From contig OZ242311.1 of assembly GCA_965207885.1 (NCBI GenBank), positions 4,192,001 through 4,256,000 of the forward strand: DNA of 64,000 nt, written 5' to 3'. Shown piece by piece: positions 1 through 64,000 of the stretch. Made by a program: the position numbers and the translations under genes. The notes under the pieces were generated by a model that did not search any database, was not told the origin of the DNA, and saw nothing but the letters and a program-made list of their open reading frames with translations. Position 1 is the stretch's first letter; each line of letters begins with the position of its first letter. This stretch comes from Candidatus Latescibacterota bacterium (GTDB taxonomy: Bacteria; Latescibacterota; UBA2968).

Positions 1-2
1 CA

Positions 3-2264
3 GGGGCACTCGTGGCTGATCCGCTGATGGAAGCCACTGGTATCCTCCATTCCAAGCACACACTCGTAGTCATTCCGGATGATCCAGGGCTGGGAGAGTA
101 CCGCAAAGAGTTTGCTGGCCTTATAGGAACGCTACAAGAACACCCGTCTGAAGGGCCGGACGATACGCCCGGCTTTGCGGGTTCCCGGAGGATCAGCGGA
201 ACGGAGAGGCTATGGGAACACCTTGAAGAAAGTCCTTGCAACCGCGTCGATGCCCGCGCCTATCTAAAGGCGAAACTGATGGATCTTTTCATCGGCGACA
301 AGGACCGGCATTACGGCCAGTGGAGATGGGCGCAATTCCCCGATGGCGATTGTTATACATGGCTTACAATACCCGAAGATCGCGACCAGGCTTTTATCGG
401 CTTCAAGGGGTTTGCCATGGCAATGGCGCGCAAAAGGCTCCCCAGACAAATCACGTTCGGAGACAAATATCCAAGCCTGGTGGGTCTATCGACCACGGGT
501 TGGGAGATGGACCGCGAGTTTCTGTCCGAACTCAATAAGACCGCGTGGGATTCGGTAGTAACAGCGTTTCGAAAGGACCTGCCCGACCAGGTTATCGAGA
601 ATGCCGTGCGGAGACTTCCACCACCGTATTACAAAATGATTGGGGAAACGCTTACCCAAGCCCTCAAATCGAGGCGAGACGCATTGCCTGAATTTGCCAG
701 CAGATACTATGAATTGATTACCCGCCAGGTCGAAATCCAGGCAACCGATAAGGACGAATACGCCCAGTGTGAACACCTGCCGAACGGTGATCTCGCAGTC
801 CGTATCGGTCTGATAGAAGGTACTGGAGGAGAAAGGAAGACACCCTATTTCCAAAGAACTTTCCACCCTCAGGAAACCCGGGAAGTCCGAATATATCTCC
901 GGGGCGGAGATGACCACGCGGAAATATCGGGGATAAAAGGACAGATTGTCGTTCGCATTGATGGTGGCGGTGGGGATGACACGCTTACAAACGCATCCCA
1001 ATCTGGTGCCTCAAAAACCCGGTTTTATGATTATCGTGGAAAAAATCAGTTTGCCAAAGGCAAGGGCGCGAAAATCGACGAACGCCCCTACAAGCGACCT
1101 CCCGCGCGGCTTCTCCGCGCAAGGTATGCACTGGACTGGGGCGGACAGGCTGCTACTGCTCCGATTATCAGGGTAAACCCGGATATGGATGTATTCGTGG
1201 GGGCGACCTACCATCGACAGCATTTCGGGTATCGAAAAGACCCTTTCTCTTCGCAACATTTTTTCAAGATCGGGCTGGCGAAAGACAGTGATCTCAAGGG
1301 GATCAAGCCCTTTGCTTCCTATACTGGAAACTTTCGCGAACTCCTGCGCGACTTCGACGCGAAAATCTACTTAAAGTACTCCGGATTCCAGACAATTCGG
1401 TTCAATGGATTCGGTAACAAAACGGAAATTCCGCGTCCGTCTTCCTTCTATAAGGTGGAACAAAGACATTTCGTTTTCGCACCTGCCCTCGAGTTTCGAG
1501 CGGGAGATCATAAAGAAGATATGCCTCATATTGGTATGGGATCGCTCCGCTCGAAATTAACCATTGACTTTGGGCCAATTATCAAGTATTCAAACACACC
1601 TCTCAGTTCCAATCAGGAAAAATATATCGGTTCGCTCGATCAACCACTTTACGGTACGGACTCCTTCGGTCAGGTAGGCGCACTGGGTGAAGTCGCGTAC
1701 GACACGCGCAACGGTTTAGGGTATCCCACTCAGGGGGTCAGGGTCAGGGTTGCCGGAGCCATCTATCCGGGCGTCTGGGATGTAGAATCGACCTTTGGCA
1801 GCATAGATGGGGAAGCCAGTACTTACCTGACTGCTCCTATACCGACTACCCCGACCCTTGCCTTAAGAGCAGGTGGCAAGAAGGTATGGGGAACCTTTCC
1901 CTTCCACGAAAGTGCCTTTCTGGGCGGGTCTGGTTTTGTCGGCGGTGGCATATCCAGTGGCAATTTGCGCGGTTTCAGGAAAAACAGGTTCGCTGGAGAA
2001 ACTGCGCTGTATGGAAATTCCGAACTGCGGCTGGTTCTGACAAAAATCAAGCTTCTGGTATCGGGAGAGTTGGGGGTGTTCGGTACGGCTGATGCCGGCC
2101 GGGTAATTTATGACAAAGATCCGGACAATGCCGATAAATGGCACACCAGTATCGGAGGTGGAATCTGGCTGTCTTTTCTCAAGCGCCAGCAGACCTTTAG
2201 CGCGGCAATCGTAAAAGGCGATGACCTGACGGGAGTATATCTGCGCGCTGGTTTTATGTTTTAG
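3..2264 (+). CDS. Omp85 (BamA/TamA-family) outer-membrane protein with N-terminal atypical kinase-like region; 5'-truncated by window edge
   Basis: Frame open to window start; C-terminal barrel with Omp85-type LRGFRKNRF motif and terminal aromatic strand (YLRAGFMF); N-terminal DLFIGDKDRH...DRDQAF motifs; GGDD/GGGGDD glycine-aspartate repeats. Confidence 0.75.
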   Translation, partial: GALVADPLMEATGILHSKHTLVVIPDDPGLGEYRKEFAGLIGTLQEHPSEGPDDTPGFAGSRRISGTERLWEHLEESPCNRVDARAYLKAKLMDLFIGDKDRHYGQWRWAQFPDGDCYTWLTIPEDRDQAFIGFKGFAMAMARKRLPRQITFGDKYPSLVGLSTTGWEMDREFLSELNKTAWDSVVTAFRKDLPDQVIENAVRRLPPPYYKMIGETLTQALKSRRDALPEFASRYYELITRQVEIQATDKDEYAQCEHLPNGDLAVRIGLIEGTGGERKTPYFQRTFHPQETREVRIYLRGGDDHAEISGIKGQIVVRIDGGGGDDTLTNASQSGASKTRFYDYRGKNQFAKGKGAKIDERPYKRPPARLLRARYALDWGGQAATAPIIRVNPDMDVFVGATYHRQHFGYRKDPFSSQHFFKIGLAKDSDLKGIKPFASYTGNFRELLRDFDAKIYLKYSGFQTIRFNGFGNKTEIPRPSSFYKVEQRHFVFAPALEFRAGDHKEDMPHIGMGSLRSKLTIDFGPIIKYSNTPLSSNQEKYIGSLDQPLYGTDSFGQVGALGEVAYDTRNGLGYPTQGVRVRVAGAIYPGVWDVESTFGSIDGEASTYLTAPIPTTPTLALRAGGKKVWGTFPFHESAFLGGSGFVGGGISSGNLRGFRKNRFAGETALYGNSELRLVLTKIKLLVSGELGVFGTADAGRVIYDKDPDNADKWHTSIGGGIWLSFLKRQQTFSAAIVKGDDLTGVYLRAGFMF

Positions 2265-2282
2265 CTAATAAAGGAGGATGCG

Positions 2283-3194
2283 ATGCTCAACAACATCATC
2301 ATACGTCTCGCCATTTACTATATCACGTGGCTTTTGATTCTCAATGCGATTTTTCACATATTCCCCGAAATTCTCTATTACGTCGCCCAGGAGCGAGAAC
2401 GCATCTTTGTAGGATCATCCCTTGACTCCGGGGCCGATCCGCCCATTCCGCTTGGAAACATCCAGGAAGGGGTAAATCGGATCGCCGATCCGGAACACAC
2501 GATTCCAGTTGTAGTCGCTTTGGTACTGGCCTTCGGGGTTACCCTCCCTATTACCTGGGTATATGCCTGGACGCATCCGCCCAAGAAATACAGTCAAGCC
2601 TTTGTACAAACTCTGCTCGTGATACCTGTCGCCATCTCACTGGTTGTTTTTTTGGTGAAGGGTAGTCTTGCCCTTGCGTTCAGTCTGGCGGGTATCGTGG
2701 CCGCTGTCACCTTTCGGCTCTCACTCAAATCGACCATAGAGGGTGTGTACATGTTTATGGTCATCGGGATAGGGCTGGCGGCTGGCACCCAGCTTACGAC
2801 TGTGGCCTACCTCGCATCGTTGGCTTTCGTCACCATAACACTCGGCGTGTGGAAAATCAATTATGGCGCGCAGCCACCAGTACTATCCGGCTGGAGAATT
2901 GTTTCACCTGATCACTCGGTCCAGACCTCTGGGACAAAGGCCACCGGGAATTCCTATGATGCCCGGATTGAAGTACACACAACGAAGGTCGAAACAGCGC
3001 AAAAAGCAACAGCTCAAATCCTGAAATCCGGTACCAAACAGTGGCAAGTGGCAGATGTGATCGAGAAAGAAGATGGAACGGCCATCGTTGTGTATGATGT
3101 TTCGTTAAAACAATCCGTCGATCTGCCTTCCCTCATCCAGGATATTGAAAAAAGCAAAAAAAGTATCACAAACGCAACGCTGACTAAAGTTTAA
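2283..3194 (+). CDS. DUF4956-family membrane protein
   Basis: GGAGG RBS; multiple TM helices; SLALAFSLAGIVAAVTFR and IGIGLAAG motifs typical of DUF4956; soluble C-terminal domain. Confidence 0.7.
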   Translation: MLNNIIIRLAIYYITWLLILNAIFHIFPEILYYVAQERERIFVGSSLDSGADPPIPLGNIQEGVNRIADPEHTIPVVVALVLAFGVTLPITWVYAWTHPPKKYSQAFVQTLLVIPVAISLVVFLVKGSLALAFSLAGIVAAVTFRLSLKSTIEGVYMFMVIGIGLAAGTQLTTVAYLASLAFVTITLGVWKINYGAQPPVLSGWRIVSPDHSVQTSGTKATGNSYDARIEVHTTKVETAQKATAQILKSGTKQWQVADVIEKEDGTAIVVYDVSLKQSVDLPSLIQDIEKSKKSITNATLTKV

Positions 3195-3266
3195 AATTGG
3201 TATTCTTAAAGCCTCCCTGTCACCAGAGAGATCAGGTAGGCACACTCATAAACGGTATAATTGCAC

Positions 3267-4439
3267 ATGAAGAATCACACAGATAAATTTCTGCTGGGCT
3301 TCCTTTGTTTTGGCATTCTTCTCTACCTGTTGTCGATGGTCTATGGAGGAGATCCATCCTCAGATTTTAGTGAAAATTCGTCAAACGCAGATACAGATAC
3401 TTCTATTTTAGACACTTCTACCGTCCTTCCTTTGGCGGACACAATGGCGGTATTAATATCTCCCGAAAGCTATACACCAAACGAAGAGACCGCTTCAGAC
3501 ACTTCTATCGTCTCCCCTTTGGCGGACACAATGGCTGTATTAGACTATGAAGAGGATTCATCCTCAAATTTTAGTAGAAATCCGTCAGACACAGATATAG
3601 ATACTTCTATTTTCCGCCCTCTGGCGGACACAATGGCAGTATTACAAAGGAAAATATCTCTTGAGAGCTATACACTAAACGAAGAGACCGCGACGCACTG
3701 GAAGCTCCCCACGTATCTTGAAGAGATCTCTGGTTTGGCAATGACCAGAGACGACCGACTCCTGGCGCACAATGATGAAAGAGGAGTCATTTTCGAGATC
3801 GATTATCAGAATGGATCAATCGTGAAATCATTCCAACTGACGGATATGAAAAACCCGGTTGCCAGTGATTTTGAGGGCATTGCAACAATTGACGACCAGA
3901 TCTATTTAGTCACGAGTTCAGGGCGACTATACGAGTGTCGTGAGGGAACTGCTGGCGAGTCCGTTCTCTTCAATGTCTATACGACCGGGGTCGGCAGAGA
4001 CTGCGAAATCGAGGGCCTGGCGTATGACGAGAGCAAGCGGGCACTCTTACTGATGTGCAAGGACGCTCGCAGCGCAGACATGGAGGGACAGTTGGCAGTA
4101 TATCACTGGTCAATTGACGAGAAACAGCTAATCGGAGATGCACATACCGCAATACCTGTCGTGGAATTCTCTCAACACATCAAAGGAAAAAAATTCCAGC
4201 CTTCGGGAATCGAGCGACACCCGATGTCGGGAAATTACTTTATCGTAGCTGCGCGTCAGGGGGCTATCGCGGAGATTACGCCGGGTGGCCAGGTTGTTGC
4301 GGTCAGAGAGTTTCCTGCCCAGTGGCATCGTCAGGCTGAAGGTATTACCTTCGCTGCGGACGGCACGCTAATAATTGCCGATGAAGGCGCGGGGAAGAGA
4401 GCGAGACTAACCCTTTATCCGGTCTCGGATAGTCAATAA
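3267..4439 (+). CDS. SdiA-regulated (YjiK-like) beta-propeller protein with N-terminal anchor and repeated linker
   Basis: Hydrophobic N-terminus; blade motifs EISGLA, DFEGIA, IEGLAYD, PSGIE, QAEGITF...IADEG. Confidence 0.75.
   Translation: MKNHTDKFLLGFLCFGILLYLLSMVYGGDPSSDFSENSSNADTDTSILDTSTVLPLADTMAVLISPESYTPNEETASDTSIVSPLADTMAVLDYEEDSSSNFSRNPSDTDIDTSIFRPLADTMAVLQRKISLESYTLNEETATHWKLPTYLEEISGLAMTRDDRLLAHNDERGVIFEIDYQNGSIVKSFQLTDMKNPVASDFEGIATIDDQIYLVTSSGRLYECREGTAGESVLFNVYTTGVGRDCEIEGLAYDESKRALLLMCKDARSADMEGQLAVYHWSIDEKQLIGDAHTAIPVVEFSQHIKGKKFQPSGIERHPMSGNYFIVAARQGAIAEITPGGQVVAVREFPAQWHRQAEGITFAADGTLIIADEGAGKRARLTLYPVSDSQ
3351..3690 (+). repeat. Intragenic imperfect duplication encoding three PLADTMAVL units
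   Basis: YTGGCGGACACAATGGCNGTATTA at 3432, 3519 and 3621; 3351-3408 resembles 3556-3612; 3456-3493 resembles 3654-3690. Confidence 0.9.
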
Positions 4440-4497
4440 CAACAGTATAAACCCAACCTATTTCAAAGTCACTCATAACCAAAAAACAGGACACGCA

Positions 4498-5985
4498 ATG
4501 GCACATTCAAAACCCAACTTGCTCTACATCCACTCCGACCAGCACGACCCTTATGTGACGGGCTGTTATGGGGACAAAGTCGTACAAACCCCCCACCTCG
4601 ACAGCCTCGCGGCAAACGGCGTTATATTTGAAAACTGCTACTGCCCCTCGCCAATATGCGTGCCCTCGCGCATGTCCATGCTATCTGGGCGCTATCCCTT
4701 TGAAAACGAAGTGTGGACAAACTCCCATATTCTCGACTCGAGCATTCCCACATTTGCCCATGCAATGGGCGCAGGTGGTTACGATCCCGTACTCGTCGGA
4801 CGCATGCATTCCAACGGACCAGATCAGCTACACGGATATGCCCAGCGCCTCGTAGGCGATCACGGACCCAATCATTCCGGTGGTGGCGGCGTCAACCATG
4901 GGATGCTCTCGGGCACAGCAGGTCCCGCCCGCGTCAGCTTGACAAAATCGGGTATCGGGCAAAGTGCGTATCAGGTACACGACGAAGATGTAACCGCAGC
5001 AACCGTCGCGTATCTCGACCGCCTGGGCGTTAAAAAACGCGCGGGACAACCCTCAGAACCCTTCTCTCTAACCGTTGGGTTTATGCTTCCCCACCAGCCA
5101 TTTGTCGCGCGCCGCGCCGACTACAACCGCTACGACGGCCGCGTACCACCTCCCACTATCTCTGTCCCCTTCTCTGACGACCTGCATCCCCACATCAAAT
5201 CCTGGCGCGAACGCTGCGGCATTGCAACTGTCACAGAAGCCGAAATTCACCGCGCGCGCGCGGCATACTGGGCACTTGTGGATCGCATGGATTACATGAT
5301 CGGACAGATCCTCACAGCCCTCCGCCAAAACGATTTGTTCGAAAACACCCTCGTCATTTACATGTCAGACCACGGCGAACAAGCCGGCGAACACGGCCTG
5401 TGGTGGAAACAAACCTTCTACGAACACTCCGCCAAAGTACCCGCTATTCTCTCCTGGCCCGGTCACCTGTCCGAAGGCAAACGCTTTGACAACGTCATCT
5501 CTTCTCTCGACCTCAACGCCACCATGATCGACGCCATGCAATGTCCTGAACTCCCCCACTCTCGCGGGCGTTCGCTCCTGCCCCTTATGCGCGGCGAAAA
5601 CACATCCTGGGACAACCTCGCCTTCTCCGAATTTTGTCAGGATAGAGCAGGCGGTGGCGGACCCTTCTCCGCCGAAGGCGTGTACCAGCGCATGATTCGG
5701 CAGGACGAATGGAAATTCAATTATTACCACAATCAGCCCTGTCAACTCTTCAATCTGAAAGAAGACCCTAACGAATTGCACGACCACGCAAATGACCTCG
5801 CTTGTCAAAGCCTGATTAAAAATTTCACCACCCGCATCCTCGATGGCTGGGATCCCGACGCCATCGCATCTCAAATCGCCGCCCGAAACAGAGACACCCG
5901 CATCCTCACGGCCTGGGCACGCCACACCAAACCCGCAGATACGATCCGCTGGGACTTGCGCCCCGAAATGGATTATCTGGAATAG
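4498..5985 (+). CDS. Formylglycine-dependent sulfatase (choline-sulfatase-like)
   Basis: PNLLYIHSDQH start, CVPSR (CxPxR) signature, GRMH, SDHGE motifs. Confidence 0.9.
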   Translation: MAHSKPNLLYIHSDQHDPYVTGCYGDKVVQTPHLDSLAANGVIFENCYCPSPICVPSRMSMLSGRYPFENEVWTNSHILDSSIPTFAHAMGAGGYDPVLVGRMHSNGPDQLHGYAQRLVGDHGPNHSGGGGVNHGMLSGTAGPARVSLTKSGIGQSAYQVHDEDVTAATVAYLDRLGVKKRAGQPSEPFSLTVGFMLPHQPFVARRADYNRYDGRVPPPTISVPFSDDLHPHIKSWRERCGIATVTEAEIHRARAAYWALVDRMDYMIGQILTALRQNDLFENTLVIYMSDHGEQAGEHGLWWKQTFYEHSAKVPAILSWPGHLSEGKRFDNVISSLDLNATMIDAMQCPELPHSRGRSLLPLMRGENTSWDNLAFSEFCQDRAGGGGPFSAEGVYQRMIRQDEWKFNYYHNQPCQLFNLKEDPNELHDHANDLACQSLIKNFTTRILDGWDPDAIASQIAARNRDTRILTAWARHTKPADTIRWDLRPEMDYLE

Positions 5986-5993
5986 CGGTGCCT

Positions 5994-7136
5994 ATGAAAA
6001 CCGAACTCACCAGACTCGATTTGGCCTGCTGGGGCGGGTTTATGATGTTTGCCACCAGCGGTGTTGTCACCCCGATATGCCTGCCCGAAATATCCAGAAC
6101 CCTGTCCATCTCCCTCTCTGAAAGCGGCGGCCTGGAAACCGCGCGAACATGTCTTTTGCTCGTCGTCTTAATCCTGTCAGGCATCCTCGCGCGCAAATGG
6201 GGCAAAAAACATTTTGTGACCTATGGGCAATATCTCCTCGCCATCGGCCTTCTCATGATCAGCTATGCCGACAGCTATCCCATGCTCATCCTGTCCCTCA
6301 TGGTCACCGGCATTGGCGGTGGATTCACCGAAGCCCTCATCAATCCCCTGATCATCGACATTCACCCCAAAGACTCGGGCAAATACCTCAACATCACCAA
6401 CGCATTTTACCCCGTCGGCGTCCTGGTCTCCGCGCTCCTCTTTGGCGAACTCTTGACCCTCGGATATTCCTGGCGGCTCGTGTTTCGCATTGCCGCAGCA
6501 GGCGCGCTTTCCATGGGCATCTTATTCCACCTATTGCGCTTTCCCATACCCGTAGCAGATCAGCAATCATCCAAACACCTGATTGCACAAATCCTCAAAA
6601 CGCCCAAATTTTGGCTCTTTGCCATCGCCATATTTTTGGGCGCAGGTATCGAAGCGGCATTCACATTCTGGAGCCGCAGCTATGTGGAAACCTACCTCCA
6701 GGACATGCCCCGCGCCGGTGCAATTGCAGTTGTCCTCTTTGCGATCACAATGGCTCTGGGCCGCTTGCTTTCCGCAAAATTGTCCCAGATGATCAGCCTG
6801 AAAACCCTGATGCTCGGTTCCGCTATCCTCGGTGTCGTCGTCAGCAGCGGTATCCCCTTCTCCGAAAATCTGATCGGATTTTACATCCTGCTCCTTTTCG
6901 CTGGATTTGCAACCGCCTGCTTCTGGCCCACCATACTCGCCGAAGCCGCAGAACACCTGTCCTTTGACACCACTCTGCTCTTTGTCGTACTCGCCTGCTT
7001 TGGCATTGCCGGATTTGGCATCATCCCCTGGATCATGGGCGTTATCGGAGACACCGCCAGCCTGAAAGCGGGTTTCTCTGTTATTCCCGGCCTCTTTATC
7101 GGCTTAATCGTTGTACTCGCCATCACGAGGCGTTAA
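5994..7136 (+). CDS. MFS transporter
   Basis: About 12 hydrophobic segments; GILARKWGKK loop motif; sugar-permease-like pattern. Confidence 0.85.
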   Translation: MKTELTRLDLACWGGFMMFATSGVVTPICLPEISRTLSISLSESGGLETARTCLLLVVLILSGILARKWGKKHFVTYGQYLLAIGLLMISYADSYPMLILSLMVTGIGGGFTEALINPLIIDIHPKDSGKYLNITNAFYPVGVLVSALLFGELLTLGYSWRLVFRIAAAGALSMGILFHLLRFPIPVADQQSSKHLIAQILKTPKFWLFAIAIFLGAGIEAAFTFWSRSYVETYLQDMPRAGAIAVVLFAITMALGRLLSAKLSQMISLKTLMLGSAILGVVVSSGIPFSENLIGFYILLLFAGFATACFWPTILAEAAEHLSFDTTLLFVVLACFGIAGFGIIPWIMGVIGDTASLKAGFSVIPGLFIGLIVVLAITRR

Positions 7137-8659
7137 TCACCTGGCGGCCAAACTGTTTTTTTCGTATATGCCTCTTTCAGATCGCGCCAATACCGTCTGC
7201 CTTTGTGAACCAGATTTGTCGGCGCAAACCGCTTGTTCAAACCCTTCTCGTGACTCGACCGCCCCGTATCGGTTCGATATTGCAACGTGAACCGCATCAA
7301 TTGTGCGAGCAAATCAAAACGCGCATCTGCATATTCTGGATCGGCCCAAACATTTTCGATCTCACCCGGATCATTGCGGTGATCGTACAACTCGCCCTCA
7401 TCCAGGCTCCCGTAAAATACCAGCCGAAAATCGCGCGTGCGAATCGCCGACACCTTGCCCCCGGGATTGCCCCAATCCCACTCGCAAAATGCCGCGTCTT
7501 TGCCATCTGCTGTACCATTTACAAAAGGAATCAAATCGCGCCCATCGCGCCCATTGGGAATGGGAATATCGCAGAGACGACACAGCGTGGGATACCAATC
7601 GACCGATTCGACAATAGCATCACATGTCGCGCTCGATGGACCACCCGGATAGCGCAAGACAAAAGGAATGCGGTGAATCGAATCGTAAATCCCAAAATTC
7701 TTGTGAAACAACCCGTGGTCACCCGCAAAATCCCCGTGATCCGCGCAATACAACACCACGGTATTTTCCAACTCCCCCACCTCGTCCAGATAATCCAGCA
7801 CCCGCCCAATCTCGGAATCAATCGCCGTAATCAGCGCGTAATAACTCGCCAAACAGCGCTTCAAGCGATCGGGATTGGGATCGGCCAATGGATACCCACA
7901 CCCATCGGCCAAGCGCTCTTGCATAAACTCGGGCTTGCCGGCAAAGCGACGCTGAAAATAATCAATCGCACTATTGGGCAACACCATCTCATCGGGATTG
8001 TACATATCAAAATGCTCTGCCGCAGGCGCAATCGGTGCGTGAGGCCTTTGAAAACTCATGTGCAAAAAAAATGGGCGCTCATCGTCTCGCTCCTTCAAAA
8101 ACGCCAGCGACTCATTGCCCGTATAATGCTCAATCGAATGCTGATATGGCAGTTTGGCCGGCGCACTGCCATCCATTGTATATTCCTGCCCGGGTCTGGC
8201 CGAGCCTTCTTCGTAAAAATTCGACAACCCCAGATCTTCCAGATACTTAAAATAGTGCGTCTCGGTTGGATCCAAATGCGTCGCATCGCACAAATCCGTA
8301 TATCTGATACGCTCAAAACCATCTTCATCCCAGCGGCGAACCATGTGCGCCTTGCCAATCACAGCCGTTTGATACCCATATCTCCGAAACTGACACGCCA
8401 GCGTATTGGGATTCGCCTCGGGAATCTCCGAATGATCATTGCCAAACATCCGATGTGTGTGACAATACTGCCCGGTCATAAAACAGATCCGAGATGGCGA
8501 ACAAATCGGATTATTGCAAAAAGCGCGTGTAAACACCACCCCCTCATCCGCAATGCGATCCATATTGGGCGTCCTGACATTTGGATGCGCTGCAAATCCT
8601 GTGCAATTGGCATTGTGCTGATCCGACATCAGCCACAAAACATTGGGTCTTCGCGCCAT
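7133..8659 (-). CDS. Formylglycine-dependent sulfatase
   Basis: RPNVLWLMSDQH, CSPSR signature, GKAH, ADHGD; AGGAG RBS supports start at 8659. Confidence 0.9.
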   Translation of the reverse strand: MARRPNVLWLMSDQHNANCTGFAAHPNVRTPNMDRIADEGVVFTRAFCNNPICSPSRICFMTGQYCHTHRMFGNDHSEIPEANPNTLACQFRRYGYQTAVIGKAHMVRRWDEDGFERIRYTDLCDATHLDPTETHYFKYLEDLGLSNFYEEGSARPGQEYTMDGSAPAKLPYQHSIEHYTGNESLAFLKERDDERPFFLHMSFQRPHAPIAPAAEHFDMYNPDEMVLPNSAIDYFQRRFAGKPEFMQERLADGCGYPLADPNPDRLKRCLASYYALITAIDSEIGRVLDYLDEVGELENTVVLYCADHGDFAGDHGLFHKNFGIYDSIHRIPFVLRYPGGPSSATCDAIVESVDWYPTLCRLCDIPIPNGRDGRDLIPFVNGTADGKDAAFCEWDWGNPGGKVSAIRTRDFRLVFYGSLDEGELYDHRNDPGEIENVWADPEYADARFDLLAQLMRFTLQYRTDTGRSSHEKGLNKRFAPTNLVHKGRRYWRDLKEAYTKKTVWPPGD

Positions 8660-8763
8660 AAATTTCTCCTTTCGCAGTGTATGTGTTTGCAGACTGTAAG
8701 ATAAAACATTAAATTGTTTCAAACTTGATCAGAATGAATCGATCTTTTGCATAGGAAAAAACC

Positions 8764-10098
8764 ATGTTTTTTGACAACATCGCGCTCGGCGTACCCAGCA
8801 TTTTGCTCCCAAACCCCGAAATCGACTGTAGCAAATGGGCTGTCATCGCTTGTGACCAGTATGTACACGACATATCGTATTGGGAAGAAGTCAAACGCAT
8901 TGTGGGAGACACGCCATCAACCCTGGACCTCATCTATCCCGAAGTCTATCTCTACGACGACGAACACGAAGAACGCATTACCCGCGTACACAACAACATG
9001 AAACGCTTTGTCACCGATGGCATTTTTTGCGACGAAATCGAAGGCTTTTTGCTCGTTGATCGCATGCTGCCCTCGGGAAAATCGCGCAAGGGCCTTGTCG
9101 TAACCCTCGACCTCGAGCATTACGACAGCCGCAGCCAGTCCAAAACCCTCATCCGCACAACCGAGGGCACCTATCCCAAAAACCTTGAAGCGCGTTTTGA
9201 AGTTCGGGGCAACGCCTCGCTCGAATCACCACATATTTTAGTACTCATCGACGACCCGAAAAAAGAAATTATCGAACCCCTCTTTGACGAAGGCCATCCC
9301 AAGATCGTCGATTCCGAACTCATGATGAACGGAGGACAACTCAAATATCACTTAATCGACGGCCAGAAAGACATTGCACGCATTGCCCAAAAACTCGCCA
9401 AACGCATTGAACTCGATTACATCCAGCAAAAATACGGCGTCGAAAACGAAACACTCCTCTACGCCATGGGGGATGGCAACCACTCATTTGCCGCCGCGCA
9501 AAAAGCCTGGGAAAAAACCAAATCAACACTCAATAACAAGTCAGCACGACATCCAGCCAGACATGCTATGGTCGAATTGATCAACCTGCACGACGACGCG
9601 ATAGATATAGAACCAATTCACAGACTGATCACCCGCGTTGATCCACACACCGCCTGCAACACCCTCATCGCATTGCTCAATACATCGGGCACCCGGGCGC
9701 ATCTGGAAAAAGTCTCATCCCCCGACGCGCAACATCAGCGCACCGCAGCCCTATCATCTGCATCCACCTATTGCCTCCCCTACCGCGCCGCGGGAGACCT
9801 GGGCATACTCGTAATTGAAAACCCATCTCAAAGAACCATACCCGAAACAATGGAAGCCGCGCTCGACCTGTTCACGCGAGAAAACACCGAAGCCGAAGTC
9901 GGATTCATCCACGGCGAAGACGTAATCGACGACCTGGGCAACAAACCCGACGCACTCGGTTTTTACATGCCACCCATTTCAAAAGACAGCGTATTCGAGT
10001 CTATTGTCCGCCACGGCGCATATCCCCGAAAATCCATATCCATTGGACACGCCGACGAAAAGCGTTACTATATGGAATGCCGAAGCCTTGCATACTAA
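8764..10098 (+). CDS. DUF1015-family protein
   Basis: KWAVIACDQY, LYAMGDGNHS, IEPIHR, PRKSISIGHADEKRYYMECR motifs. Confidence 0.8.
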   Translation: MFFDNIALGVPSILLPNPEIDCSKWAVIACDQYVHDISYWEEVKRIVGDTPSTLDLIYPEVYLYDDEHEERITRVHNNMKRFVTDGIFCDEIEGFLLVDRMLPSGKSRKGLVVTLDLEHYDSRSQSKTLIRTTEGTYPKNLEARFEVRGNASLESPHILVLIDDPKKEIIEPLFDEGHPKIVDSELMMNGGQLKYHLIDGQKDIARIAQKLAKRIELDYIQQKYGVENETLLYAMGDGNHSFAAAQKAWEKTKSTLNNKSARHPARHAMVELINLHDDAIDIEPIHRLITRVDPHTACNTLIALLNTSGTRAHLEKVSSPDAQHQRTAALSSASTYCLPYRAAGDLGILVIENPSQRTIPETMEAALDLFTRENTEAEVGFIHGEDVIDDLGNKPDALGFYMPPISKDSVFESIVRHGAYPRKSISIGHADEKRYYMECRSLAY

Positions 10099-10146
10099 AC
10101 CATAATTTATAACGACCTCAATAGCAATCTCGATATGAGGGGATGT

Positions 10147-11388
10147 ATGACTGAGATATACGACATGATCATTGTTGGCGCAGGACCAGCAGGCGCGACA
10201 GCAGCGTTATATGCCCATCGCGCGGGACTCAATGTCTGTCTGGTGGATAAAGCGCAATTCCCTCGGGATAAAATCTGTGGCGACGCACTATCGGGTAAAG
10301 TCGTATCGATTTTACACGAACTCGACTTATTCGATCAGATCGCGCGATTGCCTGGCGCGACTATTCGAGAAGTCGTATTTGGCAGCCCGAATCACGTAGA
10401 TGCGCGTGTGGATTTGCGGCGGTATGACCACCGGGATCAGGCCACGGGTAAAATACTGCCAATGGAAGGGTTTGTGATTCGGCGCGAGATACTGGATAAT
10501 TTTCTCTTTGAAGAAGCAAAAAAAGTTGTACGCACCTGTTATGAGGGATTTGCCGTTAAAGACCTGATACGAGAAAACGAGCAAATTGTAGGCGTGCGCG
10601 GCGTGGTGGATGGCAGAGAACGAGAAATACAGGCCCGCGTCGTGCTCGGTTGCGATGGTTTTAATTCAATGGTCGCACGCAAAGCGGGATTGTACGCCCA
10701 TGAATCCGTACATTGGGTCGTAGCGATTCGCTGCTATTACGAAAATGTGGCGGAATTGGGGAATCAAATCGAGTTGCATTTTGTAGATGAAGTCTTGCCG
10801 GGTTATTTCTGGATTTTCCCATTGGAAAATGGAACGGCAAATGTGGGCATTGGCATGCGTCACGATGTATTGAAAAAGCGACGTGTGGATTTGAAAGTAG
10901 CACTAAACGAAGTAATCAACCGCTCGCCTTATGCCCATCGGTTCAAAAATGCGCGACCAACAGAAGACCCGGTGGGATGGAATCTGCCTGTTGGAAGCAC
11001 CCGTCGAAAAAGTTATGGGAATGGCGTATTGCTTTTGGGCGATGCCGCGGGATTGATCGACCCCTTTACGGGCGAGGGAATTGGCAATGCGTTGTATTCC
11101 GCGCGTTTTGCCGTGGATGCCTTGCAAGAAGCCATTGCCGCAGACAATTATTCAGCAGCTTTTTTGAAGCAATATGAAGACCGATTATGGGATGCAATAG
11201 GCGATGAATTGGCGACAAGCACGCGAATGCAAAAATTGGGACAATGGCGTCCCCTGCTCAATTTTACCATCCAAAAAGCCGCACACAACGACAAAGTGCG
11301 CGATCTAATCTGCGGCATGATGGCCAATGCCGTCCCCAAAAAACAACTCACCAATCCCCTGTTTTATTTGAAACTGTTGTTCAGTTGA
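10147..11388 (+). CDS. Geranylgeranyl reductase-family FAD oxidoreductase
   Basis: GAGPAG Rossmann motif, FPRDKICGD, GYFWIFP, GDAAGLIDPFTGEGI. Confidence 0.85.
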   Translation: MTEIYDMIIVGAGPAGATAALYAHRAGLNVCLVDKAQFPRDKICGDALSGKVVSILHELDLFDQIARLPGATIREVVFGSPNHVDARVDLRRYDHRDQATGKILPMEGFVIRREILDNFLFEEAKKVVRTCYEGFAVKDLIRENEQIVGVRGVVDGREREIQARVVLGCDGFNSMVARKAGLYAHESVHWVVAIRCYYENVAELGNQIELHFVDEVLPGYFWIFPLENGTANVGIGMRHDVLKKRRVDLKVALNEVINRSPYAHRFKNARPTEDPVGWNLPVGSTRRKSYGNGVLLLGDAAGLIDPFTGEGIGNALYSARFAVDALQEAIAADNYSAAFLKQYEDRLWDAIGDELATSTRMQKLGQWRPLLNFTIQKAAHNDKVRDLICGMMANAVPKKQLTNPLFYLKLLFS

Positions 11389-11398
11389 ACAAGCTGAC

Positions 11399-12904
11399 CT
11401 AACCAAACGCCTTTTGCAAATACGCCAGATCGAGTTCGGGATAAACCGGGAATCGATCGAGAAGATTGGCGATCCTCTGTTGGGCGTCTTCGAGCACACC
11501 GTCCTGGACTCTGTATTGGATCTTGCTGTATTGCCCCGCACTTCTGCCCTTCGTAAACCGCAATGGCCGCGCCTGGGTGAGCACATTGCCCATAATCGCG
11601 CCGATCTCTCGCATCTCTTCCGCCCCCATACCAAGCGTCGTAAGCGCCGGAGTGCCCACCCTCAGACCACTGGTGTACCATGGACCATTGGGATCAAAGG
11701 GAATGGTATTTTTATTCAGAGTAATCCCGGCATCGCGGAGCAAGGTTTCGGCCTGGCGACCCGTGAGATTGAAAGGCGTAACATCAACCTGAAGCAAATG
11801 ATTGTCAGTACCCCCAGTAAGAACTGTAAGCCCCGCATCCATACACGCCTGGGCGAGCACCCGGGCATTATCGACAATACTGGCGGCATAAGCACAGAAT
11901 TCAGGCGTACTCGCCTCCTCAAACGCGACAGCTTTGGCCGCCATCACATGGGGCAGTGGACCGCCGAGCACCATCGGGCAACCCTTATCGACCTGCTCGG
12001 CAAATTCTTCCGTACACAAAACCATACCCCCCCGTGGCCCCCGCAGAGTTTTGTGCGTGGTCGTGGTAACGACATGGGCATGGGCAACCGAATCAAAATC
12101 GCCCGCAAAAACTTTACCGGCCACCAATCCGGCAAAATGCGCCATATCCACCATAAAAACAGCCCCCACTTCATCGGCAATTTCCCGGAAAATGCGGAAG
12201 TTAATTTTGCGCGGATAAGCACTATAACCCGATAGAAGAATCAAAGGTTTAACGGCTCTGGCCTGGTCGCGGACTTCATCGTAGTCGATCAGGCCAGATT
12301 CTTTATTCACCGTGTATGCATGCGCCTCAAACATGCGGCCGGACACATTGATGCGATAGCCATGCGTGAGATGTCCCCCGGATGAGAGATCCAGCCCCAG
12401 CAGCTTTTGGTTGCCCAATTGCGTGCGAAGTGCGCCCCATGCTTCATCCGAGAGATCAAATGGCGATTTTTCCCCCATTTTTTCGAGTGCGACATCTTGA
12501 ACGCGCCCCGAAAGAATCGCCCAAAAAGCGACCATATTGGCATCTGCACCCGAATGGGGTTGAACATAAGCGTGATCCGCACCAAAGAGATCGCACGCCA
12601 GTTTTGCAGCCTGGCTTTCAATCGCATCTACATTATCACAACCGGCGTAAAAGCGGTGATCGGGAATTCCCTCGGCGTATTTATCGGTCAGCAAATTGCC
12701 CATAGCCAGTTGCGTGGACAAAGAACAATAATTCTCGCTCGCAATCATCTTGAGATTCGAACGCTGGTCGGCCAACTCGCCCACGATATTTTTTGCCACA
12801 TCGGGCGATATGGAGGCGACTTGCTCCAACGCGGCCAAATAGGCGACAAATCCGGGATTTGGGATAGGATTTTGAGACAGATAGTTGGCAAGAGGGCTGG
12901 ACAT
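11399..12904 (-). CDS. glyA: Serine hydroxymethyltransferase
   Basis: LKMIASENY, KYAEG, GGHLTHG, VDMAHFAGL, PLP-lysine motif TTTTHKTLRGPRGG. Confidence 0.97.
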   Translation of the reverse strand: MSSPLANYLSQNPIPNPGFVAYLAALEQVASISPDVAKNIVGELADQRSNLKMIASENYCSLSTQLAMGNLLTDKYAEGIPDHRFYAGCDNVDAIESQAAKLACDLFGADHAYVQPHSGADANMVAFWAILSGRVQDVALEKMGEKSPFDLSDEAWGALRTQLGNQKLLGLDLSSGGHLTHGYRINVSGRMFEAHAYTVNKESGLIDYDEVRDQARAVKPLILLSGYSAYPRKINFRIFREIADEVGAVFMVDMAHFAGLVAGKVFAGDFDSVAHAHVVTTTTHKTLRGPRGGMVLCTEEFAEQVDKGCPMVLGGPLPHVMAAKAVAFEEASTPEFCAYAASIVDNARVLAQACMDAGLTVLTGGTDNHLLQVDVTPFNLTGRQAETLLRDAGITLNKNTIPFDPNGPWYTSGLRVGTPALTTLGMGAEEMREIGAIMGNVLTQARPLRFTKGRSAGQYSKIQYRVQDGVLEDAQQRIANLLDRFPVYPELDLAYLQKAFG

Positions 12905-12932
12905 GGGAATTCTCCTCGTGTTTTGCCCGATA

Positions 12933-12974
12933 CAAAAATAGCCCGGGCTGTGTGGATTTTCATAAGCCCAGGCG
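12933..12974 (-). terminator. Intrinsic terminator forming the riboswitch expression platform
   Basis: Minus strand GCCTGGGCT...AGCCCGGGC stem followed by TATTTTTG; its 5' arm overlaps the 3' end of the aptamer. Confidence 0.75.
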
Positions 12975-13046
12975 ATCGGCTATCGGATGAAGAGCGCTGC
13001 GCTTCCCCGTGGTCGATTCCACGTTCATTCGCCAGTCACGCAGATC
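12966..13046 (-). ncRNA. ZMP/ZTP riboswitch (pfl class)
   Basis: Minus strand GCGTGACTGGCGAA...GTGGAATCGACCACGGGGAAGCGC...GCCGATCGCCTGGGC matches the ZTP aptamer consensus; lies upstream of glyA, a typical target. Confidence 0.9.
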
Positions 13047-13059
13047 CTTATCGATAATC

Positions 13060-13087
13060 AATATACAGAATTGCACACCAAAGTCAA
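13060..13087 (-). promoter_or_regulatory. Putative sigma70 promoter for the riboswitch and glyA
   Basis: TTGACT-16 nt-TATATT immediately upstream of the aptamer. Confidence 0.55.
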
Positions 13088-13094
13088 CGGTTTG

Positions 13095-14510
13095 TTAGGA
13101 CGTAAAAAAGCGCCAGCCCCACAAAATGAGGGGATATCCCGCAACAAAAATGACACGCGCAATAACACCCTCTATTGACGTATCGTGAATATGAGGAGAT
13201 AAAACGATAAAAACAACCGCTCCCGCAACACATATCTTCCCCAAACGTCCGTACTCGTAGGGAATCGGATAAAATCGACGCACGATGAGAAAAAGCAAAA
13301 CCGTCATCAAAATATGCGCGATAAGCGTACTATAGGCAGCGGCAATAAATCCAATTTTGGGCAAAAGAAAAATATTGATAGCGATATTCACACACGCACC
13401 AGTCCCCACGATAAACGGCAAAGACCCCGCACGACCTTCGGCATATACACCTGCGGTGAGAATGATATAAAGACCGTGGAAGAAAAATGCCAGCCCCACT
13501 ATAGGCACAACCCGTATGCCTTCGAGATAAGTCGGTGCATTGTCACCGGCAATCAGAACGATAATTTCGCGTGCAAAAGTGGCTAAAATCAGACAGCCAA
13601 AAATGCCGAACAGCGTGAAATACGTGGTGACACGCGCACACATCTGCCGCGTCTCTTCTTCCTCTGTTTCGTCGAGCACGGCAGGTGCCCAGGCCGAGCG
13701 AAACGCTTTAACCACAAAAAAGATGGGCAAACCGAGTTTATAGGTAATACCGTAAATACCCAGATCGTCGAGATCTAAAAAAAATCGGATCAGAAAGCGG
13801 TCAGACAGACTGATGATGAGAAAAGCAAAGGCCGAGGGCACAAACGGCAGGCCAAAACGCAGAAGTTCGCGCAACGCACGCATATCAAAAGTTGGACGAA
13901 TTAACCGCAGACCAACGGGAAACATGACAATAAGTGCAAAGAGAGAACTGATGAGATTGGCTTCAAATACCGCGATTGGCCCGCGTCCGAGAATTGCGAT
14001 AAAATAAGCGGTAAGACCGAGTTGTAGCGTGTGTTGAATCACCCGCACAATCGCATAGTGAAAGGATCGCTGCCGAGCGCGACAAAGTGTGAAAAGGGGT
14101 TCTGACAGCGCGTCCAAAAGGACAACGGCGGCAATAAGTTCGAAGATCGCACTGTAATCCGAACTGCCCAAAAGATGATGCGCGAGACTCCCGGCATTGG
14201 TACAGACCAGACTCGACAGAATAACACCTGTGGCGAACAGTGCCCAAAATGCGGAGCTAAATGCGGCGCGATGTTTGCCGAGATCGGTCTTGCCAGATAA
14301 GAGACGGATCAGCGCGGGATTTAGACCGAGAGAATAAAAAACCGCACTAAACCCGATAAATGCGAATGCCAGAGACAAAATGCCATTATCAGCAGGCGTG
14401 AGATGTCTCGCATAGATGGGCACGAGCAAAATGGACACAGCGCGACCGAGCAGATCACCCATGCCATAGACCGCCGTGTGTTGCGCGAGAGATTTGATTC
14501 GAGAGAACAT
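13095..14510 (-). CDS. Oligosaccharide flippase (Wzx/polysaccharide biosynthesis family)
   Basis: Polytopic membrane protein; LLVPIYARHL, SDRFLI, LGIYGITYKL, GFIAAAYSTL motifs. Confidence 0.8.
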   Translation of the reverse strand: MFSRIKSLAQHTAVYGMGDLLGRAVSILLVPIYARHLTPADNGILSLAFAFIGFSAVFYSLGLNPALIRLLSGKTDLGKHRAAFSSAFWALFATGVILSSLVCTNAGSLAHHLLGSSDYSAIFELIAAVVLLDALSEPLFTLCRARQRSFHYAIVRVIQHTLQLGLTAYFIAILGRGPIAVFEANLISSLFALIVMFPVGLRLIRPTFDMRALRELLRFGLPFVPSAFAFLIISLSDRFLIRFFLDLDDLGIYGITYKLGLPIFFVVKAFRSAWAPAVLDETEEEETRQMCARVTTYFTLFGIFGCLILATFAREIIVLIAGDNAPTYLEGIRVVPIVGLAFFFHGLYIILTAGVYAEGRAGSLPFIVGTGACVNIAINIFLLPKIGFIAAAYSTLIAHILMTVLLFLIVRRFYPIPYEYGRLGKICVAGAVVFIVLSPHIHDTSIEGVIARVIFVAGYPLILWGWRFFTS

Positions 14511-14520
14511 AATTCACCGC

Positions 14521-16965
14521 TCAAAGCATCGACATCGGATCGACATTGATCGCCAGGGTCACACCGCGAGACCGGCGTTTATTGGGAGCAAATTGCGTGG
14601 CGGCATTGCGGGCGGCGGCATTGAGATGGCTGTGCGAATCGGATTTGAGCAAAACCTGCCAGCGATAGGTGCTCTGGATACGTGCGAGAGGAGCCTGTAC
14701 AGGACCCAGAATTTCAACATCGGGGGGTGTTTGTTCGCGCAAAGCCTGAGCAATTATGCCAGCCGCGCGTGCGACTTCGTGTTCATCTTTGCCCTTAAAG
14801 AGCAAAAGCACCACGCGTCCAAAGGGCGGGTAACCCAGACTTTGACGCGCACTGAGTTCGCGCTGTGCAAAAGCTTCAAAATCGTGGCACTGTGCGCATT
14901 GCACGGCCTCGCCATCGGGCATATAAGTTTGAATAACGACTTCCCCCGGAATCTCGCCTCGTCCGGCGCGCCCACTGACCTGAGTCAGCAATTGGAATGT
15001 GCGTTCGCTGGCGCGAAAATCTGGCAAATGGATACTCGTATCCGCAGAAATAACGCCGACGAGTGTCACACCGGGAAAATCGAGGCCTTTGGCGATCATC
15101 TGCGTACCGAGCAAAATATCGGCCTCGCCTCGGGAAAAGCGACTGAGTATGCGGTCATGCGCGCCCTTGCGGCGCGTGGTATCCACATCCATTCGCAAAA
15201 CGCGCACACCGGGAAACTGCGCTTCGAGGGTCTCTTCAACGCGCTGCGTCCCCACACCGAGAAAATGAAAGTTGCTGCTGTGACACGATGGACACGCCGA
15301 GGGTGATGGCTCAATATAACCGCAATAATGACAGAGCATCAGGCGTCGGGTCGCGTGATAAGTCAGGGTAACCTGACAGTGATCGCACTGGAAACTTTCC
15401 CCACAGTCGGCGCATTGAACCGCAGGCGCGTACCCGCGCCGGTTTTGAAGCAAAATGGTGCGTTCGCCCTTTTCAATGCGTTCGCGCATCTTTTCTCGAA
15501 GCGGGCGAGAAAACAAACTGCCACCTTCGTGCCGCATATCCACGAGTGTGACAGTGGGCAATGGACGATTGTCGATGCGCTCTGGCAATATTAAAGTGCT
15601 GAATTTTCCCGTCTGTGCATTGTGATGCGACTCGAGAGAAGGGGTTGCCGAGCCCAGAACAATGGGCAGATTTTGCAGATGGGCGCGCATCACAGCGACA
15701 TCCCGCGCATTGTAACGAGGTGCGGGATCGTCTTGTTTGTAAGAACCATCGTGTTCTTCGTCGATGATGATAAGGCCCAGATTTTCGACAGGTGCAAAAA
15801 TAGCTGAGCGCGCACCAATAACAACGGCGCGTTTTCCTCTGCGAACCTCGCGCCAGGCATCGTAGCGTTCACCAGGGGACAATGCACTGTGCAAAACCGC
15901 GACGCGATCGCCAAAATGGGCGCGAAAGCGACGGACGGTCTGCGGCGTCAGAGTGATTTCCGGCACCAGAACAATTGCGCCTTTTCCCGATGCGAGCGCA
16001 TGTGCAACCGCCCGAATATAAACCAGTGTTTTGCCGCTACCCGTCACCCCGCGCAAAAGGTGAACCCGAAAGGCGTTTTCATCAATACTTTGTCCAATCG
16101 CCTTGATGGCCCCCGCTTGATGGGGCGTAAGCGTTACATCTTCAGGCGGGGGAAGATCGGTGTCGGCATAAGGATCGCGCACCACTTCGCGATTAATAAA
16201 ACAGATCAAATTGCGCTTGGCCATTTCTCTCAGTACGCCCGATGAAATCCCTTCTGCGGACAGCTGTGCGGTCAACAGGGGGCGATTTGCCGAACGCAGA
16301 AGGCGAATACACTGCGCCTGGCGGGGTGCGCGTTTTTCCAGTGTGGGCAATTCCAGGTCAAACCAGCGCGGATCATCGGGCACAAGTGCCACTGCACGCT
16401 GGGTCTTGGTTTTTACTTTAGGTGCTGACATCTTTTGAAACGCGACCAGAACACCCCGCCTCAAAAGGCCGTATATCGCGGGCTGTACACCCTGTTTTCC
16501 AAGTCGTTTTTGAAGTTGTCGCATCGATGCCGAACCGAGTTCGCCCAATACAGTGACGACCTCGCGCTGACGCGGCGAAAGCAGGCGACTGATCGCGTCG
16601 TCAAAGTTTTTTTCAAGGGCAAAATGCTGCCCACTATCCAGGTGAATACCCGATGGAAGAGCCGCAGAGATGACCTCCGAGAGACTGCACAGATAATACC
16701 AGACCATCCACTTGCACAATTCGAGCATCGGCGGTGTCACAAGAGGATGTGAATCCAGGATTTGGGCAATGGTCTTGACGCGATTGGAGGGCAGATCGCA
16801 CGTTTCGCAAAAGCCGACGACAATACCCGTAACCCAGCGTTCTCCAAAAGGGACAAGGACGCGGTAGCCCGTTTGGAGACCGTCCTGGAGATCGTCGGGA
16901 ATGCGGTAGGTAAATGTATTGAGGGATGTGCCCAGGGGAACGATTTGTGCGAAAGGATGCGCCAT
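14521..16965 (-). CDS. priA: Primosomal protein N'
   Basis: GVTGSGKT, DEEH, SATPS, Cys-rich CxxC clusters, GTQMIAKGLDFP, QVSGRAGR. Confidence 0.96.
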   Translation of the reverse strand: MAHPFAQIVPLGTSLNTFTYRIPDDLQDGLQTGYRVLVPFGERWVTGIVVGFCETCDLPSNRVKTIAQILDSHPLVTPPMLELCKWMVWYYLCSLSEVISAALPSGIHLDSGQHFALEKNFDDAISRLLSPRQREVVTVLGELGSASMRQLQKRLGKQGVQPAIYGLLRRGVLVAFQKMSAPKVKTKTQRAVALVPDDPRWFDLELPTLEKRAPRQAQCIRLLRSANRPLLTAQLSAEGISSGVLREMAKRNLICFINREVVRDPYADTDLPPPEDVTLTPHQAGAIKAIGQSIDENAFRVHLLRGVTGSGKTLVYIRAVAHALASGKGAIVLVPEITLTPQTVRRFRAHFGDRVAVLHSALSPGERYDAWREVRRGKRAVVIGARSAIFAPVENLGLIIIDEEHDGSYKQDDPAPRYNARDVAVMRAHLQNLPIVLGSATPSLESHHNAQTGKFSTLILPERIDNRPLPTVTLVDMRHEGGSLFSRPLREKMRERIEKGERTILLQNRRGYAPAVQCADCGESFQCDHCQVTLTYHATRRLMLCHYCGYIEPSPSACPSCHSSNFHFLGVGTQRVEETLEAQFPGVRVLRMDVDTTRRKGAHDRILSRFSRGEADILLGTQMIAKGLDFPGVTLVGVISADTSIHLPDFRASERTFQLLTQVSGRAGRGEIPGEVVIQTYMPDGEAVQCAQCHDFEAFAQRELSARQSLGYPPFGRVVLLLFKGKDEHEVARAAGIIAQALREQTPPDVEILGPVQAPLARIQSTYRWQVLLKSDSHSHLNAAARNAATQFAPNKRRSRGVTLAINVDPMSML

Positions 16966-16970
16966 AAAAA

Positions 16971-17927
16971 CTATCGGCCTATCTGTGGGCCAGAGGGCGT
17001 GTCGCCGAGTTCTTCGACTTTGATGAGGGTGCGAAAAATAGTCAGGCGAAGACCGCGATCGGGTGGGCTGGCAACTTCGAGAGGCTGGTCCTGCAGTGAA
17101 AGCGAAATCGAGCTGGCACGCTGTATCTCCACTTGAAACCGGTCATGTGCCAGCCAACGTTGCTGCCGTCCTACAGGAAGCACACCTGCAAAAACCCCGC
17201 GGTCATCGGCAGTAATGGATAGATGCGCGTTTTCTCTTGCAACGCCGGAAAGAATCATGATTTCTCCTTCGGCAATGACGCCGTGAATAGGCAAATTATA
17301 TGTGCTGAGTACAACAGGTGCGGGTTGAGAGGCTGGCGTCTCTGCCACAATATCCGATGGCATCATCTGATTTTCTGATAGGGATGGCATAACGGACTGT
17401 GTGCTGTCTCGCAGTTGCATCTCTTGTACGGATTTCGCGCTATCAGACGGCATCTCCTCTTCGGAAATGCTTATTTGTTCAGTTGAGATAACTGATTCCG
17501 TGCTATCTGGTATTGGAAGAGGTGATGTGGTTGTATCGAGGGGGGCTGTGAGCGGTGTTTCCCCACGCGAATTGAGAATGATGATCACCACTGCAATCAC
17601 CGCGAATGCGAGCAACGAGATAAATATTGCGCTGCGATTTATCCCGCGTTCTGGAGAGGGCAGTGCTGTGGCCCGCTCACGCGGCAGTACAACGCTTCTA
17701 TCAAAGAGAATAAGGATGTCTCGAACATTGAGATTGAGTGCTTGTGCATAAGTTTTGAGAAATAAACGCGCATAAGCTACGGGCAATAAATCGAATTGGC
17801 CCGCTTCAAGCACCTTGATAAACTCGGGATTGATCCGCGTGTGTTCGTAAATATCGCCGATACTCAGACCCAGATTCTCGCGCTGCGTTTTGAGTAACTC
17901 AGCAATTTCTTGTTTTTGATCTGACAT
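16971..17927 (-). CDS. RodZ-like protein (N-terminal HTH, one TM helix, C-terminal DUF4115-like domain)
   Basis: LKTQRENLGLS...LP.AYARLFLKTYAQAL HTH; central TM helix; low-complexity linker. Confidence 0.75.
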   Translation of the reverse strand: MSDQKQEIAELLKTQRENLGLSIGDIYEHTRINPEFIKVLEAGQFDLLPVAYARLFLKTYAQALNLNVRDILILFDRSVVLPRERATALPSPERGINRSAIFISLLAFAVIAVVIIILNSRGETPLTAPLDTTTSPLPIPDSTESVISTEQISISEEEMPSDSAKSVQEMQLRDSTQSVMPSLSENQMMPSDIVAETPASQPAPVVLSTYNLPIHGVIAEGEIMILSGVARENAHLSITADDRGVFAGVLPVGRQQRWLAHDRFQVEIQRASSISLSLQDQPLEVASPPDRGLRLTIFRTLIKVEELGDTPSGPQIGR

Positions 17928-17953
17928 GGATAGTTGTATTTCCCGTTGTATTT

Positions 17954-18568
17954 TTAAATGTCTATCGCATCACTATTTTCGGGTATGATCGTCCAAAGCG
18001 ATTGCCCGACCAGACGATGATAAAGGCTCCAAAAGCACGCAAGCGGCAAGCCCACCACATTGTAGAAGCAACCGGATATAGATTGAATAAATGCAGATGC
18101 ACGCCCCTGCGCGCCATAAGCACCGGCTTTGTCCATAGAATCCCCAGTGGCGACATAGCGTGCGATATCCTCCGATGATAGCACGCGCATGGTGACGTAG
18201 GTAGTTGCAACTTCTGTCAGAGTCAGTCCGGTTTCCGTATCTGTGAGAGTCAACCCTGTATAGACCTGATGGGTTTTTCCCGAAAGTCGCGCCAGCATGT
18301 CTTCGGCGTGTTTGGCGTCATTCGGTTTCCCGAAAATTGCATCTTCCAATACCACAACTGTATCGGCTCCCAAAACGAGCGCGTGGTCAAAACGATGGAC
18401 AACCGCCTTTGTTTTTCGCTGTGCGATTTCCCGCACGTGTTCGGCAGGTGGCAAGATGGTATCCAGAGCCTCATTGGCATTGCTCGGCGCGATTTCAAAC
18501 GGAATATCCAACAAGCGCAATAAACTCGCACGCCTGGGTGAGGCAGAAGCGAGAATCAGTTTCTTCAT
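17954..18568 (-). CDS. maf: Maf nucleoside-triphosphate pyrophosphatase
   Basis: [31 protein letters not shown]. Confidence 0.93.
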
Positions 18569-19008
18569 ATCTCTGAGTCAATCATCAATGTAACGGGACC
18601 AGTGTTGTGAATTTCGACCTGCATATACGCGCCAAAAACGCCGGTTTCAGTGTGAATGCCAAAGGTGCGGAGGCGCTGGACAAATTGCTCGTATATAGAG
18701 TTGGCAATATCTGGTGGAGCTGCCCGATTAAAACTCGGGCGGCGGCCTTTGCGGGTATCGGCGTGCAGAGTAAATTGCGAAACCACCAGCGCCTGCCCAC
18801 CCGTGTCGAGCAAGGATCTGTTCATTTTGCCCTGATCGTCTTCAAAAATTCTCAAATTTACACATTTCTCGGCAACATATTCCATATCTGAAAGACCATC
18901 GGTATCGCTAATACCCAGCAAAATCAAAAGACCGCGGTCAATTTGACCAACGACTTGTTCTTCAACGCGAACCGTTGCCCTGCATACCCGCTGAATCAAT
19001 GCCCGCAC
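18565..19008 (-). CDS. dtd: D-aminoacyl-tRNA deacylase
   Basis: [26 protein letters not shown]; GGAGG RBS before GTG at 19008. Confidence 0.95.
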
Positions 19009-19078
19009 GCTACCCTCCAATGCTAAAAACGCCTATACCATTTATAACCTATTTGCGGCATGTGTGCAAGGTGAAAGA

Positions 19079-19949
19079 TTAGGTAGTGTCTGAAAAGTAA
19101 GCTTTGAAGAGTTGTCTGATACAGGCCAGCTTGACCATAGTGAGAAAATGAGTCGCCTTTTTTTCAAATCGGGTCACAATCCGTCGGCAGTGTTTAAGCC
19201 AACCAAAGAGACGCTCCACGATATTGCGTTTGGCATATAATCTTTTATCACACTTAGGCCGTGGTCCTCTCTTACGCCGTTTTCTGCCTTTGGGAATCGC
19301 CTTGTTTGGGATAGCAGCCTTGATACCCCGTTTGCGTAGATAGACTCTGATGCGTGAGACATCATAAGATTTATCAGCTACCAGATACTTGGGTCGGTTT
19401 CTTGGACGCCCTCGTTTGGTGGGTATGCATACCTTTGACAGTAGCCTTTCAGCCTGTGTGGATTCTGACTGGTTACCAGGGAGAAGATCCACTGCTAAAG
19501 GATGCCCGACTGCATCGCAAAGAAGATGGATTTTCGTGGTCAAACCGCCACGAGAGCGTCCTAAAGCGTGATCTGGGGGCTCTTCTTCACCCTTTTTGCC
19601 CTTTTTTTTTCGCTCCTGCCGCGGCTTGTGTGGCTCGAATATGGGTTGCATCCATCATCCAGGTCGCATAATCTAAAAGACCATCTTCACCCAATTTGAG
19701 ATGTAGCTTTTCTACAATGCGATCAAAGGTGCCATCCTGTTTCCATTTGCAGAATCGGTCAAAGGCTGTCTGCCAAGGACCATATCGTTCTGGCAGGTCG
19801 CGCCAAGCTGCACCTGAACACAATATCCAGAAGATCCCGTTGAATAATGTACGATCATCCCGACGGGGACGACCCATCTTCTTCGGCGGTGGGAACAGGT
19901 CTTGGATCAGATGCCAAGCCTCGTCGCGCAGTTCATATCTCCGTTGCAT
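19079..19949 (-). CDS. IS5-family transposase split into two frames (orfA 19587-19949, orfB ending 19079)
   Basis: orfA WRDLPERYGPWQT...DAT; orfB GRSRGGLTTKIHL, ADKSYD, RNIVERLFGWLK..RRIVTRFEK; A9 run at the junction. Confidence 0.9.
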
Positions 19950-20018
19950 ATCATACTCCTTGGTTTAGGGCGTATGCTGCAACTAAAATACATACTTTAC
20001 GACTTTTCAGACACTACC
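19082..20018 (-). mobile_element. Complete IS5-family insertion sequence, 937 bp
   Basis: Perfect 17-bp TIRs GGTAGTGTCTGAAAAGT (19082-19098 and 20002-20018); TA at both flanks (19080-81, 20019-20); two overlapping transposase ORFs. Confidence 0.92.
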
Positions 20019-20060
20019 TAGGAGAGGGGGTGTGGGTGCCCTTCGAACTTCTCACCGCCT

Positions 20061-22424
20061 TTATATCCCAAATCCCCCACGACGGTGTTCAAGTTTTATT
20101 TGCGGGATGTCCTTAATATTGATCTTAAAAAAGAACCCCTTATTAAAACCCGCGGGATACCACGAAAACCGCGCTTCCCAACAGTGCAGATCGCGGTAAA
20201 GCGATAGGCTTTGCGCCGAGATTTTGGCATCGGGCAGAACATCGATATTGATCGAATAGTCAATTCTTATAAATTGGCGAGGATTGATGCCAATATCTGC
20301 TTTGATCCAGGATGTTTTGCTCGTGGTATTGCCGAATCGCCGCATCGCAATATAATGAGAGAGATTGAATCGCCACGGCTGGCTGGCACCGCCAAAATCG
20401 CTGTACAAATCGCGTTCAAAGCCAAAATCTGCGCCATATCCCCCCCTGTATCCACCGCCATATCCAGCATCATATCCATCGTCATACCCAGGATCGTATC
20501 TATCAGGAAGAGCGGACTGGATAACCATATTGCCTCGTCCACCTTGACCACCGGAAAAACGGAAATTGGAGGTAATGGTCAGGTTCTGCAGACGCGGATG
20601 CAAAAGCGCCCGTTGGCCTGTGCTGTCATAGAGCGTATGGGTCATCGCAATGCGGACATCCACGCGGCGATCGGGTTTGAGAGACGCGCTGGTGCGAAGC
20701 GGTCGCCATTTTTGTCTCGGCGCGTCAAGATCGTATCCCGTTGACAAATTGAGCGTCGCCAGAGTAAAGCGACGCACATCGTCGTCGCGCTGAGTTTTGA
20801 GTTCAAAAGTATTGCCGATATTAAAATTTATGCTGCGTCTGGCATCGTCCCATCTGCGATTGCCTCCAAACCCCATTGTTCCTTGAAAGATGCTTCCCGA
20901 TTGGTTGTAATTGAAATTGAGCCGGGGCTGAAAGCGATGCCGAATGCCGCGCAACCGACCGATTTGCGGTTGGAATATGCCGTATAATGTCGTACCCGAA
21001 GTCAGCGCCGCGTTGTAAGACGTGCGTCGAGTTGTCGAATCGGTATCGCTATATATAAATTCTTCGCCAAAATTAAAGCCCGGCGTGAGATCGAGCCAGC
21101 CCAGAGGACGGTGTTGACTGTTGACAGTGACGCGATTTTGAATAGAGACGCGCTCTGTATTGGGTACCGGGTCGGGATTGCGCGCAAAATTATTGGATAG
21201 CGTACTCGAAAAACCATAGTAAAACGCGCGATACCACGGCCCCGTAACAGATGTGGGTTCATTACCTCCAAATATGCGGCGTCTGTTTTGTCGAAAGCTG
21301 AGGCGGGGAAAGCCCTGAAAGCTATTGTTTTTTGCCCTCAGGTCTCGGTAATACGTCAAGCTGCCGTCAATGCTGCGCCCGGATTCTGTCCAGCGTTTAT
21401 CAAAAGAAAAACTGGATCTCAATTGCCGATTGAGATAGCGATAGAGATTATTGCTATTGCGTCGGTCAAAATTGGTACTGGTGGAAAACTGCCCGCTCCC
21501 CCTGATATTGGTCGTGGCGTTGATGCGTTGCTGGTGTTGCAAATTGAAGCGCCAATTGTGGGCATTACCATCACCTGAAGTGTCGTGGTCGTATCCAATG
21601 TCCATTGAGCCGCTGAACCGATTGCGCCTGGCATAGGCAAATCGCGATTCGAGCAAAAATCCACCGCGCTCGCGCAAAGTGCTCTTAACCGTGGCATCCC
21701 AGTATTCACTCGGCGCAAAATAATATCCCACATTGTGAACAAAAATGCCATCGCGGCTGTTGCTGCCCACGCCCGGCGTGAGCAAGCCCGATTGCCGCCC
21801 GCGCTTGACTGGAAAAACGAAAAAGGGAACCCAGAAAATGGGAATCGGACCAATGCGAAAAGTAACAGACCGCCCAATCGCTTTGTCGTCTTGCAAAATA
21901 CGCACATTTTTGCACAAAAAATCGTAGTGTACATGGTCGCGATCACATGTGCTCAAAGAGAGATTCAGTGCATTTAATGCTTTTTGACCATCGAGTGCGA
22001 TATGGGCACCGCGATAGTGTTTGCGCTGATGTGACGCGCGTCCATCTCGCACGCTGCCGCGTTCTGTATCGAGGTCATAGACCATGTGCTCACCCGAAAT
22101 TTTCTCGCTACCGCGGGTAAATTGGGGTGGTCCCACGGTTTTTGCCCCAGTAGAATCGGGCAATGCGCGTGCTGTGACGTGCCGGGTGTTTTGATCGTAC
22201 GTGATATGATCGGCTTTGAGTTGCAGGTCGCGATAGCGCAAGGTGGCATTGCCGGTCAATTCCACGCGCCTGGTCTGCACGTGATAAACGACCTCGTCCG
22301 CGTCAAACCCTATAGAATCGCCAGCGGCTTTTTGCGGCAAAACAGGTTGGCACCATCCCGGCGCAATCGCAAATAACAGGAACAAAACGAGCCACACGGC
22401 TTGTGTTTTATTGTAGATATACAT
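20061..22424 (-). CDS. lptD: LPS-assembly outer-membrane protein LptD-like
   Basis: Signal-like N-terminus, OstA-like jellyroll (ADHITYD, STCD...HY), RQSGLLTP, C-terminal LYRDLHCWE barrel motif. Confidence 0.8.
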   Translation of the reverse strand: MYIYNKTQAVWLVLFLLFAIAPGWCQPVLPQKAAGDSIGFDADEVVYHVQTRRVELTGNATLRYRDLQLKADHITYDQNTRHVTARALPDSTGAKTVGPPQFTRGSEKISGEHMVYDLDTERGSVRDGRASHQRKHYRGAHIALDGQKALNALNLSLSTCDRDHVHYDFLCKNVRILQDDKAIGRSVTFRIGPIPIFWVPFFVFPVKRGRQSGLLTPGVGSNSRDGIFVHNVGYYFAPSEYWDATVKSTLRERGGFLLESRFAYARRNRFSGSMDIGYDHDTSGDGNAHNWRFNLQHQQRINATTNIRGSGQFSTSTNFDRRNSNNLYRYLNRQLRSSFSFDKRWTESGRSIDGSLTYYRDLRAKNNSFQGFPRLSFRQNRRRIFGGNEPTSVTGPWYRAFYYGFSSTLSNNFARNPDPVPNTERVSIQNRVTVNSQHRPLGWLDLTPGFNFGEEFIYSDTDSTTRRTSYNAALTSGTTLYGIFQPQIGRLRGIRHRFQPRLNFNYNQSGSIFQGTMGFGGNRRWDDARRSINFNIGNTFELKTQRDDDVRRFTLATLNLSTGYDLDAPRQKWRPLRTSASLKPDRRVDVRIAMTHTLYDSTGQRALLHPRLQNLTITSNFRFSGGQGGRGNMVIQSALPDRYDPGYDDGYDAGYGGGYRGGYGADFGFERDLYSDFGGASQPWRFNLSHYIAMRRFGNTTSKTSWIKADIGINPRQFIRIDYSINIDVLPDAKISAQSLSLYRDLHCWEARFSWYPAGFNKGFFFKINIKDIPQIKLEHRRGGFGI

Positions 22425-22624
22425 AGTTTTTAGAAATGTGTTGCGGATTTTTTGGAGTACAAACGTAAATTCGAGAATTGGAAAAGTCAACAGGGGTTCC
22501 TCGACGGAACCACTGGATTAATGCCTGGCCTCCTATCCTCTATAAAGAAGAAAATACGTCAATGGTTCCGTTTTTATTGATATATTTCAGCGGAACCTGT
22601 ATCTTTACTTTTCGCGGCAAATAT

Positions 22625-22711
22625 GCGGACGTGGTGGAATTGGCAGACACGCCAGATTTAGGATCTGGTGGGGTAAAACCCGTGGGGGTTCGAGTCCCCC
22701 CGTCCGCACCA
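22625..22711 (+). tRNA. tRNA-Leu(TAG)
   Basis: Acceptor stem GCGGACG/CGTCCGC, D-loop GGAATTGGCAGAC, anticodon arm CCAGA-TTTAGGA-TCTGG, long variable arm, GTTCGAGTC T-loop, encoded CCA. Confidence 0.97.
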
Positions 22712-22760
22712 AATAACAATCAGACGATGCGAGGCCCTACTCCTTGAATCGCTGGCGCGA

Positions 22761-22788
22761 GAACTCCCTTTGGGGAGCTTTTTTATTT
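22761..22788 (+). terminator. Probable intrinsic terminator after tRNA-Leu
   Basis: CTCCC-TTTG-GGGAG hairpin followed by T-rich tract. Confidence 0.55.
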
Positions 22789-22839
22789 ATTGTTTAACAG
22801 ATCCGATACCAATAAAAACAACGTGAAAGCGAGGAATTT

Positions 22840-24111
22840 GTGGCAACATTTTTGAATCGCGATCAAGTAAGAGCAATTCGAGCAGAATTTGGTACCCCGG
22901 TTTATGTTTACGACCAGCGCACGCTGGAAGCACAGGCCAAGGCGGTGTTAAACTTCCCCAATGCCTTTGGACTTACTGCGCGCTATGCGATGAAAGCATT
23001 GCCCAACAGCACCGTAATTCGCATCTTAACGCAAAAGGGTTTGCATATCGATGCCAGTAGTGGATATGAAGCCGAGCGCGCCATGCGGGCCGGTGTGCCT
23101 GGCCATCACATCATGCTTACGGCACAGCAGATACCAAAAAATTTGAAATACCTGATCGAGCAAGGTGTGATCTTTAATGCGTGTTCCCTGAATCAACTGC
23201 GAACTTATGGCGACCTGTTCTCTGGACGATCCCTTTCCGTGCGTATCAATCCCGGTATGGGGTCTGGGCACAGCAAACGCACTAACGTGGGGGGACCTGC
23301 GGCGAGTTTTGGGATCTGGCATGAATATATCTCCGATGTCCATGAAATTTGCAAACAACGCGATTTGACAATAACGACCATGCATACGCATATCGGGTCG
23401 GGCAGCGATCCCGAAGTGTGGGAGCGCGTCGCGTTGATGTCATTGAAAATTTGCGTTGGATTTGAAAACACCACCACATTGAGCCTGGGAGGCGGGTACA
23501 AGATTGGGCGCATACCGGGCGAAGTATCGACGGATTTGCAGGTAATCGGGCAACATGTGGCCGAAGCCTTTGAAATGACCGCGAGACAAACAGGACGGCC
23601 GTTGCGTTTAGAAGTGGAACCCGGCACATATCTGGTCGCAAATGCCGGCGCAATCGTTGCAACGGCGATTGATGTGGTAGATACCGGAAAAGACGGGTAC
23701 AAATTTATCAAAACCGATACCGGGATGACCGAAGTGATTCGCCCGAGCATGTACGGGGCACAGCACCCTATTGCCGTGGTGCCCACCAAGGAAGAAGAAC
23801 GCGGAATGGACGAATATATCGTGGTAGGACATTGTTGTGAAAGTGGCGACGTATTAACTCCGGCACCCGACGATCCCGAAGGTTTGCAGCCCCGGATGTT
23901 GACACAGACAAAAGAGGGAGACGCAGTGGTCATTGACGGAGCGGGAGCGTATTGTGCGGGCATGTCGTCTAAAAATTACAACTCCTTTCCCGAAGCGGCC
24001 GAAGTATTATTGGACAGAGACGGCGCATTGCACTTAATTCGGAAACGCCAGACACTGGATCAGGTCCTGGAAAATGAAATTGTACCGGATTTTTTGACCA
24101 CTAAGAGCTAA
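22840..24111 (+). CDS. lysA: Diaminopimelate decarboxylase
   Basis: FGTPVYVYD, YAMKA PLP lysine, HIGSG, GGG, EPG, CESGD, GAYCAGMSSKNYNS. Confidence 0.92.
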   Translation: MATFLNRDQVRAIRAEFGTPVYVYDQRTLEAQAKAVLNFPNAFGLTARYAMKALPNSTVIRILTQKGLHIDASSGYEAERAMRAGVPGHHIMLTAQQIPKNLKYLIEQGVIFNACSLNQLRTYGDLFSGRSLSVRINPGMGSGHSKRTNVGGPAASFGIWHEYISDVHEICKQRDLTITTMHTHIGSGSDPEVWERVALMSLKICVGFENTTTLSLGGGYKIGRIPGEVSTDLQVIGQHVAEAFEMTARQTGRPLRLEVEPGTYLVANAGAIVATAIDVVDTGKDGYKFIKTDTGMTEVIRPSMYGAQHPIAVVPTKEEERGMDEYIVVGHCCESGDVLTPAPDDPEGLQPRMLTQTKEGDAVVIDGAGAYCAGMSSKNYNSFPEAAEVLLDRDGALHLIRKRQTLDQVLENEIVPDFLTTKS

Positions 24112-24114
24112 TCT

Positions 24115-25254
24115 ATGACTTATGACGCAATTGTATTGGGTGCAGGAATCAATGGATGCGGCATTGCGCGTGAACTCGCCGAACGCGGACAACGGGTGCT
24201 GGTGCTGGACAAGGGAGCGATTGGCGGGGGCACATCGTCCAAATCGTCGCGATTGATCCACGGTGGATTGCGCTATTTGGAAACGCGACAATTTGGGCTG
24301 GTGCGAGAGGCTTTGAGTGATCGACTGGAGCTTTTGGGACGCTATCCCGAACTGGTCTCAATGCGACCGTTTTATCTGCCAATCTATCGCAAGAGCCCGC
24401 GTCCCGTCTGGAGGTTGTGGACGGGTATCAAGCTCTACGACGCACTGGCTGGGCGGCACAATATCTATCGGTCACGTAAAGTCCCTCGAAAGCTATTTAC
24501 CCGCGAATTTCCCGCATTAAAGCGAGAAGGAATTCGGGCAGTACTGCGCTATTACGACGGCAAGACAAACGATCTCGCACTCACAAAGCGCGTGGCAGAA
24601 GATGCGCAAGAACTGGGATGCGTATTTCGCGAAGGGATAGACGTTCAACATGTGGCCTGGGATGAAAGTGGGTTTGCCGTGTTGGTCGAAGAAAAAAAAT
24701 ATCGCAGTCACACCCTGATCAATGCAACGGGACCGTGGATTGATGAAGTCATAGCGCGCTATCAGTTCCCCTCGCGATTTCAGATTCGTAAAGTGAGCGG
24801 TATTCACATTTTTGTAGATAAACTGCTCACACCCCACCCCTTGTTTTTACAAACCCAGGGCAAGCGCATCTTTTTTCTTATCCCCGAGCCAGAACGCGAC
24901 CAGACAATAATTGGCACAACCGAGCGCGAAGAGCGAGGACGCGTAGATGACGTCGTGATTCAGGAGGAAGATATCGATTATTTGATTCGGGCAGTAAATG
25001 CGTACCTGACGCCAAACTGCCAGCTTCAGCACGCGGATATCACAGATGCCACTGTGGGGGTTCGTCCCCTCGTAGAAAAAAAAGGCGACGCAACCGTGCT
25101 CTCGCGGGAATACGAACTGGATTTGCACACGCGCGGGCAAACCCAATTCCTCAATATATTCGGCGGAAAACTGACGACGTACTTATCGCTATCGCGCCGA
25201 GTCGCTAAAACACTCGGCATCAAAGAAATCGCATCGATGGCACTACGCGCTTAA
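24115..25254 (+). CDS. Short glycerol-3-phosphate dehydrogenase/oxidase-like flavoprotein
   Basis: GAGING, GTSSKSSRLIHGGLRYLE, INATGPW, GTTE, GVRPL, GGKLTTY. Confidence 0.8.
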   Translation: MTYDAIVLGAGINGCGIARELAERGQRVLVLDKGAIGGGTSSKSSRLIHGGLRYLETRQFGLVREALSDRLELLGRYPELVSMRPFYLPIYRKSPRPVWRLWTGIKLYDALAGRHNIYRSRKVPRKLFTREFPALKREGIRAVLRYYDGKTNDLALTKRVAEDAQELGCVFREGIDVQHVAWDESGFAVLVEEKKYRSHTLINATGPWIDEVIARYQFPSRFQIRKVSGIHIFVDKLLTPHPLFLQTQGKRIFFLIPEPERDQTIIGTTEREERGRVDDVVIQEEDIDYLIRAVNAYLTPNCQLQHADITDATVGVRPLVEKKGDATVLSREYELDLHTRGQTQFLNIFGGKLTTYLSLSRRVAKTLGIKEIASMALRA

Positions 25255-25267
25255 TCGGAGAAAATAG

Positions 25268-26683
25268 ATGCTCAAAAAATTAGACAACTTCAAAACAGCC
25301 GTTCTGCCCGAGCGCAAATTTGGCTTCTGGCAAATGGCGGGACCGGGTGCCATCCTGGTCGGGCTGTCCATCGGCGCAGGCGAGATCATTGTGTGGCCTC
25401 TTGTAGTCGCTGAATATGGGGCGAGTATGATCTGGGCTGCGGTACTCGGTGTGTTTTTGCAAATGTGGATCAACTTTGAGGTCGGGCGATGGACAATAGC
25501 CACGGGCGAGACAGTATATACGGGATTTGCGCGTGTGTGGCGCGGCTTTGCACCACTATTTATTTTAATCACATTATTCTCCTGGATCGCCCCGGGATGG
25601 GGACGCGCTTCGGGATTAGCCCTCAAAGCTCTGCTCGTCGGTCCTTATGGTTGGGGCTCGGATACATTTTGGACCGTGATTACATTTATCGGCGTCGCAC
25701 TAATTTTATTTGGCCCCAAGCTCATTTACAATTCAATGGAAAAAGCCGTTGAACTGATGGTGGCGATTGTCACCATAGGATTAATTATGGTGGCTTTTGC
25801 CGTGAGCACGGCAGAAACGTGGATCGACCTGGGAAAAGGAATCGCGAACATCGGTTACAAAGATCCAAATATGTCCGTAAAGGCACTATTCATCGCCATC
25901 GTATTTGCCGGAGCTGGGGGAACAGCAAATTTGTTTTACACCTTTTATTTGCGCGATAAACACATCGGCATGGGCGCACATGTGCCAATCATGCAAAATC
26001 CATTGCGGAGCCGCGCAGAAGCCATACCGTCAACCGGATTTGTATTTGAAGACACAGAAGAAAACGCGACGAGGTTCAAGGCGTGGTGGGATTATATAAA
26101 AAAAGATCAGATGTTGTTTTTCTGGGGATTAAACTCCATTACAATGATGTTATTCATCTTTGGATCCCTCGCAGTCCTGCATCCCCAGGGCATCGTGCCT
26201 GCGCAAGGCACGCTGATTTGGGACGAAGCCGCTATTCTGGGCGAAATTTGGGGCGACATGGGCCGCGTGATCTTTCTCCTGGTGGGGCTGGCAACGCTAT
26301 TTGGCACACAACTCGCCCTCGTGGATGGGGTCTCGCGATCAATAGCAGACATTGTATATACCAATTTTAAGGGCGCGCAAAAACGAGAACTGAGCTGGTG
26401 GTATCTTCTCGTCGCGGGAATATGGATTGTGGCAGGATGTGTGATCACTTTTGTGATGGAACAATACGGTGTAAGTGAGTTGGGCTTTCTATTCAATGCG
26501 GCCTATATGGGCGGATTTGCCATGGCGATTTACGTGCCACTGATGCTATACATCAATTATCGCTACTTGCCAAAAACCGCCCAACCTGGCAAAGGGTGTA
26601 CCGCGATGATGGTAATTGCATCACTGGTATATGTAGTATTTGCCATAGCCTGTATTTTGTGGGAAGTGGGTATTTTGGCTTAA
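25268..26683 (+). CDS. NRAMP-like (APC superfamily) transporter
   Basis: GPGAILVGLSIGAGE motif; about 11 TM helices. Confidence 0.7.
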   Translation: MLKKLDNFKTAVLPERKFGFWQMAGPGAILVGLSIGAGEIIVWPLVVAEYGASMIWAAVLGVFLQMWINFEVGRWTIATGETVYTGFARVWRGFAPLFILITLFSWIAPGWGRASGLALKALLVGPYGWGSDTFWTVITFIGVALILFGPKLIYNSMEKAVELMVAIVTIGLIMVAFAVSTAETWIDLGKGIANIGYKDPNMSVKALFIAIVFAGAGGTANLFYTFYLRDKHIGMGAHVPIMQNPLRSRAEAIPSTGFVFEDTEENATRFKAWWDYIKKDQMLFFWGLNSITMMLFIFGSLAVLHPQGIVPAQGTLIWDEAAILGEIWGDMGRVIFLLVGLATLFGTQLALVDGVSRSIADIVYTNFKGAQKRELSWWYLLVAGIWIVAGCVITFVMEQYGVSELGFLFNAAYMGGFAMAIYVPLMLYINYRYLPKTAQPGKGCTAMMVIASLVYVVFAIACILWEVGILA

Positions 26684-26697
26684 AAAGGAAGGGACCA

Positions 26698-27783
26698 ATG
26701 GACAGACGCAAACGCTTCTTCTCGCCTTATGAATCTATTTTTGCGTGGATGCGGGCGACAAAATCCGAACTAACTTTTGATGGACAGACTGTGGATGACT
26801 GGCGTCTGTGGCGTCGAAAATTCCGCGCGCGATTGACGAAAAATCTGGGACCAATGCCAGAACGCGTGCCCCTTCGGGCAGAAGTGCTACGCCGGGACGA
26901 CATGGGCGATTACGTGCGCGAAAAAGTCGCGTTTGACACAGAGCAGTTTGCCAGTGTCCCCGCATTTGTACTGGTGCCAAAGGGACTGAAGCGCGGCGAA
27001 AAGCGTCCGGGGATTCTGGCGGCACACGGCCATGGAATAGGCAAAAATCCACTCGTGGGTTTGGACGCAGATGAAAAGCCACACGAGGATTATCAGAAGC
27101 AGTTGGGTATCCAACTCGTGCAGCGAGGCTATGTGGTCATCGCACCGGATTGGCGCGGATTTGGCGAGCGGATGAGCCCCGAAGATTGGGTGCGCCAAAC
27201 GCGCGACAAGTGCAACGTAAATTACATGGCAGAAGGGTATCGCGGATATCACCTTTTGGCATTGCAAATCTGGGATGGGTTTCGCACACTGGATTATTTA
27301 CAGGCGCGCCGAGAAGTGAATGAAAAGCGAATCGGGTGTTTGGGCGTGTCATTTGGCGGCACAATGACGACCTATTTGACCGCTCTGGATCAGCGGATCA
27401 AATGCGCGTGTATCAGCGGATATCTCAGCACATTGCGAGAAGGCGCGATGCCCGGAAGAGCAAATTTTTGCGGTGCGCAATATATGCCGGGGTTGATGGC
27501 GATCGGCGATATTTCCGATGTTGCGGGTTTGATCGCGCCACGACCTCTGGTCGTGGAGATGGGCGAACGCGATCCGGGCTTTCAAATCGCAGATGCTGAA
27601 CGGGCATTTCGCCACCTGTCAAAAATCTATCGCGCGGCAGATGCACGCGATCAGTTGGTAAAAGATCGATTTGATGGGGTCCACGAATTTAGTGGCCACA
27701 AGTGTTTGGATATATTTGATAAATATCTGCATGGTACACGACAAAACTTAAATTGTTTTAAACAGTGGCGGATTACTCAGTAA
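26698..27783 (+). CDS. Alpha/beta hydrolase (dienelactone hydrolase/acetylxylan-esterase-like); C-terminus altered by IS insertion
   Basis: HGHG, PDWRGFGER, nucleophile elbow GVSFGG, LIAPRPL, GVHEF; native end would be DKYLKE* using 28928-28945. Confidence 0.82.
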   Translation: MDRRKRFFSPYESIFAWMRATKSELTFDGQTVDDWRLWRRKFRARLTKNLGPMPERVPLRAEVLRRDDMGDYVREKVAFDTEQFASVPAFVLVPKGLKRGEKRPGILAAHGHGIGKNPLVGLDADEKPHEDYQKQLGIQLVQRGYVVIAPDWRGFGERMSPEDWVRQTRDKCNVNYMAEGYRGYHLLALQIWDGFRTLDYLQARREVNEKRIGCLGVSFGGTMTTYLTALDQRIKCACISGYLSTLREGAMPGRANFCGAQYMPGLMAIGDISDVAGLIAPRPLVVEMGERDPGFQIADAERAFRHLSKIYRAADARDQLVKDRFDGVHEFSGHKCLDIFDKYLHGTRQNLNCFKQWRITQ

Positions 27784-28927
27784 ACGAATGCATATGAGGA
27801 ACTGTTGGGTTTGTTGGTTTATATTGAGCAGGACATACTGCAAATAGTCCAACCCATATCGGAAGAGACTTTTCTCCATCCGCCCGTGATTTTTGATCGT
27901 CAAAGGATTTGTTTTTGCTATCCATTCGCCGATGATATGCGCCCAGATGCAGGCAATGGCCAAAAGCGCGATGAGTTTCTCAATGCGGTCTTGATGTATA
28001 AGATGGGTCTCTTCCAGATTAAATCCTCGACTTTTAAGATTGGCAAAAAGGACTTCAATGCCCCATCGTTTTTTATAGGTATCCAATGCGGCTTGACCTT
28101 TTTGGTTGCTGGCAAGAATGAGGTATTGGTCCTTCAATCTTAGTGCAGACAGATATACAGGCAGGTCATAAACGCGGTGGCGTTTGCACAAGTTGACCTG
28201 CTGATGGATATTAAGATTTTCAAACCGTTTTCTTATGGGGATCTCTCTACCGCCTGATGAGACAAGAGCGTTTTCCTTGATGCGAATAACAAAGGGTATA
28301 TTTTGTGTGTCTAACCACCTAAACCATTCTCTTCCAATAAATTCTCTGTCTGCGACGACAACGCGGATATGCGATTTGCAGATGCAGTTGAGCATTTCTT
28401 GCATCAAATGGATACGCTCATCACTATTGGAATTGCCCCGTTTTTTTAACAAGTGCCAACAGATAGGAAAGGCGACCCCTTCATAGATAATGCCTGCGGT
28501 TAGGATGTTGATATTGAATTTTCCCAACTTCCAATTGGTGCGATCTATTGAGACTATAAAATCCGACTTTATAGGTAATAAGTGCAAGATCAATTGTCTC
28601 ACACACGCATAGGGTAAGGCAAAGTGGGCAAAGAAGCGTTGGATACGACGATAATTAGATTTCTGCTTGACGGTTCCATTGAGTGCGTTTGCCAGTTTCA
28701 TAAAATTGACGCTACGCAATTTTATCAGCGACAATATGAACGCAGCGGTAAACGTTATTCGGGCTTTATGCCAGTGAAAATATCCTTGCATAATCGTTTG
28801 AAGTTCAATAGTTTCAGGAGACATAGACCTGTGCCTTGTTAAGATGAGAAAGGTTTGTCTTGGGACATTCAAACCTAACTCTTTTTAGCTTTTTTCACAG
28901 GTCTTTTATTTTTTGTCGTGTACTATG
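27730..28927 (-). mobile_element. Complete IS4-family (IS10/ISAba1-like) insertion sequence, 1198 bp
   Basis: TIRs CATGGTACACGACAAAA and CATAGTACACGACAAAA (16/17); 9-bp target duplication AAATATCTG at 27721-27729 and 28928-28936. Confidence 0.93.
27748..28824 (-). CDS. IS4-family DDE transposase
   Basis: IDRTNW, ADREFIG, YKKRWGIEVLFANLKSRGFNLE (YREK motif). Confidence 0.93.
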   Translation of the reverse strand: MSPETIELQTIMQGYFHWHKARITFTAAFILSLIKLRSVNFMKLANALNGTVKQKSNYRRIQRFFAHFALPYACVRQLILHLLPIKSDFIVSIDRTNWKLGKFNINILTAGIIYEGVAFPICWHLLKKRGNSNSDERIHLMQEMLNCICKSHIRVVVADREFIGREWFRWLDTQNIPFVIRIKENALVSSGGREIPIRKRFENLNIHQQVNLCKRHRVYDLPVYLSALRLKDQYLILASNQKGQAALDTYKKRWGIEVLFANLKSRGFNLEETHLIHQDRIEKLIALLAIACIWAHIIGEWIAKTNPLTIKNHGRMEKSLFRYGLDYLQYVLLNINQQTQQFLICIRLLSNPPLFKTI

Positions 28928-28993
28928 AAATATCTGAAGGAATAAGACAGCATATCGCGGTTTTCTTCCCTATTGATTTGCCGGGAGATCTTT

Positions 28994-30145
28994 ATGCCCA
29001 GAGAGCCAGAAGCATCGTGGGAAAATGGGATTCGCAGCGTACGCCGCGATGAAATGGGGCGTTTGTGTCAGCTACTCGACAACGTATTTTTTGAGGGGCT
29101 GTCAGATATGCAACCACACGCCTTCAACGACGATAATATGCACAATTTGCGCGTGGTCGTAGAAAACGGCGAAGTCGTATCACACATCGGCACAATTCGG
29201 CGGGACATATCCATTATGGGATGCACACTCCGCGTAGCGTCTCTGGGAGGGGTGGCGACTTACGAAGCCCATCGGGGTAAGGGCCATGCCACAGAACTCT
29301 TGCGAGATACCATGCATCACTGCCGCAAAGATGGCGTGGATTATATCCTGGTATCGGGATATCGCAACATGTACCACCGATATGGGTGTCGATATGTGGG
29401 CCGAGACTGGATATATCACATCGAGCATGAGCGGGCAAACGATTTTGACGATACAACCTGGACGATAACACAGGCATCAAAAGCAGATGTCGAAACAATT
29501 GGAGCCATTTACCGGCGTGAACCCGTACGCTGGTTGCGTCCGCCTTCGGATATCGCCTTTGGCATAGATGGATGGGTGCAGAACCGCCCGGCAAAAACCT
29601 ATCTGATCCATCGGGGTGATCAACCCGTTGCTTTTGGAGTTATACAACAGGCACGCGAACGAGATGCAGGACAAGTGTACTTGCTCGATTACGCGGGTGA
29701 GCGGTCTGCAATCGTCGGCGCATTGGGCAAATTTATCGACAATCAGCATTTGAATCAGTTGTCTTTGCACGTCAAGAGATTCGACACCGTATTGCGCGGC
29801 CTGCTCGAAGCGCGCGATTTGACTAGTGAACCAGCCAATCTGCCCGGCACGACCATGATCATTCACTTTGAACAGTTGCTCGAAAAAATGCGCCCCTATT
29901 TTGTCGAGCGCGTCGGAGAACACGCTGCCCAGGGGTTGGTATTTCGGGAAGTGGGTGATGAATATCACATCTACTACGGCGGCGACCGCGTGGTCGCCGA
30001 AAGCCGAGGTGCAGTGGCACAGCTAATTTTTGGAACCCTGGAAGAAACCGAGAACGCGATGTTAGATGCAGGCGGACGCGCTGGCGAGATCTTGCGCGCC
30101 TGCTTGCCGATCCCCGGGGTTTGGTACGGGGTGAATCATCTCTGA
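28994..30145 (+). CDS. Eis-like GNAT acetyltransferase
   Basis: LGGVATYEAHRGKGHA acetyl-CoA motif; tandem GNAT-sized architecture. Confidence 0.75.
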   Translation: MPREPEASWENGIRSVRRDEMGRLCQLLDNVFFEGLSDMQPHAFNDDNMHNLRVVVENGEVVSHIGTIRRDISIMGCTLRVASLGGVATYEAHRGKGHATELLRDTMHHCRKDGVDYILVSGYRNMYHRYGCRYVGRDWIYHIEHERANDFDDTTWTITQASKADVETIGAIYRREPVRWLRPPSDIAFGIDGWVQNRPAKTYLIHRGDQPVAFGVIQQARERDAGQVYLLDYAGERSAIVGALGKFIDNQHLNQLSLHVKRFDTVLRGLLEARDLTSEPANLPGTTMIIHFEQLLEKMRPYFVERVGEHAAQGLVFREVGDEYHIYYGGDRVVAESRGAVAQLIFGTLEETENAMLDAGGRAGEILRACLPIPGVWYGVNHL

Positions 30146-30258
30146 GTTCGCCAAATAACTGCTCCGCATCTCAAACTTTATTTTATCTTGCTATCTATTA
30201 TTGTGTGCCTTATACTTACGGTGCACATCGGATACTCACAAACAGTAAGGATATTTTC

Positions 30259-30666
30259 ATGACCGCTCCAGATGGTGATTCCGCAGATATACTCTATGAG
30301 CAAGTCCTCGATAATGCGCGTCGGGAAATTGAAGGTGCATTGACTATAATAGAAGAATTGCGCCAATCAATCCGTCAGGTGGAAGCTCGAGTTGAAGCCG
30401 CCCAATCGATTTATAACGCCGTTACCGCGAGATTGAATCTGGAAGATGAACTGGCCGAAGAAGAAATACACCTGGACACCCTACCACCTGTTGAGCCACC
30501 TGGAGTAGCTTCAGAACCGTCGCTACCATCCAAGCCGCCCGAACCGGAAGAACCCCTGGAGGTCAATGAGGCAGAATCCCCCTCCGAACAAGAGGATGCG
30601 CCAGTGCTCTCTGAGGCTGAGCGCGCGCTTATCAGTGAACATCTGCTATCAAAGCGCAGAGGATAA
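30259..30666 (+). CDS. Hypothetical protein: coiled-coil N-half, Glu/Pro-rich tail
   Basis: AAGGA RBS; heptad-like helix; followed by a hairpin. Confidence 0.6.
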   Translation: MTAPDGDSADILYEQVLDNARREIEGALTIIEELRQSIRQVEARVEAAQSIYNAVTARLNLEDELAEEEIHLDTLPPVEPPGVASEPSLPSKPPEPEEPLEVNEAESPSEQEDAPVLSEAERALISEHLLSKRRG

Positions 30667-30689
30667 GCACCTACATACTTATCATTAAC

Positions 30690-30733
30690 AGAACAGGGCT
30701 TCGCATCTTGCAGAACTCCCTGTTCTTTGTATT
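30690..30733 (+). terminator. Possible terminator hairpin
   Basis: AGAACAGGG...CCCTGTTCT inverted repeat followed by TTGTATTTT. Confidence 0.45.
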
Positions 30734-30783
30734 TTAGGGGATGGATTTTAGAAAATGCAAACACGCCAATCGAAGGAATTTTT

Positions 30784-32229
30784 ATGAGCATGTGTGACAC
30801 GGAGAAATCCGTTGACGAGATGGACGCCCGGGAACGGGCACGCTATATTGACGATCTGACGCCCAGAGGTGGTTTATATACCGAAGTACAGCGCGAGGTA
30901 CATCCCCAGTCGAACAGCTCGTGGCGCGTATCGCCCGACCCGTGGTGGCTGCCGCCCCCAGTTCTATCACACCTTGAGGCATTGGGGCAGCATCTCTATC
31001 AGTTTTACAAAGCACTGAATCTATTGTATTCGCAAAGTATGAGGGGCATTCAGCCCGCATGGATTGCGCGGTATCTGGACCAGGGCAAATCTGAAGAAGT
31101 GATCAAATTTGGGCAAATGAGCCGATTCAAAAGCCATGTTCCCCTCGTAATTCGGCCCGATGTGATACCCACGCGAGCGGGAATGATTGCGACGGAATTG
31201 GATTCCGTGCCCGGTGGGATTGGATTTACGGCGAGCCTGGCCGAACGATATGCCACACTCGGCGATCAAATTGTGGGCGGTGCGAACGGGATGGTCACTG
31301 GATTTGCACAGATGATCCGTGACGTTGCCAGCACAGAAGCACCTGTTTTGGGCATAGTGGTCTCGGAAGAAGCATCGGCTTATCGGCCCGAAATGTCGTA
31401 TTTGAGCGACCGATTGAATGCCATTGGTCTGGAAACTCATGTCATTGGTCCCGAAGAAGTATCTTTTGTCGAAGATGGACTATTTGTCAATGGGGCAAAT
31501 GGTCGCCAGCGCATAGATGTGATATACAGGTTTTTTGAATTATTCGATTTGCGAAATCTGCCCCAAATCGATTTAATTTTTTACGCGGTACGCAAAGGCC
31601 TCGTCAAGCTCACACCCCCCTTAAAAGCGTATCACGAAGAAAAAATGATGATGGCGCTGTTTCACCATCCCCTGTTATCGGATTTCTGGCATCGACATTT
31701 GGGCAAAAAATCCGTGGCCTTTTTGCGGCAAACCTTTCCCAAGACGTGGGTCTTAGACCCCGCGCCTTTGCCCCCCCATGGCGTTATTGCGGGATTGGAA
31801 ATCGATGGGCAATCCTTTTCAGATTGGCGTGCGTTGGGGCACCTGGGACAAAAACACCGGCAACTGGTCATCAAACCCTCGGGATATTCCGAAATGGCCT
31901 GGGGCAGTCGCGGTGTAGCCATTGGGCACGACATGGCCGAACGAGATTGGCAAGGCGTGATCGACGAAGCGCTATGCGCTTTTGAACAAACACCCCATAT
32001 CATGCAGGAATTTCACAATGGCGCGACTTTTTCTGCATCGTACTACGATTACGAAACCGATCAAATCGAAACATTCAGAGGACGGGTGCGACTGCAACCC
32101 TATTATTTTGTCATAAAAAACAAAGCAGTACTTTCGGGCTTACAGGCAACGGTCTGTCCAGCAGACAAAAAAATATTGCACGGAATGGTGGATGCAGTAG
32201 TAGTACCTGGCGCAATTAAAGATACTTAA
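30784..32229 (+). CDS. Circularly permuted ATP-grasp (glutathione/glutathionylspermidine synthetase-like) protein
   Basis: IRPD...TELDSVPGG, IDVIYRFFE, VIKPSG...WGSRGV, IMQEF motifs in circularly permuted order. Confidence 0.6.
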   Translation: MSMCDTEKSVDEMDARERARYIDDLTPRGGLYTEVQREVHPQSNSSWRVSPDPWWLPPPVLSHLEALGQHLYQFYKALNLLYSQSMRGIQPAWIARYLDQGKSEEVIKFGQMSRFKSHVPLVIRPDVIPTRAGMIATELDSVPGGIGFTASLAERYATLGDQIVGGANGMVTGFAQMIRDVASTEAPVLGIVVSEEASAYRPEMSYLSDRLNAIGLETHVIGPEEVSFVEDGLFVNGANGRQRIDVIYRFFELFDLRNLPQIDLIFYAVRKGLVKLTPPLKAYHEEKMMMALFHHPLLSDFWHRHLGKKSVAFLRQTFPKTWVLDPAPLPPHGVIAGLEIDGQSFSDWRALGHLGQKHRQLVIKPSGYSEMAWGSRGVAIGHDMAERDWQGVIDEALCAFEQTPHIMQEFHNGATFSASYYDYETDQIETFRGRVRLQPYYFVIKNKAVLSGLQATVCPADKKILHGMVDAVVVPGAIKDT

Positions 32230-32240
32230 AGGTAAAAAAC

Positions 32241-33062
32241 ATGACACTTGATGAAAAACTCGCACAGCTAAATGCTTTGCTCAAAGACATGGGCAGTGTG
32301 GTCGTGGCATTTTCGGGCGGAGTTGACAGCGCGTTTTTGGCCGCGGCAGCACATCGGATTCTGGGCGACCGCGCGCTGGCAGTAACCGCAGTCTCCGCGA
32401 GTTATGCGTCTGGCGAACTCGAAAAGGCTCAAACACTGGCCGAGCAAATTGGCATTCAACTCGACATTGTCTATACCCGGGAAATGGAAAACCCCGACTA
32501 CGTAAAAAACGATCCCGATCGGTGTTTTCACTGCAAAAGCGCGCTGGCCGATAAGCTGGACGAAGTAATCGAACACTATACAGACCAATTTGAGTATTTA
32601 CTTTACGGCGCGATAGCCGACGATGTAGGTGACTATCGCCCGGGTATGGCTGCCGCTGAATCCCGGGGTATTCGCGCGCCGATGGTCGAATTGGGATTCA
32701 CCAAAGACGATGTCAGAACATTGTCAAAGCGATGGCACCTGCCCACCTGGGACATGCCCGCATCTGCGTGTTTATCTTCTCGAATACCCTATGGCACAGC
32801 CGTCACAGAGGAAGCATTGCGTAAAATTGACCGCGCCGAGCAATTTTTGAAAGCGCACGGATTTGTGCAAGTGCGCGTTCGGCACCACGAAGATATTGCC
32901 CGAATAGAAGTTCCACCTGAAGATCTGGCGCGTTTTTTTCAGGATGGTACAAACGAGGCTGTGGCCCAGGCACTGAAAAATATCGGGTATCGCTATGTAA
33001 CTCTGGATCTTCAGGGCTATCGCACGGGCAGTTTGAATGAAGCGTTATTGTTGATTCGCTGA
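32241..33062 (+). CDS. larE: ATP-dependent sulfur transferase LarE
   Basis: PP-loop SGGVDS, RCFHCK, DYRPG, ACLSSRIPYG, VRVRHH, GYRTGSLN. Confidence 0.9.
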   Translation: MTLDEKLAQLNALLKDMGSVVVAFSGGVDSAFLAAAAHRILGDRALAVTAVSASYASGELEKAQTLAEQIGIQLDIVYTREMENPDYVKNDPDRCFHCKSALADKLDEVIEHYTDQFEYLLYGAIADDVGDYRPGMAAAESRGIRAPMVELGFTKDDVRTLSKRWHLPTWDMPASACLSSRIPYGTAVTEEALRKIDRAEQFLKAHGFVQVRVRHHEDIARIEVPPEDLARFFQDGTNEAVAQALKNIGYRYVTLDLQGYRTGSLNEALLLIR

Positions 33063-33067
33063 TAAAT

Positions 33068-33610
33068 ATGGCCTTACTCGAAATAAAAAAATTCGGTTGT
33101 CCAACGCTGCGAAAAAAGGCGACACCTATCCGCGATATAACCGATGATGTGCGGCAGCTTGTTGCGGACATGTTCGAAACAATGTATGAGGCCGAAGGCG
33201 TTGGCCTTGCGGCGCAACAGGTGGGCTTTACAGGGCGACTTCTGGTAATGGATGTTCGCCCGCGCGATCCCATGTCGGAACCCCTGGTATTCATCAACCC
33301 GGAAATTTTATGGGCAGAAGGCGAATGTATTGGCGAAGAAGGGTGTCTGAGCCTGCCGGAAATTGTCGGAGATGTCAAACGTCCGGCACAGGTGCGAGTG
33401 CGCGCGCTCAACGAAAATGGAAGTGTATTTGAGATGACACTGGAAGGCATTGCCGCCAAAGCTCTTCAGCACGAAATTGATCACCTAAATGGCGTACTAA
33501 TCCTCGAACATTTCAATGCGATCAAGCGCAATTTATTGCGCGGACAATTGCGCAAACTACAGCGCGAAGGCAAAACACAGGCATCGAAATTGACGTACGT
33601 ATCGCACTGA
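33068..33610 (+). CDS. def: Peptide deformylase
   Basis: GVGLAAQQ, EGCLS, QHEIDHLNG. Confidence 0.96.
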   Translation: MALLEIKKFGCPTLRKKATPIRDITDDVRQLVADMFETMYEAEGVGLAAQQVGFTGRLLVMDVRPRDPMSEPLVFINPEILWAEGECIGEEGCLSLPEIVGDVKRPAQVRVRALNENGSVFEMTLEGIAAKALQHEIDHLNGVLILEHFNAIKRNLLRGQLRKLQREGKTQASKLTYVSH

Positions 33611-33623
33611 CAACCGACTATCT

Positions 33624-34445
33624 ATGGCATCTTATATTGATTTGCATCTGCATTCGACGCAATCGGATGGCACATTCTCTCCAATGCAGGTTGTTCAGCG
33701 AGCAGCCGAATTGAGATTATCGGCCATCAGTCTGACGGATCACGATTCGGTTGCTGGCGTGCAAGAGGCTCAGAATGTCGGTCAGAACATCGGTGTGGAA
33801 GTAATTCCCGGCATCGAATTGAGCGCGCAGGAAGCCGGCATAGACATCCACATCCTGGGCTATTTTATCGACCCTGTAAATTCGGATTTACTGGCGTATT
33901 TACAGAAATTTCAAGATGCGCGACACAATCGCGCTAAAAAAATAGTGGCTCGACTCAATCGCCTGGGCGTGCGGATCACGATGGCGCATGTATTACTCAA
34001 AGCGGGCGATGCTGCTATCGGGCGCCCCCATGTGGCGGACGTGCTGGTCGAAGAGGGTTTTGTATTTTCACACGATCACGCATTCCAAAAATATCTGGGA
34101 TATGGAAAACCCGCGTACCAACCCAAATTTGTATTGACGCCGAGCGAAGCGGTAGAAGTTATTCACGCGGCTGGTGGATTGGCCAGCCTGGCACATCCCG
34201 TTTTGTACCGCCGCGATGCTCTCATTCCCAACCTGATCAAACAGGGATTGGACGGTATAGAAGTGATGCATGTCAAACACGCCCACGCAGATGTGCGTCG
34301 CTATTCGGATATGGCAAAACACTATGGCCTCCTCTCAACTGGCGGATCAGATTGCCACGGCGATGGTCGCGGTCAAGCCGTAATGGGAACCGTTCGGGTT
34401 CCTTCGGCATTTTTGGATGCAATGAAGGAAAAATTGGCGCAGTAG
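33624..34445 (+). CDS. PHP-domain phosphoesterase (YciV/TrpH-like)
   Basis: DLHLHSTQSDG, TDHD, GRPH, AHP, GGSDCHG. Confidence 0.9.
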   Translation: MASYIDLHLHSTQSDGTFSPMQVVQRAAELRLSAISLTDHDSVAGVQEAQNVGQNIGVEVIPGIELSAQEAGIDIHILGYFIDPVNSDLLAYLQKFQDARHNRAKKIVARLNRLGVRITMAHVLLKAGDAAIGRPHVADVLVEEGFVFSHDHAFQKYLGYGKPAYQPKFVLTPSEAVEVIHAAGGLASLAHPVLYRRDALIPNLIKQGLDGIEVMHVKHAHADVRRYSDMAKHYGLLSTGGSDCHGDGRGQAVMGTVRVPSAFLDAMKEKLAQ

Positions 34446-34484
34446 AGGCGACGTCTATGTGCCGGCCCACTCCGTATTTTAGAT

Positions 34485-35462
34485 ATGAATGACATTCCAT
34501 TCTTGGACAAAAACCGGGCAGATCAGTATTTTCTAAATACCTTCGAGGTACTCAAAGCCGAAAGCCGCAATCCATCGGTGGTTATGGAGGTATTTCCCAA
34601 TGCCGATGGTCTCTTGTGCGGCATCCGAGAGGTCCTGGATATTTTGCGCCAGATATTGCCCGAAAATACAGAGATCTGGTCGCTGGAGGAAGGATCGGCA
34701 ATGGCGCGCAAAGAAGTGGTATTGCGCCTTCACGCAGATTATCGCGCCATCGGAATTTTTGAAACGGCTTTATTGGGCACGCTCGCTCACGGCAGCGGTT
34801 GGGCCACTGCGGCGCGCGCCTGTGTGGAAGCCGCGGGAGAGATACCCGTGATCAGTTTTGGCGCGCGGCACGTACATCCCGCTGTATCAGACCGCATGGA
34901 ATACGCCGCATTAATCGGGGGCTGTGCGAGCTGTGCAACACCGGCAGGCGCAGCCCTATCCGATCAAAAAGCATCGGGCACCATGCCACACGCTCTGATG
35001 TTGATTTACGGCGATACAGTAGCTGCCGCCCGGGCTTTTGATACCCACATGCCAGATTCCGTGCGACGTGTTATACTGGTAGATACATTTCGAGACGAAG
35101 CCGAAGAAAGCGTGCGCGTCGCGCGTGCAATGGCCGGACGATTGTGGGGAGTCCGCCTGGATACACCCTCGGAATTGGGTGGGGTTACACCCGATCTGGT
35201 CTGGCGCGTGCGCAGGGCATTGGACGATGCGGGCTTTGACCAGGTGGGGATTTTTGTAAGTGGCGGGTTAACGCCCGAGCGGATTTCAGAATTTGTGCGG
35301 CTGAAGTGTCCGATTGTCGGTTTTGGCGTGGGCAGTGCAATCAGCGGCGCATCCCCGATTGATTTTACAGCAGACATTAAGCAAATCGATGGCAAACCCA
35401 TCGCCAAACGCGGTCGCAAACCGGGTATTCAGGACAATCCTCGGCTTCGAAAAAAGAAGTAG
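34485..35462 (+). CDS. pncB: Nicotinate phosphoribosyltransferase (short type)
   Basis: ADQYF, FGARHVHP, GTMPHA, LVDTF, VRLDTP, VSGG, GVGSAI, KRGR. Confidence 0.8.
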   Translation: MNDIPFLDKNRADQYFLNTFEVLKAESRNPSVVMEVFPNADGLLCGIREVLDILRQILPENTEIWSLEEGSAMARKEVVLRLHADYRAIGIFETALLGTLAHGSGWATAARACVEAAGEIPVISFGARHVHPAVSDRMEYAALIGGCASCATPAGAALSDQKASGTMPHALMLIYGDTVAAARAFDTHMPDSVRRVILVDTFRDEAEESVRVARAMAGRLWGVRLDTPSELGGVTPDLVWRVRRALDDAGFDQVGIFVSGGLTPERISEFVRLKCPIVGFGVGSAISGASPIDFTADIKQIDGKPIAKRGRKPGIQDNPRLRKKK

Positions 35463-35500
35463 CGGTTCGTGTTATGGTGTCCCTCTATGTGGAGTGGAAA

Positions 35501-35746
35501 TTGAATATCAAAGTACTCTTTTTTGCATCTTGTCGCGACTTGATTGGCACTGGTGAGCGGGCAATGACACTACCAGATGGTGCGACAGTAACGGATTTGA
35601 TATCAAAGCTCGCAATGGAACAGGCGCGATTTACAGACATGGCACCGAGTTTGATGGTATCGGTCAATCAGGCGTATGTGGAACGGGATGCGGAACTCCA
35701 AGATGGCGATGAGATAGCATTCATTCCCCCTGTAAGTGGTGGATAG
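35501..35746 (+). CDS. moaD: MoaD/ThiS sulfur carrier
   Basis: IKVLFFA start, C-terminal IPPVSGG; GGAG RBS before TTG at 35501. Confidence 0.9.
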   Translation: MNIKVLFFASCRDLIGTGERAMTLPDGATVTDLISKLAMEQARFTDMAPSLMVSVNQAYVERDAELQDGDEIAFIPPVSGG

Positions 35747-35790
35747 GAGCAGGACCTGTGCCCGCCCTTCCGCCGTTAGAGGAAATTATT

Positions 35791-36234
35791 ATGGCTGGCG
35801 ATGTGTATAAAATTCAGGACAAAGAGATAAAACCAGATGCGTTATACAATGCGGTGCTGGCAAATTCGGACGGCGCTGTAACCACATTTGCGGGCGTGGT
35901 GCGAGACAATACAAAAGGGCGCGGAACCTCTTACCTGGTCTATGATGCGTATAGAGACATGGCCGAAAAGAAAATGCGTGAAATTGGAGATGAGGTAAAA
36001 GAAAAATGGGAGGTGGATTGCGTGGGAATATTGCACCGCGTGGGACGGTTGGAAATTGGGGAAATCAGCGTGCTAATCGCGATTTCTTCCCCACATCGCA
36101 AAGCGTCTTTGGAAGCGTGTCACTACGCGATTGATCGGTTAAAACAGACCGTACCGATTTGGAAAAAAGAAGTTTGGACAGACGGAGGTGAAGCCTGGAT
36201 CGAGGGCGACCCATCTGCCTCGGTGTCGAGATGA
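35791..36234 (+). CDS. moaE: Molybdopterin synthase catalytic subunit
   Basis: GAVTTFAGVVRD, HRVGRL, SPHR, VPIWKKE. Confidence 0.93.
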   Translation: MAGDVYKIQDKEIKPDALYNAVLANSDGAVTTFAGVVRDNTKGRGTSYLVYDAYRDMAEKKMREIGDEVKEKWEVDCVGILHRVGRLEIGEISVLIAISSPHRKASLEACHYAIDRLKQTVPIWKKEVWTDGGEAWIEGDPSASVSR

Positions 36235-36256
36235 GAGTCAGTAAAAAAGTAACGCG

Positions 36257-36291
36257 AACCGCAGGACTGAGAACGTCCTGCGGTTTTTTTT
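36257..36291. terminator. Terminator between convergent genes
   Basis: AACCGCAGGAC/GTCCTGCGGTT stem with T-run. Confidence 0.8.
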
Positions 36292-37732
36292 ATACTTTTT
36301 GCAATGCGGCGTGAAAAGTCCAGAGACGCCATTGGGCATTGTCGAAATTTGAGAGTTTGATCCGTATTTCCGAAGATCCAACTGGAAGGTCACATGGAAT
36401 ATGGTCAATGGCGAACCCATTCTCATGTTCCCCCGCGTGGATCTCCTCGCCATTGACCCACACGCGAATCCAATCGTCGTAACCGATGGCAAGGGTGTAC
36501 GCCTCTGCTTCGGACAGAGTAATTTGTCCCACCGCATAAGCCGAGACATTGGCGGGTTGGGTGCCCACATTGGTGCGTTTGCGACCTCGAAGGTGCCGCG
36601 TGAAATCGCACCAACCCCGCTCTGAATCCGCGTGAATAGGCATAGAAAATATGGTGGGCGCATTCTCACCCATGTAGATGTCAAAATCAGCGGTATGGGC
36701 ATCGGGCCAATCCGCGACAGATTTCTCGGCCCATTCGGACCGATTGAAATCTTCGCGTGTATTGCAGGGAAAAGGCCCGGCGATTTGCCATTGAGTTGGA
36801 GTGAGAATAGCCGGGGATTCGGCGGGATTGACATAGGCGTAAATAACGCTTTCAAGATCATTCCCGCGGGAGCCAAAACGAATAATAGCCGAATGATCAA
36901 ACCATATTGGATCGGGACCAAAAAAGCGGTACATCACCCCTTCGTAACCAGAGCCACCCGCCGTGTGTCCAGTACTCCGATGGATATGCGGCGCGCCGAC
37001 CCAGTCGGTTTGTGCCTTCCATATCCCAAAGCTCATATTGAAAATATCCTCGCCGCCAATGCCGCGCAGGGCGTGAGGATCGCTTTCACCATCGAGCAAC
37101 CACAGGTCTCCCCCGGTATGATACCAGCCATCAGCGCGATCTCTTACCACCACACCCTTGATCATGCCCGCGATGAATCCACTACCCGAATAGTCGGCCA
37201 TCAGCATACTACCCAGCGATTGAGCGGGATATTCGCCCCGGTGCGTGACGTGAAGGCGCAATGGAGTTAATTCGGTATTGTCATACGACGACCAATCGGC
37301 CATGAACCAGAGCGAAATGGCGCGACCACTATTATTCGTGATTTCGAGACGCAGCGATTTGAAAGGGACGGGCAAATAACAATTGAGCGCGTTTTTGGGA
37401 AGGATTTTGATGGCCGCACTATCAATGGGATAAATATCGTGTTCAAAGAGAATGGCAAAAAAACGAGCGATGGGGAGATCGACAGTGGGATCGTCCTCCC
37501 CATCGCAATAGAGGCGGAGTTGCAAATCGTGGATGGGATCGCGCGCATCGCCTTCGCGCTTATACCCATAAGTGAGCCACCAGTGATGGATACACCCTGG
37601 ACCTTCTTCATCAAAGAGAACTGCCGTTTCGCCAGAAGCCACATTGGGACGACGGGTAACGCGCTGACTTTTGCCGCGAATGGGCAATTCGAGCTCTGCG
37701 TGAAAAAGGCGATTCATCAATGGAATATTCAA
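36290..37732 (-). CDS. DUF2961 (GH172-like) protein with C-terminal beta-sandwich
   Basis: GPGCIHHWW, LRLYCDGE, NCYLPVPF, GIGGEDIF, YRFFGPDPIWF. Confidence 0.65.
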   Translation of the reverse strand: MNIPLMNRLFHAELELPIRGKSQRVTRRPNVASGETAVLFDEEGPGCIHHWWLTYGYKREGDARDPIHDLQLRLYCDGEDDPTVDLPIARFFAILFEHDIYPIDSAAIKILPKNALNCYLPVPFKSLRLEITNNSGRAISLWFMADWSSYDNTELTPLRLHVTHRGEYPAQSLGSMLMADYSGSGFIAGMIKGVVVRDRADGWYHTGGDLWLLDGESDPHALRGIGGEDIFNMSFGIWKAQTDWVGAPHIHRSTGHTAGGSGYEGVMYRFFGPDPIWFDHSAIIRFGSRGNDLESVIYAYVNPAESPAILTPTQWQIAGPFPCNTREDFNRSEWAEKSVADWPDAHTADFDIYMGENAPTIFSMPIHADSERGWCDFTRHLRGRKRTNVGTQPANVSAYAVGQITLSEAEAYTLAIGYDDWIRVWVNGEEIHAGEHENGFAIDHIPCDLPVGSSEIRIKLSNFDNAQWRLWTFHAALQKV

Positions 37733-37824
37733 TCTGATTTTTTGTGTTCAGAAGAAATAACAATAAAACCAATGACGAACAAAGTCACTATAAATGTCAT
37801 AAACAGCATCATTCCAACAGGCAT
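37729..37824 (-). CDS. 31-aa single-TM microprotein (MPVGMMLFMTFIVTLFVIGFIVISSEHKKSD), absent from the ORF track
   Basis: AAAAGGAGG RBS 6 nt before ATG; hydrophobic helix and basic tail; its TGA overlaps the TTG start of the DUF2961 gene. Confidence 0.65.
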   Translation of the reverse strand: MPVGMMLFMTFIVTLFVIGFIVISSEHKKSD

Positions 37825-37865
37825 TGTGTGCCTCCTTTTGGCTTAATGAATTGTAAAAAATCCTC

Positions 37866-39590
37866 TTATGCTGTAAAGAAAGCGACGACGGTCCAGCAGA
37901 TTGCTGCCATGCCAGCGGCAATGGAGGCTTGTGGAATTTGCGTTTTGACGTGATCCATCAGATCGCAACCCGTACACATAGAACTGAGAACCGTAGTATC
38001 TGAAATGGGCGAGCACTGATCGCCGTAAACGCTACCGTCTATAACGGCGGCAAAACACAGCGTCATAAAAAGTTCGGGATGTGAAAGACCATTTGCACCC
38101 GCAACCGCCCAGGCCAGTGGCATAGCCAGTGGGAAAGCAACTGCATACGTGCCCCAACTCGTACCTGTGGAAAAGGCAATCGCCATAGTGAGAATTTGAA
38201 GCAAGACCGGCAAAATGAAATATGGAATGGTATCTCCGAGTTGCTCCACCAAAAAGATGCCTCCGCCCGTTTCCTTGCTGATACCGCCAATAGTGATGGC
38301 GAGCAAGAGAATAACCGAGCCGAGCACCACGCCTTTGAGACCATCGTGAAAACCCGCGACAATGTCTTTGAGCGACATGCCCTTGGCAAGAGCCATACCC
38401 ACGGCTATCAGAAGCGCGATGCCAAAAGCCCATTGCACATTGGGAGACCCGCTGGTAATAAAAGTCCCGATAGCAATGGCGATAAGCGCGCCCAGAGGCA
38501 GGAAAAATTCGAGGACATGCGGCGTGTAGCCTTCGGGCACATTGCTTCCCTGCAATTCTTTAGCACTCAAAGGATCGGCATCGTCGGCGTCGAGTTGCCC
38601 GGTCTCTCGAGAACGCTGCATAGCTTCCTTGAGTTGCTTGCCCAAAAAGAGGGGTTTTTCAATACTGAGCAGGAACGTGCCCAACACGGCGAAAATCGCG
38701 TAAAAGCAGAACGGGACACTTTTAAAAAAGAAGAGAAGGCGGTCGGCTTCAGTAGCTAAAAAACTGACGCCAGCGACAAAGATAAAAGCCTGAACATAGC
38801 CGGGCCAAGCGTTGAAAGCGAGTTGTGAGGCAATCGGTGAAGCAGTCGAATCGACGATGTACGCAAGTTCTTCGTGGCTAATTTTTTCCTCGTCGGCAAT
38901 GGGTTTGACAGTTGTTCCGACCAGCACGGTGCTGACAGTGCCGCCCTGAAAGAAAATAACACCGAGCATCCAGGCGACGAGCTTGGCACTTTTGGGACCG
39001 CGAACAAAACGCACAGTCATAAACTCGGCAAAAGCTTGCGCTGCACCCGTGCGCGACCATATCCCCATAAGCCCGCCCAGGAGCCACAAATAGAGCAATA
39101 AGATACTCGCGGCATTTGTCGTTGATAATGAGGGAATTAAAACCTCGCCCGTAAAGTCATAGCGAGTCAAAATAAGCGCGCCCGAAATAATACCGCCCAA
39201 AAGAGCTGTAACGGGTTCTTTGGTAATCCAGCACAAGAGCACGGCCACCACCGCGGGCAGCAGTGACCAGTAGCCCCAGTGGTGTTTTGCGAGGAGTTGA
39301 TAATATTTTGTTTCTCCATCCTCTACCGATGAGACAAATTCCTCTTTGATGGGAGGCGTTTCGCTGGATCCGTGTATTCTCGAGGGGTTGAGCTGCGCTT
39401 GCTCAAGCGGCACCGCATCGAAATAGGCAGGTTTTCCTCTGTAGGTGTAATACAGATTGCCGCTATCGTCTGTGAGGACGTCTAAGGTGATTTGTTCAAC
39501 GGTCCATGTAGGCGGCACAGTTGACCCTACAATCCACGACACGATTATGGCGATGGCAAAAATGACAAAATTGCGAATACCTGTAGGCAT
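37866..39590 (-). CDS. NhaC-family Na+/H+ antiporter-like transporter
   Basis: [49 protein letters not shown]; GGAGG RBS. Confidence 0.85.
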
Positions 39591-39711
39591 ATACTTCCTC
39601 CAGAGTAAGGGTCTAAAAACACGGGGAGAAGGTGTCCAAAAATAAGGCGGTAAAATGCACTTGTCAATTGCTTTGGCGCGGGATGAGCATGGGAAATCGG
39701 GATAAAACAAG

Positions 39712-39739
39712 TTGACTTTGTGCATAAGTTTGTTACATT
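39712..39739 (+). promoter_or_regulatory. Putative sigma70 promoter
   Basis: TTGACT-16 nt-TACATT upstream of the small Zn-ribbon gene. Confidence 0.45.
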
Positions 39740-39842
39740 ATCTTCAAATTTATTCCCTGGCCATGATCACCCCTATTTATGGCCGAAAGGGTTGTGTGCA
39801 TGGCGAGATTTTTTTAACGACGCCGGTGGAGAGGAGGGTTTT

Positions 39843-40034
39843 ATGGAGCAAGCGTTTCCACAGTGTTTGAAGTGCAACACGGGTATTTTGCTACCGCTGT
39901 CGGATTATGGGCGCGATGGGGCATCTATCATGTACAAAGCATGGGTATGCAACAATCCCAACTGCGGATTTAATTTGCGGATTGACAACGGTGAAATTAG
40001 CACGGGCCGGGATATTACCGAGTCCTACAAGTAG
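39843..40034 (+). CDS. Small zinc-ribbon protein (63 aa)
   Basis: GAGGAGG RBS; CLKC...CNNPNC. Confidence 0.75.
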   Translation: MEQAFPQCLKCNTGILLPLSDYGRDGASIMYKAWVCNNPNCGFNLRIDNGEISTGRDITESYK

Positions 40035-40038
40035 AGCT

Positions 40039-40080
40039 GCCATTTCGGCGGGGAATACCTCGCCGAAATGGTTGTTTTTC
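40039..40080 (+). terminator. Intrinsic terminator
   Basis: CCATTTCGGCG...CGCCGAAATGG stem then TTGTTTTT. Confidence 0.8.
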
Positions 40081-40194
40081 CCCTTACCGGTTTGCCGTTT
40101 CACCTTCTCCAAAAAGGGCGGCACCGGTTTCTTTCTTTTTTCCCTTCGTATGCCGATACACTCCCCTTAATTTCCCAACAACTGATACATACTT

Positions 40195-41244
40195 ATGAGC
40201 ATTTCTGATCGGCCCATTTTAGGTATTGAAACATCCTGCGACGAAACTGCCGCTGCCGTGGTAGCTGATGGGCATATCTATTCCAACGCGATTTTTTCCC
40301 AAACAGAACACAGTCTCTACGGCGGCGTGGTACCCGAACTGGCATCTCGCAACCACATACGAACACTCCTGCCCGTCGTCGATCAAGCACTTTTAGAAGC
40401 CGACCTGAAACTGGGCGATTTAGGTGGTATCGCTGTGACACAGGGACCCGGCCTGGTCGGCTCCCTGCTGGTGGGCATTTCCGTGAGCAAAGGGCTTGCA
40501 CTGGGTTCGGGGCTACCCCTTGTGGGTGTGCATCACATTGAAGGCCATTTATTTGCAGGCAGTATGGCGCATCCCGACCTGGTGCCACCTTTTATGGCAC
40601 TGGTGGCTTCAGGAGGACACACGGAATTGATTTATGTCTGTGCGTGGGGCAATTACGAGCGCTGGGGACGCACGCGCGACGATGCCGCAGGTGAAGCATT
40701 TGATAAAGTGGCTAAAATACTGGGGCTATTGCGCGAAGGCGAGGTCACCATGGGCGGACCGCGCATTTCAATGCTTGCCGAAGAGGGAAACCCCAATGCG
40801 TTTGATTTTCCGCGTGCATTGATCAACGATCCGGGATTTGATTTTAGTTTTAGTGGGCTAAAAACCTCTGTACTCTATCGGATTCACGATTTCCCTGTGG
40901 AGGATATTAAAGCTATTCGAGCGAATATTGCGGCGAGTTTTCAGGCGGCTGTGGTCGATGTGCTCGTGGATAAGACACTCAAAGCGGCACGGGAAGTAGG
41001 TGCAGAACGAGTATTGCTTTCGGGTGGTGTAGCCGCCAATCGCGCGCTGCGGGCACAACTCGCCGACGGGGCGTCCAAACTCGGGATGGGTGTGTTTTAT
41101 CCGCCCACGCTCTTGTGCACGGACAATGCGGCGATGATTGCCGGCGCAGGTGCTTTTCGATTGGCGCGAGGTGAAGTTGCCGGAGGCAATTTGAATGCGG
41201 CCCCACGGTTGCCGCTGCCTGGACTGCGCGAGCGGCAGGTATAA
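40195..41244 (+). CDS. tsaD: tRNA t6A threonylcarbamoyltransferase
   Basis: LGIETSCDET, GGVVPE, HHIEGH, SGGHT, DDAAGEAFDK, CTDNAAMI. Confidence 0.96.
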   Translation: MSISDRPILGIETSCDETAAAVVADGHIYSNAIFSQTEHSLYGGVVPELASRNHIRTLLPVVDQALLEADLKLGDLGGIAVTQGPGLVGSLLVGISVSKGLALGSGLPLVGVHHIEGHLFAGSMAHPDLVPPFMALVASGGHTELIYVCAWGNYERWGRTRDDAAGEAFDKVAKILGLLREGEVTMGGPRISMLAEEGNPNAFDFPRALINDPGFDFSFSGLKTSVLYRIHDFPVEDIKAIRANIAASFQAAVVDVLVDKTLKAAREVGAERVLLSGGVAANRALRAQLADGASKLGMGVFYPPTLLCTDNAAMIAGAGAFRLARGEVAGGNLNAAPRLPLPGLRERQV

Positions 41245-41246
41245 CA

Positions 41247-43391
41247 ATGCTGCGCGATATTGGATTTTCCACCTCAGATGGGTGGCTGTTATTAATCGTT
41301 GGCTGCGCTGGAATTTATCTCGCTTTTCTAATGTATCGCTCGCGCCTTAAGGGCACACATCAATTGTTGTTGGGTGTGCGCGTCGCGGCACTTGTTTTGC
41401 TAATTGGCCTTTTGATGGAGCCGATTCTCGCATTGACATTGCATACGCAGCGTTTGCCCTTAGTCGCCCTGCTCATCGACGACAGCGAAAGCATGAAAAT
41501 AGCAGATGGGGATACCGCGCGTTTTGAAGTGGTAAAAGACTTGCTGGCCGGTCACTCGCTCAAAAATTTGCGCGATCGTGCGCGAGTGACGCAGTTTCGG
41601 TTTTCCGATGTTTTGACGCACATGCGCGAGGAAGAAGAACTTACATGGGCGGGGCGAGCGAGCGACCTGGCAGGTGCATTAGATGCGTTGCGCGAGCAAA
41701 CAATGGGTGAAGGGCTTGCCGCTGTGGTGCTCATTTCAGATGGCGGACAAAATTTGGGTGGGAGCCCAGAGCGGGCAGCGGTTGATCTGGGCGCGCCAGT
41801 GATCGCTGTGGGAACAGGTGACCCGGTCGCACCTAAAGATGTATCCATAGTATCGGCGGTTATCGATCCCCTGGGCTATGTGGGTAGGTCGCTGGTGATG
41901 CAAGTGCGCGTACTTTCTTCTGGATTTGAACGAGTGCGCGAGCGGGTGCGCGTACTCCTGGATGATCGGGAAGTGAGTGCCCAAACCATTGCGCTGGCCG
42001 ATGGTGAGCAGACCCTTGAATTTGAGATCCGACCCCAGGGACCCGGACGGCATGCATTTTCGGTACAAATTGCGGCACAAGCAGACGAGCGTACGGTGGG
42101 CAACAACCGCGTAGTGGTCTCGACAGATGTGCTCGAAAGCCGCGTGCGCATTTTAATACTCTCAGGCAGCCCAGGTGCCGATTTGGGTTATTTGCGACGC
42201 GTGCTACAAGAAGATGCCAATTTGGAAGTTGAGGTGCTGGTACGCACATTGATGGCCGGGTGGCAAAGAGATGTACATCGCGCACTGCGCACATTGGACG
42301 AGCGCGATATAGTCGCGTTGATCAACGCACCCTACGAAGTGCTTTCAGGTGTACCAGAGCAGGCAATTATCGCCTTTGTGCAAAAAGGCGGGGGGCTGTT
42401 GGCTCTGGGAGGTGATGCAGCATTTGATAACGGGTACGCGCACTCGGCATTGGCCGATGTTTTGCCCGTGCAGGTTTTGAGGTCGTCAGATACATTTCAA
42501 GAACGCGCTTTTGCCCTTTCGTTTCCCGATTCTCGCCACCCCATTTTGCGCGTATCAGACGATCCATTGAGCGACCGCGACGCCTGGGAAGTATTGCCGC
42601 CACTTCTATCTTATAATCGCGTGGGAGCTGCTGTTTCTAATGCAACTGTGTTGGCACATCATCCCACAGAGCGCGTTGATGGCAAACCGATGCCAGTGCT
42701 GGCAATTCGCCGCGTGGGCGCGGGAAAAACCGCGATTATGGCCTATCAAACATTTTGGCGTCACGGATTGATGATGTGGGGCGATGGCAAGACCGATGCC
42801 GTGGCACGCGCATTTTGGAAAAATATGGTGCGTTGGCTGGTCACGCGCGACGAGATGTCCCGCATAAAAACCATGACCGAAAAACCCGCGTATCGAAGCG
42901 GCGAAGCGGTCGCGGTGCATGCAAGCGTTTTTGACCACCTGTTGCAACCGCGTTCTGGCGCGCGAGTTCTGGTGCGAGTCGGCGATAGTTTGGGTGTGCG
43001 AGAAGTTGTTTTGCGCGATTTGGGCGGTGGGCGGTATGCTGGCAATTTGGGGCGTTTCGCACAAGGCGATTACGAGCTTCAGGTGCAGGCACGGGCCAAT
43101 GATGGTGACCTCGGCACGGGCACGGGTCGTTTTACTGTGGGAAGATACAGCCTGGAATACGAAACCGTGCGCCTGCGCGCCGAACTGCTCGGCGATATTG
43201 CCACGCGCAGCGGTGGGCAATATGTGAGACCTGGTGATCTGAAAGCCGCTCTCGATTCGCTTGTGCTGGCTCCAGAACCTGTTATCACCCTCCACCGGGT
43301 CAGGTTGTGGGGACATGAATGGCCGCTTTTTTTGCTGGTGGGATTGCTGGTATTAGAATGGACGATTCGACGAAGATTGGGGATGTTATAA
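41247..43391 (+). CDS. Membrane-anchored vWA / Ig-like / GATase-like domain protein
   Basis: N-terminal TM helices, MIDAS DDSESM, ISDG, KGGGLLALGG, C-terminal LEWTIRRR anchor. Confidence 0.7.
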   Translation: MLRDIGFSTSDGWLLLIVGCAGIYLAFLMYRSRLKGTHQLLLGVRVAALVLLIGLLMEPILALTLHTQRLPLVALLIDDSESMKIADGDTARFEVVKDLLAGHSLKNLRDRARVTQFRFSDVLTHMREEEELTWAGRASDLAGALDALREQTMGEGLAAVVLISDGGQNLGGSPERAAVDLGAPVIAVGTGDPVAPKDVSIVSAVIDPLGYVGRSLVMQVRVLSSGFERVRERVRVLLDDREVSAQTIALADGEQTLEFEIRPQGPGRHAFSVQIAAQADERTVGNNRVVVSTDVLESRVRILILSGSPGADLGYLRRVLQEDANLEVEVLVRTLMAGWQRDVHRALRTLDERDIVALINAPYEVLSGVPEQAIIAFVQKGGGLLALGGDAAFDNGYAHSALADVLPVQVLRSSDTFQERAFALSFPDSRHPILRVSDDPLSDRDAWEVLPPLLSYNRVGAAVSNATVLAHHPTERVDGKPMPVLAIRRVGAGKTAIMAYQTFWRHGLMMWGDGKTDAVARAFWKNMVRWLVTRDEMSRIKTMTEKPAYRSGEAVAVHASVFDHLLQPRSGARVLVRVGDSLGVREVVLRDLGGGRYAGNLGRFAQGDYELQVQARANDGDLGTGTGRFTVGRYSLEYETVRLRAELLGDIATRSGGQYVRPGDLKAALDSLVLAPEPVITLHRVRLWGHEWPLFLLVGLLVLEWTIRRRLGML

Positions 43392-44246
43392 ATGGATAGA
43401 ATACAGAATTTAAAAAACAAAATGTATTCAGTAATCAGTGCGCTGTTTTGTTGCACGATCTTGCTGACTATAAAGGTCTCTGCACAGGTGGTGATCAACG
43501 AGGTGATGGCGCGACCTACCGATGGGACAGAGTGGGTTGAACTGTACAACCGTTCGCCAGACGCGGTTCACCTATCGGGGTGGACGTTATCCGATTTGCG
43601 GACAACGGGACAATTTGAAACAGGTGCGGTCATCGATGGTGGAGGATATGTGATCGTCGCACAAGACGCAAATGCTATTGGCCTGCAATATCCTGGCCTC
43701 GATGTTCCCATCTTGTCGCTTACCCGCTGGCCCCGACTGAACAATGGGGGCGATGGTCTCATTTTGCGCGATGCGACGGCAACGCTTGTCGATAGCATCT
43801 TTTATCCAGCACAAGCGACTGCTATAAGTCTGGAACGCATTGATCTCACTGTAGTGGGAGATCAAAACAACTGGCTCGACAGCCAGGATCCGCAGGGTGC
43901 GACCCCTGGGACTGCAAATAGCGTTCGATTTAATGACGTAGCGGAGTTATCTGTGGTGGTTGAACCCAATCCCTTTGTCGATCAAGTCGCCATTACATAT
44001 CGGGTGCCCTCCCCCAGACTCCACGCAAATTTGTGGGTGTTTGATCGCACGGGCAGACGCGTGGCCTCCTTACTCAAAAGCATTGAAAGTGGCAGTCAGC
44101 GCGTTGTAAATTGGGATGGGAGCAACGATAATGGACAAGTTTTAAAACCCGGTATTTATGTTATCTACCTGGAAGTCAGCACACCGGAAGGCGAATTATT
44201 CCACACCCGAAAATCTGTGGTGCTGGCAAAAGGTATAAGCGAATAA
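43392..44246 (+). CDS. Secreted lamin-tail-domain protein with FlgD-Ig C-terminal domain
   Basis: VVINEVM...EWVELYN, LNNGGD, TPG..NS; PNPF...WDG....G..LKPGIY. Confidence 0.75.
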   Translation: MDRIQNLKNKMYSVISALFCCTILLTIKVSAQVVINEVMARPTDGTEWVELYNRSPDAVHLSGWTLSDLRTTGQFETGAVIDGGGYVIVAQDANAIGLQYPGLDVPILSLTRWPRLNNGGDGLILRDATATLVDSIFYPAQATAISLERIDLTVVGDQNNWLDSQDPQGATPGTANSVRFNDVAELSVVVEPNPFVDQVAITYRVPSPRLHANLWVFDRTGRRVASLLKSIESGSQRVVNWDGSNDNGQVLKPGIYVIYLEVSTPEGELFHTRKSVVLAKGISE

Positions 44247-44348
44247 AGTGTGGTGTTGGGTGGACTTTTTTCTTCTCACTTCTTATTTTTATTTGTCGAT
44301 GTCCCCACATCGGACCTATTCTCCCCTTTGATGCTGTGAGGAACAAAT

Positions 44349-46778
44349 ATGGAACAGTCATCGAAGGCATTACCTGAGACCTCAAAAGATCAGTCGAGAT
44401 TACCTTTTCAAATTTTGGGCATATGCTTGATTGCACTCGCGCTATTGATGGTTCTGAGCTTGCTATCGCACTCGCCTGAGGACCCCCCCAATTCGACGCG
44501 CCCCAACGAGTTGGCGCAAAATCTGGTTGGGTGGCTCGGCGCACACGTATCCTACCATTTGCTATTTAGCGTGGGCTATGGCGCTTACGCGCTGATCGTT
44601 GTGGCATTGGTATGGGGGTGGAACCGCCTCAGGATGTCGAGCGTCAGATCACTAGTGATGCACAGTATCATTCTGTTTTCACTAATGGTGATTTATTGTG
44701 GCACAACAGGCGTGCTCTTTTGGGAACGCCCCACAATGGCCTGGAAATTGGGAGGTGGGCTGGGATTTATGGTATCGTCTTCCCTGCTGGTGCCCTATTT
44801 GGGTACTGTTGGTTCTTATATTTCTTTGGCGACGCTATTTGTGGTACTATTGATGGTTGCCACCGATATTCCGTTTAACCGAATACCCGAGTGGACATTC
44901 TTAAAAAAACGTGCGGAGAAGTCTGACAAGAACGAGACATCGACCGAAGTGGCACGAGTTGAGGACTCCGATCAAGTCGAGGATATCGATCAAATTGAGG
45001 ACATTGATCAAAAAAAAAATACAACTGAAGAAGAGATTGCTGACGACCCCATTTTAGATGAATGGGAAAAGGACGAATTGGCCGAGATGCCCAGGCCCGT
45101 GATCGCCGATGACATGAAAGAAAAAGACATCGATGAACTATTAGAGAAGCACACAAAAAAGACAGTTGCTGATCCCATTCCAGATATGGCACGGGTTGAG
45201 CGAGAAGAAGACAAATTGCCTGAAGTGGAATTTGAGATAGCAGATGAAACGCCTGAGCCAGAACCAGAGCCTGTTCCTTCAAAAAAGAAAAAGAAAATCA
45301 AGCGCAAGCGATCTTCGACATATTTGCTGCCCGATTTGAAGTTGCTGGAGGATCCCCCTCCGGGTGATGGGATTATAGGCCGCGAAACCCTGTTTAAAGG
45401 GGCACAGGTATTGGAGCAAAGCCTGAGCAATTTTGGCGTTCAGGGCAAAGTGGTGCAGGTCAATCCCGGTCCTGTTATTACGACATATGAGGTTGCACCA
45501 CCCCCGGGCGTGAAAGTCAGCAAAATCGTCGGACTTGCAGACGATCTCGCCCTTGTGATGAAAGCGCAAAGCATTCGCATTCAGGCTCCCATTCCCGGAA
45601 AGGCTGCGGTCGGCGTTGAAGTGCCCAATCCAGAACCTTATACGGTCTTTTTAAAAGAAATTTTGGAATCGCGCGCATTCGAGCAGTCCGATTCAAAATT
45701 GATGCTCGGATTCGGCAAAACAGCTTCGGGTGACCCCTATTGTGCCGATCTGGCAAAAATGCCGCATTTGTTAATTGCCGGCGCAACAGGGTCCGGCAAG
45801 TCGGGATGTATTAATGCACTGATTTCCAGTATTTTGTTCCGCTGCACACCAGAGGAAGTGCGTTTTATTATGGTGGATCCCAAAATGCTGGAATTGTCAA
45901 TTTACAACGATATTCCACATCTCCTGGCACCTGTTGTCGTCGATCCCAAAATGGCATCGGATGCGCTCAAGTGGGCAGTATCAGAGATGGAGAACCGATA
46001 TCGCACAATGGCGCAGTTTACCGCGCGCAATATCACTGATTTTAATGCCAAAATGGTGCGGCTGCGACAGGAAGCACCCACCGAGGAAGACCGCGAAGAA
46101 ATTCCCGATGCCTTGCCCTATATTGTCGTGGTAATCGACGAATTGGCCGATTTGATGATGACTGCACCGAGCGATATAGAAAACTCACTGGCGCGATTGG
46201 CACAAATGGCCCGCGCTGTGGGCATCCATCTCATTATTGCAACCCAGCGTCCTTCAGTAAATGTGATTACGGGGACAATCAAAGCCAATTTTCCAACGCG
46301 CATTGCATTTCGCGTGGCATCCAAGGTCGATTCGCGCACGATTATTGACGCCAATGGCGTTGAAAAACTCCTGGGACGAGGAGATATGCTATTTTTGCCT
46401 CCAGGACAACCAGAACCCATTCGCCTTCACGGTGCGTGGATCGATACCGAAGAAACCGAACAATTAGTGGCCTGGGTGAGCGATCAGGATGTCGAACTCG
46501 ACAGAGTTGAATTTGAAGGCGAAAATAGCGATCTTTCTGTTGTAGATAATGAGCGCGATGCCAGGTTTGATGAGGCATTGCGATTGGTGGTTATCCACCA
46601 GCAGGGCTCGGCATCGCTCCTGCAGCGCCGGATGAAGGTCGGATACTCGCGGGCCGCACGCCTTGTTGATGAACTCGAAGCCGCCGGTATTGTTGGTCCG
46701 TCCAATGGATCGAGTAAGGGGCGCGAAGTCCTCGTTGACGAAGACTATTTAGAGGAACTCGAGGAGTTGGATGTATGA
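44349..46778 (+). CDS. ftsK: DNA translocase FtsK
   Basis: N-terminal TM domain, PHLLIAGATGSGKS, IDELADLM, ATQRPS, gamma domain LQRRMKVGYSRAARL. Confidence 0.96.
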   Translation: MEQSSKALPETSKDQSRLPFQILGICLIALALLMVLSLLSHSPEDPPNSTRPNELAQNLVGWLGAHVSYHLLFSVGYGAYALIVVALVWGWNRLRMSSVRSLVMHSIILFSLMVIYCGTTGVLFWERPTMAWKLGGGLGFMVSSSLLVPYLGTVGSYISLATLFVVLLMVATDIPFNRIPEWTFLKKRAEKSDKNETSTEVARVEDSDQVEDIDQIEDIDQKKNTTEEEIADDPILDEWEKDELAEMPRPVIADDMKEKDIDELLEKHTKKTVADPIPDMARVEREEDKLPEVEFEIADETPEPEPEPVPSKKKKKIKRKRSSTYLLPDLKLLEDPPPGDGIIGRETLFKGAQVLEQSLSNFGVQGKVVQVNPGPVITTYEVAPPPGVKVSKIVGLADDLALVMKAQSIRIQAPIPGKAAVGVEVPNPEPYTVFLKEILESRAFEQSDSKLMLGFGKTASGDPYCADLAKMPHLLIAGATGSGKSGCINALISSILFRCTPEEVRFIMVDPKMLELSIYNDIPHLLAPVVVDPKMASDALKWAVSEMENRYRTMAQFTARNITDFNAKMVRLRQEAPTEEDREEIPDALPYIVVVIDELADLMMTAPSDIENSLARLAQMARAVGIHLIIATQRPSVNVITGTIKANFPTRIAFRVASKVDSRTIIDANGVEKLLGRGDMLFLPPGQPEPIRLHGAWIDTEETEQLVAWVSDQDVELDRVEFEGENSDLSVVDNERDARFDEALRLVVIHQQGSASLLQRRMKVGYSRAARLVDELEAAGIVGPSNGSSKGREVLVDEDYLEELEELDV
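44961..45019 (+). repeat. Three imperfect 18-bp tandem repeats ending in an A10 run in the ftsK linker
   Basis: GAGGACTCCGATCAAGTC, GAGGATATCGATCAAATT, GAGGACATTGATCAAAAA; A10 at 45010-45019. Confidence 0.8.
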
Positions 46779-47455
46779 TGCGTAGAATGCACCACAGGCG
46801 TAGCCTGCAAGCCCTTCTCGCTATTCTCGGTATTTTATTTTTCACGGGAACTGTGCAGGCCGATACGCGCGGCTCAGAGGTAGTTGCGAAATTGCAAAAA
46901 AAATTTGCAGATCTCGAGACGCTTTCCGCTCACTTTGTCAAACAACACTATTGGCGCGTGATGGACCAGCATCAAGAAGTCAAAGGCAAGTTGCTGGTTC
47001 AGCGCCCCGATCAGTTTCGAATGGATTCGGATGTACAGGTAGTGGTGAGCGATGGCAAAACCGTGTGGCACTACGCGCCTGCCAATGCCCAGGTGCTGGT
47101 GAGCGATTACACCGCGATGGAAAATGATCGAAACTATGAAAAATTGTTATTTGATCTGATTTTTTGGGGTGGGTACGACGAAAATTATGTGCCCGTTTAT
47201 GTGGGAGAAGAAAAGATCCATCGCAAAACGTGTTACGCGGTCGATCTATTGGCAAAAAAAGAAGATACGTATATCCATAAAATTCGCCTATGGATAGACA
47301 AACGACTCTACCTGGTGCGGCAAGTGGAATATCGCAATATCCACGAAGATGTGACAACATTTGTGTTGTCGGACTTGAAGGTCAACAAAAAAGCCAGGCC
47401 CGATCAATTTACATTTCACATACCCAGCGGAGTGGAATTGATCGATTTGCGTTGA
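46775..47455 (+). CDS. lolA: Outer-membrane lipoprotein carrier LolA
   Basis: Signal peptide; GKLLVQRPDQFR, VVSDGKTVWHY, FTF.IP.GV; directly follows ftsK. Confidence 0.85.
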   Translation: MMRRMHHRRSLQALLAILGILFFTGTVQADTRGSEVVAKLQKKFADLETLSAHFVKQHYWRVMDQHQEVKGKLLVQRPDQFRMDSDVQVVVSDGKTVWHYAPANAQVLVSDYTAMENDRNYEKLLFDLIFWGGYDENYVPVYVGEEKIHRKTCYAVDLLAKKEDTYIHKIRLWIDKRLYLVRQVEYRNIHEDVTTFVLSDLKVNKKARPDQFTFHIPSGVELIDLR

Positions 47456-47477
47456 TTATAACCGAAAGGAACAAATA

Positions 47478-48594
47478 ATGGCTGTGGAAATTCAGGTGCG
47501 TGAACTACAAGACGCACTATCCGATTATAGCACGCGCGTAGATAAACTCGGGAGGTATCTTTGACCTCGATCAAAGACGAACAAAAATTGCCGAATTTGA
47601 AAAACTCATGGAAGCACCGAATTTCTGGAATGACCGCGAAAATGCACAGCGGATTATCGACGCTTGTAATGCGGAAAAATACTGGGTTGAAAGTTGGGAA
47701 AATTTAAATGAACAAGTGGGCGATTTGGATGTGCTTTTTCAATTGGCATGCGAAGAAGGCGATGCCGAATCTCTGTCTGAAGTCGCTGCTGAAGTACCCG
47801 GGGCTGGCGCAGCTTTAGACGCACTTGAATTGCAGCACATGTTGGGCGATCGAGAAGATCGCAACGACGCGATATTGACCATTCATCCGGGCGCTGGGGG
47901 TACCGAAGCAGCAGACTGGGCGCAAATGTTGATGCGTATGTACACGCGGTGGGCCGAGCGGCGTGGGTTTCAAACCACTGTCCTGGATACGCTTCCCGGC
48001 GAAACGGCCGGAATTAAGAGTGCGACAATTGAGGTGAAGGGCGATTATGCTTTTGGCTATCTCAAGTCCGAATCTGGTGTACACAGACTGGTGCGGATTT
48101 CTCCTTATGATTCCAACAATCGTCGCCACACATCATTTGCATCCGTTTTTGTCTATCCCGACGCCGAAGGCGATATCGAGGTGGAGATCAATCCCAATGA
48201 TCTGAAAGTAGATACCTATCGCGCTGGGGGTGCTGGCGGACAACACGTGAACAAAACCGATTCAGCGGTGCGTATTACCCACGAACCCACGGGGATTGTG
48301 GTGCAATGCCAGAACGAGCGTTCTCAGTACAAGAACCGCAATACGGCCATGAAAATTCTCAAAGCGCGATTGTATCAACACCTGCGGGAAGAAGAAGACA
48401 AAAAACGCGCCAAACTCGAAAGCACAAAAAAACGCATTGAATGGGGCAGTCAGATCCGCAATTACGTTTTTCAACCCTATCAGATGGTGAAAGACGCGCG
48501 AACGGGCTTTGAGACATCGAATGTTTCGGGGGTTATAGATGGCGATCTCGACCCATTTATCCGCGCATATTTACTGTCGTTGAGCACCGCGTGA
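47478..48594 (+). CDS. prfB: Peptide chain release factor 2 with programmed +1 frameshift
   Basis: ATG at 47478, internal SD GGGAGG then TAT CTT TGA C (47559-47565); downstream frame has SPY and GGQ. Confidence 0.96.
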
Positions 48595-48632
48595 ACTGAG
48601 TTTTTAGCAGTGCCCTCAGGCGGGCAATGCGC

Positions 48633-48661
48633 TTGACTTGAATATGCATATTGGTTATAGT
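48633..48661 (+). promoter_or_regulatory. Near-consensus sigma70 promoter with palindromic spacer
   Basis: TTGACT-17 nt-TATAGT; spacer contains the perfect palindrome AATATGCATATT (48641-48652). Confidence 0.65.
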
Positions 48662-48700
48662 TTAATGACCTTTACAACGTTTAATCTTATAGATATTAGA

Positions 48701-48727
48701 AGGGTTGGGAGGCTGCATTTTTGACTC
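48701..48727 (+). repeat. Direct repeat copy 1 (duplicate of the lysS RBS/start region)
   Basis: AGGGTTGGGAGGCTGCATTTTTGACTC matches 51655-51681 at 24/27 positions. Confidence 0.85.
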
Positions 48728-48803
48728 TGGGTGCCCCATTCCCTAGTTCTTAGACAGCCGATGTGTTGGATAACTAAATTTGTACATGCTAAGGAAAAGT
48801 AAT

Positions 48804-50348
48804 ATGCTGAAAAATTTGCGAATCCAAAATTTCAAGGTTTGGGAGGATACCGGTACTATTCGCTTGGCCCCTCTTACTCTTTTATTTGGTGCCAACAGTT
48901 CCGGCAAGTCCAGTATTGGTCAGTTCCTTCTGATGTTAAAGCAGACAGTTGAGTCACGAAGTCAAGATGTGTTTTATCTTGGTGATAGCAATCCAGCAGT
49001 TCAACTGGGATCTTACGAGGACATAATCTTTCAGCGAGACAGGCAAAAACAGATTAAATTTGAATATCAATGGTCGCCCCAATCACCCATAAGACTTATA
49101 AATCCTGATCCTTATCAGATTTTTTCCGGAGACGATCTGGCCTTTCAAGCAGAAGTTGGCTCCCATAGCCTAACTCGCCGCCCCCAGGTTAAACGGTTCA
49201 ATTATAAATTGATCGCTGCGAATAGCAAAACTCAGCTTTCATTTGGAATGAAGATCCGCTCTCAAACAAGGGGTTATTATGAGCTCGAATCTCCTAACCT
49301 CACTCTCAAGAAGATATCTGGGATGGCGAATCAATCATATAGTACACTACCTCAGAATTCACCTAATCATTTTTATGGCTTTCCTCGTCAGCTAATCACG
49401 GCCTATCAAAATCAGACGATTTTTCGAGAATTCAACGATACGCATGAAGAATTTTTCAGTAATCTTTTCTATCTCGGCCCAATACGCATTGAGGCCAAAA
49501 GATTATATGAAAATGCTGGAGGAATACCAGAAAGTGTGGGATATAAAGGCGAAGATACTATCGCAGCTATTCTAGCGGCCAAAGCTAAAGATAAGATATT
49601 TGAAGAGAGGGAAGACAGGTTTGAGAATAGAATCACTAATAGGCTCAAACAGATAGGGCTGATTGAGGATTTTAAAATTACAGAACTTTCTGATCGGGTG
49701 TGTGAAATTAAAGTGCAAACTAAAGGATCAAAGACTTGGGTGGAACTTCCTGATGTCGGATTCGGTGTCTCGCAAGTGCTTCCAGTGCTCGTGCAGTGTT
49801 TTTATGTACCAGAGAAATCAATCATTTTAATAGACCAGCCAGAGGTACATCTTCATCCCTATGCACAATCGGCTTTGGCTGATGTGATGATTGATATTAT
49901 AAAAAATAGGAATATCCAGTTGGTCATTGAGACCCATTCCGAGCATTTTCTTCGGCGATTGCAAAGACGAATTGCTGAAGACAAGTTGACTCAAGACGAC
50001 GTATCAGCCTACTTCTCTAATATTAACCTGGTGCCATTGGATGAAATAGACAAAATCTCGGAAGTGAAACGAAACTCACTTAAGGAAGCAGGTATTTTGT
50101 CTGCCAATGACCTCGTCATCACACCCTTAGAGACACTACTTGAAATAGATAAAATTGGCGAAATCATAGCGAAGGAATTGTATGAAATCGCGCAAGAAAA
50201 CCTCAAGGCAAAAGGGGGGGCTAAGCTAGAGCCTCTTAATATAGACAAATTCGGCAATATACTCAACTGGCCTGAAAACTTTTTTGGCGATGAGATGGAA
50301 GACATTTTTGCACAAGCCGAGGCAGAAATAAGAAGGCAGATGGAATAA
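48804..50348 (+). CDS. ABC-type ATPase (AAA_15/AAA_21, DUF3696-like C-terminus) with inserted tandem HhH domain
   Basis: IQNFK, Walker A GANSSGKS, signature-like VGFGVSQ, Walker B ILIDQPE.HLHP, H-loop ETHSEH, terminal GNI.NWPENFF. Confidence 0.85.
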   Translation: MLKNLRIQNFKVWEDTGTIRLAPLTLLFGANSSGKSSIGQFLLMLKQTVESRSQDVFYLGDSNPAVQLGSYEDIIFQRDRQKQIKFEYQWSPQSPIRLINPDPYQIFSGDDLAFQAEVGSHSLTRRPQVKRFNYKLIAANSKTQLSFGMKIRSQTRGYYELESPNLTLKKISGMANQSYSTLPQNSPNHFYGFPRQLITAYQNQTIFREFNDTHEEFFSNLFYLGPIRIEAKRLYENAGGIPESVGYKGEDTIAAILAAKAKDKIFEEREDRFENRITNRLKQIGLIEDFKITELSDRVCEIKVQTKGSKTWVELPDVGFGVSQVLPVLVQCFYVPEKSIILIDQPEVHLHPYAQSALADVMIDIIKNRNIQLVIETHSEHFLRRLQRRIAEDKLTQDDVSAYFSNINLVPLDEIDKISEVKRNSLKEAGILSANDLVITPLETLLEIDKIGEIIAKELYEIAQENLKAKGGAKLEPLNIDKFGNILNWPENFFGDEMEDIFAQAEAEIRRQME

Positions 50349-50580
50349 GCCTTTTCTCTCGACAAAATGGACCCGTATTGATTGACATCAATCTGAAAAC
50401 AGTAAAGATTTAAGTGCACCTCCGTCATTGTTCCTCAAATTAGTCAATCGTGGCCTATTGCGGACCATATGTGGCATTAAAAACGTCCAAGATACCTGAC
50501 ATCATAGGGTATTTACCCTAAAAAAATCTTGAGGATCTGCGGCCTGATCTTACAATGACCATGCTACAGGAGCGATACAA

Positions 50581-51036
50581 ATGAGCAAATTAGTAAAAAA
50601 GATCGTTATAGACTCTAGGGTATTCAGTATCTTGGACGATAAACACGCAAGCGGGGAATGCAAATTGAAATGTCTTAAAAAACTCGAGGAAATTCTCAAG
50701 GATAATTGCTGTTTGGTGCTAGACAACAGTCTTCAAATTACACAAGAGTATAAGGCAGCTTGTGGGCACATAGGAGAAAAGCTCTTCAAAAACCTCTCTC
50801 GAAAAAAGAACTCTGTTCCTATTACAGACCATCCTTCTTACCGTCAATATGTTGAATTTCCAGATGATATAAGGCTTTTCAATTTTTTTCCCCGTCAATG
50901 TAAATTTGTTGCTGTTGCCCGTGCAACAAATGAAGCAAAACCGCTACCCATCTACACCATCTCCGGTTTGAGTAATACAACTCATACCGATATTCTGAAA
51001 ATATACTACAACATACCGATCCACATCCTATGTTGA
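50581..51036 (+). CDS. PIN-like protein, apparently lacking several catalytic acidic residues
   Basis: AGGAG RBS; VID, LVLD...I..EY, FP....L..F....KFVAVA, terminal LC pattern as recalled for partners of DUF3696 ATPases. Confidence 0.55.
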   Translation: MSKLVKKIVIDSRVFSILDDKHASGECKLKCLKKLEEILKDNCCLVLDNSLQITQEYKAACGHIGEKLFKNLSRKKNSVPITDHPSYRQYVEFPDDIRLFNFFPRQCKFVAVARATNEAKPLPIYTISGLSNTTHTDILKIYYNIPIHILC

Positions 51037-51654
51037 AATACAAGGGTGTGGATAAAATATACTAAAATTTGTATAAACATGTTTCAAGAAGCCGTTTTAA
51101 AATTCATTCTGGTATCTTTGGAAAGCGATCTGGGCTCCTACTTAAAGCAGGCAGACGTGACGAAAGAAGATGTCATTACGAATCAGTCTGTAAAATATTA
51201 GCAGATTTTTTGTAAGGACCACTCAGCGCGAACGAAAAAGTGTCGATCAATGCAGGAAAATCTATCCATATCCCAAGATATAAAGTTTGACCAACGCAGA
51301 CCAATGCTTTTGTAACTATAATTGAGGCAGCAAAAGTGATGAGAATGATTACTATTTGGGTCATCCTGTTATTTTTTATACTGTCGTTTTATATCGAGAA
51401 GAGACAAATGAAGAGATTTGACATAGCGAATTTAGCTGGCCCTGATTTTGAGAATTTATCGCTTGGCATAATAGCGGGTACAATGAAACTGAATTGAACT
51501 TGGCAACACTCGTGTAGCATTTGCATTGGTCAATTGCACGCCCGGAGAAGTAAAATCATCCGTGCTCCGAAAAAAAGAGCAAAACCACGCTTTGAAAATG
51601 GTAGTATCTATTGGGAAAGAGTAGCTTAGTTTTCATACAATGTAAATATGTTAT

Positions 51655-51681
51655 AGGGTTGGGAGGCTCCAATCTTGACTC
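51655..51681 (+). repeat. Direct repeat copy 2 (functional lysS RBS and start)
   Basis: AGGGTTGGGAGGCTCCAATCTTGACTC containing GGAGG and the TTG start at 51675. Confidence 0.85.
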
Positions 51682-53219
51682 GGATTGTGGGACAAACGCC
51701 AGAATCACAATTGATCAAACAGCGAGAGGACAAACTCGACGCCATTCGGGCTTTGGGTTTTGAGCCTTATCCGTATCGCTTTGAGCCCACGCATCATTCT
51801 GTAGATATTGTCGCGTCTTTTGATGCGCTGAGTACATCGGGTGCCGAAGTCCGAGTTGCCGGTCGATTGATTGTTACGCGAGGTCATGGCAAAGCGGCCT
51901 TTGCCGATTTGCGGGATGCCAAGGGCCGCCTTCAAATTTATGTACGGCTCGACAATGTTGGCGATGATGCTTTCGCGCTGTGGAAGTTACTGGATATCGG
52001 TGATTTTATCGGCGTATCTGGCCCAGTTTTCAAGACGCGCACAGGTCAAATATCCGTTCAAGTTCAAACGCTCGTGTTGTTGACCAAAGCCATTCGTCCG
52101 CTGCCCGTTCCAAAAGAAGAATTACGCGATGGCGAGCGCGTTGTACACGATCAATTTAGTGACAAAGAACTGCGATATCGCCGTCGTTATCTGGACCTGG
52201 CACTCAACCCCGATGTGCAGGCGGTATTTCGCAAGCGTAGCGCGGTCGTATCTGCAATTCGTGAATTTTTAGATGCACGCGGTTTTCTCGAAGTCGAAAC
52301 ACCGGTGTTGCAGCCGCTCTACGGCGGAGCTTCGGCCCGTCCTTTTTTTACACGTCACAATGCCCTGAATATGCCTCTGTACCTCCGGATATCCGATGAG
52401 TTGTATCTCAAGCGTTTGATCGTGGGTGGGCTTGAGCGGGTGTATGAAATCGGCAAAAATTTTCGCAATGAAGGCATTGATCGAACTCATAACCCCGAGT
52501 TTTCGATGCTCGAATTGTATCAGGCATATGCAGACTATTTTGACATGATGGCGATCGCCGAGGCACTCTACGCCTTTGTGGCTGAAAAGGTAAACGGTGC
52601 AACAACACTCGAATATCAGGGTCGAGAAATTGATCTTACCCCCCCCTGGCCGCGCATTCCCATGCTCGAAGCCATAAAAAAATACGGCGGTATTGATGTG
52701 GCGCGCGCCTCTGATGCCGACCTGTGTGCTGCCTGCAAGCGTTTTGATTCCGATATCGAACCGAAGACAGAACGCGGCTTGTTGATCAATGCGTTGTTCG
52801 AGGCGTGTGTCGAGCCTGAATTGATTCAACCGACCTTTATTATTGACTATCCCAAAGCCATTTCTCCCCTGGCTAAAAGCCACCGAAACCAAAAATGTCT
52901 CCAAGAAGACCTTACCGAGCGGTTTGAATTTTTTATCAATGGCTGGGAAGCGGGCAATGCGTTTTCCGAACTGAACGATCCGAAAGAACAGCGGAAAAGG
53001 TTCCTATATCAAGAAGTATTGCGTGACCAAGGCGACGATGAGGCTCAGGTGCTCGATGATGATTTTTTGATAGCCCTGGAACACGGGATGCCCCCGACGG
53101 GTGGGTTGGGCATTGGTGTTGATCGAATGGTGATGTTGCTCGCAGACGCGCCTTCGATTCGAGACGCAATTCTGTTTCCGCACATGCGCCCTAAAGAGGG
53201 CCTTGAAGACCATGGATGA
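51675..53219 (+). CDS. lysS: Lysine--tRNA ligase (class II)
   Basis: RYRRRYLDL, GGASARPF, FRNEGID.THNPEF, GMPPTGGLGIGVDR. Confidence 0.97.
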   Translation: MTRIVGQTPESQLIKQREDKLDAIRALGFEPYPYRFEPTHHSVDIVASFDALSTSGAEVRVAGRLIVTRGHGKAAFADLRDAKGRLQIYVRLDNVGDDAFALWKLLDIGDFIGVSGPVFKTRTGQISVQVQTLVLLTKAIRPLPVPKEELRDGERVVHDQFSDKELRYRRRYLDLALNPDVQAVFRKRSAVVSAIREFLDARGFLEVETPVLQPLYGGASARPFFTRHNALNMPLYLRISDELYLKRLIVGGLERVYEIGKNFRNEGIDRTHNPEFSMLELYQAYADYFDMMAIAEALYAFVAEKVNGATTLEYQGREIDLTPPWPRIPMLEAIKKYGGIDVARASDADLCAACKRFDSDIEPKTERGLLINALFEACVEPELIQPTFIIDYPKAISPLAKSHRNQKCLQEDLTERFEFFINGWEAGNAFSELNDPKEQRKRFLYQEVLRDQGDDEAQVLDDDFLIALEHGMPPTGGLGIGVDRMVMLLADAPSIRDAILFPHMRPKEGLEDHG

Positions 53220-53886
53220 GTTGCTGCGCGCAACAGGGGTTTGCAAACACTATGTATTGGGGGATACCCATATCGAAGTACTAAAAGGGGTTGACCTCGG
53301 GGTTGTTCGCGGCGAAATTGTTGCAGTGGTTGGTGCTTCGGGTGTCGGAAAGAGTACTTTGTTACACATTATGGGCGGGTTAGACCATCCGGCTTCGGGG
53401 ACGGTTGTCATCGATGGCGTCGATATATTTGCCCTTTCAGATACTGATCGCGCCAAATTTCGCAATCGACAGATTGGGTTTGTTTTTCAGTTTCACCACT
53501 TGTTGCGCGATTTTACTGCGCTTGAAAATGTGATGATGCCCCTGATGATTGCCGGTGATTCGCACGATAAAGCACGAGTACCCGCACAAAAATTACTCTG
53601 TGATGTCGGTCTGGAAAAGCGGCTTGCACATTTGCCTTCCGAACTTTCTGGTGGGGAAGCCCAGCGCGTTGCTGTTGCGAGGGCACTGGTGACACAACCC
53701 GCTATTGTTCTGGCCGACGAACCTTCTGGCAATCTCGATAGGGCGCGCAGTGCACAGCTTCACGCATTAATTTGGGAACTTGCCAGAACCCGGCACCAAA
53801 CGTGCATTATTGTAACACACGACCAGCATCTGGCTGCTCGCGCTGATCGGGTGGTCGAGATGGAAGACGGTCGTCTCATTGTTTAA
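53212..53886 (+). CDS. lolD: Lipoprotein-releasing ABC ATPase LolD-like
   Basis: GASGVGKS, GFVFQFHHLL, LSGGEAQRVA, ADEPSGNLD, VTHD. Confidence 0.8.
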   Translation: MDELLRATGVCKHYVLGDTHIEVLKGVDLGVVRGEIVAVVGASGVGKSTLLHIMGGLDHPASGTVVIDGVDIFALSDTDRAKFRNRQIGFVFQFHHLLRDFTALENVMMPLMIAGDSHDKARVPAQKLLCDVGLEKRLAHLPSELSGGEAQRVAVARALVTQPAIVLADEPSGNLDRARSAQLHALIWELARTRHQTCIIVTHDQHLAARADRVVEMEDGRLIV

Positions 53887-53988
53887 ATAAAAAGGCGTGT
53901 GAAACAGTGTTGAGTTTTCCTTTATAAACTGTTATACTGGAATCAAACACGCTTCGCCAGATTTCTCGTTAGGCGAGAGGAGTATTCA

Positions 53989-56592
53989 ATGCAGAACAGT
54001 ATGTTTTCGGACCAGGTGAAGCAGGTCATGCAACTCGCTCGCGAAGAAGCAGCGCGTCTGGGACACAATTACATCGGCACCGAGCATTTGCTGCTGGGCA
54101 TCATACGCGGGGGCAAAAGTACAGCTATCCAGGTCCTGACAAATCTGAACTTAAATCTCGAAAGGATCAAGCAATCCATCGACGATTTTGTCGCTTCTTC
54201 TGGTAGTTCAATGACGATGGGTGAAGTGCCTTTTACACCCCGCGCAAAACAGATTCTCGAAATTGCTGCCAATGAAGCCAAAGAAATGAAGAGCCGAGTC
54301 GTGAGAACCAGCCATCTGCTGTTGGCACTGTTGAAAGATAAAGACGGGGTTGCCGCACAGATTTTGGTCACATTCGGCGTAGATCACAGAACCGCCAAGG
54401 AGGAGGTGATTGCCGTTTTGCAGGGAAAAACTTCGGGTGGTAAACGCGAAAAAAGAAAAAGCAAAACGCCTTTCCTCGATCATTTCGGACGCGATTTAAC
54501 CGATCTGGCGCGGCAGGGCAAACTCGATCCAACCATTGGTCGCGATCGCGAAATCGAACGGGTGTCACAGATACTTGCCAGACGCAAAAAGAACAACCCT
54601 GTACTTGTGGGCGAACCCGGCGTGGGTAAAACGCAGATCATCGAGGGATTGGCACAGCGCATTGTAGAACGGCGGGTCCCACAAATTTTGCTGGACAAGC
54701 GCGTAGTTACGCTCGATATGGGCGGGATTGTCGCTGGCACAAAATACCGCGGGCAGTTTGAAGAGCGCCTGAAAGCTGTGATGAATGAACTTCAGCAAAG
54801 CCAGAATGTGATTATTTTTATCGATGAGTTGCACACTATTGTCGGTGCCGGTAGTGCCGAGGGTACGCTGGATGCATCCAATATGTTTAAGCCCTCACTT
54901 TCCCGCGGCGAATTGCAGTGCATTGGCGCAACGACCTTAGATGAATATCGAAAATATATTGAAAAGGACGGCGCGCTCGAGCGGCGGTTCCAGACGATAG
55001 TAGTCGATGCCCCTTCAGTGGGTGAGACCATTGAAATTCTCAAGGGCCTAAAAGACAGTTATGAGGCACATCACAAAGTATCGTTTTTACCTGACGCTAT
55101 CGAAGCAGCAGCTCAAATGGCCGACCGCTATATCAGTGATCGCCACTTGCCCGACAAGGCCATTGATGTGATTGATGAAACGGGAGCGCGGGTGCGATTG
55201 TCTCGCCTCAATCCCCCCGAAGAGATCAAAGAAATCGAGATGGCCATTAGTGAGATTACGCGAAAAAAGGATATGGCTGCCGAAAATCAGCAATTTGAAG
55301 AGGCGGCAAGGTTGCGCGATCGCGAGAGAGAACTCAAAAACGAACTCGAAAATATGCGCCAGGCGTGGGAAGTACAGGTGACAGATGACGTTGTCGAAGT
55401 AACAGAAGAACACATTGCCGAAGTGATTTCGAGCATGACGGGTATTCCCGTGTTTCGGCTGGCACAGGCCGAATCCGAAAGACTGATCAACATGGCGTCT
55501 GAGTTGCAAAAGCGGGTGATTGGGCAAGAGGAAGCGGTTTCTACGGTATGTCGCTCCATTCGGCGCACGCGTGCGGGTCTCAAAGATCCCAATCGCCCAA
55601 TCGGCACGTTTTTGTTCTTGGGCCCCACGGGTATTGGCAAAACGTATTTGGCGCAAGCACTGGCGCAGTATCTGTTTGACGATGAAGATGCACTCGTAAC
55701 CGTAGATATGTCGGAATATATGGAAAAATTCGCGGTATCTCGGCTCGTTGGTGCGCCACCGGGTTATGTGGGATACGATGAGGGCGGACAGCTAACGGAA
55801 AAAGTGCGCCGGCGTCCCTACTCGGTGGTTTTGCTCGATGAAATTGAAAAAGCCCATCCCGATGTATTCAATATCCTCTTACAGGTGTTGGATGAAGGGC
55901 GTTTGACAGATAGCTTTGGGCGCAAGGTAAATTTCAAAAATACCATTTTGATTATGACATCCAATCTGGGAACCAAAGATCTGCAGAATGCAGGTGGTTT
56001 GGGATTTGGCCGGTCAGACAAAAAATCAATCCGCGAAAAAATGGAAGAGCGAATCAACGAAGAGGTTAAAAAGACATTTAACCCCGAGTTTATCAACCGC
56101 CTGGATGAAACAGTGATCTTCAATCCGCTGGATCGAAAGGAAATTATTCAGATTGTCGATATTGAGCTTGAAAAAATTCTCGCTCGTGTTGCAGAACGCG
56201 ATATCGACGTGCGTCTCACACAGGGGGCCAAGAGTTTGATCGCCGAAAAGGGCTATGATCCGACGTATGGCGCGCGGCATCTGCGGCGCACCATTCAAAA
56301 GATGATTGAAGATCCCCTGGCCGAAGAGATCATTATGGGTCACTTTGCCGATGGCTGCAAGGTTCGGGTGAGCAAAAAAGGCGATACGCTCAGCTTTGAG
56401 GGAGATTCTATTGCAAAAGAAGAATCGAAAGAAGAATCGGAAGACACGACCGAAATTCAGATGAGTAAAAAAGATAGTAATCTCAACACGGCTGATGAGA
56501 GCGGAGAGGGTAATCTCGATGAAAAAGTTGGAGATCAGGACAAATCGGGAGATCCTGTCGGAGAAGAAGTAGTGAACAAGGACAAAGCATGA
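53989..56592 (+). CDS. clpC: ATP-dependent Clp protease ATPase ClpC
   Basis: Clp N-repeats, [11 protein letters not shown] middle domain [30 protein letters not shown] ClpP-docking loop. Confidence 0.93.
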
Positions 56593-56614
56593 TCGTGAAG
56601 GTGCGGTCAATACC

Positions 56615-56646
56615 CAAACGGCCCGGGCATTAGTCCGGGCTGTTTG
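56615..56646 (+). terminator. Probable terminator after clpC
   Basis: CAAACGGCCCGGGC/GTCCGGGCTGTTTG hairpin. Confidence 0.6.
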
Positions 56647-56797
56647 TCGTACAGTCGGAACATTTTCCTCTGCTGGGCGTTTGAGGCTTACAAAATAAAG
56701 CGCGAATAGACGAACCCCACCTCAACCACCCAAAACCACTACAAGCTCAAATTCGTTGATTCGTTTTATGTGGTTTTTCAAATAGGTACTGCGCAAC

Positions 56798-59092
56798 GTG
56801 AAAAAAATTTTTATACACAGTTTTTTTCTCTTCATTGTACTATTGAGCGGGCGCACGGGCGCACAAGAAGGCCCGGTGATTCAAGAGATCCGCATTCGAG
56901 GCAATGATTGGGTCGAGACTTCTTTTATTGAATCTCAAAGCGGTTTATTCAAAGGGCAGAATCTGGCGGAAGGCGAAGCCGCACGGGTAATTCGCAATCT
57001 CTACAAAAGCGGTCTGTTTTCCGACATCAAAATTTCTATAGATCGAGTGCCAGACGGTGTAGCCGTTATTATTGATTTGAAAGCCGTACCGCGTTTGGGA
57101 GAGGTGGTTTTTAAGGGCAATCGCGCAATAAAGGACAAGACACTAAAACGCGAATTGGAATTGACTAAAGGCCAGTTGATACAGTCGCGAGAAAAAAAGA
57201 GAGCGGTCAATAAACTGGTCGCGCTCTATCGGGAAAAAGGCTATTTGCTCGCCTCAGTGGATGTGAAGGAAGAGGAGGTTGATGAAGATGGGCGACTGCC
57301 ACTGACCTTTGAAATGCACGAAGGCGAAAAAGTCAATTTGAAAAAAATCCGTTTTCACGGCAATACGGCATTGACCGGAAAACAACTGCGCAAGCAGATG
57401 AAAGAAACCAAACAAGACGGCTGGTGGTTTGGAGGAGGCAAATACAGCGAGGAAACCTATCCCGACGATAGAGAACTGGTTTTGGCCTTTTACCGACAAA
57501 ACGGATATCGGGAAGCGGCAATAGTATCCGATAGTTTGTCCTATGGCCCTGTGAAAAAAAATATGTATCTCGATATCACCATCGAAGAAGGGCCACTTTA
57601 TCGCTTTGGTGCAGTGAGTTGGTCGGGCAATGAAAAAATCACAGATGCGGGTTTTTCTCACTTTATTGTGGTCGATTCAGGCGCGGTTTACAACGAGGAG
57701 CGCGTCTTAAAATCGCGAGAGCAGTTGCAAAATGCCTATATGGACATCGGGCATATAGGCTCGCAGATTTTCCCGCAACAAAAACCCATTGAAGGTCACG
57801 TCGTCAATGTGCATTTTGACGTGGTCGAAAAAGATCCGTGGACAATTCGCAAAATTTTGATTACGGGCAATACCAAAACCAAAGATCGCGTGATTCGACG
57901 CGAGTTGCGCGTGCGCCCGGGCGATACGTTTAGCCGCGCGCTTTTGGAGCGCAGCGTGCGCGAAGTCATGCAACTCAACTTTTTTACCAATGTTTTGCCA
58001 GAGCCTATCGCCGTAGAAGAAACATCAGAGATCGACCTCGAGTTCACCATAGAAGAAAAGTCAACAGGCACGGCGTCTATCGGGGCCGGATATAGCGAAC
58101 GCGACAAGCTGATTGGCACCATTGGATTGCAAATTCCCAATTTTAGAGGCAATGGACAACAACTCGATTTCCAGTGGGAGTTTGGATCGCGCCGCGAAAC
58201 CTTTAGCATAGGGTTTACCGAACCGTGGTTCCGCAATACCCCCACGAGTATATCTGCGTCGCTATTCCGAAGCACCATACGACTGTCAACTTATGGTGTG
58301 GCTGACTTTGATCAGCGCACAGAAGGCGGTGCATTTCGCCTCGGACGCAGGCTGCGCTGGCCCGATTATTCACGCATTTCCGGAGGATATCGCCTCGAGA
58401 AGGTTGCTTTTATCAATTTTTCCGACACTACAGATGTAAGCAATCCCTTTTACCAGGACAATATAACCAGCAGCATCAGTGCAAACTTAACCCGCGACAG
58501 CCGCGATTTGCCGATCTTTCCCACATCGGGCAGCGTGATCTCTTATTCGCCAGCACTCGCCGGTGGATTTTTGGGCGGTAATAGAGATTTTCACAAGCAC
58601 GATATTGTCACGAGTTTTTACTTTCCCATATTCTGGCGGTTGGCCTTAAATGTGCGGTCGCAATTGGGCTTTGTCGCCAGTTATGGCACCGAGCGCGTCC
58701 CGTACCAGGAATTGTATCTGCCGGGCGGCGTTGATATTTTTGAAGGCACCATGTTGCGCGGTTATCCCGACCGCTCAATCGGTCCTCGCAATATTGGGGG
58801 AGAGCCGATTGGGGGTGTCGCGCAGTTGTTGTTTAACGCAGAGATCAGCATTCCCATTGTGCCCAATCAATTTTATGGTCTCATTTTTGCCGATGCGGGC
58901 AATGCCTGGGAAAATCTGGATCGGATCAGCCTGACGGATATGCGTCGGTCGGCTGGTTTTGGCATTCGGATTGTAGCACCTGTGGTGGGTATTATGGGAT
59001 TTGATTTTGCATGGGGATTTGACCGTCGGCGTGTCGATGGTCAGTCCGTACAGATGATGACGCATTTCCAATTCGGCCCGCAATTTTATTAG
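56798..59092 (+). CDS. bamA: Outer-membrane protein assembly factor BamA
   Basis: Signal peptide, POTRA repeats (GNTKTKDRVIRREL), LRGY motif, C-terminal FQFG. Confidence 0.93.
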   Translation: MKKIFIHSFFLFIVLLSGRTGAQEGPVIQEIRIRGNDWVETSFIESQSGLFKGQNLAEGEAARVIRNLYKSGLFSDIKISIDRVPDGVAVIIDLKAVPRLGEVVFKGNRAIKDKTLKRELELTKGQLIQSREKKRAVNKLVALYREKGYLLASVDVKEEEVDEDGRLPLTFEMHEGEKVNLKKIRFHGNTALTGKQLRKQMKETKQDGWWFGGGKYSEETYPDDRELVLAFYRQNGYREAAIVSDSLSYGPVKKNMYLDITIEEGPLYRFGAVSWSGNEKITDAGFSHFIVVDSGAVYNEERVLKSREQLQNAYMDIGHIGSQIFPQQKPIEGHVVNVHFDVVEKDPWTIRKILITGNTKTKDRVIRRELRVRPGDTFSRALLERSVREVMQLNFFTNVLPEPIAVEETSEIDLEFTIEEKSTGTASIGAGYSERDKLIGTIGLQIPNFRGNGQQLDFQWEFGSRRETFSIGFTEPWFRNTPTSISASLFRSTIRLSTYGVADFDQRTEGGAFRLGRRLRWPDYSRISGGYRLEKVAFINFSDTTDVSNPFYQDNITSSISANLTRDSRDLPIFPTSGSVISYSPALAGGFLGGNRDFHKHDIVTSFYFPIFWRLALNVRSQLGFVASYGTERVPYQELYLPGGVDIFEGTMLRGYPDRSIGPRNIGGEPIGGVAQLLFNAEISIPIVPNQFYGLIFADAGNAWENLDRISLTDMRRSAGFGIRIVAPVVGIMGFDFAWGFDRRRVDGQSVQMMTHFQFGPQFY

Positions 59093-59160
59093 CGGTCAGA
59101 CTCCTCCTGTACCCATGGATGGCGAGGGAGGGCCAAAAGCACTATTCACGGAGGGAATTT

Positions 59161-59712
59161 TTGATGACACGCTGTCGCCTACTTTATGTCGCGCTATCTC
59201 TGGCACTAACTGGAATAGCCAGTACTGCCGGCGCGGAGCTAAAGCTGGGGTATATTGATTCGCAGAAAATTTTGGATCAATACAAGCCCTATCAAGATGC
59301 TCTAAGGGAATTTAACCGTTATGAAGAAGAACTCCAGCGCGAGATCAGCACCATGCAAAACGATCTGGCCAAAATGCAGGATACCTATGAACGCCAATCT
59401 CTGCTTTTGAGTGACAAACGCAAACAAGAAGAGCAGCAGGCCATTTTGAAAAAACAGCAGGAACTACAGCGGTTTGTGCAAGACGCTACCTCTCCGCAAG
59501 GCCGTCTCGCGCGCAAAACCGCGGAATTATCCGAACCCATTATTCAAACGGTGAATGCAGTTATTAAACAAGTGGCAGAAGACGAAGATTTTGATTTTGT
59601 GCTCAATTCGACTGCGCTGGCCTATGCGAAAGAGGCACACGATTTGACCGACAAGGTCCTCGAAGCACTGGCCAAAGATCTCGAGGCCAGGGCAAAAACC
59701 GAGGGACCATAG
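59161..59712 (+). CDS. skp: Periplasmic chaperone Skp/OmpH
   Basis: KLGYIDSQKIL, long coiled coil, DLTDKVL; follows bamA. Confidence 0.88.
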   Translation: MMTRCRLLYVALSLALTGIASTAGAELKLGYIDSQKILDQYKPYQDALREFNRYEEELQREISTMQNDLAKMQDTYERQSLLLSDKRKQEEQQAILKKQQELQRFVQDATSPQGRLARKTAELSEPIIQTVNAVIKQVAEDEDFDFVLNSTALAYAKEAHDLTDKVLEALAKDLEARAKTEGP

Positions 59713-59741
59713 CAGATCATCTATATACGTTATTTTTTTTC

Positions 59742-59782
59742 AAAGTCTCTGATTTACTCCGCGGGGTGATCGGAGACTTTTT
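59742..59782 (+). terminator. Terminator-like hairpin between skp and fabZ
   Basis: AAAGTCTCTGAT...ATCGGAGACTTT stem with T-run. Confidence 0.6.
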
Positions 59783-59792
59783 AATGTGAACA

Positions 59793-60242
59793 TTGGAGAA
59801 TGCCGTGACTCTGGACATTAGAGATATTGAAAAAATTCTTCCGCATCGTTATCCTTTTCTCCTAATAGATCGCGTAACCGAGTTGGTCCCCGGCGAGCGG
59901 CTGGTCGCGTACAAAAATGTGTCGGCTAATGAGCCGTTTTTCCAGGGGCATTTTCCCGGCAACCCAGTGATGCCGGGCGTGCTCATTATCGAAGCACTGG
60001 CTCAGGCCGCTGCAATATTGATGAGTGATGGACAGGAGAGCGATTTGATCCCATTGTTTATGGGCATTGACAAGGCGCGTTTCCGAAGGCAAGTTGTGCC
60101 CGGAGATCAACTCCAGCTAAAAGTCGAAGCAGGACAAAAACGCCGCAATGTGTGCAAAGGGGTTGGCGAAGCCACAGTGGATGGCGAAGTCGCCGCACGG
60201 GCCGAATTGATGGCGATGTTTGCAAAACGCGAGGATCTGTAG
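59793..60242 (+). CDS. fabZ: 3-hydroxyacyl-ACP dehydratase
   Basis: [39 protein letters not shown]. Confidence 0.96.
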
Positions 60243-60266
60243 CACGAACGCGCATTGGCTTAATAA

Positions 60267-60314
60267 TAAACCAAAAAACTCGGCCTTTAATGTGACGCCG
60301 AGTTTTTTGGTTTA
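60267..60314. terminator. Bidirectional terminator
   Basis: Perfect 18-bp inverted repeat TAAACCAAAAAACTCGGC between convergent genes. Confidence 0.85.
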
Positions 60315-60325
60315 CCGCACACCTC

Positions 60326-62197
60326 TCATTTTTTTCTTTCCAAAACTTCCCATTCCTCAAATAAGCGCTCCATTTCCTTTTGGATCTCTTCCTTTTCTCG
60401 CGCCAGTTCCTTCAGACGATGCCAGTCGGTGGCGAGGTCTTCCCGCGCCATTTCTGCAACTATCTGATCGGTCTGGTCCTCGAGTATTGCAATCGCTTCT
60501 TCTATTTCGGCTAAGCGGCGTTCCCGTCTTTGCTGCTGCCGCATTGCGCGCTTGCGATTTTCATAGTCGGTTTGCGTTTTGGACGCAGTCTGCACGGTCG
60601 GTATTTCTACACCCTGCATCTGGCGCTGATAAGCATCGTAATTGCCATCTACCAGTTGCCACTTTCCTTCGCCAAGCACAATCAGGCGATTGACCAGACG
60701 GTTGAGAAAATACCTGTCGTGTGAAACCGCGATCACCGTTCCTGAAAAAGCATCAAGCGCGTTTTCGAGCACATGGCAGGAGGCCATATCCAGATGGTTG
60801 GTGGGTTCGTCGAGCACCAGCAGATTGAGGGGTGCGCGCATGAGCTTGGCCAGGGCAACGCGACTTTGTTCTCCCCCACTGAGCGAACCCGTCTCACGCT
60901 CCACATCGTCTCCCGAAAAGAGAAACGCACCCAGAAAATTTCTAATCTCAACTTCTGGAACATTGGGCGTAAGTGACCAGATTTCTTCGAGAACGCTCAA
61001 ATTGGGATTCAGGTCCTGACGGGTTTGCGCGTAATAACCGATCTCGAGACCTTTGCCCGGGATAATGCGTCCCGCGTCCGGTGCGAGTTGTTCCATAAAA
61101 ATTTTCAAAAGTACGGATTTGCCCGAACCATTGGGACCTATAATGCCCAGGCGCTCGCCTCTCCACAACGTGAGATTGAGATCGAAAAATAGAGGGCAGT
61201 TAGGATATCCTTTGGTGAGATTCTCAACCTGTAAGACGCGATCTCCTCCCCGTGTGGTGGTGTTAAATCTGAGCACAATATCGCGTTGTTCCACAACGCG
61301 TTCTACGCGGTCGAGTTTTTCGAGTGCTCGGCGTCGGCTCTGTGCCTGTTTGGTCTTTTGTCCGGCGATATTTCGGCGGATATACTCTTCGGTTCGCTCG
61401 ATATGCGCTCGCTGCGCTCGATAGGCTTTTTGCTGCTGCGCCCGGCGTTGTTCTTTTTCCTCAATATAGAAGGAATAGGTTCCCGAATATTGTTCGACCA
61501 CACCGCGTTCCAGATCTACAATTTTGGTCACAGTGCGCTCGAGAAAAGTTCTGTCGTGAGAAATTATGACAAAAGCTTTGGCATAATCCGAAAGAAAGTA
61601 CTCGAGCCATTCTATAGCTTGTAGGTCGAGGTGGTTAGTGGGTTCGTCCAGAAGCAACAGATCGGGTTCTCTTGCGAGCAATTGGGCAAAGGCCAGGCGA
61701 TTTTTCTGCCCGCCACTGAGCACTCGAGTTGGCAATTTCAGGTCGATTTCGCAAAAACCAAGACCAAACAGAATGGCTTTGGCACTGGCTTCTGTCGCAT
61801 ACCCTCCCATGTGCTCATACTGGTCGCGGAGATGCCCATAATCATTGAGCACAGCATCGGAATTTTCACCTTCAGCCATAATTTTTTCCAGGTCATGGAG
61901 GCGATGTTGCAGAGCCAGAATATCGGCAAAAGCATCGAGTGCCGCATCCATGACCGTAAGCTCTGGATCAAATATGGGTTCCTGTGTCAGAAATTCAATA
62001 TTGACACCGCGCTGTCTGTGAATTTGCCCGTGGTCGGGCAGGCTTTCTTCGGTTATGAGCCGAAGCAACGTGGTCTTACCGCACCCATTGGGCCCGACAA
62101 GCCCGATGCGGTCCCCTGGATCAATTTGCCAATGAATACCAGTGAGCACATCGTGCGCGCCGAAGGATTTCCAGATATCTTCGAGTTGAATAATCAC
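60326..62197 (-). CDS. ABC-F family ATPase
   Basis: Two ABC domains (GPNGCGKT, GPNGSGKS, LSGG, DEPTNHLD twice), no TM segments, C-terminal coiled coil. Confidence 0.92.
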   Translation of the reverse strand: MIIQLEDIWKSFGAHDVLTGIHWQIDPGDRIGLVGPNGCGKTTLLRLITEESLPDHGQIHRQRGVNIEFLTQEPIFDPELTVMDAALDAFADILALQHRLHDLEKIMAEGENSDAVLNDYGHLRDQYEHMGGYATEASAKAILFGLGFCEIDLKLPTRVLSGGQKNRLAFAQLLAREPDLLLLDEPTNHLDLQAIEWLEYFLSDYAKAFVIISHDRTFLERTVTKIVDLERGVVEQYSGTYSFYIEEKEQRRAQQQKAYRAQRAHIERTEEYIRRNIAGQKTKQAQSRRRALEKLDRVERVVEQRDIVLRFNTTTRGGDRVLQVENLTKGYPNCPLFFDLNLTLWRGERLGIIGPNGSGKSVLLKIFMEQLAPDAGRIIPGKGLEIGYYAQTRQDLNPNLSVLEEIWSLTPNVPEVEIRNFLGAFLFSGDDVERETGSLSGGEQSRVALAKLMRAPLNLLVLDEPTNHLDMASCHVLENALDAFSGTVIAVSHDRYFLNRLVNRLIVLGEGKWQLVDGNYDAYQRQMQGVEIPTVQTASKTQTDYENRKRAMRQQQRRERRLAEIEEAIAILEDQTDQIVAEMAREDLATDWHRLKELAREKEEIQKEMERLFEEWEVLERKK

Positions 62198-63012
62198 CTT
62201 TTATCGCCCCTCACGCTATTGAGCACCTGACGCAGATCTTCCGCAGATTGCCGAGCGGCGTCTGCAAAATCGATACCACTGGAAGCGTAGAGGATGCTGC
62301 GCGACGAATTGACGAGAATACCGCTGCCTTTTCTGTTCAGACCATTTTGGACAATTGCATTAGTCTGACCGCCTTGCGTCCCGACACCGGGCAAAAGGAT
62401 GGGGAGGTCAGTGGCAATCGCGCGAATGGTTTTTAAGTCGTTGGGATGTGTTGCCCCCACAACGAGACCACAGGGTCCTATTTCCGACCATTTCACAGCT
62501 TTTTGTGCGAGCACCTCATACAGCACGCCCTGGTCTGTGTTGAGGCGCAAAATATCAGCCGACCCGGGATTGGATGTGAGGCACAAAAGAAAAGCACAGC
62601 CGTTTTGATAAGCCAAAAAGGGGGCAATAGCATCTGTTCCCATCAGAGGGTTGATAGTCACGGCATCAACGCCGAGTTGGCAATATGCCATGTATGCATA
62701 GTGTTCTGCTGTATTGCCAATGTCGCCAGCTTTGAAATCGAGTATAATTGGCATGTCGTTGGGAACAGCCTGGATCACGCCTTGAAGAGCCTCCCAGCCC
62801 GCGATGCCCTGAGCGCCAAAAAATGCAAAATTGGGTTTATAGGCGCATGCAATATCCCGTGTGGCGGCTATAATTTCTTTTAGAAAAACGAGGGTGGGAT
62901 TGGATTTCCCTTTGAGATGTTCGGGCAGCTTTGCCGAATCGGGATCGAGCCCCACACATACAAAACTGTTATTGCGTTGTACCGTATCGCTGTATTTTTC
63001 TGAAAAGGACAT
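62194..63012 (-). CDS. pyrF: Orotidine-5'-phosphate decarboxylase
   Basis: CVGLDP, YKPNFAFF, DFKAGDIGNT, TSNPG, VVGAT, PGVGTQGG, SSRSI. Confidence 0.95.
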   Translation of the reverse strand: MSFSEKYSDTVQRNNSFVCVGLDPDSAKLPEHLKGKSNPTLVFLKEIIAATRDIACAYKPNFAFFGAQGIAGWEALQGVIQAVPNDMPIILDFKAGDIGNTAEHYAYMAYCQLGVDAVTINPLMGTDAIAPFLAYQNGCAFLLCLTSNPGSADILRLNTDQGVLYEVLAQKAVKWSEIGPCGLVVGATHPNDLKTIRAIATDLPILLPGVGTQGGQTNAIVQNGLNRKGSGILVNSSRSILYASSGIDFADAARQSAEDLRQVLNSVRGDKR

Positions 63013-63031
63013 TCAATCTCTCCATTAAGCA

Positions 63032-63062
63032 AATGGCGGACCCCTTGTGGGAATCCGCCGTT
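63032..63062 (-). terminator. Hairpin downstream of rnpB
   Basis: AATGGCGGA/TCCGCCGTT stem. Confidence 0.5.
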
Positions 63063-63095
63063 ACTGAATAACACCACTTCAGCACATGCTTTGAA

Positions 63096-63465
63096 ACAAG
63101 CGGGCCTGTAAGCCGAGTTCTGTCGTCTGGTCTCCCAAACGGATGGCCATTTATCTGGGACGCCAGTTACCCGACGCCTCTTGCAGCCTACCCGAGCATA
63201 ATAGCGAGACGGGCCATCTCTCTGCTCCTATTCGGCCTTGCTCCAAATGGGGTTTACCGTGCCGCGCTCGTCGCCGAGTCGCGCGGTGGGCTCTTACCCC
63301 ACCGTTTCACCCTTGCCCGTAGCGCGAAAAATCGCGCCCGCTGGCGGTCTGTTCTCTGTGGCACTTTCCATCGGGTCGCCCCGCCTGGGTGTTACCCAGC
63401 ATTTTGCCCTGTGGAGCTCGGACTTTCCTCATCCCAAAAGGGACGCGACCATCCGGTCCGCTTGT
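63096..63465 (-). ncRNA. rnpB: RNase P RNA (type A)
   Basis: Minus strand GAGGAAAGTCCGAGCT and ACAGAACTCGGCTTA conserved regions; P1 formed by ACAAGCGG/CCGCTTGT ends. Confidence 0.96.
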
Positions 63466-63472
63466 AACATTT

Positions 63473-63895
63473 TTATTTTTTAGACGTGTCGGCACTGTCT
63501 TTTGTTGCAATGCCCTGGTTTGCCAACTGGTCAGCTTCTTTATTCTGATCTCGGCGCACGTGTTTGATCCTAAAGCCGTCAAAGGTTCCACTCAGCATTT
63601 GGGCGGTCTGATAAAGCGGCAAAAGCCCTCCGCTTTTGACTTTGTAAGTCCCATTCATCTGGCGAACCACGAGTTCGCTGTCGGAAAATACTGTCACCCG
63701 GTTGGCTTTGAACTCTGCGGCTTTTTCAAGGCCCTTAATCAGCGCGCGATACTCTGCGACATTGTTGGTCGTACAGCCGATATATTCACAGTGTTCCGCG
63801 ATACAATCTCCATCTGCTTCAATGCGAATGCCAATGCCAGCATGCCCGGGATTGCCCCTGGATGCCCCGTCGATAAATAAGGTCAATTCGGTCAA
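63473..63895 (-). CDS. rnhA: Ribonuclease HI
   Basis: DGASRGNPG, TNNVAEY, DSELVV, N.EADQLAN. Confidence 0.92.
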   Translation of the reverse strand: MTELTLFIDGASRGNPGHAGIGIRIEADGDCIAEHCEYIGCTTNNVAEYRALIKGLEKAAEFKANRVTVFSDSELVVRQMNGTYKVKSGGLLPLYQTAQMLSGTFDGFRIKHVRRDQNKEADQLANQGIATKDSADTSKK

Positions 63896-63999
63896 ACTTC
63901 AGCCTCTTCATCATTCCATACCAGAAGGCGACCACAATTTTCGCAGCGCATGATACTATCGGCGCGTCTGACTTCCACCAGGCGTTGAGGGGATAATTG
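63892..63999 (-). CDS. 3' end of a C4-type zinc-ribbon (DUF164-like) protein, truncated by window edge
   Basis: ...QLSPQRLVEVRRADSIMRCENCGRLLVW...*; stop overlaps the rnhA start. Confidence 0.75.
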   Translation of the reverse strand, partial: QLSPQRLVEVRRADSIMRCENCGRLLVWNDEEAEV

Positions 64000-64000
64000 G

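Follow-up and report, generated by a model that had tools for sequence, protein, structure and literature searches.

What are some 60 extra amino acids doing in the tail of a defence ATPase, and where did they come from? The window (the whole 64,000-nucleotide stretch of Latescibacterota DNA analysed here) raises this question through a small locus that encodes an ABC ATPase of the HEC-03 type. Infection sensing by ABC-ATPase defence systems (HEC-03, Menshen and PARIS-like pairs) is largely open, and the insert in this ATPase offers an identifiable candidate for a sensor.

The ATPase, its locus and the insert

HEC-03 (Hma-embedded candidate 3) was described by Payne et al. as an ABC ATPase paired with a PIN protein, which defends against phages and needs both genes; the preprint states that how the ATPase senses infection is unknown (bioRxiv 10.1101/2024.01.29.577857). 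The ATPase of the window is likely to start at the ATG at 48804, giving the 514-aa form held in databases. It matches AAA_15 (5.8e-29), AAA_21 (1.4e-23) and DUF3696 (7.6e-07) in Pfam, and its Walker A, [DE]QPE and THSEHF motifs are typical of the family. PADLOC matches it to PDLC04148, the HEC-03 ATPase model, at 1.9e-108 and to NsnB at 1.2e-63. The HEC-03 match runs along the length of the model, with residues 9-414 covering model positions 1-407 and a second stretch following; the split falls at the point of insertion. PADLOC 2.0.0 names the ATPase 'B' and the PIN protein 'A', the reverse of the naming in the preprint (bioRxiv 10.1101/2024.01.29.577857).

The gene lies in an islet between prfB and lysS, with a GC content of 0.36-0.43 against about 0.50 in the flanks, that holds only the ATPase and a PIN-like ORF (Table 1); no NsnA (ParB-DUF262) sensor gene is found within it. 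Of 20 further genomes of the genus, 17 have prfB directly beside lysS. The islet is bounded by an imperfect direct repeat, and at this repeat sequence the prfB and lysS matches overlap by ~26-32 nt in 15 sister genomes.

Related loci have a canonical operon of ATPase, PIN RNase and RNA ligase, the ligase gene being present in 69 of 79, and the canonical HEC-03 small partner folds like VapC PIN toxins. The PIN-like protein of the window keeps D10, D53 and E61 and lacks the nearly invariant TN, GxPGxG, FDxSD, QAxD and KW motifs, and its match to PDLC04147 compares with 1e-27 for the canonical partners of its relatives. It is probably inactive. Searches by tblastn with three ligases found no RNA ligase or remnant of one in the window (best E 0.056-0.18).

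Table 1 Positions of the features of the locus within the window
Feature	Positions	Strand	Basis
27-nt imperfect direct repeat, left copy, islet boundary	48701..48727		24/27 identical to right copy
Low-GC defence islet, 2.9 kb, between prfB and lysS	48728..51654		GC and neighbour comparison
HEC-03-type ABC ATPase (AAA_15/AAA_21 + DUF3696)	48780..50348	+	522-aa ORF
Captured NusA C-terminal (HhH)2 domain (VPLDEID...KAKGGA)	50031..50222	+	NusA homology, AF2 model
DUF3696 tail (KLEPLNIDKFGNILNWPENFFGDEM...)	50223..50345	+	Pfam PF12476 at residues 480-510
Diverged homologue of HEC-03 PIN-like partner	50581..51036	+	PDLC04147 1.3e-05; 30% identity to canonical partners
Low-GC stretch where the canonical RNA ligase gene would lie	51037..51654		only ORFs <= 62 aa
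27-nt direct repeat, right copy, overlaps lysS start	51655..51681		24/27 identical to left copy

A sequence-only reading of this DNA had noticed the additional residues in the ATPase tail. The peptide it quoted is encoded at 50019-50216 on the + strand, inside the 522-aa ORF, and the opposite strand is interrupted by stops. Comparison bears the observation out. Between VSAYFxNI and AKLEPL, 24 of the 120 best database homologues carry a segment of 61-66 aa (one of the 24 has a partly duplicated version of 161 aa), and the other 96 have a short stretch of 25 residues instead, for example VSAYFANIAKTPATLEPLQIDIFGN. When the family is sampled as 149 representatives (50%-identity clusters, the window's own clade left out), 146 show the short form, with 24-27 residues at the site, and the remaining three are truncated. 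The insert, preceded by the last core strand (VSAYF) and followed by the DUF3696 tail, is not family-wide and is confined to a sub-lineage. On the analogy with integrated decoys one would expect various domains at this position; with the short loop in 146 of the 149 representatives, the variety that characterises plant NLR decoys is missing.

Among the 120 closest protein clusters the carriers fall in two clades, and three clusters have partial tandem duplications. The carrier genomes number 6 of the 168 of the phylum, five of these in one genus. A search with the insert profile returned only NusA and this ATPase type among the 120 matches listed, plus one 139-aa fragment. An uninformative word-indexed search with residues 412-483 alone recovered no protein but the query.

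Relationship of the insert to NusA

An HMM built from 23 inserts was used to scan the full set of 84,453 six-frame ORFs in the genome. Apart from the ATPase, its one match was NusA (residues 363-426, 72 bits, E 2e-19), a resemblance well beyond what chance would give. In blastp the insert aligns ungapped with residues 364-427 of the genome's own NusA, 31 of 64 positions being identical (48%, E 1e-12), and the underlying DNA is 63% identical to the own nusA, again ungapped. One 27-nt run is identical at 25 of 27 positions to the own nusA and at all 27 to that of a congener; blastn with the islet DNA picks the 3' end of nusA in 14 of 20 congeneric genomes. The corresponding stretch of NusA directly follows KH2, the place of AR1 in E. 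coli, and the insert profile matches residues 373-414 of E. coli NusA AR1 at 3.5e-04. The proposal made from the sequence had been a tandem HhH domain of the kind found in the NusA acidic repeats and the RadA/Rad51 N-domain; comparison with the genome's own NusA C-terminus upholds it and makes it more specific.

Other sources were considered and set aside. A generic HhH, RadA or alphaCTD origin was rejected since the insert profile matches only NusA in the own genome, RpoA reaching 10 bits, and RuvA, UvrC, LigA and other HHH_5 ORFs are not among the profile matches at E up to 10.

The AF2 model of the insert (pLDDT 91.5) has the five-helix (HhH)2 fold, in agreement with the proposed HhH assignment and with VIA. 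By VIA the insert superimposes on AR1 from the complex with lambda N (1u9l_B) with Z 9.0 and an rmsd of 1.4 A over 61 residues at 26% identity, compared with Z 8.5 and 2.3 A for AR2 (2jzb_B). Other fold matches are the Rad51 N-domain (Z 10.8) and alphaCTD (Z 8.2), for which Foldseek gave TMq 0.7-0.79 and E no better than 1.8e-3. Foldseek against the PDB gave no match at E <= 0.001, either for the insert or for the PIN-like protein, and the fold assignment of the insert rests on the ranking together with the VIA Z-scores. Taken by itself the insert scores under the Pfam gathering thresholds (PF03118, RNA_pol_A_CTD, 20.6 vs 23.8; PF14520, HHH_5, 19.2 vs 27); a precomputed PF14520 match is present in 11 of 24 insert-bearing relatives. 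The insert belongs to the NusA C-terminal (HhH)2 domains and resembles E. coli AR1 most closely, by sequence register and rmsd alike.

The pair of G-h-G hairpins seen in the NusA domains of the genus is not kept. Hairpin 1 is lost in all 23 inserts, and hairpin 2 is complete in 13 and incomplete in 10. The window copy reads DKIGE at hairpin 2, with Lys in place of the first Gly only. The sequence-only reading had the HhH glycine replaced by lysine and the insert acidic, and both remarks hold for the window copy, whose net charge is -5; they do not extend to its relatives, 13 of 23 of which keep G-h-G and whose charges lie between -5 and +3. In clade 2 several of the inserts are basic, with pI 8-9.5.

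These features bear on whether the domain might bind the DNA or RNA backbone non-specifically, as do the N-domains of Rad51 and RadA, RuvA and alphaCTD, and thereby sense phage nucleic acid. Such a role would suit the presence of the DNA-binding Rad51 N-domain and alphaCTD among the best fold matches, the canonical hairpin 2 in just over half of the inserts and the basic clade-2 copies. It is made improbable by the universal loss of hairpin 1, the incomplete second hairpin in 10 of 23, the acidity of the window copy and the description of the donor domain type, in the text of PMC7171158, solely as a protein-docking module. We infer from the state of the hairpins, and from the role of AR domains as docking platforms, that the insert would bind protein rather than DNA.

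Origin and divergence

All 23 inserts form a single clade (100/100), which groups with the NusA domains of the genus in the protein tree (99/96) and stands as their sister in the DNA tree (98/94). A 61-residue NusA C-terminal (HhH)2 domain was almost certainly copied in frame into the HEC-03-type ATPase. For its donor we favour nusA of the window's own genus in the Latescibacterota, through one capture, on the strength of the trees, of amino-acid identity (for clade-1 inserts 0.48 to genus NusA vs 0.37-0.39 to other families) and of synonymous sites that are short of saturation (pS 0.57 between clade-1 inserts and genus NusA vs a plateau of about 0.77). We write favoured and not shown because the AU tests fall short of strictly excluding that the origin is older: on the protein tree an origin outside the genus and the neighbouring families is not rejected (p 0.68), and on the DNA tree the outside-origin alternative is 13 lnL worse, at a borderline p of 0.061. 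A nesting of the inserts inside the genus, as in the first protein tree, is weakened by the AU-test alternative, which is equally good or better. In a sister genome of the same genus the orthologous allele stands at the same locus without the insert, between flanks that are 82-87% identical in DNA.

The inserts have since moved far from their source. They are 34-48% identical to the NusA domains of the genus, which average 84% among themselves. Between insert and NusA, dN is 0.25-0.42 at dS 0.6-1.0, compared with an omega of 0.09-0.29 for NusA-NusA pairs, a divergence three- to five-fold faster than that of NusA's own domain. In 34/36, 82/91 and 126/126 pairs the insert is less identical than the remainder of the protein, and against the closest relative, P0003, compared as protein, the figures are 60% for the insert and 90% for the rest. 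The insert is not uniquely fast, since ATPase residues 70-210 are equally variable. By a simple NG86 count over about 60 codons, its omega is 0.30-0.39 among four carriers other than the window, which shows that its sequence is constrained in them, and 0.72-1.21 in the window's lineage; the DNA comparison covered six copies out of about 30 carriers. Taken with a degenerate PIN and no ligase, the values for the window's lineage are as compatible with relaxation as with an arms race. The window copy, being acidic and without the hairpin Gly, beside a degenerate PIN and no ligase, is probably a decaying or re-purposed derivative.

The evolutionary pattern also allows one to weigh an insert that senses nothing. 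It would have entered a tolerant surface loop by in-frame illegitimate recombination with nusA and have been kept as foldable and harmless, or would only adjust the geometry of the DUF3696 tail, and the window copy would be drifting with a dying system. The single origin and narrow spread, the lack of any other domain at the site within the family, the partial tandem duplications, the omega near 1 in the window's lineage with its degenerate PIN and lost ligase, and a carrier (L018) in which ATPase and PIN are both truncated all agree with a passenger or spacer of this kind. We nevertheless think it unlikely. The insert has been retained in two clades whose ATPases are only 61% identical and whose operons are intact, the other carriers show the constraint just described, and the boundaries of the domain were captured exactly (VPL...AK), with ~3 loop residues replaced.

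Possible role and comparison with known systems

In E. coli the AR domains of NusA are protein-docking platforms: AR1 for lambda N, and AR2 for lambda Q, alphaCTD, SuhB and NusG, the last through NusG-NTD (PMC7171158). In Menshen, AF3 models have the DUF3696 tail of NsnB docking the inactive-PIN (inPIN) domain of NsnC (PMC12065111), and by analogy the DUF3696 tail of the window ATPase is a candidate effector-docking element.

A plausible reading, which we put forward tentatively, is that the insert serves the ATPase as a sensor or decoy domain. It would give the ATPase a NusA-like protein-binding surface, and proteins that normally dock on the NusA C-terminal domain, such as the phage antiterminators lambda N (on AR1) and lambda Q (on AR2) in E. 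coli, would also bind the ATPase. Binding at the insert, directly before the DUF3696 tail, would be relayed to the ATPase and the tail; the PIN RNase would then be released or activated in an abortive or growth-arrest response, and the operon RNA ligase could reverse the PIN damage. In the bolder version of this proposal the NusA copy lets the ATPase trap phage proteins that act in antitermination or in transcription takeover, with release of the PIN RNase and ligase-repairable damage, and the ATPase would be the first prokaryotic immune protein with an integrated decoy traceable to its donor gene; taken as a whole this version is rather doubtful. The analogy with integrated decoys, drawn already in the sequence-only reading, keeps its premise of a host-derived domain. 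It loses the diversity of domains at the site, and the acidic charge and missing glycine cited with it belong to the window copy. In one carrier from another family (G139/L019) the resident NusA C-terminus has no detectable similarity to the insert, which therefore cannot mimic it there, and at 34-48% identity to genus NusA the inserts may no longer imitate its surface.

The same docking surface could instead serve as a tether. The insert would then still bind RNA polymerase or another elongation factor, as the host partner of NusA's C-terminal part, and would place ATPase and PIN on transcription complexes, where the RNase would cut nascent (phage) transcripts or the ATPase would monitor transcription. 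The docking of alphaCTD, NusG-NTD and SuhB on AR2 in E. coli (PMC7171158), a folded domain under purifying selection in most carriers, and an RNase-type PIN effector with an operon RNA ligase, which fits action at the RNA level, speak for this arrangement. However, the insert aligns with AR1 (residues 373-414, rmsd 1.4 A) and not with AR2 (2.3 A), and the text of PMC7171158 names no host partner for AR1. The three- to five-fold faster divergence is unexpected had a conserved host protein been bound, and the NusA C-terminus of G139/L019 does not resemble the insert there. A complex prediction of the insert with the own RNA polymerase alphaCTD gave no support (0.10 against a mark of 0.32) and, run without controls, weighs on neither side. 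We regard a tether as having only a small chance of being correct.

Should the sensor or decoy reading be true, an attack on the elongation machinery would lead to the PIN RNase being released, with the operon ligase able to repair the damage. Phages would be suggested to target the NusA C-terminal domain beyond the gamma-proteobacteria too, in a phylum represented here solely by metagenome-assembled genomes, and the integrated-decoy idea, so far only hypothesised for bNACHT11 (PMC11702601), would gain a concrete bacterial case. With the 61-residue module, its favoured donor gene, the insertion point and an insert-free sister allele all identified, a sharp experiment is possible.

In the papers searched, no defence protein is reported to contain the C-terminal domain of NusA. 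Compared with HEC-03, the islet agrees in its ATPase; its second gene matches the small-protein model at only 1.3e-05, and the VapC-PIN-like fold of the canonical small partner is as the preprint states (bioRxiv 10.1101/2024.01.29.577857). It differs in the degenerate PIN partner and in the NusA-derived insert of 61 aa, which neither the model nor 96 of 120 close homologues possess; the RNA ligase of most related loci also has no counterpart in the main text of the preprint, which makes no mention of one (bioRxiv 10.1101/2024.01.29.577857). The architecture of ABC ATPase and DUF3696 is shared with NsnB of Menshen. Unlike Menshen, the islet has no NsnA, and its PIN-like partner stands alone, with no nuclease at the C-terminus. 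In Menshen the sensor domains were integrated into NsnA, and in the window the domain lies within the ATPase; the word 'NusA' does not appear in the text of the Menshen paper (PMC12065111).

The fold is that of E. coli AR1 (PDB 1U9L with lambda N, 1WCL) and AR2 (2JZB with alphaCTD); unlike these, the insert stands alone as one copy, was transplanted into an ATPase and has lost hairpin 1. Integrated decoys of plant NLRs, such as the WRKY domain of RRS1, are typically of varied kinds. The window ATPase resembles them as an immune protein with a host-derived domain from a pathogen-targeted pathway, and departs from them in having no variety of integrated domains at its site. For bNACHT11, mimicry of an unidentified host partner was hypothesised by its authors (PMC11702601); unlike that case, the window insert has an identified donor gene. 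The closest precedent is found in the NusA-like S1 and KH modules of vWA-MoxR conflict systems, which Kaur et al. (2020) read as pointing to transcription elongation (PMC7159879). Both cases have a NusA-related domain fused to a component of a prokaryotic conflict system. In the vWA-MoxR systems these are RNA-binding S1/KH domains in the effector position (PMC7159879), whereas in the window it is the C-terminal, protein-docking (HhH)2 domain that sits inside an ABC ATPase.

Identity and fold of the insert

Comparison of the ATPase with its relatives shows that the insert is real and extra to the family, as the sequence-only reading had supposed. When the 120 best homologues are aligned with MAFFT, a segment of 61–66 residues separates VSAYFxNI from AKLEPL in 24, and the other 96 present a 25-residue form at the same site (VSAYFANIAKTPATLEPLQIDIFGN). 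Of the family representatives taken from 50%-identity clusters other than those of the window's own clade (149 in all), 146 have 24–27 residues there and three are truncated. The insert is therefore limited to a sub-lineage, and the site is no general hot spot for extra domains; the idea of variable domains at this position across the family is not borne out. In three clade-2 protein clusters from different sources (P0029, P0348 and P0350; about 620 aa) the insert is partly duplicated in tandem, the duplications comprising its first half, including the preceding IAAYFA strand, and its last helix.

Pfam, applied to the insert alone, gave only sub-threshold matches (RNA_pol_A_CTD, 20.6 bits; HHH_5, 19.2 bits). 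An HMM built from 23 inserts and run unfiltered on the 84,453 six-frame ORFs (at least 40 aa) of the window's genome matches the ATPase itself and NusA residues 363–426 (72 bits, E 2e-19); beyond these two, the next of the 84,453 ORFs has an E value of 0.064, and RpoA scores 10 bits. Comparison with this genome's NusA C-terminus, which had been proposed as a check, confirms the kinship: blastp aligns the insert without gaps to residues 364–427 (31/64 identical, E 1e-12), and its DNA is 63% identical to the genome's own nusA over 183 ungapped nucleotides. One 27-nt run matches this nusA at 25/27 positions and that of a congener at 27/27, and blastn of the region against the genus matched the nusA 3' end in 14/20 genomes (27–87 nt, 74–100% identity). 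For the AF2 model of the insert (43-row alignment, pLDDT 91.5), the top Foldseek ranks are Rad51/Dmc1 N-domains and the C-terminal domain of RNA polymerase alpha (alphaCTD) (TMq 0.7–0.79, rmsd 1.0–2.2 Å; best E 1.8e-3). VIA-align against 48,161 chains returned the Rad51 N-domain and AF1548 (Z 10.8), the E. coli NusA acidic repeat AR1 bound to lambda N (1u9l_B; Z 9.0, rmsd 1.4 Å, 61 residues) and AR2 (2jzb_B; Z 8.5), and against PDB sequences the insert profile maps to E. coli NusA 373–414, which is AR1. The call of a NusA-AR/RadA-like module was thus correct; more specifically, the insert is a NusA C-terminal domain.

Origin of the insert from NusA

The domain was found by profile scan in 80/168 genomes of the phylum. 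All 21 genomes of the window's genus carry it in NusA, and five of them, the window's included, have a second copy in the ATPase. Another family contributes a single genome (1 match in 76), with the domain in the ATPase only; the C-terminus of that genome's own NusA shows no similarity to its insert, whereas the insert and the window's NusA share 41% identity (E 7e-11). Searched against 5.8 billion proteins, the domain profile found only NusA, this ATPase type and one 139-aa fragment among the 120 of 138 matches listed.

The insert derives from NusA. All 23 inserts fall into a single clade (100/100) in an ML tree of 69 protein sequences, where this clade joins the NusA domains of the genus (99/96); a DNA tree of 55 sequences recovers the inserts and the NusA clade of the genus as sister groups (98/94). 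The identity of clade-1 inserts is 48% with genus NusA and 37–39% with NusA of neighbouring families, and the proportion of synonymous differences, 0.57 in the comparison with genus NusA, reaches a plateau of 0.76–0.80 with all other groups. Four kinds of evidence favour a donor that belonged to the window's genus or stood next to it. We regard this as favoured and not proven because AU tests do not reject an origin outside the genus and neighbouring families: the corresponding tree beats the free search by 4.65 lnL for protein (p 0.68) and is 13 lnL worse for DNA (p 0.061).

In an ATPase tree built without the insert columns, a 30-sequence clade with 100% support is a trichotomy of six sequences without the insert, nine of insert clade 1 and 15 of insert clade 2, which is compatible with one gain. 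The congener locus L092 encodes an orthologous insert-free ATPase, at the chromosomal position where three carriers have theirs. Nucleotides 7063–7188 and 7381–7509 of carrier locus L016 match it at 87% and 82%; between these blocks L016 has the 192 nt of the insert, where L092 has only about 10 nt. The alleles of these two congeners (L092:5971–7509 and L016:6001–7530) are mosaic, with 92% identity in the flanks and first 235 nt, 69% in the middle and 82–87% in the tail; the downstream ligases share 95% protein identity. Two further peculiarities of L092 are a cut PIN gene and, after MIDVI, a separate insertion of 26 aa. Elsewhere, an ORF on a contig of 1265 nt (protein P0344, 139 aa) has the C-terminal domain and acidic tail of genus NusA behind about 60 unrelated residues at its N-terminus. 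Possible explanations are a chimeric assembly and a second rearrangement that involved the 3' end of nusA.

The islet and its cassette

The window's ATPase is intact, with Walker A, a family-type [DE]QPE Walker B and the THSEHF switch; its likely start, an ATG at 48804, gives the 514-aa form of the database. It contains AAA_15 (5.8e-29), AAA_21 (1.4e-23) and a C-terminal DUF3696 (7.6e-07), and matches the PADLOC models of the HEC-03 ATPase (1.9e-108) and Menshen NsnB (1.2e-63). The gene lies in a 2.9-kb islet between prfB and lysS (GC 0.36–0.43 versus about 0.50 in the flanks). The site is empty, with prfB next to lysS, in 17 of the genus's 20 other genomes; in 15 of those 17 the blastn matches of the two genes overlap by about 26–32 nt at the direct repeat that bounds the islet. 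The remaining three have 1.5 kb of other DNA, prfB and lysS apart, or a cut by contig ends. The 1.5 kb, in genome G092, shares 238 nt (76% identical) with the right end of the islet, which may mean that DNA integrates here repeatedly.

Coordinates of the features in the window and in related loci
Feature	Location	Strand	Remarks
ATPase ORF	window 48780–50348	+	522 aa
Insert (peptide quoted in the sequence-only reading)	window 50019–50216		
Direct repeats bounding the islet	window 48701–48727 and 51655–51681		27 nt, imperfect
PIN-partner homologue	window 50581–51036		downstream of ATPase; 30% identity to canonical partners
RNA ligase gene (examples)	L016:8030–8773; L019:8156–8893; 67 further loci (L015–L093)		
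Multi-alphaCTD proteins	L182:2073–4424 (G096); L183:1217–3286 (G086)		

Related loci come from many phyla. A 176-aa protein follows the ATPase in 76/79 of them and matches the small HEC-03 protein of PADLOC (about 1e-27); its AF2 model (pLDDT 94.7) finds VapC-type PIN toxins as top Foldseek matches (probability 0.8–0.97, E 0.04–0.3). This agrees with the HEC-03 preprint, which describes a defence system with a VapC-like PIN in which both genes are required (bioRxiv 10.1101/2024.01.29.577857). PADLOC-DB 2.0.0 letters the ATPase HEC-03B (PDLC04148) and the PIN HEC-03A (PDLC04147), opposite to the preprint text. An RNA ligase (PF09414, 1e-23 to 1e-32) follows the two genes in 69/79 loci, whereas the main text of the preprint has no occurrence of it. 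That a PIN RNase is encoded together with an RNA ligase suggests that the RNA damage can be reversed.

In the window, the PIN-like ORF is far from the canonical partners, which are 55–91% identical to each other, and is without the nearly invariant TN, GxPGxG, FDxSD, QAxD and KW residues. It follows the ATPase after a 232-nt gap (the genes abut in L016, L017 and L019), and no RNA ligase remnant was detectable in the window. These features, with an insert omega near 1, suggest that the cassette is decaying or re-purposed. Decay extends beyond the window: in carrier L018 (6001–6866) the ATPase is truncated at its 5' end (218-aa frame), the PIN gene is down to 71 aa and the ligase is missing.

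Evolution and possible function of the insert

The insert is less identical than the rest of the protein in 34/36 pairs of clade 1, 82/91 of clade 2 and 126/126 between clades, a variability equalled by ATPase residues 70–210. Between the window and its closest relative (P0003) it is 60% identical (65 columns), compared with 90% over the remaining 449 columns. A simple NG86 count over about 60 codons gives an omega among four other carriers of 0.30–0.39 for the insert and 0.08–0.44 for the C-terminal rest; in all pairs with the window it is 0.72–1.21 and 0.17–0.29, respectively. Inserts differ from genus NusA by dN 0.25–0.42 at dS 0.6–1.0, and NusA–NusA pairs have omega 0.09–0.29. That the insert is a tolerated passenger seems unlikely to us. 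The donor's first G-x-G hairpin is lost in 23/23 inserts. The claim that the HhH Gly is lost and the insert acidic holds for the window (DKIGE at the second hairpin, net charge −5) and fails as a general rule: 13/23 inserts keep this hairpin complete, and charges reach +3. We consider nucleic acid binding by the insert improbable.

All that we say of function we infer. Our leading, still tentative, reading is a protein-binding sensor or decoy. We rank it first because the domain is constrained yet fast-evolving, because DNA-type hairpins are not conserved, because in E. coli NusA acidic repeats serve phage antiterminators as docking platforms (AR1 for lambda N and AR2 for lambda Q; PMC7171158), and because a position beside the effector dock suits signal transfer. 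In the AF3 models described for Menshen, the effector's PIN-like N-domain sits on the DUF3696 tails of NsnB dimers (PMC12065111); the insert thus sits precisely where the ATPase core gives way to the presumed dock of the effector. The NusA-derived domain would bind a protein, and the adjoining dock would suit passing the signal on. A tether of the ATPase to the transcription machinery is doubtful. The preprint authors state the sensing mode of the HEC-03 ATPase as unknown (bioRxiv 10.1101/2024.01.29.577857).

Two congeners encode another protein assembled from transcription-machinery domains (783 and 689 aa), with 3–4 tandem alphaCTD-like domains and sigma-70 region 4; both genes adjoin a GNAT acetyltransferase gene. 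Literature searches on DUF3696, HEC-03, NusA and integrated decoys turned up no defence protein described as containing a NusA C-terminal domain. Of the two nearest items, bNACHT11 comes with a decoy hypothesis, in the account of which the donor is not named (PMC11702601); the nearest precedent is the vWA-MoxR conflict systems, described as containing NusA-like S1/KH modules (PMC7159879).
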